The translations under genes and the position numbers were made by a program. The notes beneath the pieces were generated by a model. It was not told the DNA's origin, did not search any database, and saw only the letters and a list, made by a program, of their open reading frames with translations. Shown here piece by piece: positions 1 to 64,000 of a stretch of 64,000 nucleotides of DNA. Each line of letters opens with the position of its first letter. Within the stretch, counting starts at the first letter, position 1. Origin of the DNA: Octopus vulgaris (Eukaryota); contig OX597816.1 of the NCBI GenBank assembly GCA_951406725.2, forward strand, positions 19,902,001-19,966,000, given 5' to 3'.

Positions 1-180
1 AAACGAAAGGTTTTGCTGAAGAAGTCACAGATACGTGACGAAAGATTTCCAGACAATGGACATGAGCTAGAACAAAAATAAAATAAGAACAGTAATAAAC
101 CAGTGAAGAACAAATATCTAGTGCGTGTGTTTATTTGGCAAAAAAATAATGACCATCCCGCAATACAACAAAACATATAT
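1..180 (+). mobile_element. Hammerhead-bearing non-autonomous repeat fragment (Penelope-like/retrozyme-like), truncated by the window edge
   Basis: Contains a hammerhead motif at 12-53. Similar in sequence and order to 23761-23900 (CTGAAGA-GTCAC..GTGAC, then gtgaagaa..gcgt..ttt.gcaa). Confidence 0.5.
12..53 (+). ncRNA. Minimal type I hammerhead ribozyme motif
   Basis: UUUG (stem I) - CUGAAGA (16-22) - A - GUCAC/AGAUAC/GUGAC (stem II) - GAAA (40-43) - GAUU - UC - CAGA (stem I'). Stem I is only 4 bp and stem III is an imperfect palindrome. Confidence 0.55.
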
Positions 181-189
181 TTTCGTGAA

Positions 190-402
190 TCTCTTTTACT
201 CCTTTACTCTGTCACCTGTTTCAGTCATTTGACTGCGGCCATGCTGGAGCACAGCATTTAATCGACCAAATCGACACCAGAACTTATTCTTTGTAAGCGT
301 AATACTTATTCTATCGGTCTCTTTTGCCGAACCGCTAAGTTACGGGGACGTAAACACACCAGCATCGGTGGTCAAGCGATATTGGGTGGGGGCAAACACA
401 GA

Positions 403-484
<82 letters not shown>

Positions 485-655
485 GGCATTTGCGACGGCC
501 TTCTTTCAATTTCCGTCTACCAAATCCACTAATAAGGCTTTGGTCGACCCAAGTCTATAGTAGAAGACAGTTGCCCAAGGTGCCACGCAGTGGAACTGAA
601 CCCGGAACCATGTGGTTGGTAAGCATGCTACTTACCACACAGCCACTCATGCGCC
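190..655 (-). mobile_element. SINE family A (tRNA-like head, internal (TA)n(TG)n, GTAAAAGA-repeat tail)
   Basis: Reverse complement of the copies at 23940, 36608 and 47589: head ggcgcaggagtggctgtgtggtaag..ggttccgggttcagtccc, tail ..gactgaaacaagtaaaagagtaaaagag. Confidence 0.9.
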
Positions 656-1137
656 TATATATAATATAGTTAAATATATATTTTCATATTAATATTTCAT
701 ATGCAATTTACATAAATTTTGACACAAAATTTCTGAATAACTATTATATAAATAAAACGCATTACTTATATTTTCTCTAATTTTGGCAGGTTCGTCTCTC
801 AAGAACTTGTATATATTCATCATTTGCAGCTCTTATCCATAGATACAGATCACTGATCTTATTTGCATATTTATGGAGACACATATAGAAGTTAATATTG
901 TTTTATGAAAATTCATTTTGCAGTTTTCTGTGTGTTTAGTAACTTTCCCATAGAAACGTTTGCGTGGAAACATACACTTTGCATCCATTTTCCATATTTC
1001 TTTGTAAAGTTTTTAAGAGCCTTCGTTCGTTTTAATAACGTTGTTCCCAATTTGTCTCTATATCAATCTAAATATCTCACTGCCCTGGCGGATCTTCTTT
1101 TCTTTTTCCCCGCCAAGTATAAACCTTTCCGCGTATA

Positions 1138-1374
1138 TACCTATTTCTTTACTACCCACAAGGGGCTAAACACAGAGGGGACAAACAAGGACAGACAAAC
1201 GGATTGAGTCGATTACATCGACCCCAGTGCGTGACTGGTACTTAATTTATCGACCCCGAAATGATGTAAGGCAAAGTCGACCTCAGCGGAATTTGAACTC
1301 ACAACGTAACGGCAGGCGAAATACGGCTACGCATTTCGCCCGGCGTGATAACGATTCTGCCAGCTCGCCGCCTT
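1138..1374 (-). mobile_element. SINE family B
   Basis: Reverse complement of 44207-44407: head aaggcggcgagctggcagaa, B-box-like gagttcaaattcc, central gtcgactttgcc..cggggtcgataaattaagtacc block. Confidence 0.88.
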
Positions 1375-1746
1375 ACATACCTACATCTATACATGCATAT
1401 ATGTACTTAAATATCTGCGTGTGTATGCACGTGTATGTGTGTAAGTATATGTTGAATACAATCATAATTAACTGATTCTCCTATATTTTCTTTTATCCAA
1501 AGCCAGGAACTTTTCCGCACATCCTCGTATGCCATGCCATTGTTTCTATGTTAGAAACAAAATTCATGGTGAGATGATAAATTAGCTGTCCGTGAAACAA
1601 TCTAGAAATCACATTGCCTCCAACAATAGCTACATTATTGTAGCAATTAGAACTATGCTTCTCTATATCTAGACATTGCAACCTCGGTTTGCTTTCTTAT
1701 ATATTATATTGAATTATACAATTACACATTGTATGTATTGAAGGTA

Positions 1747-1983
1747 GAGGCGCGTGGCTTAGTGGTTAGGGTGTCAGCATCCTGATCGTAAGGTTGTGGT
1801 TTCGATTTCTGGACCGCGTTGTGTTCTTGAGCAAAACACTTCATTTCACATTGCTCCAGTCCACTCAGATGGCAAATATGAGTAACGATGTGATGGACTG
1901 GCGTCCTGTCCAGCTGGGGAACACATACGCCATTGAAACCGGGAAACCGGGCCCATGATCCTGGCTAGGCTTTAAAAGGGCGT
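1747..1983 (+). mobile_element. SINE head D + tail X
   Basis: tRNA-like head ggcgcgtggcttagtggttagg..ggtttcgatttc, body ttgagcaaaacacttcatttcac, tail gactggcgtcc..ctggctaggctttaaaagggc. Matches 57456-57700. Confidence 0.85.
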
Positions 1984-2099
1984 GACAAGACAATATATAT
2001 ACAAGTGTATATTGAATTACGCACTTATACGCATAATTGTATAATTCAACAATTTAAACAAACACCCTATCAATATGCAATGCCAAATGTTTCTTTAAA

Positions 2100-2983
2100 T
2101 TGCCGTGCTGCACATATCTCACCACAGCGGAATATGCCATGGGGGTTAGACCAGCTCCTTAGCCAACTGGATATTAATCTGTCGTCTGCCATTTAAAAGC
2201 TTGAATTGGACTCTTTCTCTATAGATCTATATCATTTGAAAAGTCTTCCATTTTTTTCCGAAACTTTCGGACATATGGACTAATATCCTATTTATCATAA
2301 CATAATTGAAGGTGGCTGATGCAGTATGTAATTATTTTGCCAGTTGTGTGACCTCCGATCGTCTTGCTGCTTTACATTCACTTGTACGATGAATTAAACT
2401 GTTTACTCGCTAAGATATAATTATGCTATATTAAGCTGCGTTTGTAATCGTATATCAGGCTAGATGTGTCGTTTACAGTAAATTGTTGCACGAATAAATT
2501 AACGGATTACCATCAATTCAGATTATAGCAGAAAATAAGAGTAGAACAGCAGAGTTTTAGTAAAGAGAGAAGAGAGGTAATAGTAGGCAACAGGAAGTCG
2601 TTGTCGATGGACTATAAATACATGCAAGACAATGTACAGACGATACATATACTTTTATTGTTGCTTCTATTGTTGCCTATAAACTTCGGAATTTCGCAGT
2701 TCGAACGCGTTATGTTGCATTTCGCACGACGTTGTATGTTCTGGGACTGTAATAATGCGTTGCCGTGTTGCACATATCTCCCTATATCGGAATATGCCAC
2801 GGGGGTTAGACCAGCACTTTGGCCAATTGGATATTAAACTCTCATCTACCACTTAAAAGCTTGAATTGGACTCTTTCTCTTTAGATCCATATCATTTGAA
2901 CAGTCTTCGATTTTTTCCCGGAACTTTTAGATACATGGACTGATATCCTATTTATCATAACATAATTGAAGGTGGCTGATGCA
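2100..2983. repeat. Diverged direct repeat of about 224 bp (2100-2323 and 2760-2983) bracketing a core repeated at 9648-10316
   Basis: Both copies run from ttgccgtg.tgcacatatctc to cataattgaaggtggctgatgca; period 660 bp. Confidence 0.85.
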
Positions 2984-5829
2984 TTTAACTGCATTGTTAT
3001 TATGTATATACATCAATATATTGCACTCTCCCGAAATACAATACATGATTTACATTATTCAACTACGAAATATTGAACTGTGCAATAAGTGTAATATAAC
3101 GTCAGGTTGTTTACAGTTTAACATTTCATAAAGTTGAGCTCTATAACATTCGTAGCTATTTCAACAGCACCACTCCTACCACCAGCATCACCACATCATT
3201 GCAGCCGATAAAATTCCTATACCAGAATAACAGACACTCTCCAAATGACTTGAATGTGTCATTGTATTTAATTCATCTCATCGATCATTTGTTATCGATT
3301 GTATTCTGATGTACGCATGCATCTATGTATCCAATGCACCATGTATGTGTGTTTTAGGCTAGGCTTTAACACGTTGATGCATTCATCATTATGTAAACAT
3401 ACATTCCTATCTTCGCCACAAATTTGCATAGACAGATGCCTTGTATTTAGACATCTGAATGAATATGTACATATGCATACACATGTGTGTATGTATTCTA
3501 TATTATAGCGCAATACAATAATAACACAATGCTGTTGAAAGAATAAAATACATTTCATTTGATACATCGCGCACAAATTTTCTATACGGAAATATGATAT
3601 CAATGGGAAACACGTTGTAATAACAAACAATACAATGGGAAAGCCGTTACTACTTACGCCATGATGTAAAACCTAAGCTGAAATCGACCAATGAAAGGCA
3701 CGCCTATCAAAGCTTTTGTCGAGCTCATGTTTAATGCGTTAATTCATGATCACAACTTTAACATTTGTGTTGAACGAGTTGACAAAATAATAGGCAACCA
3801 GCCAAGAAATCGGAAATTTGTTTTCTCTCGACATTGCAGAGTTATATCCGTGGCAAAGGCACTTAATACTCAAAAGAGGAATTCAATCCTTCCAGCTGCA
3901 AACAAATACTGCAGAGTATGAACTATTTCGTTTCTGCAGTTGTTCTTGCTTAAAGCCAGGTCAGCTGAAGGAGTAAGCCATTAATATTTCAAATTCTCAA
4001 ACATTGTAAATGCAGGACTATGTAATCCAATGAATATTTCACGTATCTAAGACAGCATCATTTTACTTGTTCCAGTAATTCATCTGGACTGTGGCTATGC
4101 TGGAGTACGACAGCGAAAAATTTATTCCATTTCCCATTTTGAAAGAAAAGAAGGCGCTTGGATAAATACTAGAAATCGTAACCATATTGGAGTAGAATAG
4201 TTAAGACAACAATTGATTGAAAATTGTAATTAAAGTCAACAGAACAAAACTGAAACACTGTTAATTATTGAGGAAAGGTCACCGCTACTTCCAGAATAAA
4301 CATTTATATTTCAACGCAGGCATGTGGAGATTTTTCAACTCGATCACTACAACGATAAAGGTGAATGTTTTTTGGCGGGAAGTATAGTGTGACAAGAGGT
4401 CAATAAATGGCGAATAACGTCCAGAAATTATCTAAATGTTCAACTGCTGCTATCTTTTTTACTAACTTACAGGATCAAAAATGCGTGTAACATTAGAATT
4501 ACACTCATACATATGAAAATATATTTCATAGGGTTATACGTATAGGTGTGTGTATGTGTGTCTCTGTGTGTGTAAGTGTATGTATATATTAACGCAAGCA
4601 CATTCTCCAACACACATACCCCCACATACATATATATATACATATACATGCACTTATATAAACATATATATATATATACAAAATTTTGTAACACAAATTT
4701 TTAATCCTCGGATTTTTCAAATATGCTAGCCTACTGGTTTTAATTAATATCAATTTCTACCCTTATTTACTTTTAAACATATATATAGATAGAGAGAAAG
4801 AAAGAAAGAAGGAAAGAAAACGAGACACAGACAGACAAATAGAGAGGGAGATAGAGAGACGGAGACAGTGATAGAAGGTAGAAGTTTTACTCTATTACTG
4901 TATAGTTTTCGAATGATTCATACACTACAGTATATGTTCTGTTATCTTCAGCTGGAACTACGCAGTTACAAATGGCGCGCAGATGATCAGACGTCTAATA
5001 TGACCCAATCACTCGCCTTCCAATCTTGAATATACTTACTAAAATAGACATAGATTCACACAAACACTACCCGGCTATTACACAGTACGGTATTACGCAA
5101 TTTCTATCTCTTATTTGCCATCATATCGTGGTGTTATTATAAACCAATCATTCTCTACGCACACATACATACGCATACCCGGCTTTTATCTAGTACGTAA
5201 CCTTTGAACTGAACTTTATTGTCCTTCTGTGTATAATTATTTACTAAACGCTAGTTGAACTAATCTAATAACGTTTTCTGTTATTTTGTTCCTCTTAGTT
5301 CACAATGTGCTTCTTTATATTGTTTTTGTTGTTGCTACGTTTGTGTGGTGACTTATAGAATGGTGGCCTCGTAGTTTCCAATTAATTAGCGGAATTAACG
5401 TGCCGAGAAAATAAAACCATTTATCAATGCGTTTATTTCTACAGTATAAAGGACTAAATATGGGGCCAACTCCGTGCCAACTATCCTAATACAGAAACCA
5501 GAACCATAACGGTAAAGACATTTTAGTAGGATAAGATTAAATGATTGACGCACGGAATCGCTAATTAGTCTTGTTGGATATTCAGCCAGAGTATTGCGTC
5601 TGTTGTTGCTGCTTTATAGTTTGCTGTTGTATATCTAATTCTAATAATGATTCCAATAAGGCTTGCTATTGTAAAGTATGATGTAGACTCATTAGTCAAG
5701 CAGCATAAATGTACGACAGTAAATGCTTGTTTCTATAAATGTGTATGTGTTTGTGTTTATACGTAACATCAGACTTTCATATACTACTACTCCTATTACT
5801 GAGAGATTAGGAATTCTTCCTGCTGCTTC

Positions 5830-5871
<42 letters not shown>

Positions 5872-6328
5872 CATTATTGAGTGAGAGAGAGCAGTGCATG
5901 CCATCAAAGTGAGACTGGGGTAAAATATATGAAGCGCAGCATACTCATCATGTCTACCCGTCTGATAAGTGTACACCAGGCACATGCATCGCAACCAAAA
6001 TATGCGCGACATGGTGATCTCCTATCAAGATAAACAGCACATAACCTTGCAGGTGGGGCCCAGTTAGAATATTCTTCTGGTCGAATAGCCCATCCCGCTC
6101 AAAAGGTCTCTGAATAAAGGTAGTTTAAGGATGTTGAACGAAACACCCATGCTTACAAAGGTGAATTATTCAAAACCCAAAGAATCCTTCTCAACACATG
6201 GCTATGATGCTCCCCCACTACTTCTTCTCGTGTTCAAAGATGCACATATCGTCAACCACTAAGGGACATGCTCAACTGGTTAAGGTCAAACAACCGACAA
6301 ACAAATCTGTAGTAATGAGCAGAATATT
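5830..6328 (-). mobile_element. Probable non-LTR retroelement 3' fragment ending in a (TAA)n tail
   Basis: GC-richer block (5880-6328) abutting (ATT)n at 5830-5878, i.e. ..ctctctcactc(aat)n on the minus strand. Single copy in this window. Confidence 0.45.
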
Positions 6329-6723
6329 TACTCACTATTCCCAGGATCGCGACAATTATTGGTACTAGTATCACCTTTTTCAGCGACCATAATCTCCCAA
6401 TCTAACCTGTCATATCTATCGATTTCCTTTCTTCCTTATTGCATTCACTGATGTCAACTCGGCATGCGATATCTATGGTCCAGCATCGTTCGCTTTCTTT
6501 CTCAATTAACACCATGTGTGCTTTATTAATTATTATTATTATTATTATTATTATTGATATACACAAACTATTAGACTGTAGGAAAAGAAAAGGATCCTAA
6601 TATCGGGTTACAACAAGTTGCTTTAGATGCCTAAACCCTCCTAAGTATTCTAGCTATCCTAAAAACACCGTTTTCTGCAGCTGTACTAAACTGGGTTTTA
6701 TGCCTAATTCCTAAGGAATTATG

Positions 6724-6872
6724 TACATTATTTACATTATTTACATTATTTACATTCAAAATTTCCTCAAGTCATCTGAAGAAGGCTGGAAGTTATATCA
6801 GCCGAAATGTTGAGTTAACAACAAAAAGGATGAGGACAAATATCCGTCGAATGTAAATAATGTAAATAATGT
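6724..6872 (+). mobile_element. Small element with inverted (TACATTATT)n ends and a decayed hammerhead (Penelope-like)
   Basis: Inverted arms 6724-6757 and 6849-6872. Internal CTGAAGA (6776-6782) - A - GGCTG/10 nt/CAGCC - GAAA - TGTT. Confidence 0.6.
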
Positions 6873-8473
6873 GTATGCGAGTATGTTTCACAGATCCAGG
6901 AGAGGATACTATCTGCATCAAACAAAGTCTGTCTATATTGTTTTTTTTTTATGAGTGTGCATGTCCGCAGGGACGTAAATCTATACCAGATTTAATTCGA
7001 TGAAATGCGAATATACACTCATAAAACCGATAAAAATTGGCATTCAAAACGAATACCTTTTGGTAAGTTTTCGGCACCAATCGCACAGATACTCCTCTGT
7101 CTTATTCAGCAACAGATTTTCATTAAAATAGTTAATGGCTCGTTGGAAACCTGTGAAGAATGATGTTATTTCTCCTGAATTACGCATCGAGGCGCACAAT
7201 ATCATTTAGCAAAAATAATAATTGTTGCAAAGTCTATTAGAGTATATATTTTTCTATTTGTACAGTATTGTTTCATCATCTAACTTTCTGGGCGTCTTAT
7301 TCCTCTTGGATCGATAAAATAATCTCCATTCTTACACTTTGCAGGATTTATATGTCTGTTCCGTCTATGACTTCATGTTCCTAATGTTCCAAGCCATTAT
7401 TAAAGTTGTTGTTGTTGTTGGATTTACTGCTGAAAGATTCGCCTCGGAGCAATTCCTTTTTCACTTGATACAATATATGTTTTCTCAAACAAAAGAATTG
7501 GCTTGTTTCTTGGAATGTATTTCATAAGAGGGAAAACGAGGAGAATTTGTTTTACATCAATTCTATTTAGGGAAACAAATTTTATTTGTTATTTTCTTCT
7601 GCCTTCGTGACAGAAATACATTTTAACATGACTATAAGTGTGGCGGTGGGTGATAATTTGCCATAATAATTGTATCTAAATCCGCCTTCGGAGAAGAGCA
7701 AACAATGCGATTCTCTGTGTACATGGAACAATCTCAAATAACAGCAATGCTTCAACATTGACAGCAAAATGAACATCAATTCTTATAAAAAAAATAATGA
7801 AAATATCAGTTGTAGAATTGATGAAAGAGTGTATAAATGTGAGAATTTGGGATAACATCTACGAAATGAAACAAAACGATTTCAAAAAAATTTAAATTTC
7901 TGCAATTGAAAACGACATTGTTTTTGTCTTTTTTTTTCTGCGAGCCCGAGATTCACAACGCTCTTTCATATTCTTCCTATCTATGTATAATAGGTTCGAG
8001 TGGTTTATAAGCTACCAAACTGAGAACACATTCTCACAAAATATAAGGAGTCATTCTCAGAAGAATAATTGTAATATCAAAAATGTCTTTTGTCCTATGA
8101 ATATTGCAACGATATACATCAGCAATAAAAACTGCATATGAACAGAAATTTTAATAGCCTTGATCACATTTGCTTGTGCTGTGTATAAGATCAGAACTTA
8201 CTGGATTAGAAATGAAGAGTCGTCCCTGGAAAAGAGGAAAAAAGCTACGCCTGAACACACTGCAGTACTAATGAATACTCATTATTTATCGAAGGGCAAA
8301 ATATTGCTTTCCTCCATGCAATGTAGAATATCTGACGTAAACAGATCATTGAATCAAAAGCAAGCATCATTCACACTATGGGTGTAGTTAGGTGTACTAA
8401 CACTGTTCTTAACGACAGCTGTGGAAAAAATACAATGAGCTGTAACAGATATGGTACGGCAAAATATTTCAGC

Positions 8474-8777
8474 GTGGAGGTGCAATGGCCCAGTGGATAG
8501 GGCAGCGGACTCGCGGTTTCGATTCCCAGACCGGGCGTTATGCGTGTTTATAGATCGAAAACACCTAAATCTCCATGAGGCTCCTGCAGGGGGTGGGGTC
8601 GGCGACCCCTGTTGTACTCCTTCGCTCCAAATTTCTCTCACACTTCCTGTTTCTTGAGTAACGCTGCGATCGACTGGCGTCCCGGCCAGCTGGGGGGGGG
8701 GGCACATACGCCATAGAAACCGGGCAAACCGGGCCCATGAGTCTGGCTAGGCTTAAAACAGGCTGCGTAATAAAAAA
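8474..8777 (+). mobile_element. SINE head C + tail X, with 13-bp TSD
   Basis: Head gtggaggtgcaatggcccagtgg..ggtttcgattccc. Tail matches that of 1747-1983. TSD aaaatatttcagc at 8461-8473 and 8778-8790. Confidence 0.88.
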
Positions 8778-9647
8778 AAAATATTTCAGCAGAGAATAAA
8801 GAACGATATCTTCAGTATAAAAACAGATCTCGAAGCAAACTCTTCGAGGATGTCAAATATATATTTCAATCAGAAATTTCGAAACTATATCACGTAAATA
8901 GGTTATGGCTTTAGCTGACAAGTTTCTGAATGTAAGGAATCTAATAGAAAAGACCTACGTAACATAGAGGCCTAATGACAGTATTCATAGGAGCAAGTAA
9001 CACAACTAAAGTAGTTTTATAGAAATAGATAGCAAAATAGTTAAATGCGAACACCACAGGCAAAGGAGTAAGAATAAATTGTAAATCAAAGAGTAAACGT
9101 GCTTAGGTTTCTGTCAAAAATTTAATCAGATATGTGAAGAAATGCTTTGACTGTAGAAACTCATGTCTGGATGTGTTTTAGGATATGAACTATTAACCTA
9201 TAGCCATGTAACAGTTTCCTGAATTTGAAAAAATAACACACACTACTTTGCGGATAAATAAATGCCTGTTGAAAAACATGAAGGCTGTGTATTTCCTTGT
9301 CCAGCAGTCAATAAGACTGCCTAGATATTCATGTCATCTTGTTGGGAGTGAGGTTTACGTGTGAGGCAGGACTAATTTGTAATCGCCTAAATACCAATTT
9401 AAATATGTGACTTCAAGAAAACTTGCATGCAAATTTAGAAATAATTACGCATGAAAATTGTTAACGTAGATATTTTAAGAAATCTGTAAACAGGCACTGG
9501 ATTAGCAGATATTAAGATTATAATATTACCGCATAGTTTCTCAGACAGGATTTAAGAGAATTAAGAGTGTATTCATTGGCCCTCAGTAAAATTTAAAACC
9601 CTATGTAAACAGGATATTGATGCGGGTTGGAGTTAGGGATAAAGCAT

Positions 9648-10316
9648 AATGTAATTTTTTTTCCCAGTTGTGTGATCTCCGATCGTTTTGCTCCTTTACG
9701 ATCAATTAAACCGATAACTCGCTAAGATATGATTAAGCTGTATTAAGCTGCATTTACATGTATCTTTATCGTAATTTTTAAGTTTAAACCATCTAGCATA
9801 TTACTTGATGTCGTTGGTTGTTTTAGTGAAAAGCAGAGTGCTTCTGAGGTGTTTCTGCAAAGTTTCCCATTATGTGAGATTCATTGACGGAACGTGGATC
9901 GACATGAGGTTTTGTTAAATATTACTGACACCGATGCCAAACAGTGGGATAGAAACTGGAAGTTAATTATACTTGTTATCGCCTAACAAATAGTAATTGT
10001 ATATCTGGGTAGATGTGTCGTTTTCAGTAAATTGCTGACACGAATAAATTAACGAATTACCATCAATTCAGATTAAAACAGAAAAGAAGAGTAGAACAGC
10101 AGAGTTTTAGTAAATATAGAAGTGAGGTAATAGTAGGCAACATGAAGTCGTTGTCGATGGACTATAAATACATGCAAAAGGGACAATGTACAGGCGATAC
10201 ATATACTTCTATTGGTGCTTCACGAACTGACTATAAACTTCGGGATTTCGCTGTTCGAACGTGATATGTCGCATTTCTGACGACGTTGTATGTTCTGCAG
10301 CTGTAATTGTGCGTTG
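9648..10316. repeat. Dispersed paralogue of 2326-2762 with about 240 bp extra internal sequence
   Basis: Shared strings such as ccagttgtgtga.ctccgatcg, ttaccatcaattcagatta and gaagtcgttgtcgatggactataaatacatgcaa. Confidence 0.85.
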
Positions 10317-10482
10317 TGAAGACAAACCTGTGCATGGATTTGAAGTCGACCAATGCTCTGGACGCTTGACTTTTTCATTGAATGTGCGGGAACGTTTTAC
10401 TTATGCAATGTTTTTCTAAATAGTTTCCAAATAATATGCTCGAAGTTATATATATATAGGTTTCAGATGTTGTTCGGGAGAG

Positions 10483-10658
10483 GTGGATGCAATCGATTAG
10501 GTCGAACCCAGTGATAATATGGAACTTATTTCATTTAGCAAGAAGGTACGGAATGCAAATTCAGCCACGGCGGAATTTGAACTCCGAATATAAAGACGGA
10601 CGAAATACCGTAAAGCATTTGCTCGAAGTGCTAACGCTTCTGCTAGCTCGAGACCTTA
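10483..10658 (-). mobile_element. Decayed SINE family B
   Basis: ggcggaatttgaactccgaa..gacgaaataccgtaaagcatt..gctaacgcttctgctagctcg. Confidence 0.7.
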
Positions 10659-10824
10659 CGTCATGTGAGCTATCTTAAAGTATATCTCAGTTCCCTTCCT
10701 TGTTTGTGTAAATGAGAACTAATATTCAATATATACAACATTTCAAGTTCTGTGGAATAGAGCAATTTAACCTCCATTAGTTGAAGTACAATAATATCGT
10801 TTTATCTTTTTTTATTTTGTTAGG

Positions 10825-11030
10825 AATTGTACTCTGGGCCTAGCTGGGATATCGCCTTCAAAAATGGTTTTACGTGAACGAATCGACCCAAGTAATTATT
10901 TTAAAAATCCTGATTCGTATCCTGCTGGATGTTTTGCTGAACCGCTAGCTTACAGCAACACACACATATGCCAACACTGATTATCATGTTGTGAGGGGGG
11001 GGGGAACCCAATGATGAAGACTCAGACAAA
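10825..11030 (-). mobile_element. Decayed SINE family A 3' half
   Basis: aatcgacccaag..gctgaaccgctag..acacatatgccaacactgattatc, similar to the family A tail region. Confidence 0.6.
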
Positions 11031-11093
11031 TATATATATATATATTTATAAAAAGTGTATGTGACATACGAATGGGCATATATATATATATAT

Positions 11094-11928
11094 AATTAAA
11101 AATGAGGGTATCTGAGAGACACCACCATGCCGAAATAGCAGTCGAAACTCTGACTATAAAAACCACGTTAAGTGTTCACATCGTACCATGAGATAAGACA
11201 GAGGGACAAAATAGACAAGCAAAAGTTATTGAATAATTCAAGATCCAGGATTTCTGGTTTTGCTTTAAATAAGCTTTACCGTCATCGGTTGAATATATCA
11301 AGAGTACATAAATACAGATATATATATGCAGAACAAACGATATACTTACGATATACGTACCTTTGTACGGTATTTTTTCCCATGCTGGCCACTTGATAAT
11401 TTCGATATTTAAATATCGATATTATCCTCATTTATAAATTTATATAATTCGTTATTATATTCACTGCGGTGTTTATTTTAACCATATCGTGCTAATGGGG
11501 TGTTTTTGGCGGGCAATTTAACTGGCCGTGTGCATACGTACATATGTATATATGTATGGACGTTCGTATATGTAAGTATATCGTTTGTTCTGCATATATA
11601 TATCTGTATTTATGTACTCTTGATATATTCAACCGATGACGGTAAAGCTTATTTAAAGCAAAACCAGAAATCCTGGATCTTGAATTATTCAATAACTTTT
11701 GCTTGTCTATTTTGTCCCTCTGTCTTATCCCATGGTACGATGTGAACACTTAACGTGGTTTTTATAGTCAGAGTTTCGACTGTTATTTCGGCATGGTGGT
11801 GTCTCTCAGACACCCTCATTTTTAATTGTAAAAAATTATTACCTTTGTACGGTATTTTTTCCCATGCTGGCCACTTGATAATTTCGATATTTAAATATCG
11901 ATATTATCCTCATTTATAAATTTATATA
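11094..11928. repeat. Composite inverted + direct repeat inside (TA)n: arms 11094-11349 / 11572-11827 inverted, 11358-11446 / 11840-11928 direct
   Basis: The ORF track shows near-identical peptides on opposite strands (11172+ and 11749-). The 89-bp string tacctttgtacgg..ataaatttatata occurs twice. Confidence 0.93.
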
Positions 11929-11997
11929 TATATATATATATATACAAAAATAAGTTTGAAAATGCCACTATATAAGATAAATTTTAATTTTCTAAGG

Positions 11998-12046
11998 GAT
12001 TTTACATGTTTCGGTTCTTCTTGAAAAAGCGAACCTTATCAATAAT
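11998..12046 (-). ncRNA. Decayed hammerhead ribozyme motif (probably inactive)
   Basis: Minus strand: UUGAUAA (two transitions from CUGAUGA) - GGUUC/13 nt/GAACC - GAAA - CAUG - UA, with palindromic stem III ACAUGU. Confidence 0.45.
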
Positions 12047-12255
12047 ACTTTTAAAAATTAAGTGTAATAAAAAGTTCTTAAAAGTTTCATACTAGTCTCA
12101 ACAGAGTCCAGTTGGTGGTGTTTTGTGGCGGGGAGCATAATGGTTGTCTTGCGCGTTGACTACAATCGTTAGCTGTAATCGTGAAAAGAAAATATTTTAC
12201 CATATATATATATGTGTGTGTGTGTAGAAAGATAGATACAGAGAGACAGAGAAAT

Positions 12256-12287
<32 letters not shown>

Positions 12288-12591
12288 GTAGATAGAAATG
12301 TGTATGCAACGGGTTTTTTTTAGCTTCCGTCTATTAATTCCATTCACAAGGCTTTATGTATGCAAGAGTTTATTAAATGCTCTATATTCTTCCTAATTAT
12401 TATTCAATGAAATGCTATTTTCACGAACTCATCACAAAATTCGCTTTCAATGTATAATTCATTCTTTTAACTTTCGTACACTTTTGTATTATAACTTCCC
12501 AAACAATTCCTTTAAAATACATTTACATTCTCACTTAGCATTATTAAATCATGTGTTGTTTATTACTTTTAATTTTAAGTACTTTAAAAAC

Positions 12592-12628
<37 letters not shown>

Positions 12629-12632
12629 TATT

Positions 12633-12956
12633 GAAGGCGCGTGACTTAGTGGGTAGGGCATTCGGCTTGCGATCGTAAGGTCATGAGTTCAATTCCTCGA
12701 GACGCGTTGTGTCCTTGAGCTGGACATGATATTTTCCCTTGCTCCAGGCCAATCAGCTGGCCAAAAATAAGTATTACCTGTATTTCAAAGGGTAATCCTT
12801 GTCACACTCTGTGTCATGGTGAATCTCCCTGGGAGCTAAGTTAAATGTACACGTGTCTGTGGGTGCTCACCCACTTATACGTTAATTTCACGAGACGGCT
12901 TTTCCGTTGTTCGCATCGGCTGAGACCCTTGTCGCCGGAACCGACGGCGTGCTCCG
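12633..12956 (+). mobile_element. SINE head D + tail Z
   Basis: Head ggcgcgtgacttagtgggtagg..gagttcaattcc. Tail tacctgtatttcaaaggg..tacacgtgtctgtgg..aaccgacgg shared with 22036-22418. Confidence 0.8.
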
Positions 12957-13080
12957 TATATATATATATATATATATATAATGTGGATATAAACAAAGGG
13001 TAATACTATGGATTACTACCAGTGGCCCAGCACAAAAGACGAATTAGTCATTAGACAAAATATTATTCATATAGAAATAT

Positions 13081-13260
13081 AATTAAGGGCTCCTGAATAA
13101 GGATGCCGAGTGCATACATATTCTGTTTGTTTTGCTAGAAAGAGGTAGAAACTGATCGGTCCGAGATGTATCGTTAATGGTAAATGTTTTTGATTTTCAC
13201 TCTCGATAAATCTATCCTTTTTTTGTGCCCCTAGCACTTGGCATCCTTATTCTGGATACC

Positions 13261-13266
<6 letters not shown>
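13081..13266. mobile_element. MITE-like or partially inverted element with 33-bp inverted repeats, beside (TA)n
   Basis: aattaagggctcctgaataaggatgccgagtgc (13081-13113) matches the reverse complement of 13234-13266 at 29/33. Confidence 0.7.
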
Positions 13267-13310
<44 letters not shown>

Positions 13311-13647
13311 TGTATGTATCTCTCTGTCGTGTTCCCTCCCGCTCTCTCTATACATATATAATATATATATATATGTTTGTGTGTAGATATGTAAATATAT
13401 ATTATATATGTATAGAGAGAGAAGGAGGGAACAAGATAGAGAGATACATAGATTCTTGGAAACATTCTTGCACGCATACATACATAATACATACACAAAC
13501 ACACATATATATGTGTATGTGAGTTTGCATAAGAAAGGTGTCTCACACCTAAAGATGAAAAGACAATTGAACTAGAAGAAATTGCTTTTAGTTCTACTCT
13601 GTATATGCGTTTAATTTTCCTCAGTTTCTGAAAGTTTTTTCTTTGCA

Positions 13648-16600
13648 ATATCTTCACGTTATCAGTGTAATCTTCTGCTTGAGGATCCTACATTAAGATA
13701 ATACTATCTCTTATAAACTTTCTGCAGTTTAAAAACATTGGCCCTTCATATTTATAGCTTCTTTTAAGCGGGCGATTTTACCAATACGAAATTTGTTATT
13801 CTCTCGCATAAAAATAGTTTTGTTTGAAATAGAGGAACCTAACACGTTCGGAAAATAATTGTTGAACTCGTAATGCATGATTGATGTTGAAAGAAAATGT
13901 TTAATGAGTTACTAACTCTAACGGTTGTATTATGTTTATATTTTTGAAATACTCGTTTGTTGTTTATATTTTGTTACATTTGGAGTAAAAATAATTTCTT
14001 AAGAACGAGAAATAACACCAATTAGCTACTAATTATGAGCTAAAAATATTTATTGCAAATGAAATATTGGAAACAAATATGTAATTTACTAATAAACTTA
14101 AAAAGTTTTAAGATATTTGCTTTTCTTTTAAATATTTTCTAACGTAAAATTACTTGAAATTATCTTCTTAACTAGGAAATATTGAGCTTGTATATGCGTT
14201 TAGAATTTTAAATTATTTCTGAATGATAGTGTGAGAATTAATTTCACTTAATTGTCTTGCGCTTTATTTGTCCGTTACAGTACCACATAGCAAATATTTC
14301 AGGGAACATGACTAGAGTTATTGATCTCTATGTCATTTTATATTTTGGACACATGACGAAAATTGTGTAGATTAATTTACCTCAATAAGGAGGACCACCT
14401 CATATTGTACATATACATGTGAAATCGAGTTACAATTGAAAGTTAAATCATGTGTGTTGATTAAAGATTGTTCCAACTGCTTCAAGCATAAATATATTAT
14501 ATATTATGGTCATATTTGGAACACTTAGACGATAGGTCTGTTACACCAGGGATTAATATATATATAAATGTTTCTAATAACTGACAGCGAAACAAGAATT
14601 ATACAATATGTAGAAGTTATAATTAGAAACATGATCTGTTCCATTGTGTTATTGACTAATTCTTCGGTAGATTACAATACTTAGATGGGAACAGGAAAAA
14701 TATTAAGATAACCCTTTGGCAGGCAGTCTTTATTTAATAAAATGAAGTTATTCTGTAATTGGTATTTCATGTTTGGTTTATTTCGCGGTTTTGACATTTA
14801 TTACATCAACTTGAGTGACATAGATCAACATGTTCATATCAGAGCAGTCATACAAGAAATTCTGATATGAAAAGTTGCGCAGATGACTTAGCTAGAGATG
14901 AGAAGCTTTCATTAAAACGTAATTTATGAACACTTACTTGTGGTTACGTCGATGTTGCTGCTATTGTTTCGCTCCGGGTCGGCTTTGTGCACCGAATAAT
15001 TCATGTGACAAATCTATTATTCAGGAATACAATCAACTGATGTTGATAAAGGCGTAACGCTTACCGCTGTAGGCAAATAATCCCCATACCTTATCTACCG
15101 AACAAATGAAATGTTTTAATTATTAATAAATACATTTCTGCGAGATCAGGTCAACCAACGAACCCTGGTTACTTCATGACAAATTTTATTCGCTGTAGAA
15201 GTACGCAACTTCGAAGACCTGTTACGTGATGTAATTTTTTTATAAGATGCTACTTTTTGTTTAGCTATACATAAATTCGTCGCAACTGTGTAAACATACA
15301 GAATATAACAAGCCAAAATAATAATATAAAAGTACTTTGTATAACTTGAATTTATACATAAATCCGGTTGTGTTAATTTTTTTAAAATGTTTAACAACAA
15401 TATGGATGTCTAAATGTTTATATTTTCTAGATATGAACTCAGAATGTAAAATACCAACCACGACGAACTAAAACTATTATCTATTTGGCAGCTTTGACAC
15501 AACACTGAAATAGAAGCAAATTATAACACAACTAACGCCCAATCTGACACACTCTACAAGAAATTATAATTATATTGACAGTTTATCAAGCGAGTAAATA
15601 ATATTTTCTAAGGTAGACTGACCAACGTTTTGAGGGAAGGAGCCGTTTCACTCTGGTGATTAATTTGAATCAGTCTTCATGTGATTTGAACTTAGATGTT
15701 AAAGGTATGTAGACCAATTTTTAAAGACATTTGACTCGACAAACTAGTAATATCTCCAAGCCCACAGATACTTTTTTTGTTTTACTTTTTTGAAGTAAAT
15801 GTGTTCAAGGATATACTGTTAATTATACGCTCTCTGAAAGATTAATATTTGGCGAGAAAGTTTTACACACGTTTCGATGTATCTATTTGACATTGAATGA
15901 TAAAAATGATTTCCAACTATGGATCTGTAACGTAGAATAAGTTCGTAAATATAAATGTTTCTCAAAAATGCTAAGAGTACAAAATGTTTTATATGACACA
16001 TTCTACCAGTGTCCGAAGTTTGAGAGTGTTTATTGGCAAATAATAATTTTTAAAATCTGTCGGTCAAAAGGTAAAGATCCCGAACTACCACATAATTTCT
16101 ATCTCGATAATTACTGAGAGGCGGATTATACCTTCACCGTTAAAAAGACGTAGGTAAATACTCGATATTATTTGCTTTCATACACGAGGATATTTTCAAC
16201 CCACCAATCTTCAAGCAAATTTCTTCCGTGGTATTCAGTTAAATTTCTCGTTTGTTACGTGGCAAAGATTACGCAAGAAAGCGTGAAGCTCGTATGAAGA
16301 GAATATATTTAATGATCAAATGAATATAATGTTCAATATATCTTCTAAGCCGCAACTTTTATTAAGTTAAAACTGATAGTCGAAATGCTGCATGCCATGA
16401 ATTTGCAATTAACTGGAATTCCTTCTGAAATAATTCAGTAGTAAACATAATTTGAATACATTACAAAGTAATTTCTCAATAAATTTCGATGCTTTAGGAA
16501 AAGGAATTCTAATCATTGTTTGTCGTCGAAATTATTAAGACCATATATTTCTATCAATTTAATGTGAGCAACATAATACACCAAAGCCTGCAGAACAGCG

Positions 16601-17225
16601 GATAGGAGTCTATGTAGAAAAACAAAGCTACGTATACAAATAATAAAGCCGCTGTATCATCTTTCAGCCTCTGATAGACGAAGATGGTACTCTGCATAGA
16701 GGGACACAATACATAGTTGAGATGTGGTCTCCCTACATGAGACAGAATATTGTAAAAATTTAGGCTCCCTAGATATCGACCACAAGGAAATCAGACAGAG
16801 TAATGGGTCTTTTCCCGTCCAACGTCGCCGTGAGCTCTATATCATTAATATGATGTGGAAAATATTCCAACAGCGCAGTACAAATGATGTTTGCATTTAG
16901 TTTACAATTCACCCAAAGTTTGGATGCTGTGCTGCAAGTTCTCTACAAGATATGTTCGTATCACAACACAAAACTAAGACAGAAATGTTTAACCTCAACC
17001 GGCACTGCTCTCTTTAACATCATACGTAGTCACAAGAATGATGAAAATATTCCCTAATATTTAAACGGTTCCTGGACGATTATTTCAATCGAATAACAGA
17101 TAAACTACCTACCCTCCAATATATGTCTGCCAACAATGATTCTCTACTCGAATGGGGTTATGATTCCTATAGAACGACTATTATGAAACAAGTTTAAATG
17201 TATTTTACGGGTGGTGCTATTAAGT
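13648..17225. repeat. 3578-bp block, copy 1 (duplicated at 17326-20903)
   Basis: Identical ORFs offset by exactly 3678 bp. No mismatch seen by eye. Confidence 0.97.
16712..17225 (+). pseudogene. Decayed CR1/L2-group LINE ORF2 3' end (cut by the gap)
   Basis: ccaacgtcgccgtgagctctatatcattaatatgatgtggaaaatattc (QRRRE.YII.MMWKI) is homologous to the LINE at 48911. Stops and frameshifts present. Confidence 0.75.
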
Positions 17226-17325
17226 NNNNNNNNNNNNNNNNNNNNNNNNNNNNNNNNNNNNNNNNNNNNNNNNNNNNNNNNNNNNNNNNNNNNNNNNNNN
17301 NNNNNNNNNNNNNNNNNNNNNNNNN
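17226..17325. other. Assembly gap (100 N)
   Basis: Run of 100 N. Confidence 1.
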
Positions 17326-20300
17326 ATATCTTCACGTTATCAGTGTAATCTTCTGCTTGAGGATCCTACATTAAGATAATACTATCTCTTATAAACTTTC
17401 TGCAGTTTAAAAACATTGGCCCTTCATATTTATAGCTTCTTTTAAGCGGGCGATTTTACCAATACGAAATTTGTTATTCTCTCGCATAAAAATAGTTTTG
17501 TTTGAAATAGAGGAACCTAACACGTTCGGAAAATAATTGTTGAACTCGTAATGCATGATTGATGTTGAAAGAAAATGTTTAATGAGTTACTAACTCTAAC
17601 GGTTGTATTATGTTTATATTTTTGAAATACTCGTTTGTTGTTTATATTTTGTTACATTTGGAGTAAAAATAATTTCTTAAGAACGAGAAATAACACCAAT
17701 TAGCTACTAATTATGAGCTAAAAATATTTATTGCAAATGAAATATTGGAAACAAATATGTAATTTACTAATAAACTTAAAAAGTTTTAAGATATTTGCTT
17801 TTCTTTTAAATATTTTCTAACGTAAAATTACTTGAAATTATCTTCTTAACTAGGAAATATTGAGCTTGTATATGCGTTTAGAATTTTAAATTATTTCTGA
17901 ATGATAGTGTGAGAATTAATTTCACTTAATTGTCTTGCGCTTTATTTGTCCGTTACAGTACCACATAGCAAATATTTCAGGGAACATGACTAGAGTTATT
18001 GATCTCTATGTCATTTTATATTTTGGACACATGACGAAAATTGTGTAGATTAATTTACCTCAATAAGGAGGACCACCTCATATTGTACATATACATGTGA
18101 AATCGAGTTACAATTGAAAGTTAAATCATGTGTGTTGATTAAAGATTGTTCCAACTGCTTCAAGCATAAATATATTATATATTATGGTCATATTTGGAAC
18201 ACTTAGACGATAGGTCTGTTACACCAGGGATTAATATATATATAAATGTTTCTAATAACTGACAGCGAAACAAGAATTATACAATATGTAGAAGTTATAA
18301 TTAGAAACATGATCTGTTCCATTGTGTTATTGACTAATTCTTCGGTAGATTACAATACTTAGATGGGAACAGGAAAAATATTAAGATAACCCTTTGGCAG
18401 GCAGTCTTTATTTAATAAAATGAAGTTATTCTGTAATTGGTATTTCATGTTTGGTTTATTTCGCGGTTTTGACATTTATTACATCAACTTGAGTGACATA
18501 GATCAACATGTTCATATCAGAGCAGTCATACAAGAAATTCTGATATGAAAAGTTGCGCAGATGACTTAGCTAGAGATGAGAAGCTTTCATTAAAACGTAA
18601 TTTATGAACACTTACTTGTGGTTACGTCGATGTTGCTGCTATTGTTTCGCTCCGGGTCGGCTTTGTGCACCGAATAATTCATGTGACAAATCTATTATTC
18701 AGGAATACAATCAACTGATGTTGATAAAGGCGTAACGCTTACCGCTGTAGGCAAATAATCCCCATACCTTATCTACCGAACAAATGAAATGTTTTAATTA
18801 TTAATAAATACATTTCTGCGAGATCAGGTCAACCAACGAACCCTGGTTACTTCATGACAAATTTTATTCGCTGTAGAAGTACGCAACTTCGAAGACCTGT
18901 TACGTGATGTAATTTTTTTATAAGATGCTACTTTTTGTTTAGCTATACATAAATTCGTCGCAACTGTGTAAACATACAGAATATAACAAGCCAAAATAAT
19001 AATATAAAAGTACTTTGTATAACTTGAATTTATACATAAATCCGGTTGTGTTAATTTTTTTAAAATGTTTAACAACAATATGGATGTCTAAATGTTTATA
19101 TTTTCTAGATATGAACTCAGAATGTAAAATACCAACCACGACGAACTAAAACTATTATCTATTTGGCAGCTTTGACACAACACTGAAATAGAAGCAAATT
19201 ATAACACAACTAACGCCCAATCTGACACACTCTACAAGAAATTATAATTATATTGACAGTTTATCAAGCGAGTAAATAATATTTTCTAAGGTAGACTGAC
19301 CAACGTTTTGAGGGAAGGAGCCGTTTCACTCTGGTGATTAATTTGAATCAGTCTTCATGTGATTTGAACTTAGATGTTAAAGGTATGTAGACCAATTTTT
19401 AAAGACATTTGACTCGACAAACTAGTAATATCTCCAAGCCCACAGATACTTTTTTTGTTTTACTTTTTTGAAGTAAATGTGTTCAAGGATATACTGTTAA
19501 TTATACGCTCTCTGAAAGATTAATATTTGGCGAGAAAGTTTTACACACGTTTCGATGTATCTATTTGACATTGAATGATAAAAATGATTTCCAACTATGG
19601 ATCTGTAACGTAGAATAAGTTCGTAAATATAAATGTTTCTCAAAAATGCTAAGAGTACAAAATGTTTTATATGACACATTCTACCAGTGTCCGAAGTTTG
19701 AGAGTGTTTATTGGCAAATAATAATTTTTAAAATCTGTCGGTCAAAAGGTAAAGATCCCGAACTACCACATAATTTCTATCTCGATAATTACTGAGAGGC
19801 GGATTATACCTTCACCGTTAAAAAGACGTAGGTAAATACTCGATATTATTTGCTTTCATACACGAGGATATTTTCAACCCACCAATCTTCAAGCAAATTT
19901 CTTCCGTGGTATTCAGTTAAATTTCTCGTTTGTTACGTGGCAAAGATTACGCAAGAAAGCGTGAAGCTCGTATGAAGAGAATATATTTAATGATCAAATG
20001 AATATAATGTTCAATATATCTTCTAAGCCGCAACTTTTATTAAGTTAAAACTGATAGTCGAAATGCTGCATGCCATGAATTTGCAATTAACTGGAATTCC
20101 TTCTGAAATAATTCAGTAGTAAACATAATTTGAATACATTACAAAGTAATTTCTCAATAAATTTCGATGCTTTAGGAAAAGGAATTCTAATCATTGTTTG
20201 TCGTCGAAATTATTAAGACCATATATTTCTATCAATTTAATGTGAGCAACATAATACACCAAAGCCTGCAGAACAGCGGATAGGAGTCTATGTAGAAAAA

Positions 20301-20903
20301 CAAAGCTACGTATACAAATAATAAAGCCGCTGTATCATCTTTCAGCCTCTGATAGACGAAGATGGTACTCTGCATAGAGGGACACAATACATAGTTGAGA
20401 TGTGGTCTCCCTACATGAGACAGAATATTGTAAAAATTTAGGCTCCCTAGATATCGACCACAAGGAAATCAGACAGAGTAATGGGTCTTTTCCCGTCCAA
20501 CGTCGCCGTGAGCTCTATATCATTAATATGATGTGGAAAATATTCCAACAGCGCAGTACAAATGATGTTTGCATTTAGTTTACAATTCACCCAAAGTTTG
20601 GATGCTGTGCTGCAAGTTCTCTACAAGATATGTTCGTATCACAACACAAAACTAAGACAGAAATGTTTAACCTCAACCGGCACTGCTCTCTTTAACATCA
20701 TACGTAGTCACAAGAATGATGAAAATATTCCCTAATATTTAAACGGTTCCTGGACGATTATTTCAATCGAATAACAGATAAACTACCTACCCTCCAATAT
20801 ATGTCTGCCAACAATGATTCTCTACTCGAATGGGGTTATGATTCCTATAGAACGACTATTATGAAACAAGTTTAAATGTATTTTACGGGTGGTGCTATTA
20901 AGT
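17326..20903. repeat. 3578-bp block, copy 2
   Basis: Starts atatcttcacg as at 13648 and ends gctattaagt as at 17225. Confidence 0.97.
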
Positions 20904-20952
20904 TAGACATGACCTGGCCCAATGTTGGCCGAAGCTTCTCTAAATATCTAAG
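20390..20952 (+). pseudogene. Decayed CR1/L2-group LINE 3' end with 3' UTR and short-repeat tail
   Basis: WSPYMRQNIVKI and QRRRE.YII remnants. 3' UTR ggtggtgctattaagttagacatg.cctgg and ctaag-type tail shared with 49394-49465. Confidence 0.8.
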
Positions 20953-21833
20953 TAACTAAGTTGGTTAAAAAGAAAACTTAAAAGGGCTATTGTCAGGAAT
21001 TTGAAATAATAAGGTATGCAGTCAAGTACTTAGCAGTATATGCAAAATATTTTAATTACTTGATCCGGAGAGAGAAGACACAAGTTAGAAGCGTATTTAA
21101 GCTTAAGTAAGAGAAAATAAAATAAAAGATTAGAAATTATGAATTAATTTCCTCCTTCCTTTTCAATGTTTAGAGAAAGCAATCCGTTGTTTCGAGGTTC
21201 GATCTAAATACGTTTCAGCATTCTTTAACTTCACAGCATTCTAATTTTATTTATGGAAATAGTATATATGTCTGTATTTTGTAATGACAAATAAGCTGGA
21301 AGCAATTGAGCTATGCTATGTACATTTTCGACTGTACATAGTAAAGCCTGTATATTTTGTTGCGAAAGAGAAGTGTCCATATAACCAAAAGTTCCATAGA
21401 AAATTCCCTTACGTTTGTATAGTATTTCACTTTCTTAATGGCGAAGATGACACATTTGACAATATATATCTTGAAGCACTGGAAGCCACAAGAGAAATTA
21501 CTTCTCAGTTCCACGTTTCATTACAGGTCAGCTATAACAATGTTTAGCTACCAATATTCAAGTCAAAGGCGTAATCTGAATTTAACACGCACACACAAAC
21601 ACATGTACACCAGTATATAAACATATCCTTTCTGCTATGGTACCTGGTACCTGTCCAGAGAATTTTACGGAGGGTGGCTGATAGTTAATTAATCGAACAG
21701 TGTTCATCTGTTTCATAGTTCATCGATCAGGAAGTGAAGGGAAGTGACGTCGTCTTCGTCAGAATTCGATATCCATGCTGTTAGACATTTTGTCCAGTCT
21801 GCAAACCATTTTGTATTTTCATACTTAAATAAA

Positions 21834-21903
<70 letters not shown>

Positions 21904-22035
21904 ACATTATATAGGTAGATCTCAGTGCAGCCTGAGAAATCTGGTTTAAGAGTCAGCATCGCTAGACTGTAGCCGTCATAAAAAATAGGAGTCTTATTTG
22001 CGCATTCAGAATCTTATATATATACATATCTATCA

Positions 22036-22418
22036 ACGTGGCACTACGTCGGTTACGACAACGAGGGTTCCAGTTAATCGGGTCAACAGAACAGCCTGCT
22101 CCTGAAATCAACCTGAAGTTGGCGGAGCACTCCACAGACACGTGTACTCTTAACGTAATTCTCAGGGAGTTTCAGCATTACACAGATTGTGTCAAAGCTG
22201 GCCCTTTGAAATACAGGTACAACAGAAACAGGAAGAAAGATTGAGAGAAAGTTGTGGTGAAAGAGTACACCAGAGTTCGCCACCAACCCCTACCGGAGTC
22301 TAGTGGACATTTAGGTGTTTTCGTTCAATAAACACTCACAACGCCCAGTCTGAGAATGGAGACCACAATCCTACGACCTCGAGTCCGCTGCCCTGACCAT
22401 TGGGTCATTGCGCCTCCA
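22036..22418 (-). mobile_element. SINE head C + tail Z
   Basis: Reverse complement begins ttggaggcgcaatgacccaatggtcagggcagcggactcg. The 3' part matches the tail of 12633-12956. Confidence 0.85.
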
Positions 22419-22522
22419 ACACATAGATATACATACCTATAATTACTGTGTATGATATCAGGTTAAAAAAATTAAACATTTTATTAGCATTGGTTTTCAT
22501 GCTTAATAAAAGTCACAAGACA

Positions 22523-22928
22523 TACTCTCTTTGACTGAGGCCATGCTGGAGCACCGCCTTTTAGTCGAGCAAATCGACCCCAGGACTTATTCTTTGTAAG
22601 CTTAGTACTTATTCTATCGGTCTCTTTTGCCGAAACGCTAAGTTACGGGGACGTAAACACACCAGCATCGGTTGTCAAGCGATGTTGGGGGGACAAACAC
22701 AGACACACAAACACACACACACACACACACACATTTATATATATATATATATATATACATATACATGACGGGCTTCTTTTAGTTTCCGTCTACCAAATCC
22801 ACTCACAAGGCTTTGGTCGGCCCGAGGCTATAGTAGAAGACACTTGCCGAAGGTGCCACGCAGTGGGATTGAACCCGGATCCATGTGGTTGGTAAGCAAG
22901 CTACTTACCACACAGCCGCTCCTACGCC
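22523..22928 (-). mobile_element. SINE family A
   Basis: Near full length, with internal (CA)n(TA)n. Confidence 0.92.
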
Positions 22929-23689
22929 TATGATATATATGTTATATATATAAGAGTGTATAAAGATTTATACACAGAGGGAAGACCCTTGACAGGACTT
23001 CTTAAATTATAAAAAGGGCAATTAACCCCAAATCACGAAAAAATAATTCTAAAGCCACGCCGATAATGGCAGCAATATTAGTTAATCCCATACTCGAGTT
23101 TCCCTTTTAATGAGCAAATAAATTAATCTATCATCCGTAGTTCATCAGTGGGATCCCTAAAAAATGCTTGATTATGTAGCTTTAAAACGTTCGGAAAACA
23201 CGTGCAAGCTCCATCTTTATACATTATGGATTTAAATCAAGTGCGCAAGCGTAGTAACATAGCTCAGCAGCAAATAATAATTTTAAACTGTTCTGCATGA
23301 CATATGAATTAGAAAATTTAAATATGTAAATTATGAGGGTAAAAATTTAAAATAATTTATTCCCAGTGGTTCGTATGCTTAATAAAAATTATGACATAAC
23401 ATTTTTATACACAAGAGTGTATAAATAATAACGTATGTATATGTGTGTATGTGCAAAATATTTAATTATATGAATATAATTATAGTAAGGGCACTAATGT
23501 GTAGCGCCACATGCTAGAAAGAGACGCCAAAGAGCTCTACGGACTACATTATTTACCTCGATCGAGGTGAAAACGAGGGAAATGAACGTAAAAGATATTT
23601 ATGTCTATGTATTTATTCGATTATGTGTTTTCTTAGCAACATTACAGATTACGAAAACGTGTGTTGAAACAGATATTGCTATATTTTCT

Positions 23690-23900
23690 TACGGTCATTG
23701 TTGTTTTCTTGCCTAATAAACACACGCAGAATGGACTAAACAAAACAGGAGACACTTGCGAAGGGGGTTTCTGAAGAGGTCACAGTATGTGTGACGGAAG
23801 AATCCCCAAAAGCGGGCAAATCAAGAACAATAACATACACGTGAAGAATGAATATATAATGCGTATATTTAGCAAGAAGAAGGACAATCTTGAAATATAA
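23690..23900 (+). mobile_element. Decayed hammerhead-bearing repeat (same family as 1-180) with an inverted partial copy upstream
   Basis: CTGAAGA (23771-23777) - G - GTCAC/7 nt/GTGAC - GGAA (core mutated). 23690-23730 resembles the reverse complement of 122-157. Confidence 0.55.
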
Positions 23901-23939
23901 CTATATATGATAACAATACAAACACATCTATATATAATG

Positions 23940-24331
23940 TGAGTGGCTGTGTGGTAAGTAGCTTGCTTACCAACCACATGGTTCCGGGTTCAGTCCCAGT
24001 GCGTGGCGTCTTGGGCGAGTGCCTTCTGCTATAGCCTCGGGCCGACCAAAGCCTTGTGAGTGGATTTGGTAGACGGAAACTGAAAGAAGCCTGTCGTATA
24101 TATGTATATATATATATGTTTGTGTGTCTGTGTTTGTCCCCCTAGCATTGCTTGACAACCGATGCTGGTGTGTTTACATCCCCGTCACTTAGCGGTTCGG
24201 CAAAAGAGACCGATAGAATAAGTACTGGGCTTACAAAGAATAAGTCCCGGGGTTGATTTGCTCGACTAAAGGCGGTGCTCCAGCATGGCCGCAGTGAAAT
24301 GACTGAAACAAGTAAAAGAGTAAAAGAGTAA
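23940..24331 (+). mobile_element. SINE family A
   Basis: gagtggctgtgtggtaagtagc..gactgaaacaagtaaaagagtaaaagagta. Confidence 0.92.
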
Positions 24332-24670
24332 ATAATATATATGATAGTGTGTGTGCGTGTGAGTGCACATATATATGTATATTTTGTCCAAAATTTTTAC
24401 AAAAGAAATCGAGAAAATTAACACATATACACATTTGTACAATATCAGGTGACATATTATGGGTGACTTGTTTGTCAGTGGAGTATAATATTTAAGCGGA
24501 GAAGTGGAAATATATGTTGAACCCTTTGGCAATTTTTATTTCATGATGCGAATTTTATTATTAGAATTTCACGTTTCGCTCATTTCTCACATTTAAGATT
24601 ATATGAAACAACTGTATTGACGAAAATAACATGGGCATATAAGAATAATAAGGCATTGTATATTAATATT

Positions 24671-24978
24671 GTGGAGGTGCAATGACCCAGTGGTTAGGGC
24701 AGCAGACTCGTGGTCGTAGGATCGCGGTTTCGATTCCCAGACCGGGCGTTGTGAGTGTTTATTGAGCGAAAACAGCTAAAAGCTCCACGAGGCTCCGGCA
24801 GGGGGTGGTGATCCCTGCTGTACTCTTTCACCACTCTTTCTCTCGCTCTTTCTTCTGTTAGCCTGCTCGCTTAGCCAGCGGGGTGGCGTCATTCGAAAAC
24901 TAAAACAATGCGGACGCATTGTGACCAGCGATGTGTAACTACATCTGATGGACTGATCGGTCACGTGATCACGTGATA
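24671..24978 (+). mobile_element. SINE head C + tail Y
   Basis: Head as at 8474. Tail gcctgctcgcttagccagcgggg..ggtcacgtgatcacgtgata. Flanked by taatatt on both sides (probable TSD). Confidence 0.9.
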
Positions 24979-25476
24979 TTAATATTAGAGTATGCTCTGG
25001 TGATTGAAACATAGAATGAAGCTCTATTGTTTCTTTAACATCAAATCTGTTTTGATCGAGTAGACCGACAATGTACCATGTTACATACATCGTCGTCATT
25101 TCTGAGAGTGCCTAAGCCACTATTGCGCGACGTGCATCCCAACATTACGACAATAATGAAAGATAGTTCTGCTCTAACGACCATCCATGTTTGTTTTTGT
25201 TCGGTTTCTTTGTATCTCATCACTGTCATGTTTTTGCTCCCAATTGTGGGCTGTCTGTCTACTCCTCGTTTCGTGCATTCAACGACCATAAAGTTTAGGA
25301 TTTCTGGAGGGTCAAAGTTGGGAGCAAAAACATGACAGTGAGGACATACAAAGAAATCGAACTGAAAAAAACATGCATGGTCGTTAGAGCAGAACTATCT
25401 TTCATTATTGTCGTAATGTTGGGATCACGTCGCTCAATACAGGCTTCGGCGCTCTCAGAAATGACGACCATGTATA

Positions 25477-25793
25477 TGGAGGCAGTTGCCGCAACCGTGG
25501 AGACTGGCGACGTACCGTAAGAGAGGGAATACAAAGGAGTGACAGAGAGAGAGAGAGAGAGAGAGGAGAAATGGAAAGACAAGAAAAGACGTCAACAAGA
25601 AACTATGGCATTACAAACAGCCAGGAACAGTCTTCGCTACATTTGCGGTACCTGCCAGAGGGAGTGTTTGTCCAGGATAGGACTACACAGCCACAGCAGG
25701 AAATGTATCAGGACATGAAATGTAAAAGCCGGACTAGACTACTTTATGCGCAACTCCATTGTCTCCCGAGACAAAAAAGGATGCCAACCAACC
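25477..25793 (+). pseudogene. 5'-truncated RTE-clade LINE: ORF C-terminus and 3' UTR
   Basis: Manual translation gives EAVAA/NRGDWRRTVREGIQRSD..(frameshift in (GA)n)..EEKWKDKKRRQQETMALQTARNSLRYICGTCQRECLSRIGLHSHSRKCIRT*, stop at 25716-25718. The CxxC..SRIGLxSH zinc finger is typical of RTE elements. Tail ccattgtctcccgagac..ggatgccaaccaacc. Confidence 0.85.
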
Positions 25794-26286
25794 AGAATAT
25801 AATATTGTACATTGTCGGTCTACTCGATCAGAACAGACTTGAAGTTAAAGGAACAATAGACATTTAATCTATATTTCAATCACCAGAGCATATTCTAATA
25901 TTTGTATGTACTGCATTATTATTCTACTATGTCTCTGTTGATCTAAGTCACTTAAGTTGATTTCATATAATCTTTAACGTGGAAATGAGCAAAACGTGGA
26001 ATTCCAATAACAAAATTCGCATCACCAAATACAAATTGCCAAAGGGATCAACATATATTTCCATTTCTCCGCTTAAATATTATACTCCACTGACAAACTA
26101 GTCACACATAATATCTCACCTGAATTTGTACAAATGTGCTAATTTTCTCGATATCTTTTGTAAAAGCTTTAGTAAAGAGTAAATATATATATACTATATA
26201 TTATTTAATTGAACTCCACGCTTCCATTTCCAAGTAATCTATCTATCTATCTATCTATCGTTATATATATATATATATATATACAT

Positions 26287-26345
<59 letters not shown>

Positions 26346-26354
26346 TATATAAAT

Positions 26355-26587
26355 TGTTTTTGTCTTTTAATCATTTTTCAGTCAGTTGACTTTGGCTATG
26401 CTGGATCCCCGCCTTAAATCAAGTAAATCGACCCCAGATCTTATTCTATGTAAGACTAGTACTTATTCTATGGTTTCTTTTTTTTTTGATGAACCGCTAA
26501 GTTACGGGGACATAAATGCACCAACATCGGTTATCAAGCGATGGTGTGGGACAAACACGAAAACACAAGTACATGTCCCATTTTGTA

Positions 26588-26637
<50 letters not shown>

Positions 26638-26799
26638 GACGGGCGTCTTTCACTTTCCGTCTACCAAATCCACTCAGAAAGTTTTGGTCGGCCCGAGGCT
26701 ATAGTAGAAGACACTTGCACAAGGTCCCATGCACTGTGACAGAATTCGGAACCATGTGGTTGGAAATGAAGCTTCTTACCACACAGCCATTCCTGCGCC
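26355..26799 (-). mobile_element. SINE family A (older, diverged)
   Basis: gaaccgctaagttacgggg..(TA)n..ttccgtctaccaaatccactca..cacagccattcctgcgcc. Confidence 0.88.
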
Positions 26800-28540
26800 T
26801 ATATTATGGGTATGTGTGTGAGTGTGTGTGTGTCTGTGTGTGTTTATTTGCGTATGTGTGTATGCGTGTGACGGGCTTCCGCATTTTACGTGTAACAAAT
26901 TTTACATGGCATTAGCCATTAATCGACTTGCGCCTATAGGCATTCGTATTCGAGGGGGTTATTTATTGTTACAATCTCCTTGGTAACATGCTGATGAGAA
27001 CGGATGCGATGCGATTCTGTAGCATATGAATTATACTTCGATTGAAATCAACCTCAGCTCTTAAGTCAAAAATATCCTTGATCAATTTTACTCTATCTAT
27101 AGCGTTTACGTTGTTATTTGACATGTTTACAGCTCTATTTACACCGTTTATGATTGGACAAATCGAAATTTGCCCATCATTAATACTGACAATTATTTAT
27201 AACTGACTTCACAAGATTTTAAAACCTTTGATTTGTTGCCCAACATTTCATTGACATGACTATCGTACTCTCATAGCTTAGGTTAAGTTATGGTATAACC
27301 AGTCCAAAAACTTAAGTATTTGGCAGTCTCGTATAACTTCTCCAGTCGTTTAAATAACGTGAATATATATCGTCATATCTCCATTATCTAATAATGTGAT
27401 AATGAAAAGAATTAGGTATTATGTTCTTAAACGTCTTGAATAAGGACTAAATCCATTGACCGATATAATTAATACAACGAAACAACTTAGCAAAGGAAAG
27501 AAATTGAAGGCATGATTAAAATGCTTAAGATTGAAAGAGTTTTAAATCTTATCCATTCAAAAACTTGCCTATAAAGCAAAACTGAAAATAAAATGAATAT
27601 TTGTTTAAAACAAATTTAGCTATAATTATACGAGAGATTTAAAGACATGGTCGTTACAGCATTTGCATTGAAACAAATCTGAGTTGTACGTCTTCAAGAG
27701 CTTCAAGTGCGGAATGAAATGGATTGTATAATTAAAATGGTAAACAGTTTTGAAATTAATCGAATTGTTATCAATTCATAAAAATTAACTACGTAATATT
27801 GTAATCAAAATTCTATAAATCAACTTCAGATGAGGGGCAAAATGGAAGCCAGAATCTAAATATTCTGCATTGTTAATTCACAATAACTATGGCACTACAT
27901 TAAAATACGAATGTTAAGACGATATATAATTTTTTTTTTCTTTTTAAGAAAGACTTTAAAATTATACTCCAAAAATAAATATAGCAACATTTATACAGGT
28001 CCCAGAATTGCGTAGAAAAAGACAAAAAGACAAAAAGATTACTAGCGAGAGATAAGGGTAAGATAATTAAATAATTGTTCAAGGAAGCATCGAGAAGATT
28101 AGAAATTAGTAGGATTCCCGAAATGAGCATAACAAAACGAATCGGCCTTTAGGTGAGCGCTCTATCTGCTAGAAGTAGCAACCAAATCATTCGGTTTTAT
28201 AAAGAAGCGTAATGAATTTTCTAATCGTGAATTTCTTCAGGGAAGTGAAATATAGGGATCGCCGAGGAGAGGAGTCATATAAGCTTAAATATATTTGGTC
28301 GGGATTGATTTTGAACTGAAAATCAAGAACAATGAAACCTGTGCTACGTATCAGAACATGAGCTTTTATATGGCATTTCCAAGTCGTAGAAAACATATAA
28401 GTATTTTATAAAAAATATCCATCTGTTTTCAAGAAAGAATCAATGCCTATGATATAATCTTATATGTTAATTAATGTTTTTAATGATAGAACCGCTAAAT
28501 CAGGCCTGTTTTGCAACTAAAAGATACCGACTCAACATAC

Positions 28541-28645
28541 CTGCATGGATAATTGGCCAACAGGATAACAACGTTCTTCCCGTATTATACGCTCCTCTTT
28601 TAGAAAAGAGCATTTGTATTTGTCCTGTCCACTTGAACAATACAA
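28541..28645 (-). other. Candidate 105-bp internal exon of an unidentified gene
   Basis: Minus strand: acceptor ttttcccgacttttccgatttccttttcacag and donor CAG|gtatgt. Length divisible by 3. Phase 0 reads LYCSSGQDKYKCSFLKEERIIREERCYPVGQLSMQ. No homology recognised. Confidence 0.3.
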
Positions 28646-29700
28646 CTGTGAAAAGGAAATCGGAAAAGTCGGGAAAATCTTCATGAGAATTAATTGGATC
28701 ATTGGTGTAAGACAACACTAGCAAAAACAGTAAAAGATTACATACTAAAGCAACGAGACTATGTTTACGTAGATGCTGTCTATTACAAATTGCATCTAAG
28801 AACACATCAACGCCATCTAGTGTCTTAAAATTGCAGGTACTACATAACACGCTGTTTAATATGTGTTATACTGTAAGTAAAAACATTTCGGTCACGGTTA
28901 GAATACATTGCAACAAATATCTAGTCAGACAGGGTAGGGATTAAATATGTTTAACAGATAAATGGTTTTTAACATAATCTATATGAGACTGTATATAGAA
29001 GTACTATTATGCGTTTGAACATATTCTATAAGAAACTGTATATAGAAATGTTATATGTCACACACATATATATATATATATGAATGTTTAATATTCATAC
29101 GTGTATATGTTTTGAAAAGATTTCAAAAATAAAGGAAGTATAGGTTCGCTTTAGATGGTTTGTTTAGTGTGAAGCATTGTATTCAATTATGAAAGTAGTT
29201 GAAAGTGTAAGTGCCACGTAAATGTATTCTTTCCAAAATATAACTAATTTTTAAAAGATCAACGGTATATTCTAGCATTGTCTTCCCGTTGTCATCAGTT
29301 TCGTCGTCTTGCATATATAGTTATGATGTTTTTTCGTTTTGCAACAATTCTCTCACGTATAGTCACAAAGTTTGAGTAACTTCTTTTCGTGGTGTGCACA
29401 GTCAATTACATTGAATCAAGCGCATCACTGGTACTTGTTTTAACGACCTTAGACTTTGAACGTACAACGTATGACCGAAAGAAAGTGATGCTAAATAAAT
29501 TGTCCCGCGTGTTAAGGAGCTTGTCGGGTCGGCATTTGTCTTTTCTTGGCAATAATATAGAGCAGAGTTCGCACCTATGAATCTCCTCAAGTACAGTTGT
29601 AGGTATTCCCCAGACTTGCAAGTGAAATTCGATTGGTGAAAACAGGTAATCTACGTTTCTTAAGTCGTAGACCAAATCTGGTGTTTGATTTAATAGTACC

Positions 29701-30115
29701 TGTTTCTTTCTTACCCACAAGGAGCTAAACATAGAAGGGACAAACAAGGATAGACAAACGGATTAAGTCGATTACATCGACCCCAGTGCGTAACCGGTGC
29801 TTAATTTATCGAGCCCGAAAGGATGAACGGTAAAGTCGACCTCGGCGGAATTTGAACTCAGAACGTAACGGAAGACGAAATATCTATTTCTTTACTACCC
29901 ACAAGGGGCTAAACACAGAGGGGACAAACAAGGACAGACAAACGGATTAAGTCGATTATATCGACCCCAGTGCGTAACTGGTACTTATTTAATCGACCCC
30001 GAAAGGATGAAAGGCAAAGTCGACCTCGGCGGAATTTGAACTCAGAACGTAACGACAGACGAAATAGGCTATGCATTTCGCCTGACGTGCTAACGTTTCT
30101 GCCAGCTCGCCCTCT
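29701..30115 (-). mobile_element. SINE family B dimer (one head, two bodies) with 17-bp TSD
   Basis: Two tandem bodies of about 183 bp. TSD tttgatttaatagtacc at 29684-29700 and 30116-30132. Confidence 0.92.
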
Positions 30116-30814
30116 TTTGATTTAATAGTACCATTAGGCTATTGAATGTATTTAGTGAGGTACGCAAGGTTAAGTCCAGGCCAAACATCCAATTTGAAAA
30201 TTGCTCAGTATTTGATTAGTTACTCCTCTAACAGTAACAAGGGTGTTGGGGCATCAGAAATGCTCTTCCCAGCAACCGTATTAATTTTTGTAAAGTGACC
30301 CTGAAAATGATATTTAAAGTACACATCCTCCATCGTTTAAACTTTTAAATTTCTGCTATCTAAAAATACATTCAAACAGATAAAGATTATTAAAATATCA
30401 CTGATAATTAGTTCTCATTCGTTATGTTAATTATTGGTACGACTGCTTTCCAGAACTCAACCCACATTTTTGTTTTGGATGTGGAGGTTGTATGTGCGCC
30501 ACGTGTTAGTGTATATTCGTGTGTGTTCTCCTGGTTGTGTCTACGAGTGTGTGTGTGTGATGGTCTTTTTGTGGCCTTTGAATTAAGCGACTGGTTTCAC
30601 CAAGAAAATAGAACCGATTAATTTCGATTTTATAACAGGTGGAGAAGACCCATTTTTGGTGAGGCACGAAAATATTGAAAAGGTGACACACATATTGCTA
30701 TCTTTACTGACATTGAAACGGTTTTATATTGTTTAAACTTGTACACGTTACTGGCGAAGAAAGGATAATATGGGCGGAAGCAATATATTCTCTTTTCATT
30801 AATAAAAACGAAGA

Positions 30815-31000
30815 AAGCGACTAACTGGCAGAATCATTAGCCAAGTGTTTCGTCCGTCTTTGAGTCCTGAATTCAATTTCTTCTGAAGTCAAATTTGTTT
30901 TTCATTTTTTTCAGATCGATGAAAGAAGTACCAGTTGAGCATTGGTGTCGATGCAATTTACTTAAGCCCTTCCCAAAAATTTAAGTCTTTCTGCCTATAA
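30815..31000 (+). mobile_element. Decayed SINE family B
   Basis: aactggcagaatcattag..ttcgtccgtctt..aagtaccagttgagcattggtgtcgatg. Confidence 0.65.
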
Positions 31001-31729
31001 CGTAAAAAAGAATTGATCACCGGGGACTGGGTAAAATATTCATATTTTTCAACGGAGCTGGGATTCTATTAGACTGCGAACCGCTGGATTACTAAGGTAG
31101 CTCCGTATTTGATCCTCTGATATTTCACATCTCAACTAGTCTACCTCTAACAGCTATTACGTAATTTCTTGTGCACTCATTATCTTTTTTATTTCTGTCT
31201 ATGATTTGACTCTTTCATTTCCTCTCACTATATATCTATCAATATGTCTCTTCCTTTCTCGTTCTCACTCTCTCTTTCTTCCTCTCTCTCACTTCCTCTC
31301 ACATTCTCTTTAACTCTCTCTCTCTCGCTCTCTCTCTGTCATATCCTCTCTGTATATCCATCTAATTTCCACATATGATGCTTCATAGATTTTGGATAAG
31401 TTTAAGAGATATTTTGATAGCTTTAGGCAAGATGGCAAGATATTCTCATTTCACAGCATCAACAAAAGTACCGATAGAGAGAGATTATTATGTTGATAAG
31501 GCCAATCAGGATGATAATAACGAGGAAGAGAAGGAGAACAAAATGAACCAAAGTGAGATTGCAAGAATGGATAGAAAAAGAAAGAGAAGATGAAAAAAAA
31601 GCAACCACAAAAACAAAGGGAACGAGTCTGTGATGCTAAAAGAAGATCTATGAAAGAGATTGGAACAGTATGAAAGTAAATGGTAGTAAGTAGTGGAGGC
31701 GATGTAAACGGTATGCAAGTGTTATTACC

Positions 31730-32266
31730 ATTGTCATCGTCCGCGTCGCCATCGCCATCGCCATCATCACAACCATCATCATCATCCTGATCGTCATCGT
31801 CAATATTTAAAACATCATCAGGAAAAGCAGCATCATTATCTAATCCCGTCATCATTGCCGTTGTCATCGTCGTCGAAATTATACTACTGCCATTGCGGCT
31901 GGTATGACTACTACAAATACTACTACACCAACCCCTGCCGCTGCTGCTGCTTCTTCCACCATTTCTTCCTCCAACACCACCACCAATAGTACCACTGCCA
32001 CACTACTACTGCAATAAACACTTCTACTACTCCTATCCCTAATACTCCTCCGCCTACTCATCCTACTCCGCCTCCTCTTACTACTACTACTACTGATGAT
32101 GATAATAACAATGTTACTAATAATGATGATGATGATAATAATAATAATAACAATAATAATAATAATAATGATGATGATGATGCTAATAATAACGATAATA
32201 ATAATAATAATAATAATGATGATGATGAGGATGGTGATGCTAATAATAATAATAATAACAATAATG

Positions 32267-32300
<34 letters not shown>

Positions 32301-32401
32301 TGATGATGATCATAATAATAACGATAATAGTAATAATAACAATAATAATAACAATAATAATGATAATAATAATAATAATAATGATGATGCTAATAATAAC
32401 G

Positions 32402-32448
<47 letters not shown>

Positions 32449-32590
32449 TTTCTTCTCAATATTGTTGTAGCAACAATAATAACATCCCTGATAATAATAA
32501 TAAGAATAAGAAGAGCATTAATGATAACAGTAACCAAACTGAGCATTATCAGCTTTATTATTATCGTTTTCATCGCAGTAATCATCTTAT
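31730..32590. repeat. Compound trinucleotide low-complexity tract ((CAT)n, (CTA)n, (AAT/GAT)n)
   Basis: Directly visible; the poly-I/L/M ORFs here are read-throughs. Confidence 0.95.
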
Positions 32591-33154
32591 CTTCATGCGT
32601 TTTGTTTTAGCGTTCTTTTTTTTTTTTCATTTTATTTCGAGCAAAGTTTTTCGAAAACCAGCAATTAGTTTAATATGATATTTTTTTCTCTCTTAAGGAG
32701 AGGGGAAAAAGTTTAGTTTGTGTTTTGCGAATTTTTTTTTTTTTTGTTCTCTGAAATGATAACTAGGAAACTGTTGTATAGCGTAAAGCCTGCATATTCA
32801 TCACCGTCCCACCGCAGCCACCATCTTTTATTTCATAATAGTTTTTGAGATACGTTCATTGGTGGATCTGTGATGAATTGGTTCTGGTGTATTTGAACTT
32901 CATTTGATTTTGATACAGGCTCGAGTGGTGAACAGGCAATGAACTATAATTGCATTCGTTCTTCCTCCTTATCGACTTTCCGCTTCCGATATTATTAGGA
33001 TATTGAGGTTTTATATAAGATGTAATCACGGTGATAAATCCTGACACGATACAAATTATGCAAATCGTAAAAAAACACTTTGTCTACATAAATAGAACGC
33101 TAATTGAAAAAAACAAACCGATACACATTCACAAACACACCCACACGGAAACAG

Positions 33155-33209
<55 letters not shown>

Positions 33210-33396
33210 GTGTGGCTGATTGTGTATCTTACATACGCACACAAGTACGTAATATATAAATGGATACATATACACGTACACACATCTATATATGTACAGA
33301 TATGTGTGCAAGAGTATGTAAATATATACATATATGTATATTATACACATCTCAAAAACACACACACACACATATATATGTGTATATGTATGTGTC

Positions 33397-33431
<35 letters not shown>

Positions 33432-34294
33432 GCAGGCGCTGGCAGGGAGAGAGAGCGAGAAAGAAACAGTAATATAAATGGACTGTAATGTTCAATAAGT
33501 GTAATGGAGATGTTTGGGTATTATAAACGGCAAACAATATCGGAACAAATGAAGAAAGACCTCGAGAAATTCTAAATTTGAATGAAAAGTTTTTTTTTTG
33601 CGTTTTTATTATTTTTTTTTTTTTCAGATAGGGTGGGATAAAATTAAAAGAACAAATAAAGAAGATTTCGTATTCATTAAAAAAAATGAAAATACCCTTG
33701 GAAAAATAACGAAATAAATTTCCCTATTGAAGATAATTACGGTTATGGTGATGACGACAATGTTGATAAGATGTTTATTAGAAGCATAGTCGGTGCCAAA
33801 ATTGCCTATTGTTTTAACTCTTTATATTGTGTGGTTTATTATTTTTATCTCTTCGTTTAGTCGTTGTATTTTGAGACAATTCGAGGGGCGTACTTTTGTA
33901 TGTGTGTCATGTATACTTAAGTGAGCGTTTGGTAAATGTGAATATAAAAGATAGGGCTATAAACAATACACAGAGATAGTTTCAACTTTTATTGTCTTTT
34001 TAGGTTTTGCCATTGTTGTTCTCATTTCACCTCCAGCAGACATTATTTGAGTAGAAGTTCACTCGAAGCCACGGCAACTGCACCATTTCGTATCGTCTCC
34101 AATGGAAACGAACCAATACGACCACGCTGTACAAATGTAATTTTTATGAGGCTCGGATATTTGATGGGTTACAGAGAAATAGATTTGGCTGCTAGTTTTA
34201 GCATAACGAACAACAGAAAACATAGTTCATCTCGTTGTTGCTGCTGTATGTAATGGTGGTGTGGTGGTTTTACATTATCATTGGTATTCTCTGT

Positions 34295-34712
34295 TACTTT
34301 TCTTCTTTCTCTTCTTCCCCTTTTTCTTCTTCTACCACTTCCCCTTCTTCTTCTTCCACTTCATCCACCCATATACCTCCACCTTCCTCCTCCTCCTCCC
34401 CTCTTACGCTTCCCTTCCTCTTTCTCATCTTCTTCATCCACTTCCCCTTCCTCCTCTCTTCTTCCTCATCTTCTTCCTCTTCCTCTCCTTCCCCTTCCCC
34501 TTCCTCTTCATCTTCTTCCTCTTCTTCTTCTTCCTCTTCGTCTTCCTCCTCTTCTTCTTCCTCTTCATCTTCTTCCTATCATTCCTCTACTTCTTCATCT
34601 CCTTCCTCTTCTTCTTTCGCATCTTCTTCATCACCTTCTTCATCCCCTGCATCTACTTCATCTTCATCTTCATCTCTTCTTTTTTTACTTACACCACCAC
34701 TACAACAGGTAA

Positions 34713-34775
<63 letters not shown>

Positions 34776-35420
34776 GGTGCTACTACTACGCTGGTGGTGG
34801 GATTTCCTCCTACTTTAGCTTCTGACTCCACCATCGACGCCACCACCAAAACATTTACCACTACTAATACTACTACAAATATTAATACTAGCACCATTCA
34901 TAACTGTCACTACTACTCTTTCTGTTTCTTCAATTTATTCTGCTTCTTCTGTTCTTCATTCTTCTTCCGTTTCCCCTTGCCCTTCTCCCTCTACTTCCTC
35001 ATCTTTTTCTTCCTCCTTTTCTTCTTCTTCCTCTTATTCTCCTTCTTTCGCTTCTACCTCCTTCATCTTCTTCTTCCACGTCTTCTTCCACTTCTTCCTC
35101 ATCTTTTTCTTCTTCCTTTTCTTCTTCTTCCTCTTATTCTCCTTTCGCTTCTACCTCTCCTTCCTCTGCTCCTTCCTCTTATTCTCCTTCTTCTACTACT
35201 ACCACCACTATTACTACTACCATAACTACAACAACAGCAGCAACAACAACAACAACAACTACTACTACTCGTACTACTACTACTCGTACTACAACTACTA
35301 CTAATACTACTGCTACTACTACTACTACTTCCACGTCTATTTAGCTTTTCCTTCAATTAATACTGCAATGACTACTACTTTCACAACAAAAATGCTACTA
35401 CTGCTGCTACTACTGATAGT
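34295..35420. repeat. Compound (CTT/CCT)n, (CTA)n, (CAA)n tract
   Basis: Directly visible; strongly pyrimidine-skewed. Confidence 0.95.
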
Positions 35421-35804
35421 ATTATTTCTCTTGTTTTCTCATACGATTTTTCCGTTGTTTATCCATTTTATCTGACTATGTACCCTAGCACAGTTTTTAT
35501 CAGGAAAGTCTATTACTATAAAATGCTCAATAGTTGTACTTTTTTGTGTAGTGTATATTTTTATTTCTTTTCACTTCTAGTTAATTTGTTTTTAGGCATC
35601 AGGTTTTTTCTTTATTATGTTATTTTTTTCATTATATATTTTACTAATCTAAGATTTAAGGAAAAAAGAAGAAAAAAAACTCTTCTTCAGCACAAAATTA
35701 ATGGTTTATATATAGTTTGACTCCATTATCATAGTTGTGAGGAAATAATCGCATTACTTCTTTTGTTTACTGTGTGTGAAAATATATTTTAGACTATATG
35801 CTTG

Positions 35805-36310
<506 letters not shown>

Positions 36311-36607
36311 GTATACGCGTAAGTACATATACACTTGCATACAAACGTATACGTGTGTGGATACAGATTTACTTTAAGGCATATATTAAAACACGACTAT
36401 GTTCTGGATTGAAATTTTAACAATGGCGTATCGTTTTCTATGTTTTCACATTTAATTCTGTCAATTTCCCAAATAGGACATCGTATTTGCTCCAATGTTG
36501 TTGTACCTTACTCAGTACAAGTGGCCGGAACAATATGATTGGCAGGAATCACCGATGTAAATTAGATTTATATATTATCAATAGGTTCTATATTTTTGTT
36601 TGTCATA

Positions 36608-36728
36608 GGCGCAGGAGTGGCTGTGTGGTAAGTAGCTTGCTAACCAACCACATGGTTCCGGATTCAGTCCCACTGCGTGGCATCTTGGCCAAGTGTCTAC
36701 TATAGCCCCGGGCTATAAACCTGACGTA

Positions 36729-36779
<51 letters not shown>

Positions 36780-37013
36780 ATGTGTGTGTGTTTGTGTGTG
36801 TGTGTGTTTGTCCCCCTAGCATTGCTTGACAACCGATGCTGGTGTGTTTACGTCCCCGTCACTTAGCAGTTCGGCAAAAAGAGAACGATAGAATAAGTAC
36901 TGGGCTTACAAAGAATATGTCCCGGGGTCGATGTGCTCGACTAAAGGGGGTACTCCAGCATGGCCGCAGTCAAATGACTGAAACAAGTAAAAGAGTAAAA
37001 GAGAGTAAAGAGT
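36608..37013 (+). mobile_element. SINE family A with internal deletion
   Basis: Full head and tail. Lacks the ccaaagccttgtgagtggatttggtagacggaaac segment. Confidence 0.9.
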
Positions 37014-37294
37014 ATCTCGAGTCATTATATCTGATACCATAACGATTGCGCCAATTTGCTGGCATCTATTTTCCGAATTTCTGAGAGCATTTATTAAATA
37101 TTTAGAGTTGCAAATGCACCTCAATACAGACATTTTCGGATAAATTCCTGTAAATAATTGTTTGACATTCTACATTCAAGTGTGAAACACGACCAGGACT
37201 AATATTTCAATTCTTCAAACTCATCATCAAAATATGAAAAAACCTGTCAGGTATTGTTGTGAATACTATTGACAAATTGAAGAGAGAATCGTTC

Positions 37295-37713
37295 CCCCGC
37301 CGGGATAAAAGCTTACCGGCATTGCTTCCGACTTTGCGTTCTGAATTGAAATCCCACCGAGTTCTACTTCTTAGCCTTTCAGCATTTAGAGTCAATAAAA
37401 TAAGTATCGAGTGAATGTTTGATAGATTTGGTCGATTTATTCTCTCCTCACAAAATTGCTGGTGTTGTACCAAAATATGTGACCAACATTATTGATGAAC
37501 AGAAAGCGTTGAGCTGGCAAAACCATTACCGCACCGGCAAAAATGCTTAGCGTCATTTCGTCCGTCTTTACATTCTGAGTTCAAATTCCACCGAGGTCGA
37601 CTCTGCCTTACACGGTTTTGAAGTCCATAAACGAAGTATCAGTTAAAAACTAGAGTCGATGTAATCAATTCATCTTGTCCCTGGAAATTATTGAACTTGT
37701 GCCAAAATTTGAA
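37295..37713 (+). mobile_element. Two adjacent decayed SINE family B copies
   Basis: 37295-37480 and 37504-37713, both with ctga.tt.aaat.ccaccgag and the alternative ..gtgccaaaatttgaa-type tail. Confidence 0.7.
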
Positions 37714-38214
37714 GTGCCGAAGTGATGGCATAAATTTCATGTCTTTATGTGTAAATCAGCAATTAATTATCAAGCGATTGTAAGCTAAATGTTGAGGTGT
37801 ATAAACAAACTTACATTTTATGTGTTTTATTGGGGGAGGGGTGATGTTGTACCTTGCAAATTCGCATTCAAGTAAAATCACTGAAATGTGATGTATTTGT
37901 ATTGGAGCATCTGTAAAGATAAACACATCTGACGGTCAACAATGTATATATTTAATCATATGACACTATCTAGATATACCCCATCATCATTTCTGAATAA
38001 CTATATAGATCTATAAGTTAATAAAGGCTATGAGAGCATGAGCCTTCCAAACAATTTGCAAGACATTTGGAAGGTTTCATTTTATATTACTAAAAATATA
38101 AAAGCTAGAACACGAGTGTGGTCCCACCACAATACTTAATTAATTTTTGTAAATCTTTGGATACGTCTGGAGAGAGATTTACATAGTAAGTAAGTAACGT
38201 TGCCTTCTCAAGTT

Positions 38215-38435
38215 ATGCCGACTGACTAGGGCCGGTTTCCTGGTTTCCGTTGCGTATAAATTCCCCAACTGAATGGGACGCCAGTCGGTCCGACACAGGA
38301 TTACTCATTCTTCGCAGCTGAGTGGACTGGACCAACGTGAAAGTGTTTTGCTCAAGATCACAAGGCATCGCCCAGTCCAGGAATCGAAACCGCAATCCCC
38401 CGAACATGAGTCTAATACCCTGATCATTAAGCTAC
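38215..38435 (-). mobile_element. SINE head D + tail X variant
   Basis: Reverse complement contains ggtttcgattcctggactgggcga..ttgagcaaaacactttcacgttggtccagtccactcagctg..gactggcgtccc..gaaaccaggaaaccggccc. Confidence 0.8.
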
Positions 38436-38612
38436 AAGAGGGTGCTATATGCTTTTGTTCATATATGCATGCACATATATATGTGTGTGTGTGCGTGTGT
38501 GCGTATATATATATATATATATATAAACAACTAATAAGGGTGAGAAAATTGGCTGAAACCTAGCGGACCTATTTTTAGTGCTAGAGTAGACCACATAGTG
38601 GTTACTCTCTTA

Positions 38613-38643
<31 letters not shown>

Positions 38644-38647
<4 letters not shown>

Positions 38648-39148
38648 TGACGTATTTTTGCCATTTCAATATGGCTAACCCCTAAGGGTGGATGCTACTG
38701 TAGTTTTTAGCCCCAGGAGGACACACTCCTCCAGCTGGCCATAGACACACTATCTGTGTCCTGTCAGTATTTGCAAAGGGAAGTCATCCTTCCCGTCTTC
38801 AACTTATGATACACACGGACTCGAGTTTCGAGGTATTGACCTCTCGTCAGCGTGTGTCAATCATAGTTGTCGCCGAGAATTAGATTTCCTTCACAAATAC
38901 TTATACTTTTTCCAGCGTCCACTGTCGCTGATATTGAAAAAGTGAAATCAAACAATGATAAATATCAAAGTGAGTTATATACAGTAGCGGTAACACATCG
39001 TGACGTATTTTTGCCATTTCAATATGGCTAACCCCTAAGGGTGGATGCTACTGTAGTTTTTAGCCCCAGGAGGACACACTCCTCCAGCTGGCCATAGACA
39101 CACTATCTGTGTACTGTCAGTATTTGCAAAGGGAAGTCATCCTTCCCG
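38644..39148 (-). mobile_element. Retrozyme-like element: 353-bp unit plus 152-bp terminal redundancy, inserted in (TA)n
   Basis: 38644-38795 equals 38997-39148 with one mismatch. (TA)n on both sides. No ORF in the track. Hammerhead inside. Confidence 0.85.
38800..38869 (-). ncRNA. Type I hammerhead ribozyme with intact core
   Basis: Minus RNA: caacuaugau-ug-ACACACG CUGACGA GAGGU caau ACCUC GAAA CUCGAG UC^ CGUGUGU aucauaaguug. All core nucleotides present, GUC triplet, 7-bp stem I extended about 10 bp past a bulge, 5-bp stem II, palindromic stem III. Confidence 0.92.
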
Positions 39149-39504
39149 ATATATATATATATATTCACATGCGTACGCATACAGACACACAGACACATGC
39201 ACACACACACATACACGATGTTGTATAGCACATGTAATACATTAGCTTCTGTTAGTGATCTGAAAACACGCGACTGAGCATAAGGAAAAAGAATTACCTG
39301 ATTCTGCAGAGGATGTAATTCAGAAGAGATATTTGTACGGTACCTGTAGTAGTAGCAACAGAGCAGCTGATTGGTTGAGAAAGCATCATTGCTTTACAGC
39401 CTCATAAGAAACCCTATTCATTCTGAATATATCGAATCAACTTTCAACATATATATTATGTGCGCCTCTGTCTTCTACCACTTTCATGTTCACTTTGCAT
39501 ATAT

Positions 39505-39715
39505 ATTCTTTTATTCTTTTACTCTTTTACTTGTTTCGGTCATTTGACTGCGGCCATGCTGGAGCACCGCTTTTAGTCGAGCAAATCGACCCCCGGGACT
39601 TACTCTTTGTAAGCCCAGTACTTATTCTATCGGTCTCTTTTGCCGAACCGCTAACTGACGGGGACGTAAACGCACCAGCATCGGTTATCAAGCAATGCTA
39701 GAGGGACAAACACAA

Positions 39716-39746
<31 letters not shown>

Positions 39747-39917
39747 CATATATACGACAGGATTCTTTCAGTTTCCGTCTACCAAATCCACTCACAAGGC
39801 TTTGGTCGGCCCGAGGCTATAGCAGAAGACACTTTCCCAAGATGCCACGCAGTGGGACTGAACCCGCAACCATGTGGTTGGTTAGCAAGCTACTTACCAC
39901 ACAGCCACTCCTGCGCC
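39505..39917 (-). mobile_element. SINE family A
   Basis: Full length; followed by (TA)n at 39929-40020. Confidence 0.92.
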
Positions 39918-39927
39918 ACATTCTGCG

Positions 39928-40029
<102 letters not shown>

Positions 40030-41206
40030 ATCAGTATGTTCTCATAGAAATTAGATCTCTTCTGTTAGATTTCTGTTTCTCTTGCTTTTATCCTTCGTTT
40101 AAATCATTCAACTATATTGCTTCAAAGTTCTCTCAGTCTCTCTCAATTTCTCAGTTCTCTCTCTATATATATAAGCTACCTCACTTTCTACTCGCTGTTC
40201 TCTCCATAATTATATCTCTATATTACTTGTGTAGTGTTCATCTCTATCTCTCTCACTCTCTCTCACACACACCCTCTCTCTTTCTCTCTGTCCACTTTCT
40301 CGTTCTTTCCCTCTCCCACTCTCTGAATCTTATTGACTCTTCCTCTTCTCTTCTCTTTCTCAACATATCCTACTTTGTCAATACGTTCAAGAGAAAATAT
40401 TTGCTTAAGCTATATTTGAATTGTTTTAAGTAGTCAATATATTAATTTTTTTTTTTAATTTCCTATTTCAATGTCAAGGGTTAGAATTCTTATAGAGTCG
40501 TAAGATTTCAATCAAAATTGTTAGCGTTTGTTTGTATTGCATAATTGATTTTTGTTTGTGAAATATATTTTCGAAAAGTCGCATCCAGAATTGAAGAAGA
40601 CTGCTAAAATCTGAGACGCTGTTATTTTTTGTTTTTCAATTAAGTTGAAGGAAATGTTCATATATGAATTAATATCATATTTCCTTCGTTTAATGATTTT
40701 ATGAAAACTTGGACGTTTGTGGTTCTTCTAATACATACAGAATATGATGTGAACACCTTTGTAATTATCAATGCATTTATAAAAGTATTGAAGGATTTCT
40801 TTCTAATGAAAGCAATTTAAGAAACCATTCCAAAACAATGTTCGAACTTTGATACTGATCATTTCAAATGTTGAAGGAAATAAAGAAGAATGTATCGTTT
40901 TCGAATATGTGCTACTAAGTGACAAATATTGGATCCCCGTAATCTTCATCGTCTGTATAGTAGGCCCTTTATTAATTATAATAAAAATCGCCACGTATAC
41001 AGGCGGTTTCTAATTCATACATAACTCCAGAATGCACAAGATATTCCGACACTACACCATCCTCTCCTGATTAGAATAATAAAAATATCTTTCTTATCGT
41101 TCGTAAGAGAAACGGAGAAAGCAACGAATTTGGCTGTCGAGCGGAAGATGTTAATGAAGAATATAATTACTACAGCGCTGGTAGTGATAAATGACAAGTA
41201 TTAATC

Positions 41207-41606
41207 GTGGATGTGTGGTAAGTAGCTTGCTTACCAGCCACATGGTTCCTGGTTCAGTCCCACTGCGTGGCACCTTGGGCAAGTGCCTTCTACTATAGCC
41301 CCGGCCGACTAAAGCCTTGTGAGTGGATAAGGTAGACGGAAACTGAAAGAAACCCGTCGTATATATAAGTAAATGTATATATACGAGTATGTGTGCATGT
41401 GTGTGTCTGTGTTTGTCCTCCCAACATCGTTTGAAAATCGATGCTGATGTTTTTACGTACCCGTAACGTAGCGCTACGGCAAAAAGAGACCGATAGAATA
41501 AGTACTAGGCTTCCAAAGAATAAGTCCTGGGTTCGATTTGCTCGACTAAAGGCGGTGCTCCAGCATGGCCGCAGTCAAATAACTGAAACAAGTAAAAGAG
41601 TAAAGA
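41207..41606 (+). mobile_element. SINE family A
   Basis: gtggatgtgtggtaagtagcttgc..ctgaaacaagtaaaagagtaaagag. Confidence 0.9.
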
Positions 41607-42319
41607 GCAGTTTTAAAGTAGTTAAGTTGGACGCTATGTAAATTTTAACTTACATATATAGTAGATATCGCCGCTGATATTTCTCCTATCCTATTATGAT
41701 ATTCATCTGTTGGTGTAGGTATATGAAAGCAAACTTCAGGTATAAAAGAACAGCCAAATTATACTATTCCCAAAGACTCCACTAGCTACCGGTGACAAGC
41801 TATTATAGTGGTCAAAACCTTTCCAAATAAATGCATTAATAACTAGATTACATTATAAAATGTGGTCTGAGATGCATTATTTGAAAGTAAGATTTTAGCA
41901 TTCGTCGTTTTATAGAATGGTACAATAGATTCAGCTTTAGGTCATCGTTGACCTTTGGCTAAAGAGGTCAGCGATAAGCATATTTTTCTTAGCCACTTAC
42001 TGATTCATTCATTACTGTCTCTACGAAGTCCTCTATTGTTGCTTTCCGCGACCTTGTTCTTGAAAATGTACTGTAATGAAATTCAACAGCAAGTCATCTC
42101 TGAAATTTGTTGTGGAAGTTTCATTGTATCTTAGAAATTCCAAAGTTTGAAACTTTATCTAAAGGAAAAAATTGATTTTGAGGATTAAATCTAGAAGCTA
42201 GTCTTGTTTGATAGTATTTACTTATAGGTATTTTATTTGTGTGTAAATAATTAATCAAAAGATTACCATCCATTATCATTTTGTCTTATTTTCAGACAAT
42301 ATAGACAGGATAAATATTG

Positions 42320-42700
42320 GTTTCAAAAATTTCAAGTTTGGGGGAGGGAATAAGTTAATTACATTGACCTTAGTATTCAGCTAGTACTTATTTAATCGAC
42401 CCCACAAAGAATGAACATTTACCTCGGCAGAATTTGAACTCAGAGCGTGCCGGCTGGCGAGATACATATTTCTTTACTACCCACAAGGGGCTAAACAGAG
42501 AGAGGACAAACAAGGAGAGACAAACGGATTAAGTCGATTATATCGACCCCAGTGCGTAACTGGTATTTTATTTAATCGACCCGGAAAGGATGAAAGTCAA
42601 AGTCGACCTCGGCGGAATTTGAACTCAGAACGTAACGACAGACAAAATACCGCTAAGCATTTTACCTGCCATGCTAACGATGCTACCAGCTTGCTGCTTT
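42320..42700 (-). mobile_element. SINE family B dimer
   Basis: Two bodies. The 3'-most one is older and carries the alternative tail. Confidence 0.85.
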
Positions 42701-43223
42701 AAAAAGGGGTAAATATTAACATTGTTTGTTGCTCTTCTCTCTTAAATGGTAGAGTGTAACTTTTGAGCAATGTATCTGATTTGAGTAAATACGTGGAGGC
42801 TCTGTGCGGCCCTAAATCGATTGTGTCACGGTTGATTTAGAAAATATTGCTTCTTTAAAAATAAAACTATAATTTGAATATGTACATTGCTCTCATGGAC
42901 GTTAAATTAAAGTAGAACATCGCTGTCTCCTAGCATCCGCATTAAAGGTATTGAATAGTTTGATGAAAAAATTATGTTTCTATAAGTGAAGATTTCTTTC
43001 TTTTCATAAATTCAATGAAAATCTTATAAGAAAGAAACTGCTCTTACATTTTTAATAAACAAAAATATGAAACATCGTTTGTGTAATAAAGTAAGATTTT
43101 AACATTGCTTATGCCTGATAATACTGATCAAAATTAAATGTAAGAGGAAGACACTCGCTCATATTTACATAACCAAAATATATGACTTATGGCATCTTTC
43201 ATTAGCTAATATAAAGAAAATAT

Positions 43224-43808
43224 AAGGTGGTGAGCTGGCAAAAACGTCAGCACGCCGGGCGAAGTGCTTAGTAGTATTTCGTCTGTCTACGCGTTCTGAG
43301 TTCAAATTCTGCTTAGGTCGACTTTGACTTTCATCCTTTCGGGGTCGATCAAATAAGTACCAGTTACGTACTGGTGTCGATGTAATCGACTTAATCCGTT
43401 TGTCTCTCCTTGTTTATCCCCTCTGTGTTTAGCCCCTTGTGGGTAGTAAAGAAATAGGTATTTCGTCTGCCGCTACGTTCTGAGTTCAATTTCCGCCAAG
43501 GTCGACTTTGCCTTTCAACATTTCGGGGTCGATTAAATAAGTACCAGTTACGTACTGGTGTCGATGTAATCGACTTAATCCGTTTGTTTCTCCTTGTTTG
43601 TCCTCTCTGTGTTTAGCCCCCTGTGGGTAGTAAAGAGATAGGTATTTCGTCCTTCTTTACATTCTGAGTTCAAACTCTACCGAAGTCGACTTTGTCTTTC
43701 ATTCTTTCGGGGTCGATAATTTAAGTACCAGTTCCGTACTGGTGTCGATCTAATCGACTGGCCCCCAAATTCCCAAAAGCTTTGGGCTTTGTGCCTAGAG
43801 TAGAAAAG
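43224..43808 (+). mobile_element. SINE family B trimer with a single 16-bp TSD
   Basis: One head and three bodies, each starting gtatttcgtc (about 43274, 43459, 43642). TSD aatataaagaaaatat at 43208-43223 and 43809-43824. Confidence 0.92.
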
Positions 43809-43928
43809 AATATAAAGAAAATATTCTCTGTGAATCTTCATTTGTGCCTACTCTGTATCCACAAGCCTGATTAACTCGAAGAATGATTCATACTGGCCTA
43901 AAGGAACTGAGAGTTCTTAAACCATATA

Positions 43929-44048
43929 TTCTTTTCTACTCTACGTACACGCCTAGGGGGAGTGGGGGCAGTCGATTAGATCGACCCCTGTGCGCAACTG
44001 ATACTTATTTTATCGACCCCGAAAGGATGAAATGCCAAGTCGACCTCC
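43929..44048 (-). mobile_element. 5'-truncated SINE family B (alternative tail)
   Basis: ttcttttctactcta..cagtcgattagatcgacccc..atcgaccccgaaaggatgaaa..gtcgacctc; inverted relative to 43680-43808. Confidence 0.8.
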
Positions 44049-44206
44049 CATATACCATATATCAATCAGAGAAAAAAAGACATTCATTGTGCTTTTTATA
44101 TGCTGTTTTCAATAACATCGTGATGTCAGCAAAGCTAGGGACGTTGTTTTCGGTGACGGTTAGTGTCAAACGATCTTTTAATCGGTATTTCTGCCAGATT
44201 TCACCA

Positions 44207-44407
44207 AAGGCGGTGAGCTGGCATAAACGTTAGCATGCCGGGCGAAATTCTTAGCGGTATTTCGTCTGCCACTACGTTCTGAGTTCAAATTCCGCCGAGG
44301 TCGACTTTGCCTTTCATCCTCTCGGGGTCGATTAAATAAGTACCAGTTACACACTAGGGTCGATATGATCGACTTAATCCGTTTGTCTGGCGGGTAGTAA
44401 AGAAATA
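44207..44407 (+). mobile_element. SINE family B with 20-bp TSD
   Basis: TSD ggtatttctgccagatttca at 44184-44203 and 44408-44427. Confidence 0.92.
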
Positions 44408-44741
44408 GGTATTTCTGCCAGATTTCATGCGTGTGTGTGTGTGTGTGTATGTGTATGTGTGTGTGTGCGCACGTAGAATATGAGAGGTTTAGTTCACTGG
44501 TGATCTAAACGAATAGGTACGCTGTGTAAGTGCTATAATTAGTCATCCATTAGATTCCAAGTTCACAGCTGATGCTGGAGCTACAGATTCGTTGTAGGCT
44601 TCCGGGTAAGCAGGTAAATATTAGAAGACAAAGGAAAGCGAACCAAGGCAGGACGATTATCTCATGTAATTTATAATATTTAATCAGAGTAAGGTGAATT
44701 TGAAGTAATTAATTAATTGATTTATGGCTAACTTTCAATTG

Positions 44742-44927
44742 TTTTTGGAATATCCCAAGTGATAGCTCAGCATCACATACAAGGTGAGTAGGGATGAAAA
44801 TTCTATCGAAAACTTTCATATGACTGAAAGTTCTAGACAGATCTTTGATACAAAATCGCCTTTTCTTTCATGACGGAATACCCAGTGAATGGAGATGCTA
44901 ACATATCACTTGGGATATTCCAGAAAA
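44742..44927. repeat. MITE-like inverted repeat (arms about 33 bp, 119-bp spacer)
   Basis: tggaatatcccaagtgata (19 bp perfect) plus agcatc, versus gatgct..tatcacttgggatattcca. Confidence 0.7.
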
Positions 44928-45204
44928 AGCTGTAAGACCTCTATATAAATGTTCTGAAATCTTTCACAGCCACGGATTTTTATCTCATTCTGAAACAAAA
45001 AATTTTGTCGATAACTATTAAATTTATGCGTCCCGAAACAAACCGATAGAAATCTCTAAAATATTCGTTATTACCGTATTGGTACAATTTCGGGGTTAAT
45101 TCACAAGAAATTTTCCCCTCTTCAGCGTAGCTGGCATTAGAATTTTTCTTCTGCCCTTATCTTGTATGTATATACATACACACAAACACACAGACACATA
45201 CACA

Positions 45205-45242
<38 letters not shown>

Positions 45243-45274
45243 TATATATATATGTATATATAGGAGAGACAGAT

Positions 45275-45420
45275 TTATTTCTATTTTTTACTTCTTTCGA
45301 TCATTAACTATGGCCACGCTGGGGCACAGCCTTCAAGAATTTTTAGCAGAATGAATCTACACCAGTACTTAATTTTAATGTCTGGTACTCATTCTTTCGA
45401 TGTGTTTTGTCGGAACCCTA
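45275..45420 (-). mobile_element. Decayed SINE family A 3' fragment
   Basis: ttttacttctttcgatcattaactatggccacgctggggcacagcctt. Confidence 0.6.
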
Positions 45421-47588
45421 AAATATGCGTGTGTGCATGTGTGTGTGTGTGTGTACATTTACGTGTACGTGTTTGTCTGTGTCTGTATGTGTGTGGGCTT
45501 GTGTAGTGTGTTTGTGAATTTGTGCAGAATATGTACACAAACAATTCTACTATATTGTAAACTGCGTTTGCTAATTTGTACTTGAATTCGAGGAGTAACA
45601 TTCTTCATGTACTTTACAATTTAACATCCAAGTGAATTGTATCTGGAGAAATTAAATATGAATTTCAGTGAAATATATTAATTTGAATAGATAAGGAAAA
45701 TGCAATAACCTTTAAGATATAGATTTAAAATTACCTCAATGTTTCGTCATTTTAAGAAATTGTGAGAATGAAATAATAATATCAAGTTTATTTCAAGACG
45801 ATGTTACGAACGCATATACTTGAATTAATTCTTTTTATTTAGCAGCGGAAATAGCCGAGGTAAACATCTGGTATGTTACCATGGGTTACATTCCTTCCTA
45901 AATATTACTTTTAAACTACATCTATGAAAATTCAATTTCAAATTCTCCACGTAAACTAATAATTACTTAGAATTATTTTTTATGTAGTTTAGGCTTACAA
46001 ATTCCATATGAAGTAATATTAAACATAGAATTAATGTACATTTGACGTCATGATGTTTTCGTATAATGTTTTCAATTTATAAAAATGTAAACAGATTTGA
46101 TCTACATTTATATATATTTCCCTTCAATATTTTCACATTTTCATCGCATTCTTTCTTGTAAAACCTTTATTTACCTTCTAGAAAACAAATCTTACTGACA
46201 AAAACGGAGGGATAATCTCTGTAGTTGAATATGAACACATTGGGCTCTAATTATTTTCATGTATATGATGCATACGCTACGCTCTTCGTATATTCGAATA
46301 TGCATAGATAAATACATATGTATGTGTATGGGTGTGTATGAGCGTGTATACGTATGTCTGTGTGTTTATTTGTTGTTTGTTTGTGAGTGTATTCGTATGT
46401 GTGTGTGTCTGTGCGTTTGTGTGTGTACGTGAATACAGAAACAGAGAGCCAAATGGGCAGAAAGAGACTAGCCGGCTGCAGTATCAATGTATGGATATAT
46501 ACGCAAACATAAACATACACACATGCATATATTGGTACATATATACACGTATGTAAAATATCATAAGTTTTATATCATCGGCCATACGAGTCGCAAACCC
46601 AACATTGGTTGCATCATGTATATGTTTACGGGAAAACACAATACAACATTGTAACATGTCTTCATAGTTAAACGCGCAAATAAGGAATTTAGTAATAGCA
46701 AAATAGAATATAAGAGTAACGGTAAAAGGTGCCTGATTCCGCGATATTTAGGTATATATACGGCGAATTATCTTTCGACGCATCCCTTTGATATTCCCAT
46801 TTCCACTTCGCCTATTAGCTGTATGACATGATTCCGTAAGACTTCCCTCATGATATACTGTATAACACTTGTCAGAAATTAACATTATTGATTGGATCAA
46901 AGGTTGGTATTTCTTGATACAAGGCCAATTTAACATGCTCTGCTAAGTTCCATTCAGTCTTTCAAAGGGTGTAGCTATGGTGTGTTTCTTAACAAAGCAT
47001 AACTACCAAATGTGCGTGCATTATTTGCATTGGAAATAGCAATCTAAGCCACGATGAATCATATTTGTAGTAGGGAAGAATGGTAATATAAAACATAAGA
47101 AATTTCACAAAATATATAGTTTGTCACCATTCCGATTTTCAGTAACTTCTAATCGCGTTCTTCGTATTATAATTTGTAACATTTATTAATAAAATCAGTA
47201 GAATTCCACAGTGAATGACTAAGTGATCACCTACGTTCTTTGAATTTCAGTATATTTCGTCTCAAACGTGTTACTGCTTTTTGTTTTATGTTTGTTTATG
47301 TTGTCGATGTGAGGCTCCTTCCATCCAGTTCTATAACATAAAATATTCAGCATCACCACCACCACCAACATCATCATCATCATAATCCTCATCATCATAC
47401 ACTCTAGTCCCAGAACGAATGCACAATACGATCCTTTTAATTGTCATAGTGCATATATCGCCCTTATACATTGCACCTACTACCAAATAAGCCCTATGCA
47501 TGTTCGAGCGCAACGATAGTGATGATGCATCTCGTTATTTAGAAATGTAGAAGATTGAATTGAAAGAAACAGAGACAAGTAACACATA

Positions 47589-47753
47589 GGCGCAGGAGTG
47601 GCTGTGTGGTAAGTAGCTTGCTAACCAACCACATGGTTCCGGGTTCAGTCCCACTGCGTGACATCTTGGGCAAGTGTCTTCTGCTATAGCCCCGGGCCGA
47701 CCAATGCCTTGTGAGTGGATTTGGTAGACGGAAACTGAAAGAAGCCTGTCGTA

Positions 47754-47828
<75 letters not shown>

Positions 47829-48032
47829 TTGTGTGTCTGTGTTTGTCCCCCTAGCATTGCTTGACAACCGATGCTGGTGTGTTTACGTCCCCGTCAGTTA
47901 GTGGTTCGGCAAAAAGACATCCGATAGAATAAGTACTGGGCTTACAAAGAATAAGTCCCGGGGTCGATTTGCTCGACTAATGGCGGTGCTCCAGCATGGC
48001 CACAGTCAAATGACTGAAACAAGTAAAAGAGT
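47589..48032 (+). mobile_element. SINE family A, full length
   Basis: ggcgcaggagtggctgtgtggtaag..(TA)n(TG)n..gactgaaacaagtaaaagag. Confidence 0.93.
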
Positions 48033-48795
48033 ATGCACTTTGCCTGTTCCTACTCATAATTATGTTTTCATCTAATGTTGTAATGGGTGTCTACTGGACC
48101 GTATCCCTATCAAGCTGGTTATACCAATATCTATTCTCTGTATATGTATAGTCAACAAGAATACCAACATTTGTTTCTGGAAATATCCCCTTCTCTTCAC
48201 CTTTGGCGAGTTATAACTTTATATTTTAAAATACGAAAGAAATGAAACACGTATTAAATTATATCTAAAATATATCGGTCTCGATGTGATATTTATATGA
48301 AATATTCAAAATATACTTAAACCACAATCTATGAAGTTGAATGTCAACAATTTATTATACAATAATATTTTATCATAAAACATGGGAAAAGAAAGCAAAA
48401 CAACACATTAGAATGTAACAAGCACTTTGTAAATCAATTTTCTCAAATTATGCACTGATTTTCAATGCAAAATTACCTTACAAAGAGATGCAATATTCGA
48501 AAAAACTACAGCAACATATATTATTGTATATTATCGTCATTGATTGTTTCTCATTGCTTACGTTTTTTTTTAAACAATAAAATATTTAAATACGGCTTTC
48601 ATTTTTGAAACTTTATAATGGCGTCGTTAATTAGCTGGTTCAACTAAGACTACTTGACACTTTTGATTCAATGCGCAAGTTAATTGCTCAATTGTAATCG
48701 TATGATGCTTCTATGTATTGTTTTTGGTGTCATTACTGCTATTCTTAGTATTATTCTTGTCGTGAATAATGACGTTTCTTTCATTATTAACCACA

Positions 48796-48831
<36 letters not shown>

Positions 48832-48910
48832 TATCACTGGAATATAAAATATTTTAATTATATAAGTGTTAACAACAAATATGACAACATCTCCAGAATT
48901 GAGTCACCCC

Positions 48911-49465
48911 AGAATTGAAGGCATGGCTACTCTCGATTATTGGGATCGCCTTAAAGCCTTGAAACTTTACTCCCTCCAGCGTCGCCGTGAGCGGTACATC
49001 ATTTGTACGATGTGGAAAATATACCGCCAACTTTCCCCAAACGACCTAAACATTAGCTTCAAGGTTCATCCAAGACTTGGACCACGGGCTATACGTCCCC
49101 TGCCAAATTCAAGATCACAACATACATGTACACTGCAACATAATTTCTTTTCCTCAACAGGCTCTGCCCTATTTAACATTGTCCCGAGGGAGATCAAAGA
49201 GGAAAATGATCCCATCAACTTTAAACAGAGTCTGGATAGATTCCTTCAAAGAATACCAGATAAGCCACCCATAATTGGATACAACTCACCCAACAAGAAC
49301 TCACTACTTGAACAAAACTGGATACAACTCACCCAACAAGAACTCACTACTTGAACAAAACTTGACTTAAACAGGATTCGAATAATCCTATCAGGTGGTG
49401 CTATTAAGTTAGACATGGCCTGGACCAATCTCTGGTCGAAACATATCTAAGTTTATCTAAGTTTA
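48911..49465 (+). pseudogene. 5'-truncated CR1/L2-group LINE (ORF2 C-terminus, 3' UTR, atctaagttt tail)
   Basis: ORF 48866-49354 reads IEGMATLDYWDRLKALKLYSLQRRRERYIICTMWKI..LFNIVP..FKQSLDRFL, the typical post-RT C-terminal region. Tail (tatctaagtt)x2. Confidence 0.9.
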
Positions 49466-52400
49466 TGATACGGTTTAACTTTTATTACCAACGTATAAGA
49501 TGGATGCACTTCTTGTATTCCCGCTAATTTTTCTAACTTACTATGAAAATAGTTCCAGCAATAACAGTGCCGTAATTTTTTTTATATAGGTTGTTTTTCT
49601 ATCATTATTTTTTACAATTGTTGAGGACAAAAAAAAATTAAATGTAGATTTGGTTGCTATTTCTAATTCAATAGATAGACACCATCAAACACAGATTCTA
49701 AATCTTATGACTTCGGACCGCATGGATGGAAAACCAAAAAGCAGCGATCGTACACATCACAAGCATAGCATTAAATTACCGGCAAAATGTGCTTGGTAAA
49801 GTAAAATATTTTAAATTTTAAAATAAGTGTAAGAAGTTATTCCTGGGCTTGTTTTATTAATAATGTTTGTAAATTACAAAGTTATTGATAGCATCTTCCA
49901 CATACTCGATACTTAAATTAGATTTTCTAAAACCATATATTACATTTCTGAATGTTTAGCACACAGTGGTAGGCCTTACTAAGCACTATTTAAATCAATT
50001 GACATAGAGAATTCCTTCTGAAACAGTATGCATTCTTATTTAAAGTTTCAGAATAATTGAACACGTTTGTTTTCAATTCTGAGTTCGATGGAATTTATAA
50101 TGTACAGCCAAAAATATAGTGGTTTATATGTTGGTGTATGATATTGGGAATGTACTGGTGTTCGGTTGGAAAACAATTGATGTTCATTTGCAGATATTGC
50201 CATGTATGCGGTGAAATAGCGTAAGTTATTTTTGTACCTTAATAACTACCAATTTTATCATATTTAATATGTTGCTTCTTTTTCTTAGTACTGCCATGAG
50301 CGACCTTTCTTGCCATTCACATGATTTCGATACATACCGAACCAAACCAAATCAAACCGAAAATATCTTGAGCAAAGTCGATTTATTATTCACCAAATGT
50401 TTTGCTGGGGTTTTTTTTATGTATGAATCAAAGTTTACAGCAACGGTCCTAGTTGCTTTGCGATGAGAAGTAAACTTTAACAAAAGACATGTTAAACGCA
50501 TGCTGTGACTGAAAGATAATAAGTGATAAATAAATAGTATATAATACAAGAAAAATGCTATGTGTGTTGGAAGTTTGTTAAGTAGTTCTCCATCAGCGAC
50601 ATATTGTGCGAGCACGTATATTAGCGATACTAGGAAGAAATGTAACTGTGTGCGTGCACGTATGTGTGTGTGTGTATGTGTGTGAATATTGACCATTCCG
50701 TAAAGGAGTACAAAATCATGTATATGTGACAATACTATTTTAAGACCTGCTGCTATTTATTACTTCACCATCGAATACAAAATGAGTTTTCCATCAATAT
50801 TTCTCTGGGTTTTAAAGCGGTACCATAAATGGCTTCGTGGTCGATTGGCAGTTATAGTTTTGTAACGCAATAGATGAATGATAGTGCTATATCACTATTT
50901 TCCTCATTTTCTCTGTGTGTCTTCATCTTGTTTTATACGTGTTACAACATTCTTACATGTTTTTTTTTGCGCGCGTTTCACTCTGCCTGTATACTATATT
51001 TTATGTATTTGTGAGTTTGCTTCTGGTCTCATTATTGTATCTTTCAGATAACATGACAGTATCGTTCTCTATTTAGTTTTGGTGTCTTCAATATTGCTTT
51101 CCTGCAATTTACCTGCTCGAATTTCAGGCGAATCCCTCTAGTGAATATATATATAAACCCAGCAGTAATGTTTCCATTCGATTATCAGCTTCAGCGAAAA
51201 TTTCCAGCCATATATATGCAAAAGATGTCTGATGGTCTAGACATAGAAATTGTATTAATTTTCAGTCTGGTTTATCATTTTTACCTAAGATTGCAATGTC
51301 GTGATGAAAAGGAGAGAGAGGGCAGAATTTTTGCAGCATTTCATTCAAATGATCGTTACTTTTATAATTTTATTTATTTGGTCATATTTGTTAAATTTAA
51401 TCTATCGTTTGTCTCTATACAATGTATTGTTTTGATAATCCGATTGGACATCCATATAAATTATGTATTCTCTCTTAAAATACTACCATTTTATCAACAC
51501 TACTTGATATGTTAAAGTGTTTCGGACACAAAGCCATTGTCATACCCCTCACTCTTCCTCGCAATATTTATTTTCCATTTAGTATTTATTTCCCAGTGAA
51601 TTTATTGCAGTTAATGCTTTGTCGACCATCAGGTTTATGGTTCTCTAGATCTATTGTATAATTTCCTATACCTCCGGAGAATAAATGGGGTAATTTTCTC
51701 AAAGTGCTGATCAGGATCTGCTCATCATACCATTCGCATATATGTTACCAACGATACATATCTGGCTGTTACATTTTTCGATAAGTCATCTGTAACTTTA
51801 TCCCTTTCAATAACTGACCCTCGTTCATTTTTCTACATCCTTGGCCCGTACATTCTCGGCATATTCTCTCATTTTAATTTGACTGATCACTTATTACTTT
51901 GAGAATTTTCGTCGAATTGATCACCTCCGACATAAACATTACGAAGTGCAATCCTGATGTCTATTTTGTTTGCTCTGTATTTAGTCCTAAGATGTTTTAA
52001 TGAAATTGTTATTAACTTAGCCGTGAATATAGACGAATTTTTTCATTGTATTCAAATATGTAAGTGAAGCCCAGTTATTTAAGGCACTTTTCGATATTAG
52101 TCACTATTTAAAAGCCACTATGTAAAGGGCTGGAAGAATCGTTTCAACGCCGTGCCCAATGCTTAGACGCCTTTCGCTCGTCTTTGCGCTCTGCCTGATA
52201 TAATTGACTTGAAATTTGGGTGGATATAATCGGCTTACAAACTGCTTGCGTTGTTCCAAAATTTGAAACAAATATGGGTCAATATTTCTGTTATATTTTC
52301 ATACTATTTATGAAATCTTGTTCTCACGCATGTTAATTTCGTTAATGGTTCCATTATTGAATTGCGATATGTTGTCTTTCATGTATAACGAAATATTTTA

Positions 52401-53744
52401 CCTAAATAGGCATCTGTCTGTATATTCGCCACCTTACTTGGCATTTGGCTCTTATTTATTATCTTGTTAAATATATTAGGGAATTATCTTCCTAATATCC
52501 TCAGTGCAGTGAAGTGGAGGTCTCTCTATTTATTTGTTCTGAGTATGAATTCTCTTCTGTGCTACATGTCGTATCTCCTAAGTGCAATATTGATTTATTA
52601 GAATGTTTGTATAATCATCCTTCTCATTATGTTACTAATAATGTTTTTCTGCTTGAAATAGTTGTAAGAAGTAGATGGAAATAAAGGTTATCATTTATTA
52701 ATCAAGGTAACTGGCTAACACTCTACATTCTATTATTTAATATGGTTTCTCGCTATTTTAAAACGTATGCATTTTGTATAATAGTTATACCTTCATTACT
52801 ATATTTATGAATATGGTAAGAATTGAAAATTAATAATTCTTTGGAATTTATCTTTTGTTAATGCTAATTTTGGAGAATAAATTGAAAAGAGAACAGAAAC
52901 GATGAGAAAAGGAATTATAAAGAAAATATTTGTGGACGGATGAAGTATAACAAGATTTTATTAATCCTTTGTAATTGTGCGAAATATAAGAACTAAAGGT
53001 TCGGAAACGAAAAATAAGCCTTTAACTAAGAGAGGAATACTGATGATTGACGTAGAAAAATCATAAATATAAAGAAAGGCGATTAAAATATAAAGGAGAT
53101 AGGTATGAATGAAAACAAAAGGAAATCTAAGAAACAATGAATAATATAATAGATGACAAGCAGAACCAAAAACATGAAAGGAAAGAGAAATTATATACAA
53201 TTACAAATAATATATAACTTAAATTCAGAAAAAAAGTTATGAAGTGAGAGAGAAAACTAGATAAAATAACTAACAAAAAGTGTAGGACAAGTTCGAAAAA
53301 CCACGCAATGGAAAATGAGAAAAAGAGATAAGAAAATCAGGGAACGCTAAAAGTAATGATAAGGAGAATCAAAAACAAACAGGAAAAATATAAAGTAAAT
53401 AGGAAACAACAAAAACGTGGGTGGGGAGAAGGTGATAATGGAGGAAAATCTATAAGAGCGAAGACTTTAATTATATTTGTGGAAATATGAATTAAGAGGT
53501 TTCCTTATTTTCTTTTTATATATTATTATCGCTTTATATATATTTCATGTTCCAGAAGAAATGATAAATACATTAACCATTTTTTTCATTATGTTATCCT
53601 TTGGAGATATTAAGACTTGTAAAGAAAAAATATATTACATATACTAAAAATGAAACACCCTTATTCAAAAACAAAAAATAAAAGAAGACGAAACGTTATC
53701 ACAACTGAACAATAACGAAGAAAAAAATCGACGGCAGACCATAA

Positions 53745-53781
53745 TATACGATATAGTATAATATAATATGATATATATATG

Positions 53782-53829
<48 letters not shown>

Positions 53830-53847
53830 TATATGTATATATATGTG

Positions 53848-53880
<33 letters not shown>

Positions 53881-53919
53881 GCATATATATGTATGTATAT
53901 ATATATATATGTATGTATG

Positions 53920-53952
<33 letters not shown>

Positions 53953-54151
53953 ATATATATATGTGTGTATGTATATATATATGTGTGTATGTATATATAT
54001 ATGTATGTATGTATATATATATGTATGTATGTATATATATATGTATGTATGTATGTATATATGTATGTATGTATATATGTATGTATGTATATATATATAT
54101 ATATATGTATGTATATATATATGTATGTATGTATATATATATGTATGTATG

Positions 54152-54184
<33 letters not shown>

Positions 54185-54265
54185 GTATGTATATATGTAT
54201 GTATGTACGTATATATATATGTATGTATGTATATATGTATGTATGTATATATATATATATGTATG

Positions 54266-54308
<43 letters not shown>

Positions 54309-54366
54309 GTATGTATGTATGTTTATATATGGAGGATCTATACATACGTACATACATACATATATA
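53745..54366. repeat. (TA)n/(TATG)n compound microsatellite
   Basis: Directly visible. Confidence 0.98.
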
Positions 54367-55259
54367 ACACTCAAATTAATTTCGGCAAAAAAATATCTGC
54401 TATAAATGTCTGCTAGGCGACTTATCAATAGGAATATATATAGTATCGTGAAAATTAATAATTTATTATTTTCCTGAATAGATTGAGGATCTATTCTGCC
54501 ACTTGAAGTGTTAGTTTGAAATGTTTAAGTTTTATTATTAATTTCTGTAATGTTTTACCTTGGTTATCTAAGTTATTGTTACAAATATATATTATACCGA
54601 TCGTGGCAAAAGAAACAGAAAATGTTAGAGATAGAAAGCGAGAGAGAGGGATAGAGAGAGAGGTGGGTGGAGAAACTGAAATTACAAATACGTACACATA
54701 TGCGTTATAATACAGTGAAATAAAAAAGTACTTGATAACATATATTACTTGAAACCATAAAATTTATTGTTATAAATATGTTCATTATGTCCCTTAAACC
54801 CAACACTGAGGCGCAATGTCACTCTTTCACCTCTGTTTCTCTTTTCTCTCTCGTTGCTCATACGTGACCATCGTCCATATTTCTTTTCCTGCACGACTTT
54901 CTAAGAACTGGATGTCTTCTATTTCTTGCTTCTATCTTTCTCTTTTCAAAGAAATGTGATTCTTCAGATTACTAAAGCGTACTAAATCTATAACTACAAA
55001 ATTAAAGCAACGTTGCACTTCTTGAAATCTAAGTAAGTCTTGAAAGGAAATCTAGGAAATACTGCATTTTGACACAAATCAAACCAGTCAATATTATCAC
55101 TTACAGTAAGTTACAATTCCAACAGCTGCAATTTACGTCCGCATTCCTTGTTTTTTCTCTCGCTGTTTGCATATTTAGCTCATTTGTTTTCGTACTTCAT
55201 GTTGTTTACTGTAGGTGACGTCCTGCACCCATATATGCATATGTATGTATGTATGTATG

Positions 55260-55294
<35 letters not shown>

Positions 55295-55299
55295 GTATA

Positions 55300-55344
<45 letters not shown>

Positions 55345-55387
55345 GCATATATATATATATATACATATATATATTTATATATATATG

Positions 55388-55787
55388 TGGGGCTGTGTGG
55401 TAAGTAGCTTGCTAGCCAACCACGTGGTTCCGGGTTCAGTCCCACTGCGTGGCATCTTGGGCAAGTGTCTTCTGCTATAGCCCCGGACCGACCAATGTCT
55501 TGTGAGTGGATTTGGTAGACGGAAACTGAAAGAAGCCTGTCGTATATATGTGTATATATGTATATGTATGTATGTGTATGTGTTTGTGTGTCTGTGTTTG
55601 TACCCCTAGCATTGCTTGACAACCGATGCTGGTGTGTTTAGGTCGCCGTTACTTCGCGGTTCCGCAAAAGAGACCGATAGAATAAGTACTGAGCTTTCAA
55701 AGAATAAGTCCCGGGGGTCGATTTGCTCGACTAAAGGCGGTGAATGGCTGCAGTCAAATGACTGAAACATGTAAAAGAGTAAAAGAA
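55388..55787 (+). mobile_element. SINE family A
   Basis: ggctgtgtggtaagtagcttgc..gactgaaacatgtaaaagagtaaaaga. Confidence 0.9.
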
Positions 55788-56417
55788 TATATATATATAA
55801 TTAATATTATTAATTAATTGAACGCCGAGCATCCATTTCCAAGTTTATTTTAACCATTTTTATACGACTCTACCCTGTACAGTTCCCTCATCCTTCTCTC
55901 ATTCCATTTTCTTCCCTTAACCGTTTTTCTATGCCACTCTTTCACCTCTGTTTCTCTTTTCTCTCTCGTGGCTCACACGTGACCGTCGTCCATATTTCTT
56001 TTCCTGCACGACTTTCTAAGAACTGGACGTCTTCTGTTTGTCGCTTCTATCTTTCTCTTTTTAAAGAAAATATTTCTCCCAGCGTTCACTATTTTGGTCT
56101 CGTTCTGGTCTAACGACTCGCCGTCTTTGATTTTGTTTGGTTTTATTTATGTCTCCAATGTCCGGTTTTTATTCCCAACTTTGAGCCTCCAAAAATCAAA
56201 AATTTTCTTTGGAAAGTTTGGGGATCAACTGTCTTCGAAGACTCATATTGTCGTTAAATGATTGAAATGAGGAGTAAATAGACATCCGACAACCGATGAA
56301 GGGTCATTCTCCGTGTTACTTGTCCTGTTTTCTATCTCTTTTCTCTCGTTGTTTGCGTATTTAAATCGTTTCTTTTCATACTTCATGTTATTTACACAGT
56401 TGGTGACGTCCTGTATA

Positions 56418-56471
<54 letters not shown>

Positions 56472-57114
56472 TATATATTACTGTTATTATCATAATTTGA
56501 TTGAACGCCAAGAATCCATTTCCAAGTAAGATTTTCTTAATATTTTTGATGCGACTCTCCTCTATACTCTTTTCTCCCCTTCACCAGTTGATGCCCGCCT
56601 CGCTCCTCCCCTTTCTCTCTCTCGTTGCTCACACGTGACCGTCGTCCATCTTTCTTTTCCTCACGTGATCATTTTGCTTGTCCTACAGAACTGTCTGTAG
56701 GAATGGACGCATTCTATCTCACTCTTCTATTTTTTCTCTCTTCAAAGAAAATATTTCTCCAGCGTTTGCTATTTTACCCATGTTCTGGTCTACCGAGCCT
56801 CCAAGTTTGTTTTCCTTTCGTTTCTTTGTATGTCTCAACTGTTCTATTTATTTCCAACTTTGAACATCCATAAACCCAAAATTTTATTTTCGTACTTATT
56901 GGAAGAACTGTCTTCAAAACTTCATATTATAGTTCAGTGCATGAAATGAGGAGTAGATAGACAGTCGACAACTGATGAAGGGTCGTTCTTTGTGTTATTC
57001 GTCCTGTTTTTCCTTTGTTTCTCTCGTTGTCTGCATATTGAACTCATTTATTTTCGTATTTCATGTTGTTTACTGTTGGTTACGTATCCATATATGCATG
57101 TGTATACATTTATA

Positions 57115-57232
57115 TATCACGTGATCACGTGACCGACCAGACCATCGGATGTTGTAACACATCGCTGGTCACAATGCGTTCGCATTGTTTTAGCCTTCGA
57201 ATGACGCCACCCCGCTGGCTAAGCGAGCAGGC
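57115..57232 (-). mobile_element. Isolated SINE/LINE tail Y (5'-truncated)
   Basis: Reverse complement of 24861-24978. Confidence 0.85.
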
Positions 57233-57235
57233 ATT

Positions 57236-57288
<53 letters not shown>

Positions 57289-57455
57289 ATCTTTGTTTGT
57301 TTGTTTGTATGTGCGTGTATGCATATATATATTATTTATATATATAAATATATGCATATATATGTATATATATATATATATTATGTATATCATTATTTAA
57401 TTGAAGACCACGCATCCATTTCCAAGTATATATATATATATGTATATGTGTGTTT

Positions 57456-57700
57456 GGAGACGCGTGGCTTAGTGTTTATGGTGTCAGCATCATGATCGTA
57501 AGATTGTGGTTTCAATTCCTGGACCGGGCGACACGTTGTGTTCTTGAGCAAAACATTTCATTTCACGTTGCTCCAGTTCACTCAGCTTGCAAAAATGAAT
57601 AACGCTGCGATGGATTGGCGTCCCATCCAACTGGGGTACACATACGCTATTGACACTGGGAAAATGGTCCCATGCGCCTGGCTAGGCTTTAAAAGGGCGC
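57456..57700 (+). mobile_element. SINE head D + tail X
   Basis: Colinear with 1747-1983. Confidence 0.88.
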
Positions 57701-57799
57701 ATTTACATATTTATTATATATCCAAGTTTCACAAGAAATTTCTGTTAGGAAGTCGTGCAGAAGTGTTTACTAATCTTATATAGGGAAGTATAAATCTGA

Positions 57800-58250
57800 T
57801 AGGATAGATTTTCTCTCCAATTACCAGAGATTCATAGCTTGTAGGTAGGACTTTGCTTTTCATATACCAACAATACAATGTAGTTATAATTTTGTCGGAT
57901 CGTATCTTTCATGGTCCTAATAACTCCTGTGTGTATGCTTGTAACCTCTCCTAGATCTTTTGTTCTCTGTATTTATAGATTCCCCCAAACTTAATAAAGC
58001 ATCCCACAAGAATTCTATTCTGCTTTCTTTCTCTTCAGACTAAGGTTACTCCTCCTCCTTAACGATTGTAACGAGTTCCTCATAAAATATTCTGATGATA
58101 GACCCCATTTGAGATTCAAGCAGATGCATTACCATATTTGGATCTTACTGTTACCTAGCTTCAAGTGATATTCACCATAGATCATATGGACAAATTTTAG
58201 TTCACGTTCATCAGCTTGCAAACCTTGTCATAAAGTAGAATCTGCTTCCA
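57800..58250 (-). pseudogene. Possible very decayed LINE RT remnant
   Basis: Minus strand gives ..ADE.. and IQRTKDLGEV (resembles the KDLGV motif). Many stops. Confidence 0.3.
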
Positions 58251-58341
58251 GTTATTACAAAGATCAGCACAGTGTATTGAAAAGTGGGGGAAATGATGAT
58301 GAGGAAGAGAGAAAACGATGTACAGATAAGTGTACGGCGGA

Positions 58342-58720
58342 TACTCTTTTACTTGTTTCATTCACTTAACTGCGGCCATGCTGGAGCGCAACCTTTAGTC
58401 GAGCAAATCGACCCCAGTACTTAGTCTTTGTAAGCCTAGTACTTTTTCTATCGGTCTCTTTCGCCGAATCGCTATGTTACGGGCACGAACATACACCAGC
58501 ATCGGTTGTCGAGCTATGTTGGAGAGACAAAGACAAACACACAAACACATACACACACATATATATATATTTAAATATACATATATACGACGGGATTTTT
58601 TCAGTTTCCGTCTACCAAGTCCACTCACAAGGCTTTGGTCAGCCCGAGGATAAAGTAGAAGACGTTTGCACAAGGTGCCACGCAGTGGGAATGAACCCGG
58701 AACCATGTGGTTTGTAAGCA
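58342..58720 (-). mobile_element. SINE family A (5' end clipped)
   Basis: tactcttttacttgtttca..ctgcggccatgctggagc..gaacccggaaccatgtgg. Confidence 0.88.
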
Positions 58721-60454
58721 GGTTGAGAAAACATAGAAAAAGAAGGATTAAAATGAAAAGAATGGAGGAATATAGCTTGGATTGAGTTATAGATATGTTT
58801 GGTTAAGTCAAGAGAAATGTAGAGTAAAAGAAGAGTTAAACCGCGCGTGGTGGAACTTGGATATCGGATGCTGGAACATGAATGTAGATAGTTCACAAAG
58901 CTATTTCGGAGGTGCTTACGCATTTCCACAGTTTGAGAGGTGATACAACCGAGGCATGAATATACGCTGGTTGCTTTTTGGAACTGGAAAAATTCAATTA
59001 AACACATTTAATTTGAATTGTTATGTTTAACCTACCCACCTGTAAATATCAATATGTTCTTTCCGTATTGAAAAATACAGATTGTGACAAATTCTAACTT
59101 GAAAATCTTTTCATGAAGGTTGTTTAAAATCTTTGCTGTATTGTTCGCATCTGAAGCATCTGTGTTCTAAAATGTCTCGCATAGTCTGGGAACTTGACAA
59201 CGTTGATATGAAAATTAGATGTGCTCGTACATTAAATTCGCTTACCATTGTCCATTGTATTAATATAGAGGAAACTGAGGCATCTTGAACATACTTGATA
59301 CTAGTATATGACATTCATTTAATTCAATAAGATAATTAAGGGGAATTAATTAATCAATTGGGAGCTGCATTTCTGACGGCTATATTGATATGATAGTGAG
59401 ATACGAAGAAAAATAAATATATCAAATAACACCTTTGTAAATATATTAAATATCAACATCTGAGTTTTGAAAAAAATATAACACGTACTAGACAGAATTG
59501 TACTCCGACGTAGCAACACAGAACAGTGTTTATGAATGTTTAACTTATAGATATTTTGTCGCTAGTTGCCATAAAATTAATAATAAACTTCTTTCACATT
59601 ATATGAAAGAATACAAATTACAGCGATGAAGAATATAAAAGACTCATGTTCACTATGCAGCTAGCTTTATATCCTTTACTATTTTCAGAATATTTCTCCA
59701 TCTTTATTTTATAACTAAAGCAAATATTAGCTCATTGAGAATTCACGTGGAAACTATCAGATTAGTTCTAAGATGAAACAACTGGAATAATTCATGAAAC
59801 TATTAAGACCGCTTCCATAAAAAAATATGAATGAATTTAATTTCTTTCTGAATAGTTAATAATTGTTTGCATACATATACGAAATAAATACAATGCTATG
59901 CTTCAAGTTATTTTATTTCTTATAAAGCATTTTTTTTTCGCCATTAATAATTTCTTTCATTCATGTCCATTTCTCTGCTGATTAATAGTATTCTTAGCCA
60001 AAATTGACTGTGACGTCAGGAATATGTCTGGGGCCTATGTTGAAATACTACAGAGAATAGCATACTTCATAGTTATATAACAAGAACAATGTACCAGATG
60101 CTAAATCCACGTAGATATCAATACACGTCGGATTTTGGGAATTTAATCATTGTGAAGCCAGACTATTCATATTCAGGTGTAACCACAGCCCATTCTTTTC
60201 TAGAAATAAAGTAACTACCAGAGAGTATGATACAAACATATAGAGGAATCGACTTCATCACTTGAATTGCACTATATCTATATGTGTACATATATATATA
60301 TATATAAGTAGTTGAATGAATTATCTTAGTATGGATAATTTGGTTAACCGATACCTGGGTAGAAAATTCACGTCAGAAAAACACGATTGAAGCTACATGC
60401 CAAGGGCAGAGATCACGTGCTTTCGTGTGGAAACTTGTGTGTTTTTTTAATACA

Positions 60455-60778
60455 AATAAATGAAAGAATGGAGTCGAACGACGAGTTAACAAAACTCCTT
60501 TATTCTCGACATATGTTTCGAAGGCTGCATATTCCTAATTTCGAAGGAATAAGGGGTGCATTATGCCGACTTCTCATCAGGAAAAACAAGGAACTTATGT
60601 CAGCATAAAGATGAACAAAAGCTCTTAGATGACTGCCCACACGGAGCCCATAGCGATGAGAAGGCGGCATAATGCACCCCTTATTCCTTCGAAATTAGGA
60701 ATATGCAGGCTTCGAAACATATGTCGAGAATAAAGGAATTTTATTAAATCGTCGTTCAACTCCATTCTTTTATTTAGA
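60455..60778. mobile_element. Inverted pair of hammerhead-bearing repeats (60455-60578 / 60655-60778), Penelope pLTR-like
   Basis: ORFs 60387+ and 60852- share LYSRHMFR.LHIPNFEGIRGALCRLLI on opposite strands; 76-bp spacer. Confidence 0.85.
60503..60585 (-). ncRNA. Type I hammerhead ribozyme with extended stem II
   Basis: Minus RNA: UUUUC CUGAUGA GAAG [46-nt insert with GCAU..AUGC and UAUUCCU/AGGAAUA helices] CUUC GAAA CAUAUG UC^ GAGAA. Core intact, GUC triplet, palindromic stem III. Confidence 0.8.
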
Positions 60779-60864
60779 AAAAATTCTAATGCCAAATATG
60801 CCGAAAATTGGACATATTGTCCATTTACCATATAATTCTTTTCCCAGTACACACGCTACTCGAA

Positions 60865-60955
60865 AAAAGGTCGACAGAAATTTCTAAAAAATTTATTACC
60901 ATATCGGTCCGATATGGTAATAATGGAATTTTTTAGAGATTTCTGTCGACCTTTT
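60865..60955. repeat. Near-perfect 91-bp palindrome
   Basis: aaaaggtcgacagaaatttctaaaaaatt-tattaccatatcgg T ccgatatggtaata-(atgg)-aattttttagagatttctgtcgacctttt, centre at 60908. Confidence 0.92.
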
Positions 60956-61204
60956 CTTGTGACTCCTCTTGCTCATCTGGATATCAGAAATAAAGCCGTT
61001 CGGATTCTGTAGAGCATATTGCCCGCCCCTAAAATTTATCTGTGTTTTCTTTCACTCTACTAACTGAAGAATACATTCGATACAGCGGTCCGCGGTATCA
61101 GAAAACGGAAACGATATGTTAGACTATATCATTATAAATCGATTCTCAGGCTTTGTTTCTTTATGATTTTCTACTTTAAGCAAAATGCCCGAAATTTTGC
61201 TTAG

Positions 61205-61320
61205 TCAATTATATAGACCCCAGTGTAAAACTGGTGCTTACTTTATCGATCCCGAAAGGCTGAAAGGCAAATTCGACCCCATTGGAATTTGAACTCATAA
61301 TATAACGGCAGACGAAATAC
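61205..61320 (-). mobile_element. Decayed SINE family B body
   Basis: gaccccagtg..tttatcgatcccgaaaggctgaaaggcaaattcgacc..ggaatttgaactca..gacgaaatac. Confidence 0.75.
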
Positions 61321-61910
61321 AAAACTAAATATCCGCTAAATAATAATTTTTTCGTATTATTTTCGGCAAAAACCTTGTTGATTACCTCCTTCATAATCCC
61401 GAAACACGTGAGAACCGGTGGTCCAGCCGTCTGACCCTGAAGCTGGAACAGAGAGACAGACAGACAGACGGACATAACGCCCATTATAGTAAAATTATAT
61501 TGCATACAACTCCAGTTCCACTAATGCTAATAGGTGATCATGTTTCTATATTAATATTCAACAACTGATGACTATTGAATTTTTGAAATTTCATTCAAAT
61601 CAATTCACAAACCAGTATATATATACATTATATCATATTATATTATATACTATATTAAGTATGTATGTATGTATTTTTGTATACAGGTATTTATATGCGC
61701 CTATTGATAGTTATAAAGTTTTCACAATGAAAGGTGATTACCAACCGCATGGGAAGCCTTAAGATATGTATATATGTGTAGCGAACGAGTGGTTAATGTA
61801 TTATACGCTGCAATGGCATTAACAGTAAGAGCCACACTTAACAAAATCTGAAGTAACTATTCGCTTTGCATTGCCAATATATTTCTATGTATATAAATCT
61901 ATTAGTCTGC

Positions 61911-61943
<33 letters not shown>

Positions 61944-62237
61944 TTTGTATGTGTGTATTTGTATGTGTATATACGGTTGTAAACAAGTATATATGGTGGT
62001 GTGTGTTTTTGTCTCTGTGTGAGAATGTGTAGTGAAGTATATATTAATCAATACTATCCTTTCAATGCTAGCTTTGTATTTACAACGATATTTTTACTTA
62101 TTTGTCGCTGTTTGTTTTTGTTGTTTAATATTTATATCACTATTCTTATTATCATTTTGTTAACATTGTTATCACGGGAATATTTTTAAATATATAATTT
62201 TTTTATATTTATGTTTTTTTTTGTTTTTTGTTTTCAG

Positions 62238-62370
62238 AAATGATTATTAGAAGAAACTATCCAGAGGCTAATTCCTTTTGTTTGGTCTAAGTGTAATTGT
62301 GAATTGAAATTGAAAACTAAAGATGAGAAAACAAATAAGAAGAGGACTTTAGAAAAGTTACTGTAAGAAC
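62238..62370 (+). other. Candidate non-coding or UTR exon
   Basis: Long T-tract acceptor ttttttttgttttttgttttcag and donor AAC|gtaagt. Stops in all three frames. Confidence 0.25.
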
Positions 62371-64000
62371 GTAAGTCAAGTAGAATCTTAAAAGATAAAA
62401 TTATAAAGGAGTAAAGAACTTCAAATTATTATTTTGCTTCTTTATCTGCTCTCATTTATATTTATATTTAATTTTTTTTTCTTTTTATCCGTTTTCATTT
62501 AATTTCTTTCTACTTCTTTGCTTTTTACAATTTGCATCGTATGTATTTTTTTTTTCTCTTTAAAAAAATGTCCTGCTCTATAGTTTGCTTCTGTTTCTCC
62601 GTTAATAACAATCAATAAATTTCAAAATATTAGAAATATTTTATAATTTTCAAAGGGTTTTAAACGCAATAGTCATATCAATTAGTTTTAATTAAAGTAT
62701 CCGCAGTCTTGTATAACAAACACTTTACGCTTTTCTTTTATCTATGTAAATAATGTGCGCGAACAAAAGAAATATTATTAGTGACCTGAGTTCGCGACAC
62801 GTTTATATTTCCCGTTGCTGCCGTTTAATAAATCCGATGCTGCTCTTGATAATGGTATACTTCTTTCAAATTCTATTCATTACTATACTTAAAAGCTTCT
62901 TACACAATACGTCTCCGATGAATGTTACGTTAAACCACTCTAAAGAATAATTCCTAGTATAATAAGTACGATAATAGGGTTATCTTGAAACAAATGGCCT
63001 ATTTAATGCGACAGTAAATAAGTGACATATTTTAATTTTGCTGTTCATTATAATTGAGCGTCACCAGGCGAATCAAACCTTCTGTTTGTTCTAAAAAGCA
63101 ACTAGAAAACGAGACAATGGCACTCTTTCAAAAACTGGAAGTGAGTAGGAACGATAATATCCGAGACATTATTTCATTAGTAAGACAGCTGTATCACTAT
63201 TACAATACGTGTTTCTCAATTTTGTAATTAGAGATAATAGCTAAAATGCATCTAAACTGACAGTAATCATGGAACACAACGTATTGATGATGGACTCAAC
63301 AAAAATACAATCGATCAGTGATGTAGCTGTGCGAAAGGGAAAAGATACAGTGTTGTATAATTTGAAATAAGAGCTAAAATAATAAGCTGAGTTGCTTTCT
63401 AGTAATATTTTCTAAGCATCCAACAGTATAACTCAATTACTTCACCTGTTTTTCATTCCATTTATATGGATAAATAAATTCCTTCTTGCTCGGAGTATCT
63501 TTTCATATGAGAATTGATATGTGTTCAGTCGCCATATTTCGTATCAAATATCTACATATTGTCTCTTTTTCCCGCATAAATATAATGTATTTTCGTAATT
63601 ATACATTAATAAGACATTTTTTTCTGAAATGTTTTGACAACGATTCACTGCTATTTTGACTTAATATTTAAGGCTGAATCAATCGCTTTATCTCATAATG
63701 GAATCAGATACTTTTTTTTCTGTTAGATTATCTCCTGGTATACATTAGTATATTCATATTTTCATTCTCATGGATGCATTTCAAATTTTATTTTGTGTCA
63801 GCATACATATTTTCTGTCGCACGTCACTGGCCAAAAATGAAGGCAAGACAAGAAGAATAATTTCTTTCGAACCTATACACATTAACAGTTCACTGCCGTT
63901 TTCTGAATGATTATTTTGCGATGAGTTTGGTTTGAGTTGCAATTAAATTACTTCCACACCAACAAATGTTATGCATTGCTCAACACTTTTCTGTCTTCGT

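Follow-up and report, generated by a model that had tools for sequence, protein, structure and literature searches.

Metazoan non-LTR retrozymes, known from coral, Mytilus galloprovincialis (350-390 bp) and axolotl (330/350 bp), are built of non-coding tandem units of 150-450 bp with a GC content below 50%. According to the main text of the founding paper, each unit carries one canonical type I hammerhead with a 2-bp stem III and a tetraloop, LTR, PBS and PPT are lacking, and Penelope-like elements (PLEs) are found in the same genome (PMC7229834). The family described here, from Octopus vulgaris, resembles them in all these traits. By contrast with them, it occurs as dispersed copies of one to six units that sit in (TA)n, end at either of two fixed 3' sites and often carry an inverted arm. 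RNA circles have been demonstrated for the metazoan elements, whereas for the octopus family a circle is predicted from genome sequence. The same paper names PLEs as candidate mobilisers and, in its main text, proposes circular templates without a test (PMC7229834). The class itself is therefore already described. Our literature search covered openly readable main texts; within these texts, neither the octopus family sequence nor any description of a cephalopod retrozyme was found, and fixed ends, tails and inverted arms were not found described for retrozymes. In the portions consulted, a giant squid paper counts 235 Hammerhead_1 hits and goes no further, and PMC8967140 covers Penelope abundance only.

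Three other systems invite comparison. EN+ PLEs, and the Neptune clade in particular, share with the octopus family 5' truncation, partial tandems, an inverted 5' arm and a tail on one end, as well as an AT-rich or (TA)n target, a type I hammerhead motif and two internal start sites, as reported in the accessible parts of Craig et al. (10.1101/2021.04.23.441226), PMC3846280 and PMC11167929. In the anole PLE, the tail is bounded by two internal start sites of the purified enzyme, a predicted dimer that can nick either strand of AT-rich DNA and extend it (PMC11167929). The octopus family differs from Neptune elements in having no ORF, a canonical rather than minimal ribozyme, seamless multi-unit arms and a tail of 44-48 nt, against 30-40 nt in the PLEs covered by these texts. 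Xenopus retrozymes, derived from PLE pseudo-LTRs (pLTRs), have likewise been proposed as non-autonomous PLE partners; as far as the preprint text goes, that case rests on co-occurrence and pLTR homology, leaves the mechanism to be worked out and favours local tandem expansion, whereas the octopus case rests on insertion structure, pLTR homology not having been found (bioRxiv 10.64898/2026.07.22.740005). Lastly, plant LTR retrozymes and TRIMs are also non-autonomous retroelements with a hammerhead and a proposed circular intermediate, but the former bear a type III ribozyme in true LTRs, a PBS, a PPT and a 4-bp TSD, in the descriptions available to us (PMC7229834; bioRxiv 10.64898/2026.07.22.740005), and no type III ribozyme, LTR, PBS or PPT is seen here.

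The insert under study occupies positions 38644-39148 of the window, the whole 64,000-nucleotide stretch of DNA analysed. Unit coordinates q1-353 run along the ribozyme strand, which is the minus strand, with q1 at 38996 and q353 at 38644. The insert is a single arm of 505 bp, equal to 1.43 turns of a 353-nt unit and read as q202-353 followed by q1-353. It comprises one full unit (38644-38996, minus strand), the predicted circle in permuted form, and an incomplete second pass (38997-39148, minus strand), the 5' end of which, at 39148 (q202), is interpreted as a random truncation point rather than an LTR boundary. The resulting direct repeat (38644-38795 and 38997-39148) is 152 nt long, with 99% identity and a spacing of 353, and its sole mismatch is a C at 38760 versus an A at 39113. 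The (TA)n target lies at 38611-38645 on the element's 3' side and an (AT)8 run at 39149-39164 on its 5' side; the initial AT of the insert may belong to target DNA, and with (TA)n sequence on both sides a target-site duplication is unreadable. The original prediction had described a 505-bp non-coding insert between (TA)n flanks, with a 152-bp repeat, one mismatch and a period of 353, all of which was reproduced.

The 353-nt unit has no ATG frame longer than 38 codons and hence no RT/GIY-YIG ORF of an autonomous PLE, and inspection by eye revealed no PBS or PPT in it. It is strongly structured, its folding reaching a z of -6.4 against shuffles (0 of 100 shuffles folded as well), and the hairpins named beforehand do appear in the predicted fold. 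One hairpin of 5 bp with a 6-nt loop (38660-38675, minus strand; second copy at 39013-39028), located about 12 nt before the short end defined below, is kept in three sister families and may serve as a recognition element. Elsewhere in the window, no evident host exon was recognised by eye among the 51 frames of at least 110 codons. A 184-bp repeat stands in tandem at 29703-30066 and 43274-43759 (2.0 and 2.6 copies); it is common in the loci examined, and we take it to be SINE-like. A 162-codon frame at 48866-49362, which presumably resembles a LINE 3' end, finishes in a perfect 43-bp duplication.

The ribozyme strand carries a type I hammerhead (38811-38857, minus strand) comprising stem I, the catalytic core CUGACGA (38844-38850) and stems II and III. 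Rfam Hammerhead_1 matched 38812-38856 over its full model length with 32.2 bits (E 5.2e-6), below the gathering cut-off of 34; in addition, the hammerhead pattern was found once in 64 kb, at 38818-38850 of the minus strand, against a chance expectation of 0.01. The complete minus-strand hammerhead put forward earlier is thus recovered at full length, though with a sub-threshold score, and a second hammerhead, looked for on the opposite strand of the unit, was not found. Stem I was paired at 97% in 13 copies. Its extension past a bulge, also put forward earlier, holds for the window copy and not for the family: the seventh pair depends on an A at 38857 (ribozyme strand) that is present in 1 of 152 passes, the other 151 having T, so this pair is private to the window copy, and stem I of the family at large has the customary 6 bp. 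For stem II, a helix of 4 bp with a 6-nt loop (38830-38843, minus strand) is preferable to the pairing first given to it. An A-U/G-C compensatory exchange occurs in this stem among 13 young and older copies, with a covariation score reached by 2 of 500 shuffles, a score that kinship among the copies inflates. The predicted cleavage and ligation site follows GUC (q179/q180, 38817-38818, minus strand), a position on which the hammerhead match and the earlier placement of the cut agree, and three insertions elsewhere in the genome break exactly there (L147, L278 and L272).

Stem III is an 8-nt palindrome (38819-38826, minus strand), which would form 2 bp and a tetraloop in a monomer and an 8-bp helix between two ribozymes in a tandem. 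A 6-bp stem I, a 4-bp stem II and a short palindromic stem III make up the canonical metazoan motif, which acts as a dimer according to the text available (PMC4209133). In line with the expectation that the palindrome favours a dimeric form, the modelled minimum-energy fold of the genomic tandem is a double hammerhead, at -152.2 kcal/mol versus -138.4 kcal/mol for two single hammerheads. The circular monomer is predicted to favour an inactive fold by 5.9 kcal/mol.

The window insert belongs to an abundant family, hereafter family A. The host genome (2.8 Gb) yielded 2358 candidate loci, 40 of which were scored and gave 158 matches, mostly 97-100% identical. Exact hammerhead cores numbered 439 genome-wide, against 0 for a control pattern, and two further unit segments had 469 and 927 exact genomic copies. 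As the first 98 exact cores, on three contigs, fell into 60 clusters, about 270 insertions would possess an exact core. Copies in (TA)n with a 353-bp period, anticipated in the original prediction, are therefore found across the genome, and the sequence is not restricted to one locus. On average, copies depart from the majority base at 0.75% of 59,256 aligned bases, in agreement with the recent activity suggested for the window copy. The core was intact in 152 of 153 cases; since these had been sampled by high identity or exact core, its integrity is no evidence of selection. The stretch occurs in 20 of 24 sequencing runs, none of which is recorded as RNA. Contigs from four runs presumed to be RNA cover the unit, one of them, of 383 nt, amounting to the period plus 30 bases; either a circle or a tandem would give this, and it is not counted as evidence. 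Each feature of non-LTR retrozymes that was looked for was present, as the first assignment had it, and we are highly confident that family A is a real, recently active non-LTR retrozyme.

To compare the ends of insertions, we mapped 104 groups and kept 81 from young loci, the remaining 23 (older copies and one fragment) standing outside the end counts. The 81 insertions offered 123 outer 3' ends: 70 short (q350-353), 42 long (q41-48) and 11 other, and (TA)n directly adjoins 107 of the 112 short or long ends. In the window, the short end is at 38644-38647 (minus strand), where reverse transcription would have started, primed from (TA)n, while the 44-48 nt "tail" between the short end and the long end, here placed at q42-47, is internal (38951-38998, minus strand). 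The 5' ends of 126 arms are by contrast scattered evenly along the entire unit, so that the 152-bp repeat of the window copy marks where its cDNA stopped. Of the permuted or tandem ends expected earlier, tandem structure and variable 5' ends were indeed seen, but the 3' ends lie at two fixed sites.

Head-to-head inversions make up 42 of the 81 insertions. A short end was paired with a long one in 36 of the 42 (34 of 40 once two duplicated loci are removed), the other six having one damaged end; short with short and long with long never occurred. Single arms were short-ended in 30 of 39 cases. Inversion joints were flush in only 3 of 41, the remainder showing mostly filler or microhomology. Among simple inverted copies, 9 of 27 had arms neither of which could derive from the other, which indicates that both arms were primed on RNA; it is for these nine copies only that an origin of the inverted arms by folding back of a single cDNA is excluded. 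PLE insertions also show a tail on one end and an inverted arm, as described in the consulted parts of Craig et al. (10.1101/2021.04.23.441226) and PMC3846280. Pairs with identical insertions and flanks, lying a few kb to 1 Mb apart (L025/L026, L072/L077, L122 and L225/L240), are segmental or assembly duplicates.

Two sister families align with family A over its full length. Family B (357 nt; L187-L216, unit at L188 1292-1648) has 1993 candidate loci at 96-99% identity, and family C (362 nt; L218-L247, unit at L246 1210-1571, minus strand) has 2724 candidate loci and a tail of about 59 nt. In all three families the short end is 172-180 nt past the cut and about 12 nt past the common hairpin. 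Short and long ends were paired in 16 of 17 inverted copies of family B and 11 of 15 of family C, with no like pairs, in samples where the B and C queries each favoured one end type and two C loci were duplicates. Family B combines a U3-G8 core with a GUU triplet, and its ribozyme should, to judge from its sequence, cut poorly, although the family is young and abundant. Family C has a U3-A8 core and a 6-nt palindromic stem III, as in the Neptune pseudo-LTR motif. Older subfamilies of family A (82-94% identity; L141-L156 and L279-L290) show U4C in the core, a variable nucleotide (A, U or C) where cleavage is predicted and an unpaired position at the foot of stem II; their ends match those of the young copies. 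Because these subfamilies and family B have spread with non-consensus cores, a perfect ribozyme may not be needed. Two further variants were observed: an older hammerhead unit with a period of about 445 nt between (TA)n runs, containing the family A stem III palindrome (L034 425-1020, minus strand), and a shorter tandem variant of family A with four matches 254-255 bp apart (G000:C24:39761460-39762248).

Candidate enzymes are present in the same genome. A search for GIY-YIG domains returned 148 matches from 150 scored of 6136 candidates, among them the first of two PLE families of Neptune type. Both families are young, with RT/GIY-YIG frames that remain open over 740-784 codons, (TA)n insertion and both short and long ends. 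Family 1 (L061-L070; 632 relatives) has a 781-codon open frame with RVT_1 and GIY-YIG domains, a CxxxxCxxC finger ahead of the nuclease, a (TA)n target, and short and long ends about 40 nt apart; a second frame, which overlaps it from upstream and reaches 479 codons, resembles no Pfam family convincingly. In family 2 (L251-L269) the longest open frames have 784 codons and the tail measures about 30 nt. One GIY-YIG exon (L048 1470-1650) ends at a splice donor, unlike the PLE matches, and probably belongs to a host nuclease gene, presumably of the SLX1 kind. The CxxxxCxxC finger marks Neptune and Nematis elements in the available text of Craig et al. (10.1101/2021.04.23.441226), and the ribozyme motifs of both PLE families have the U3-A8 core described for PLEs in the part of PMC4209133 consulted. 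The distance from ribozyme to short end is about 60-65 nt in these PLEs versus 172-180 nt in the retrozymes.

The original prediction had suggested looking for autonomous PLEs that share the termini of the retrozyme. These PLE families share its target and end structure; no significant DNA similarity to the unit was found in 40 PLE loci (150 of 6136 GIY-YIG candidates scored), and a profile search of these loci with family A copies matched only a neighbouring family C copy. By tblastn, PLE sequence was present in only four retrozyme loci, as a neighbour or a chimera. In one of them (L002, 1287/1288; also L248), a 5'-truncated copy of PLE family 2 is joined head-to-head to a retrozyme arm through 8 filler bases. 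This PLE copy ends in its own long end, the PLE does not continue beyond the retrozyme arm, and that arm ends at q96-100, which is not a fixed end; past the (TA)n, each outer flank contains a further repeat, identical in kind on the two sides but oppositely oriented. This single case is likely a co-integration of a PLE and a retrozyme. At another locus (L123, 1-2057), the 3' end of a third Neptune-type PLE adjoins a retrozyme arm, by adjacency or template switch. Likeness between the retrozyme tail and Neptune family 1 was also considered as proof of partnership and rejected, another stretch of the same PLE having scored higher; the anchored global alignment beat 4998 of 5000 shuffles, the local one was not significant (372 of 2000), and the true long end of family 1 lies about 5 nt before the motif aligned to the tail.

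PLE mobilisation, as first proposed, is nevertheless in line with the fixed 3' ends, variable 5' ends and inverted arms of the genome-wide copies, and it is very likely that a PLE drives the retrozyme. The (TA)n target, the end structure, the L002 chimera and the U3-A8 core together point to a PLE that is probably of Neptune type, the clade being a reasonable rather than a firm assignment.

The template that such an enzyme copied can be approached through the arms themselves; L026 and L077, being duplicates, were left out of the pass-haplotype, crossing and arm-copying analyses. Copying beyond one turn, which the original prediction had read from the terminal redundancy of the window copy, is well supported, as 79 of 126 arms exceed 353 nt, the longest reaching 2122 nt; the redundancy of one copy taken by itself would look alike with a circle or an uncleaved multimer as template. 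Two or more ribozymes, and two to six cleavage-site crossings, are contained in 36 of the 126 arms, and the 160 crossings showed no indel at q174-185. Successive passes within an arm disagree in 3 of 473 variable-site comparisons, and opposite arms disagree at 1 of 198 variable sites, against 24% in 5000 shuffles, none of which was as low. Moreover, 18 rare variants recur in every pass of the insertion that carries them, and 13 of these were unseen in other sampled insertions. One circle primed twice is the simplest reading of a haplotype shared across passes and arms, and we consider a circle quite probably the main template.

The best-surviving alternative keeps the PLE as driver but has it copy the linear, multimeric transcript of a genomic array that was never cleaved, circles being absent or a by-product; starting internally and truncating at the 5' end, the enzyme would produce identical arms. 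In the consulted text on the anole PLE, unprocessed RNA was the main substrate in vitro, no ribozyme cleavage was needed and start sites were alike on both strands (PMC11167929), observations that count against a circle; so does the report, in the preprint text, that 8 of 9 predicted Xenopus retrozyme dimers remained uncleaved in vitro (bioRxiv 10.64898/2026.07.22.740005). Arrays of eight or more units do exist (C2:14086562-14089409), one pass-specific variant is common to both arms of L112, in register, and families with weak-looking cores have also spread. However, the tandem is predicted to prefer the active double-hammerhead fold, a rare variant that recurs in every pass of an insertion requires that a single unit served as template at some stage, and no non-TA 5' joint is common to any two of 79 sampled insertions, unlike what copying to the parent's boundary would leave. 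Sharing in register (1 of 46) versus out of register (1 of 58) points the same way with low power. On balance, a multimeric template appears unlikely.

Still less probable is a self-cleaved linear monomer on which the enzyme jumps from the 5' to the 3' end of the same molecule. It would also account for the identical haplotype of successive passes, and some insertions do record the cut: L272 has a scar of 14 extra bases exactly between q179 and q180, and both arms of L147 and of L278 begin exactly at q180. Such cases are rare. Of the 126 arms sampled, a single one has its start within q176-184; genome-wide patterns for cut-site breaks gave 16 and 9 matches, mostly base changes in older ribozymes, and 5 insertions proved truly broken at the cut. 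Single arms starting at q180 (L151 and L277) did not exceed background, judged from a control at q199-200 whose 73 matches were confounded by a subfamily variant and in which 2 of 12 inspected were true 5' ends. Furthermore, all 160 crossings are free of indels, whereas filler or microhomology is found at most other joints that the enzyme makes. In our reading, L147, L278 and L272 arose when a cleaved, linear RNA was occasionally copied, and they are fossils of a cut made where it was predicted.

Amplification as a dispersed satellite, by unequal exchange or slippage of DNA after single insertions, has been suggested for Xenopus retrozymes (bioRxiv 10.64898/2026.07.22.740005, in the text available) and could homogenise passes through duplication; it is very improbable here, given that recombination does not yield non-integer arms, one fixed and one random end, or paired short and long inverted arms. 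Finally, a TRIM or plant-type LTR retrozyme, which the 152-bp terminal direct repeat of the window copy taken as LTRs might suggest, is refuted by repeat lengths that vary from copy to copy, the absence of a constant terminal repeat and of TG..CA ends across the family copies compared, a type I ribozyme that lies beyond the repeat, inverted arms, and arrays reaching six units.

From a mechanistic point of view, we favour, with a probability of roughly 0.7, a non-LTR retrozyme of recent origin that a PLE, most likely of Neptune type, mobilises in trans from a circle made by the retrozyme's own ribozyme. Tandem copies would be transcribed, and neighbouring hammerheads, pairing through their palindromic stems III as in the computed fold, would excise a 353-nt monomer that is then ligated into a circle. 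The PLE protein would nick (TA)n and begin reverse transcription inside the RNA at either of the two fixed sites, observed about half a turn from the ribozyme, in the manner suggested by PLE biochemistry. Copying over a random distance round the circle would leave 5'-truncated tandem arms. In about half of the insertions both target strands would be primed, each at a different one of the two sites, with a single RNA haplotype as template, and the resulting cDNAs joined head-to-head with the microhomology or filler observed, possibly by a dimeric enzyme acting on one circle. The window copy would be a single arm begun at the short site and stopped after 1.43 turns. In its most specific form, this mechanism is slightly more likely than not: the families would record rolling-circle reverse transcription, primed by the target, in which a dimeric PLE enzyme copies a circular RNA made by the ribozyme, each active site beginning at its own fixed position on a shared circle and extending one of the opposite (TA)n strands.

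The insertion record connects retrozymes with the chemistry of PLEs and speaks for a circle as template; such mechanistic evidence was not found in the texts searched. Since the family is young, numerous and short, with exact predicted starts and candidate intact enzymes in the same genome, both questions could be tested with a 353-nt RNA and one protein. If an enzyme does place multimers copied from a small RNA circle in (TA)n, it could also be useful as a tool for research. The formation of PLE tandem and inverted ends is only partly understood, according to the texts consulted (Craig et al., 10.1101/2021.04.23.441226; PMC11167929). If the proposed reading is true, the tail and inverted-arm structure of PLEs would be explained, the short structured element half a turn from the ribozyme would be an enzyme-recruiting signal, and the rolling-circle record would show directly how animal retrozymes move.
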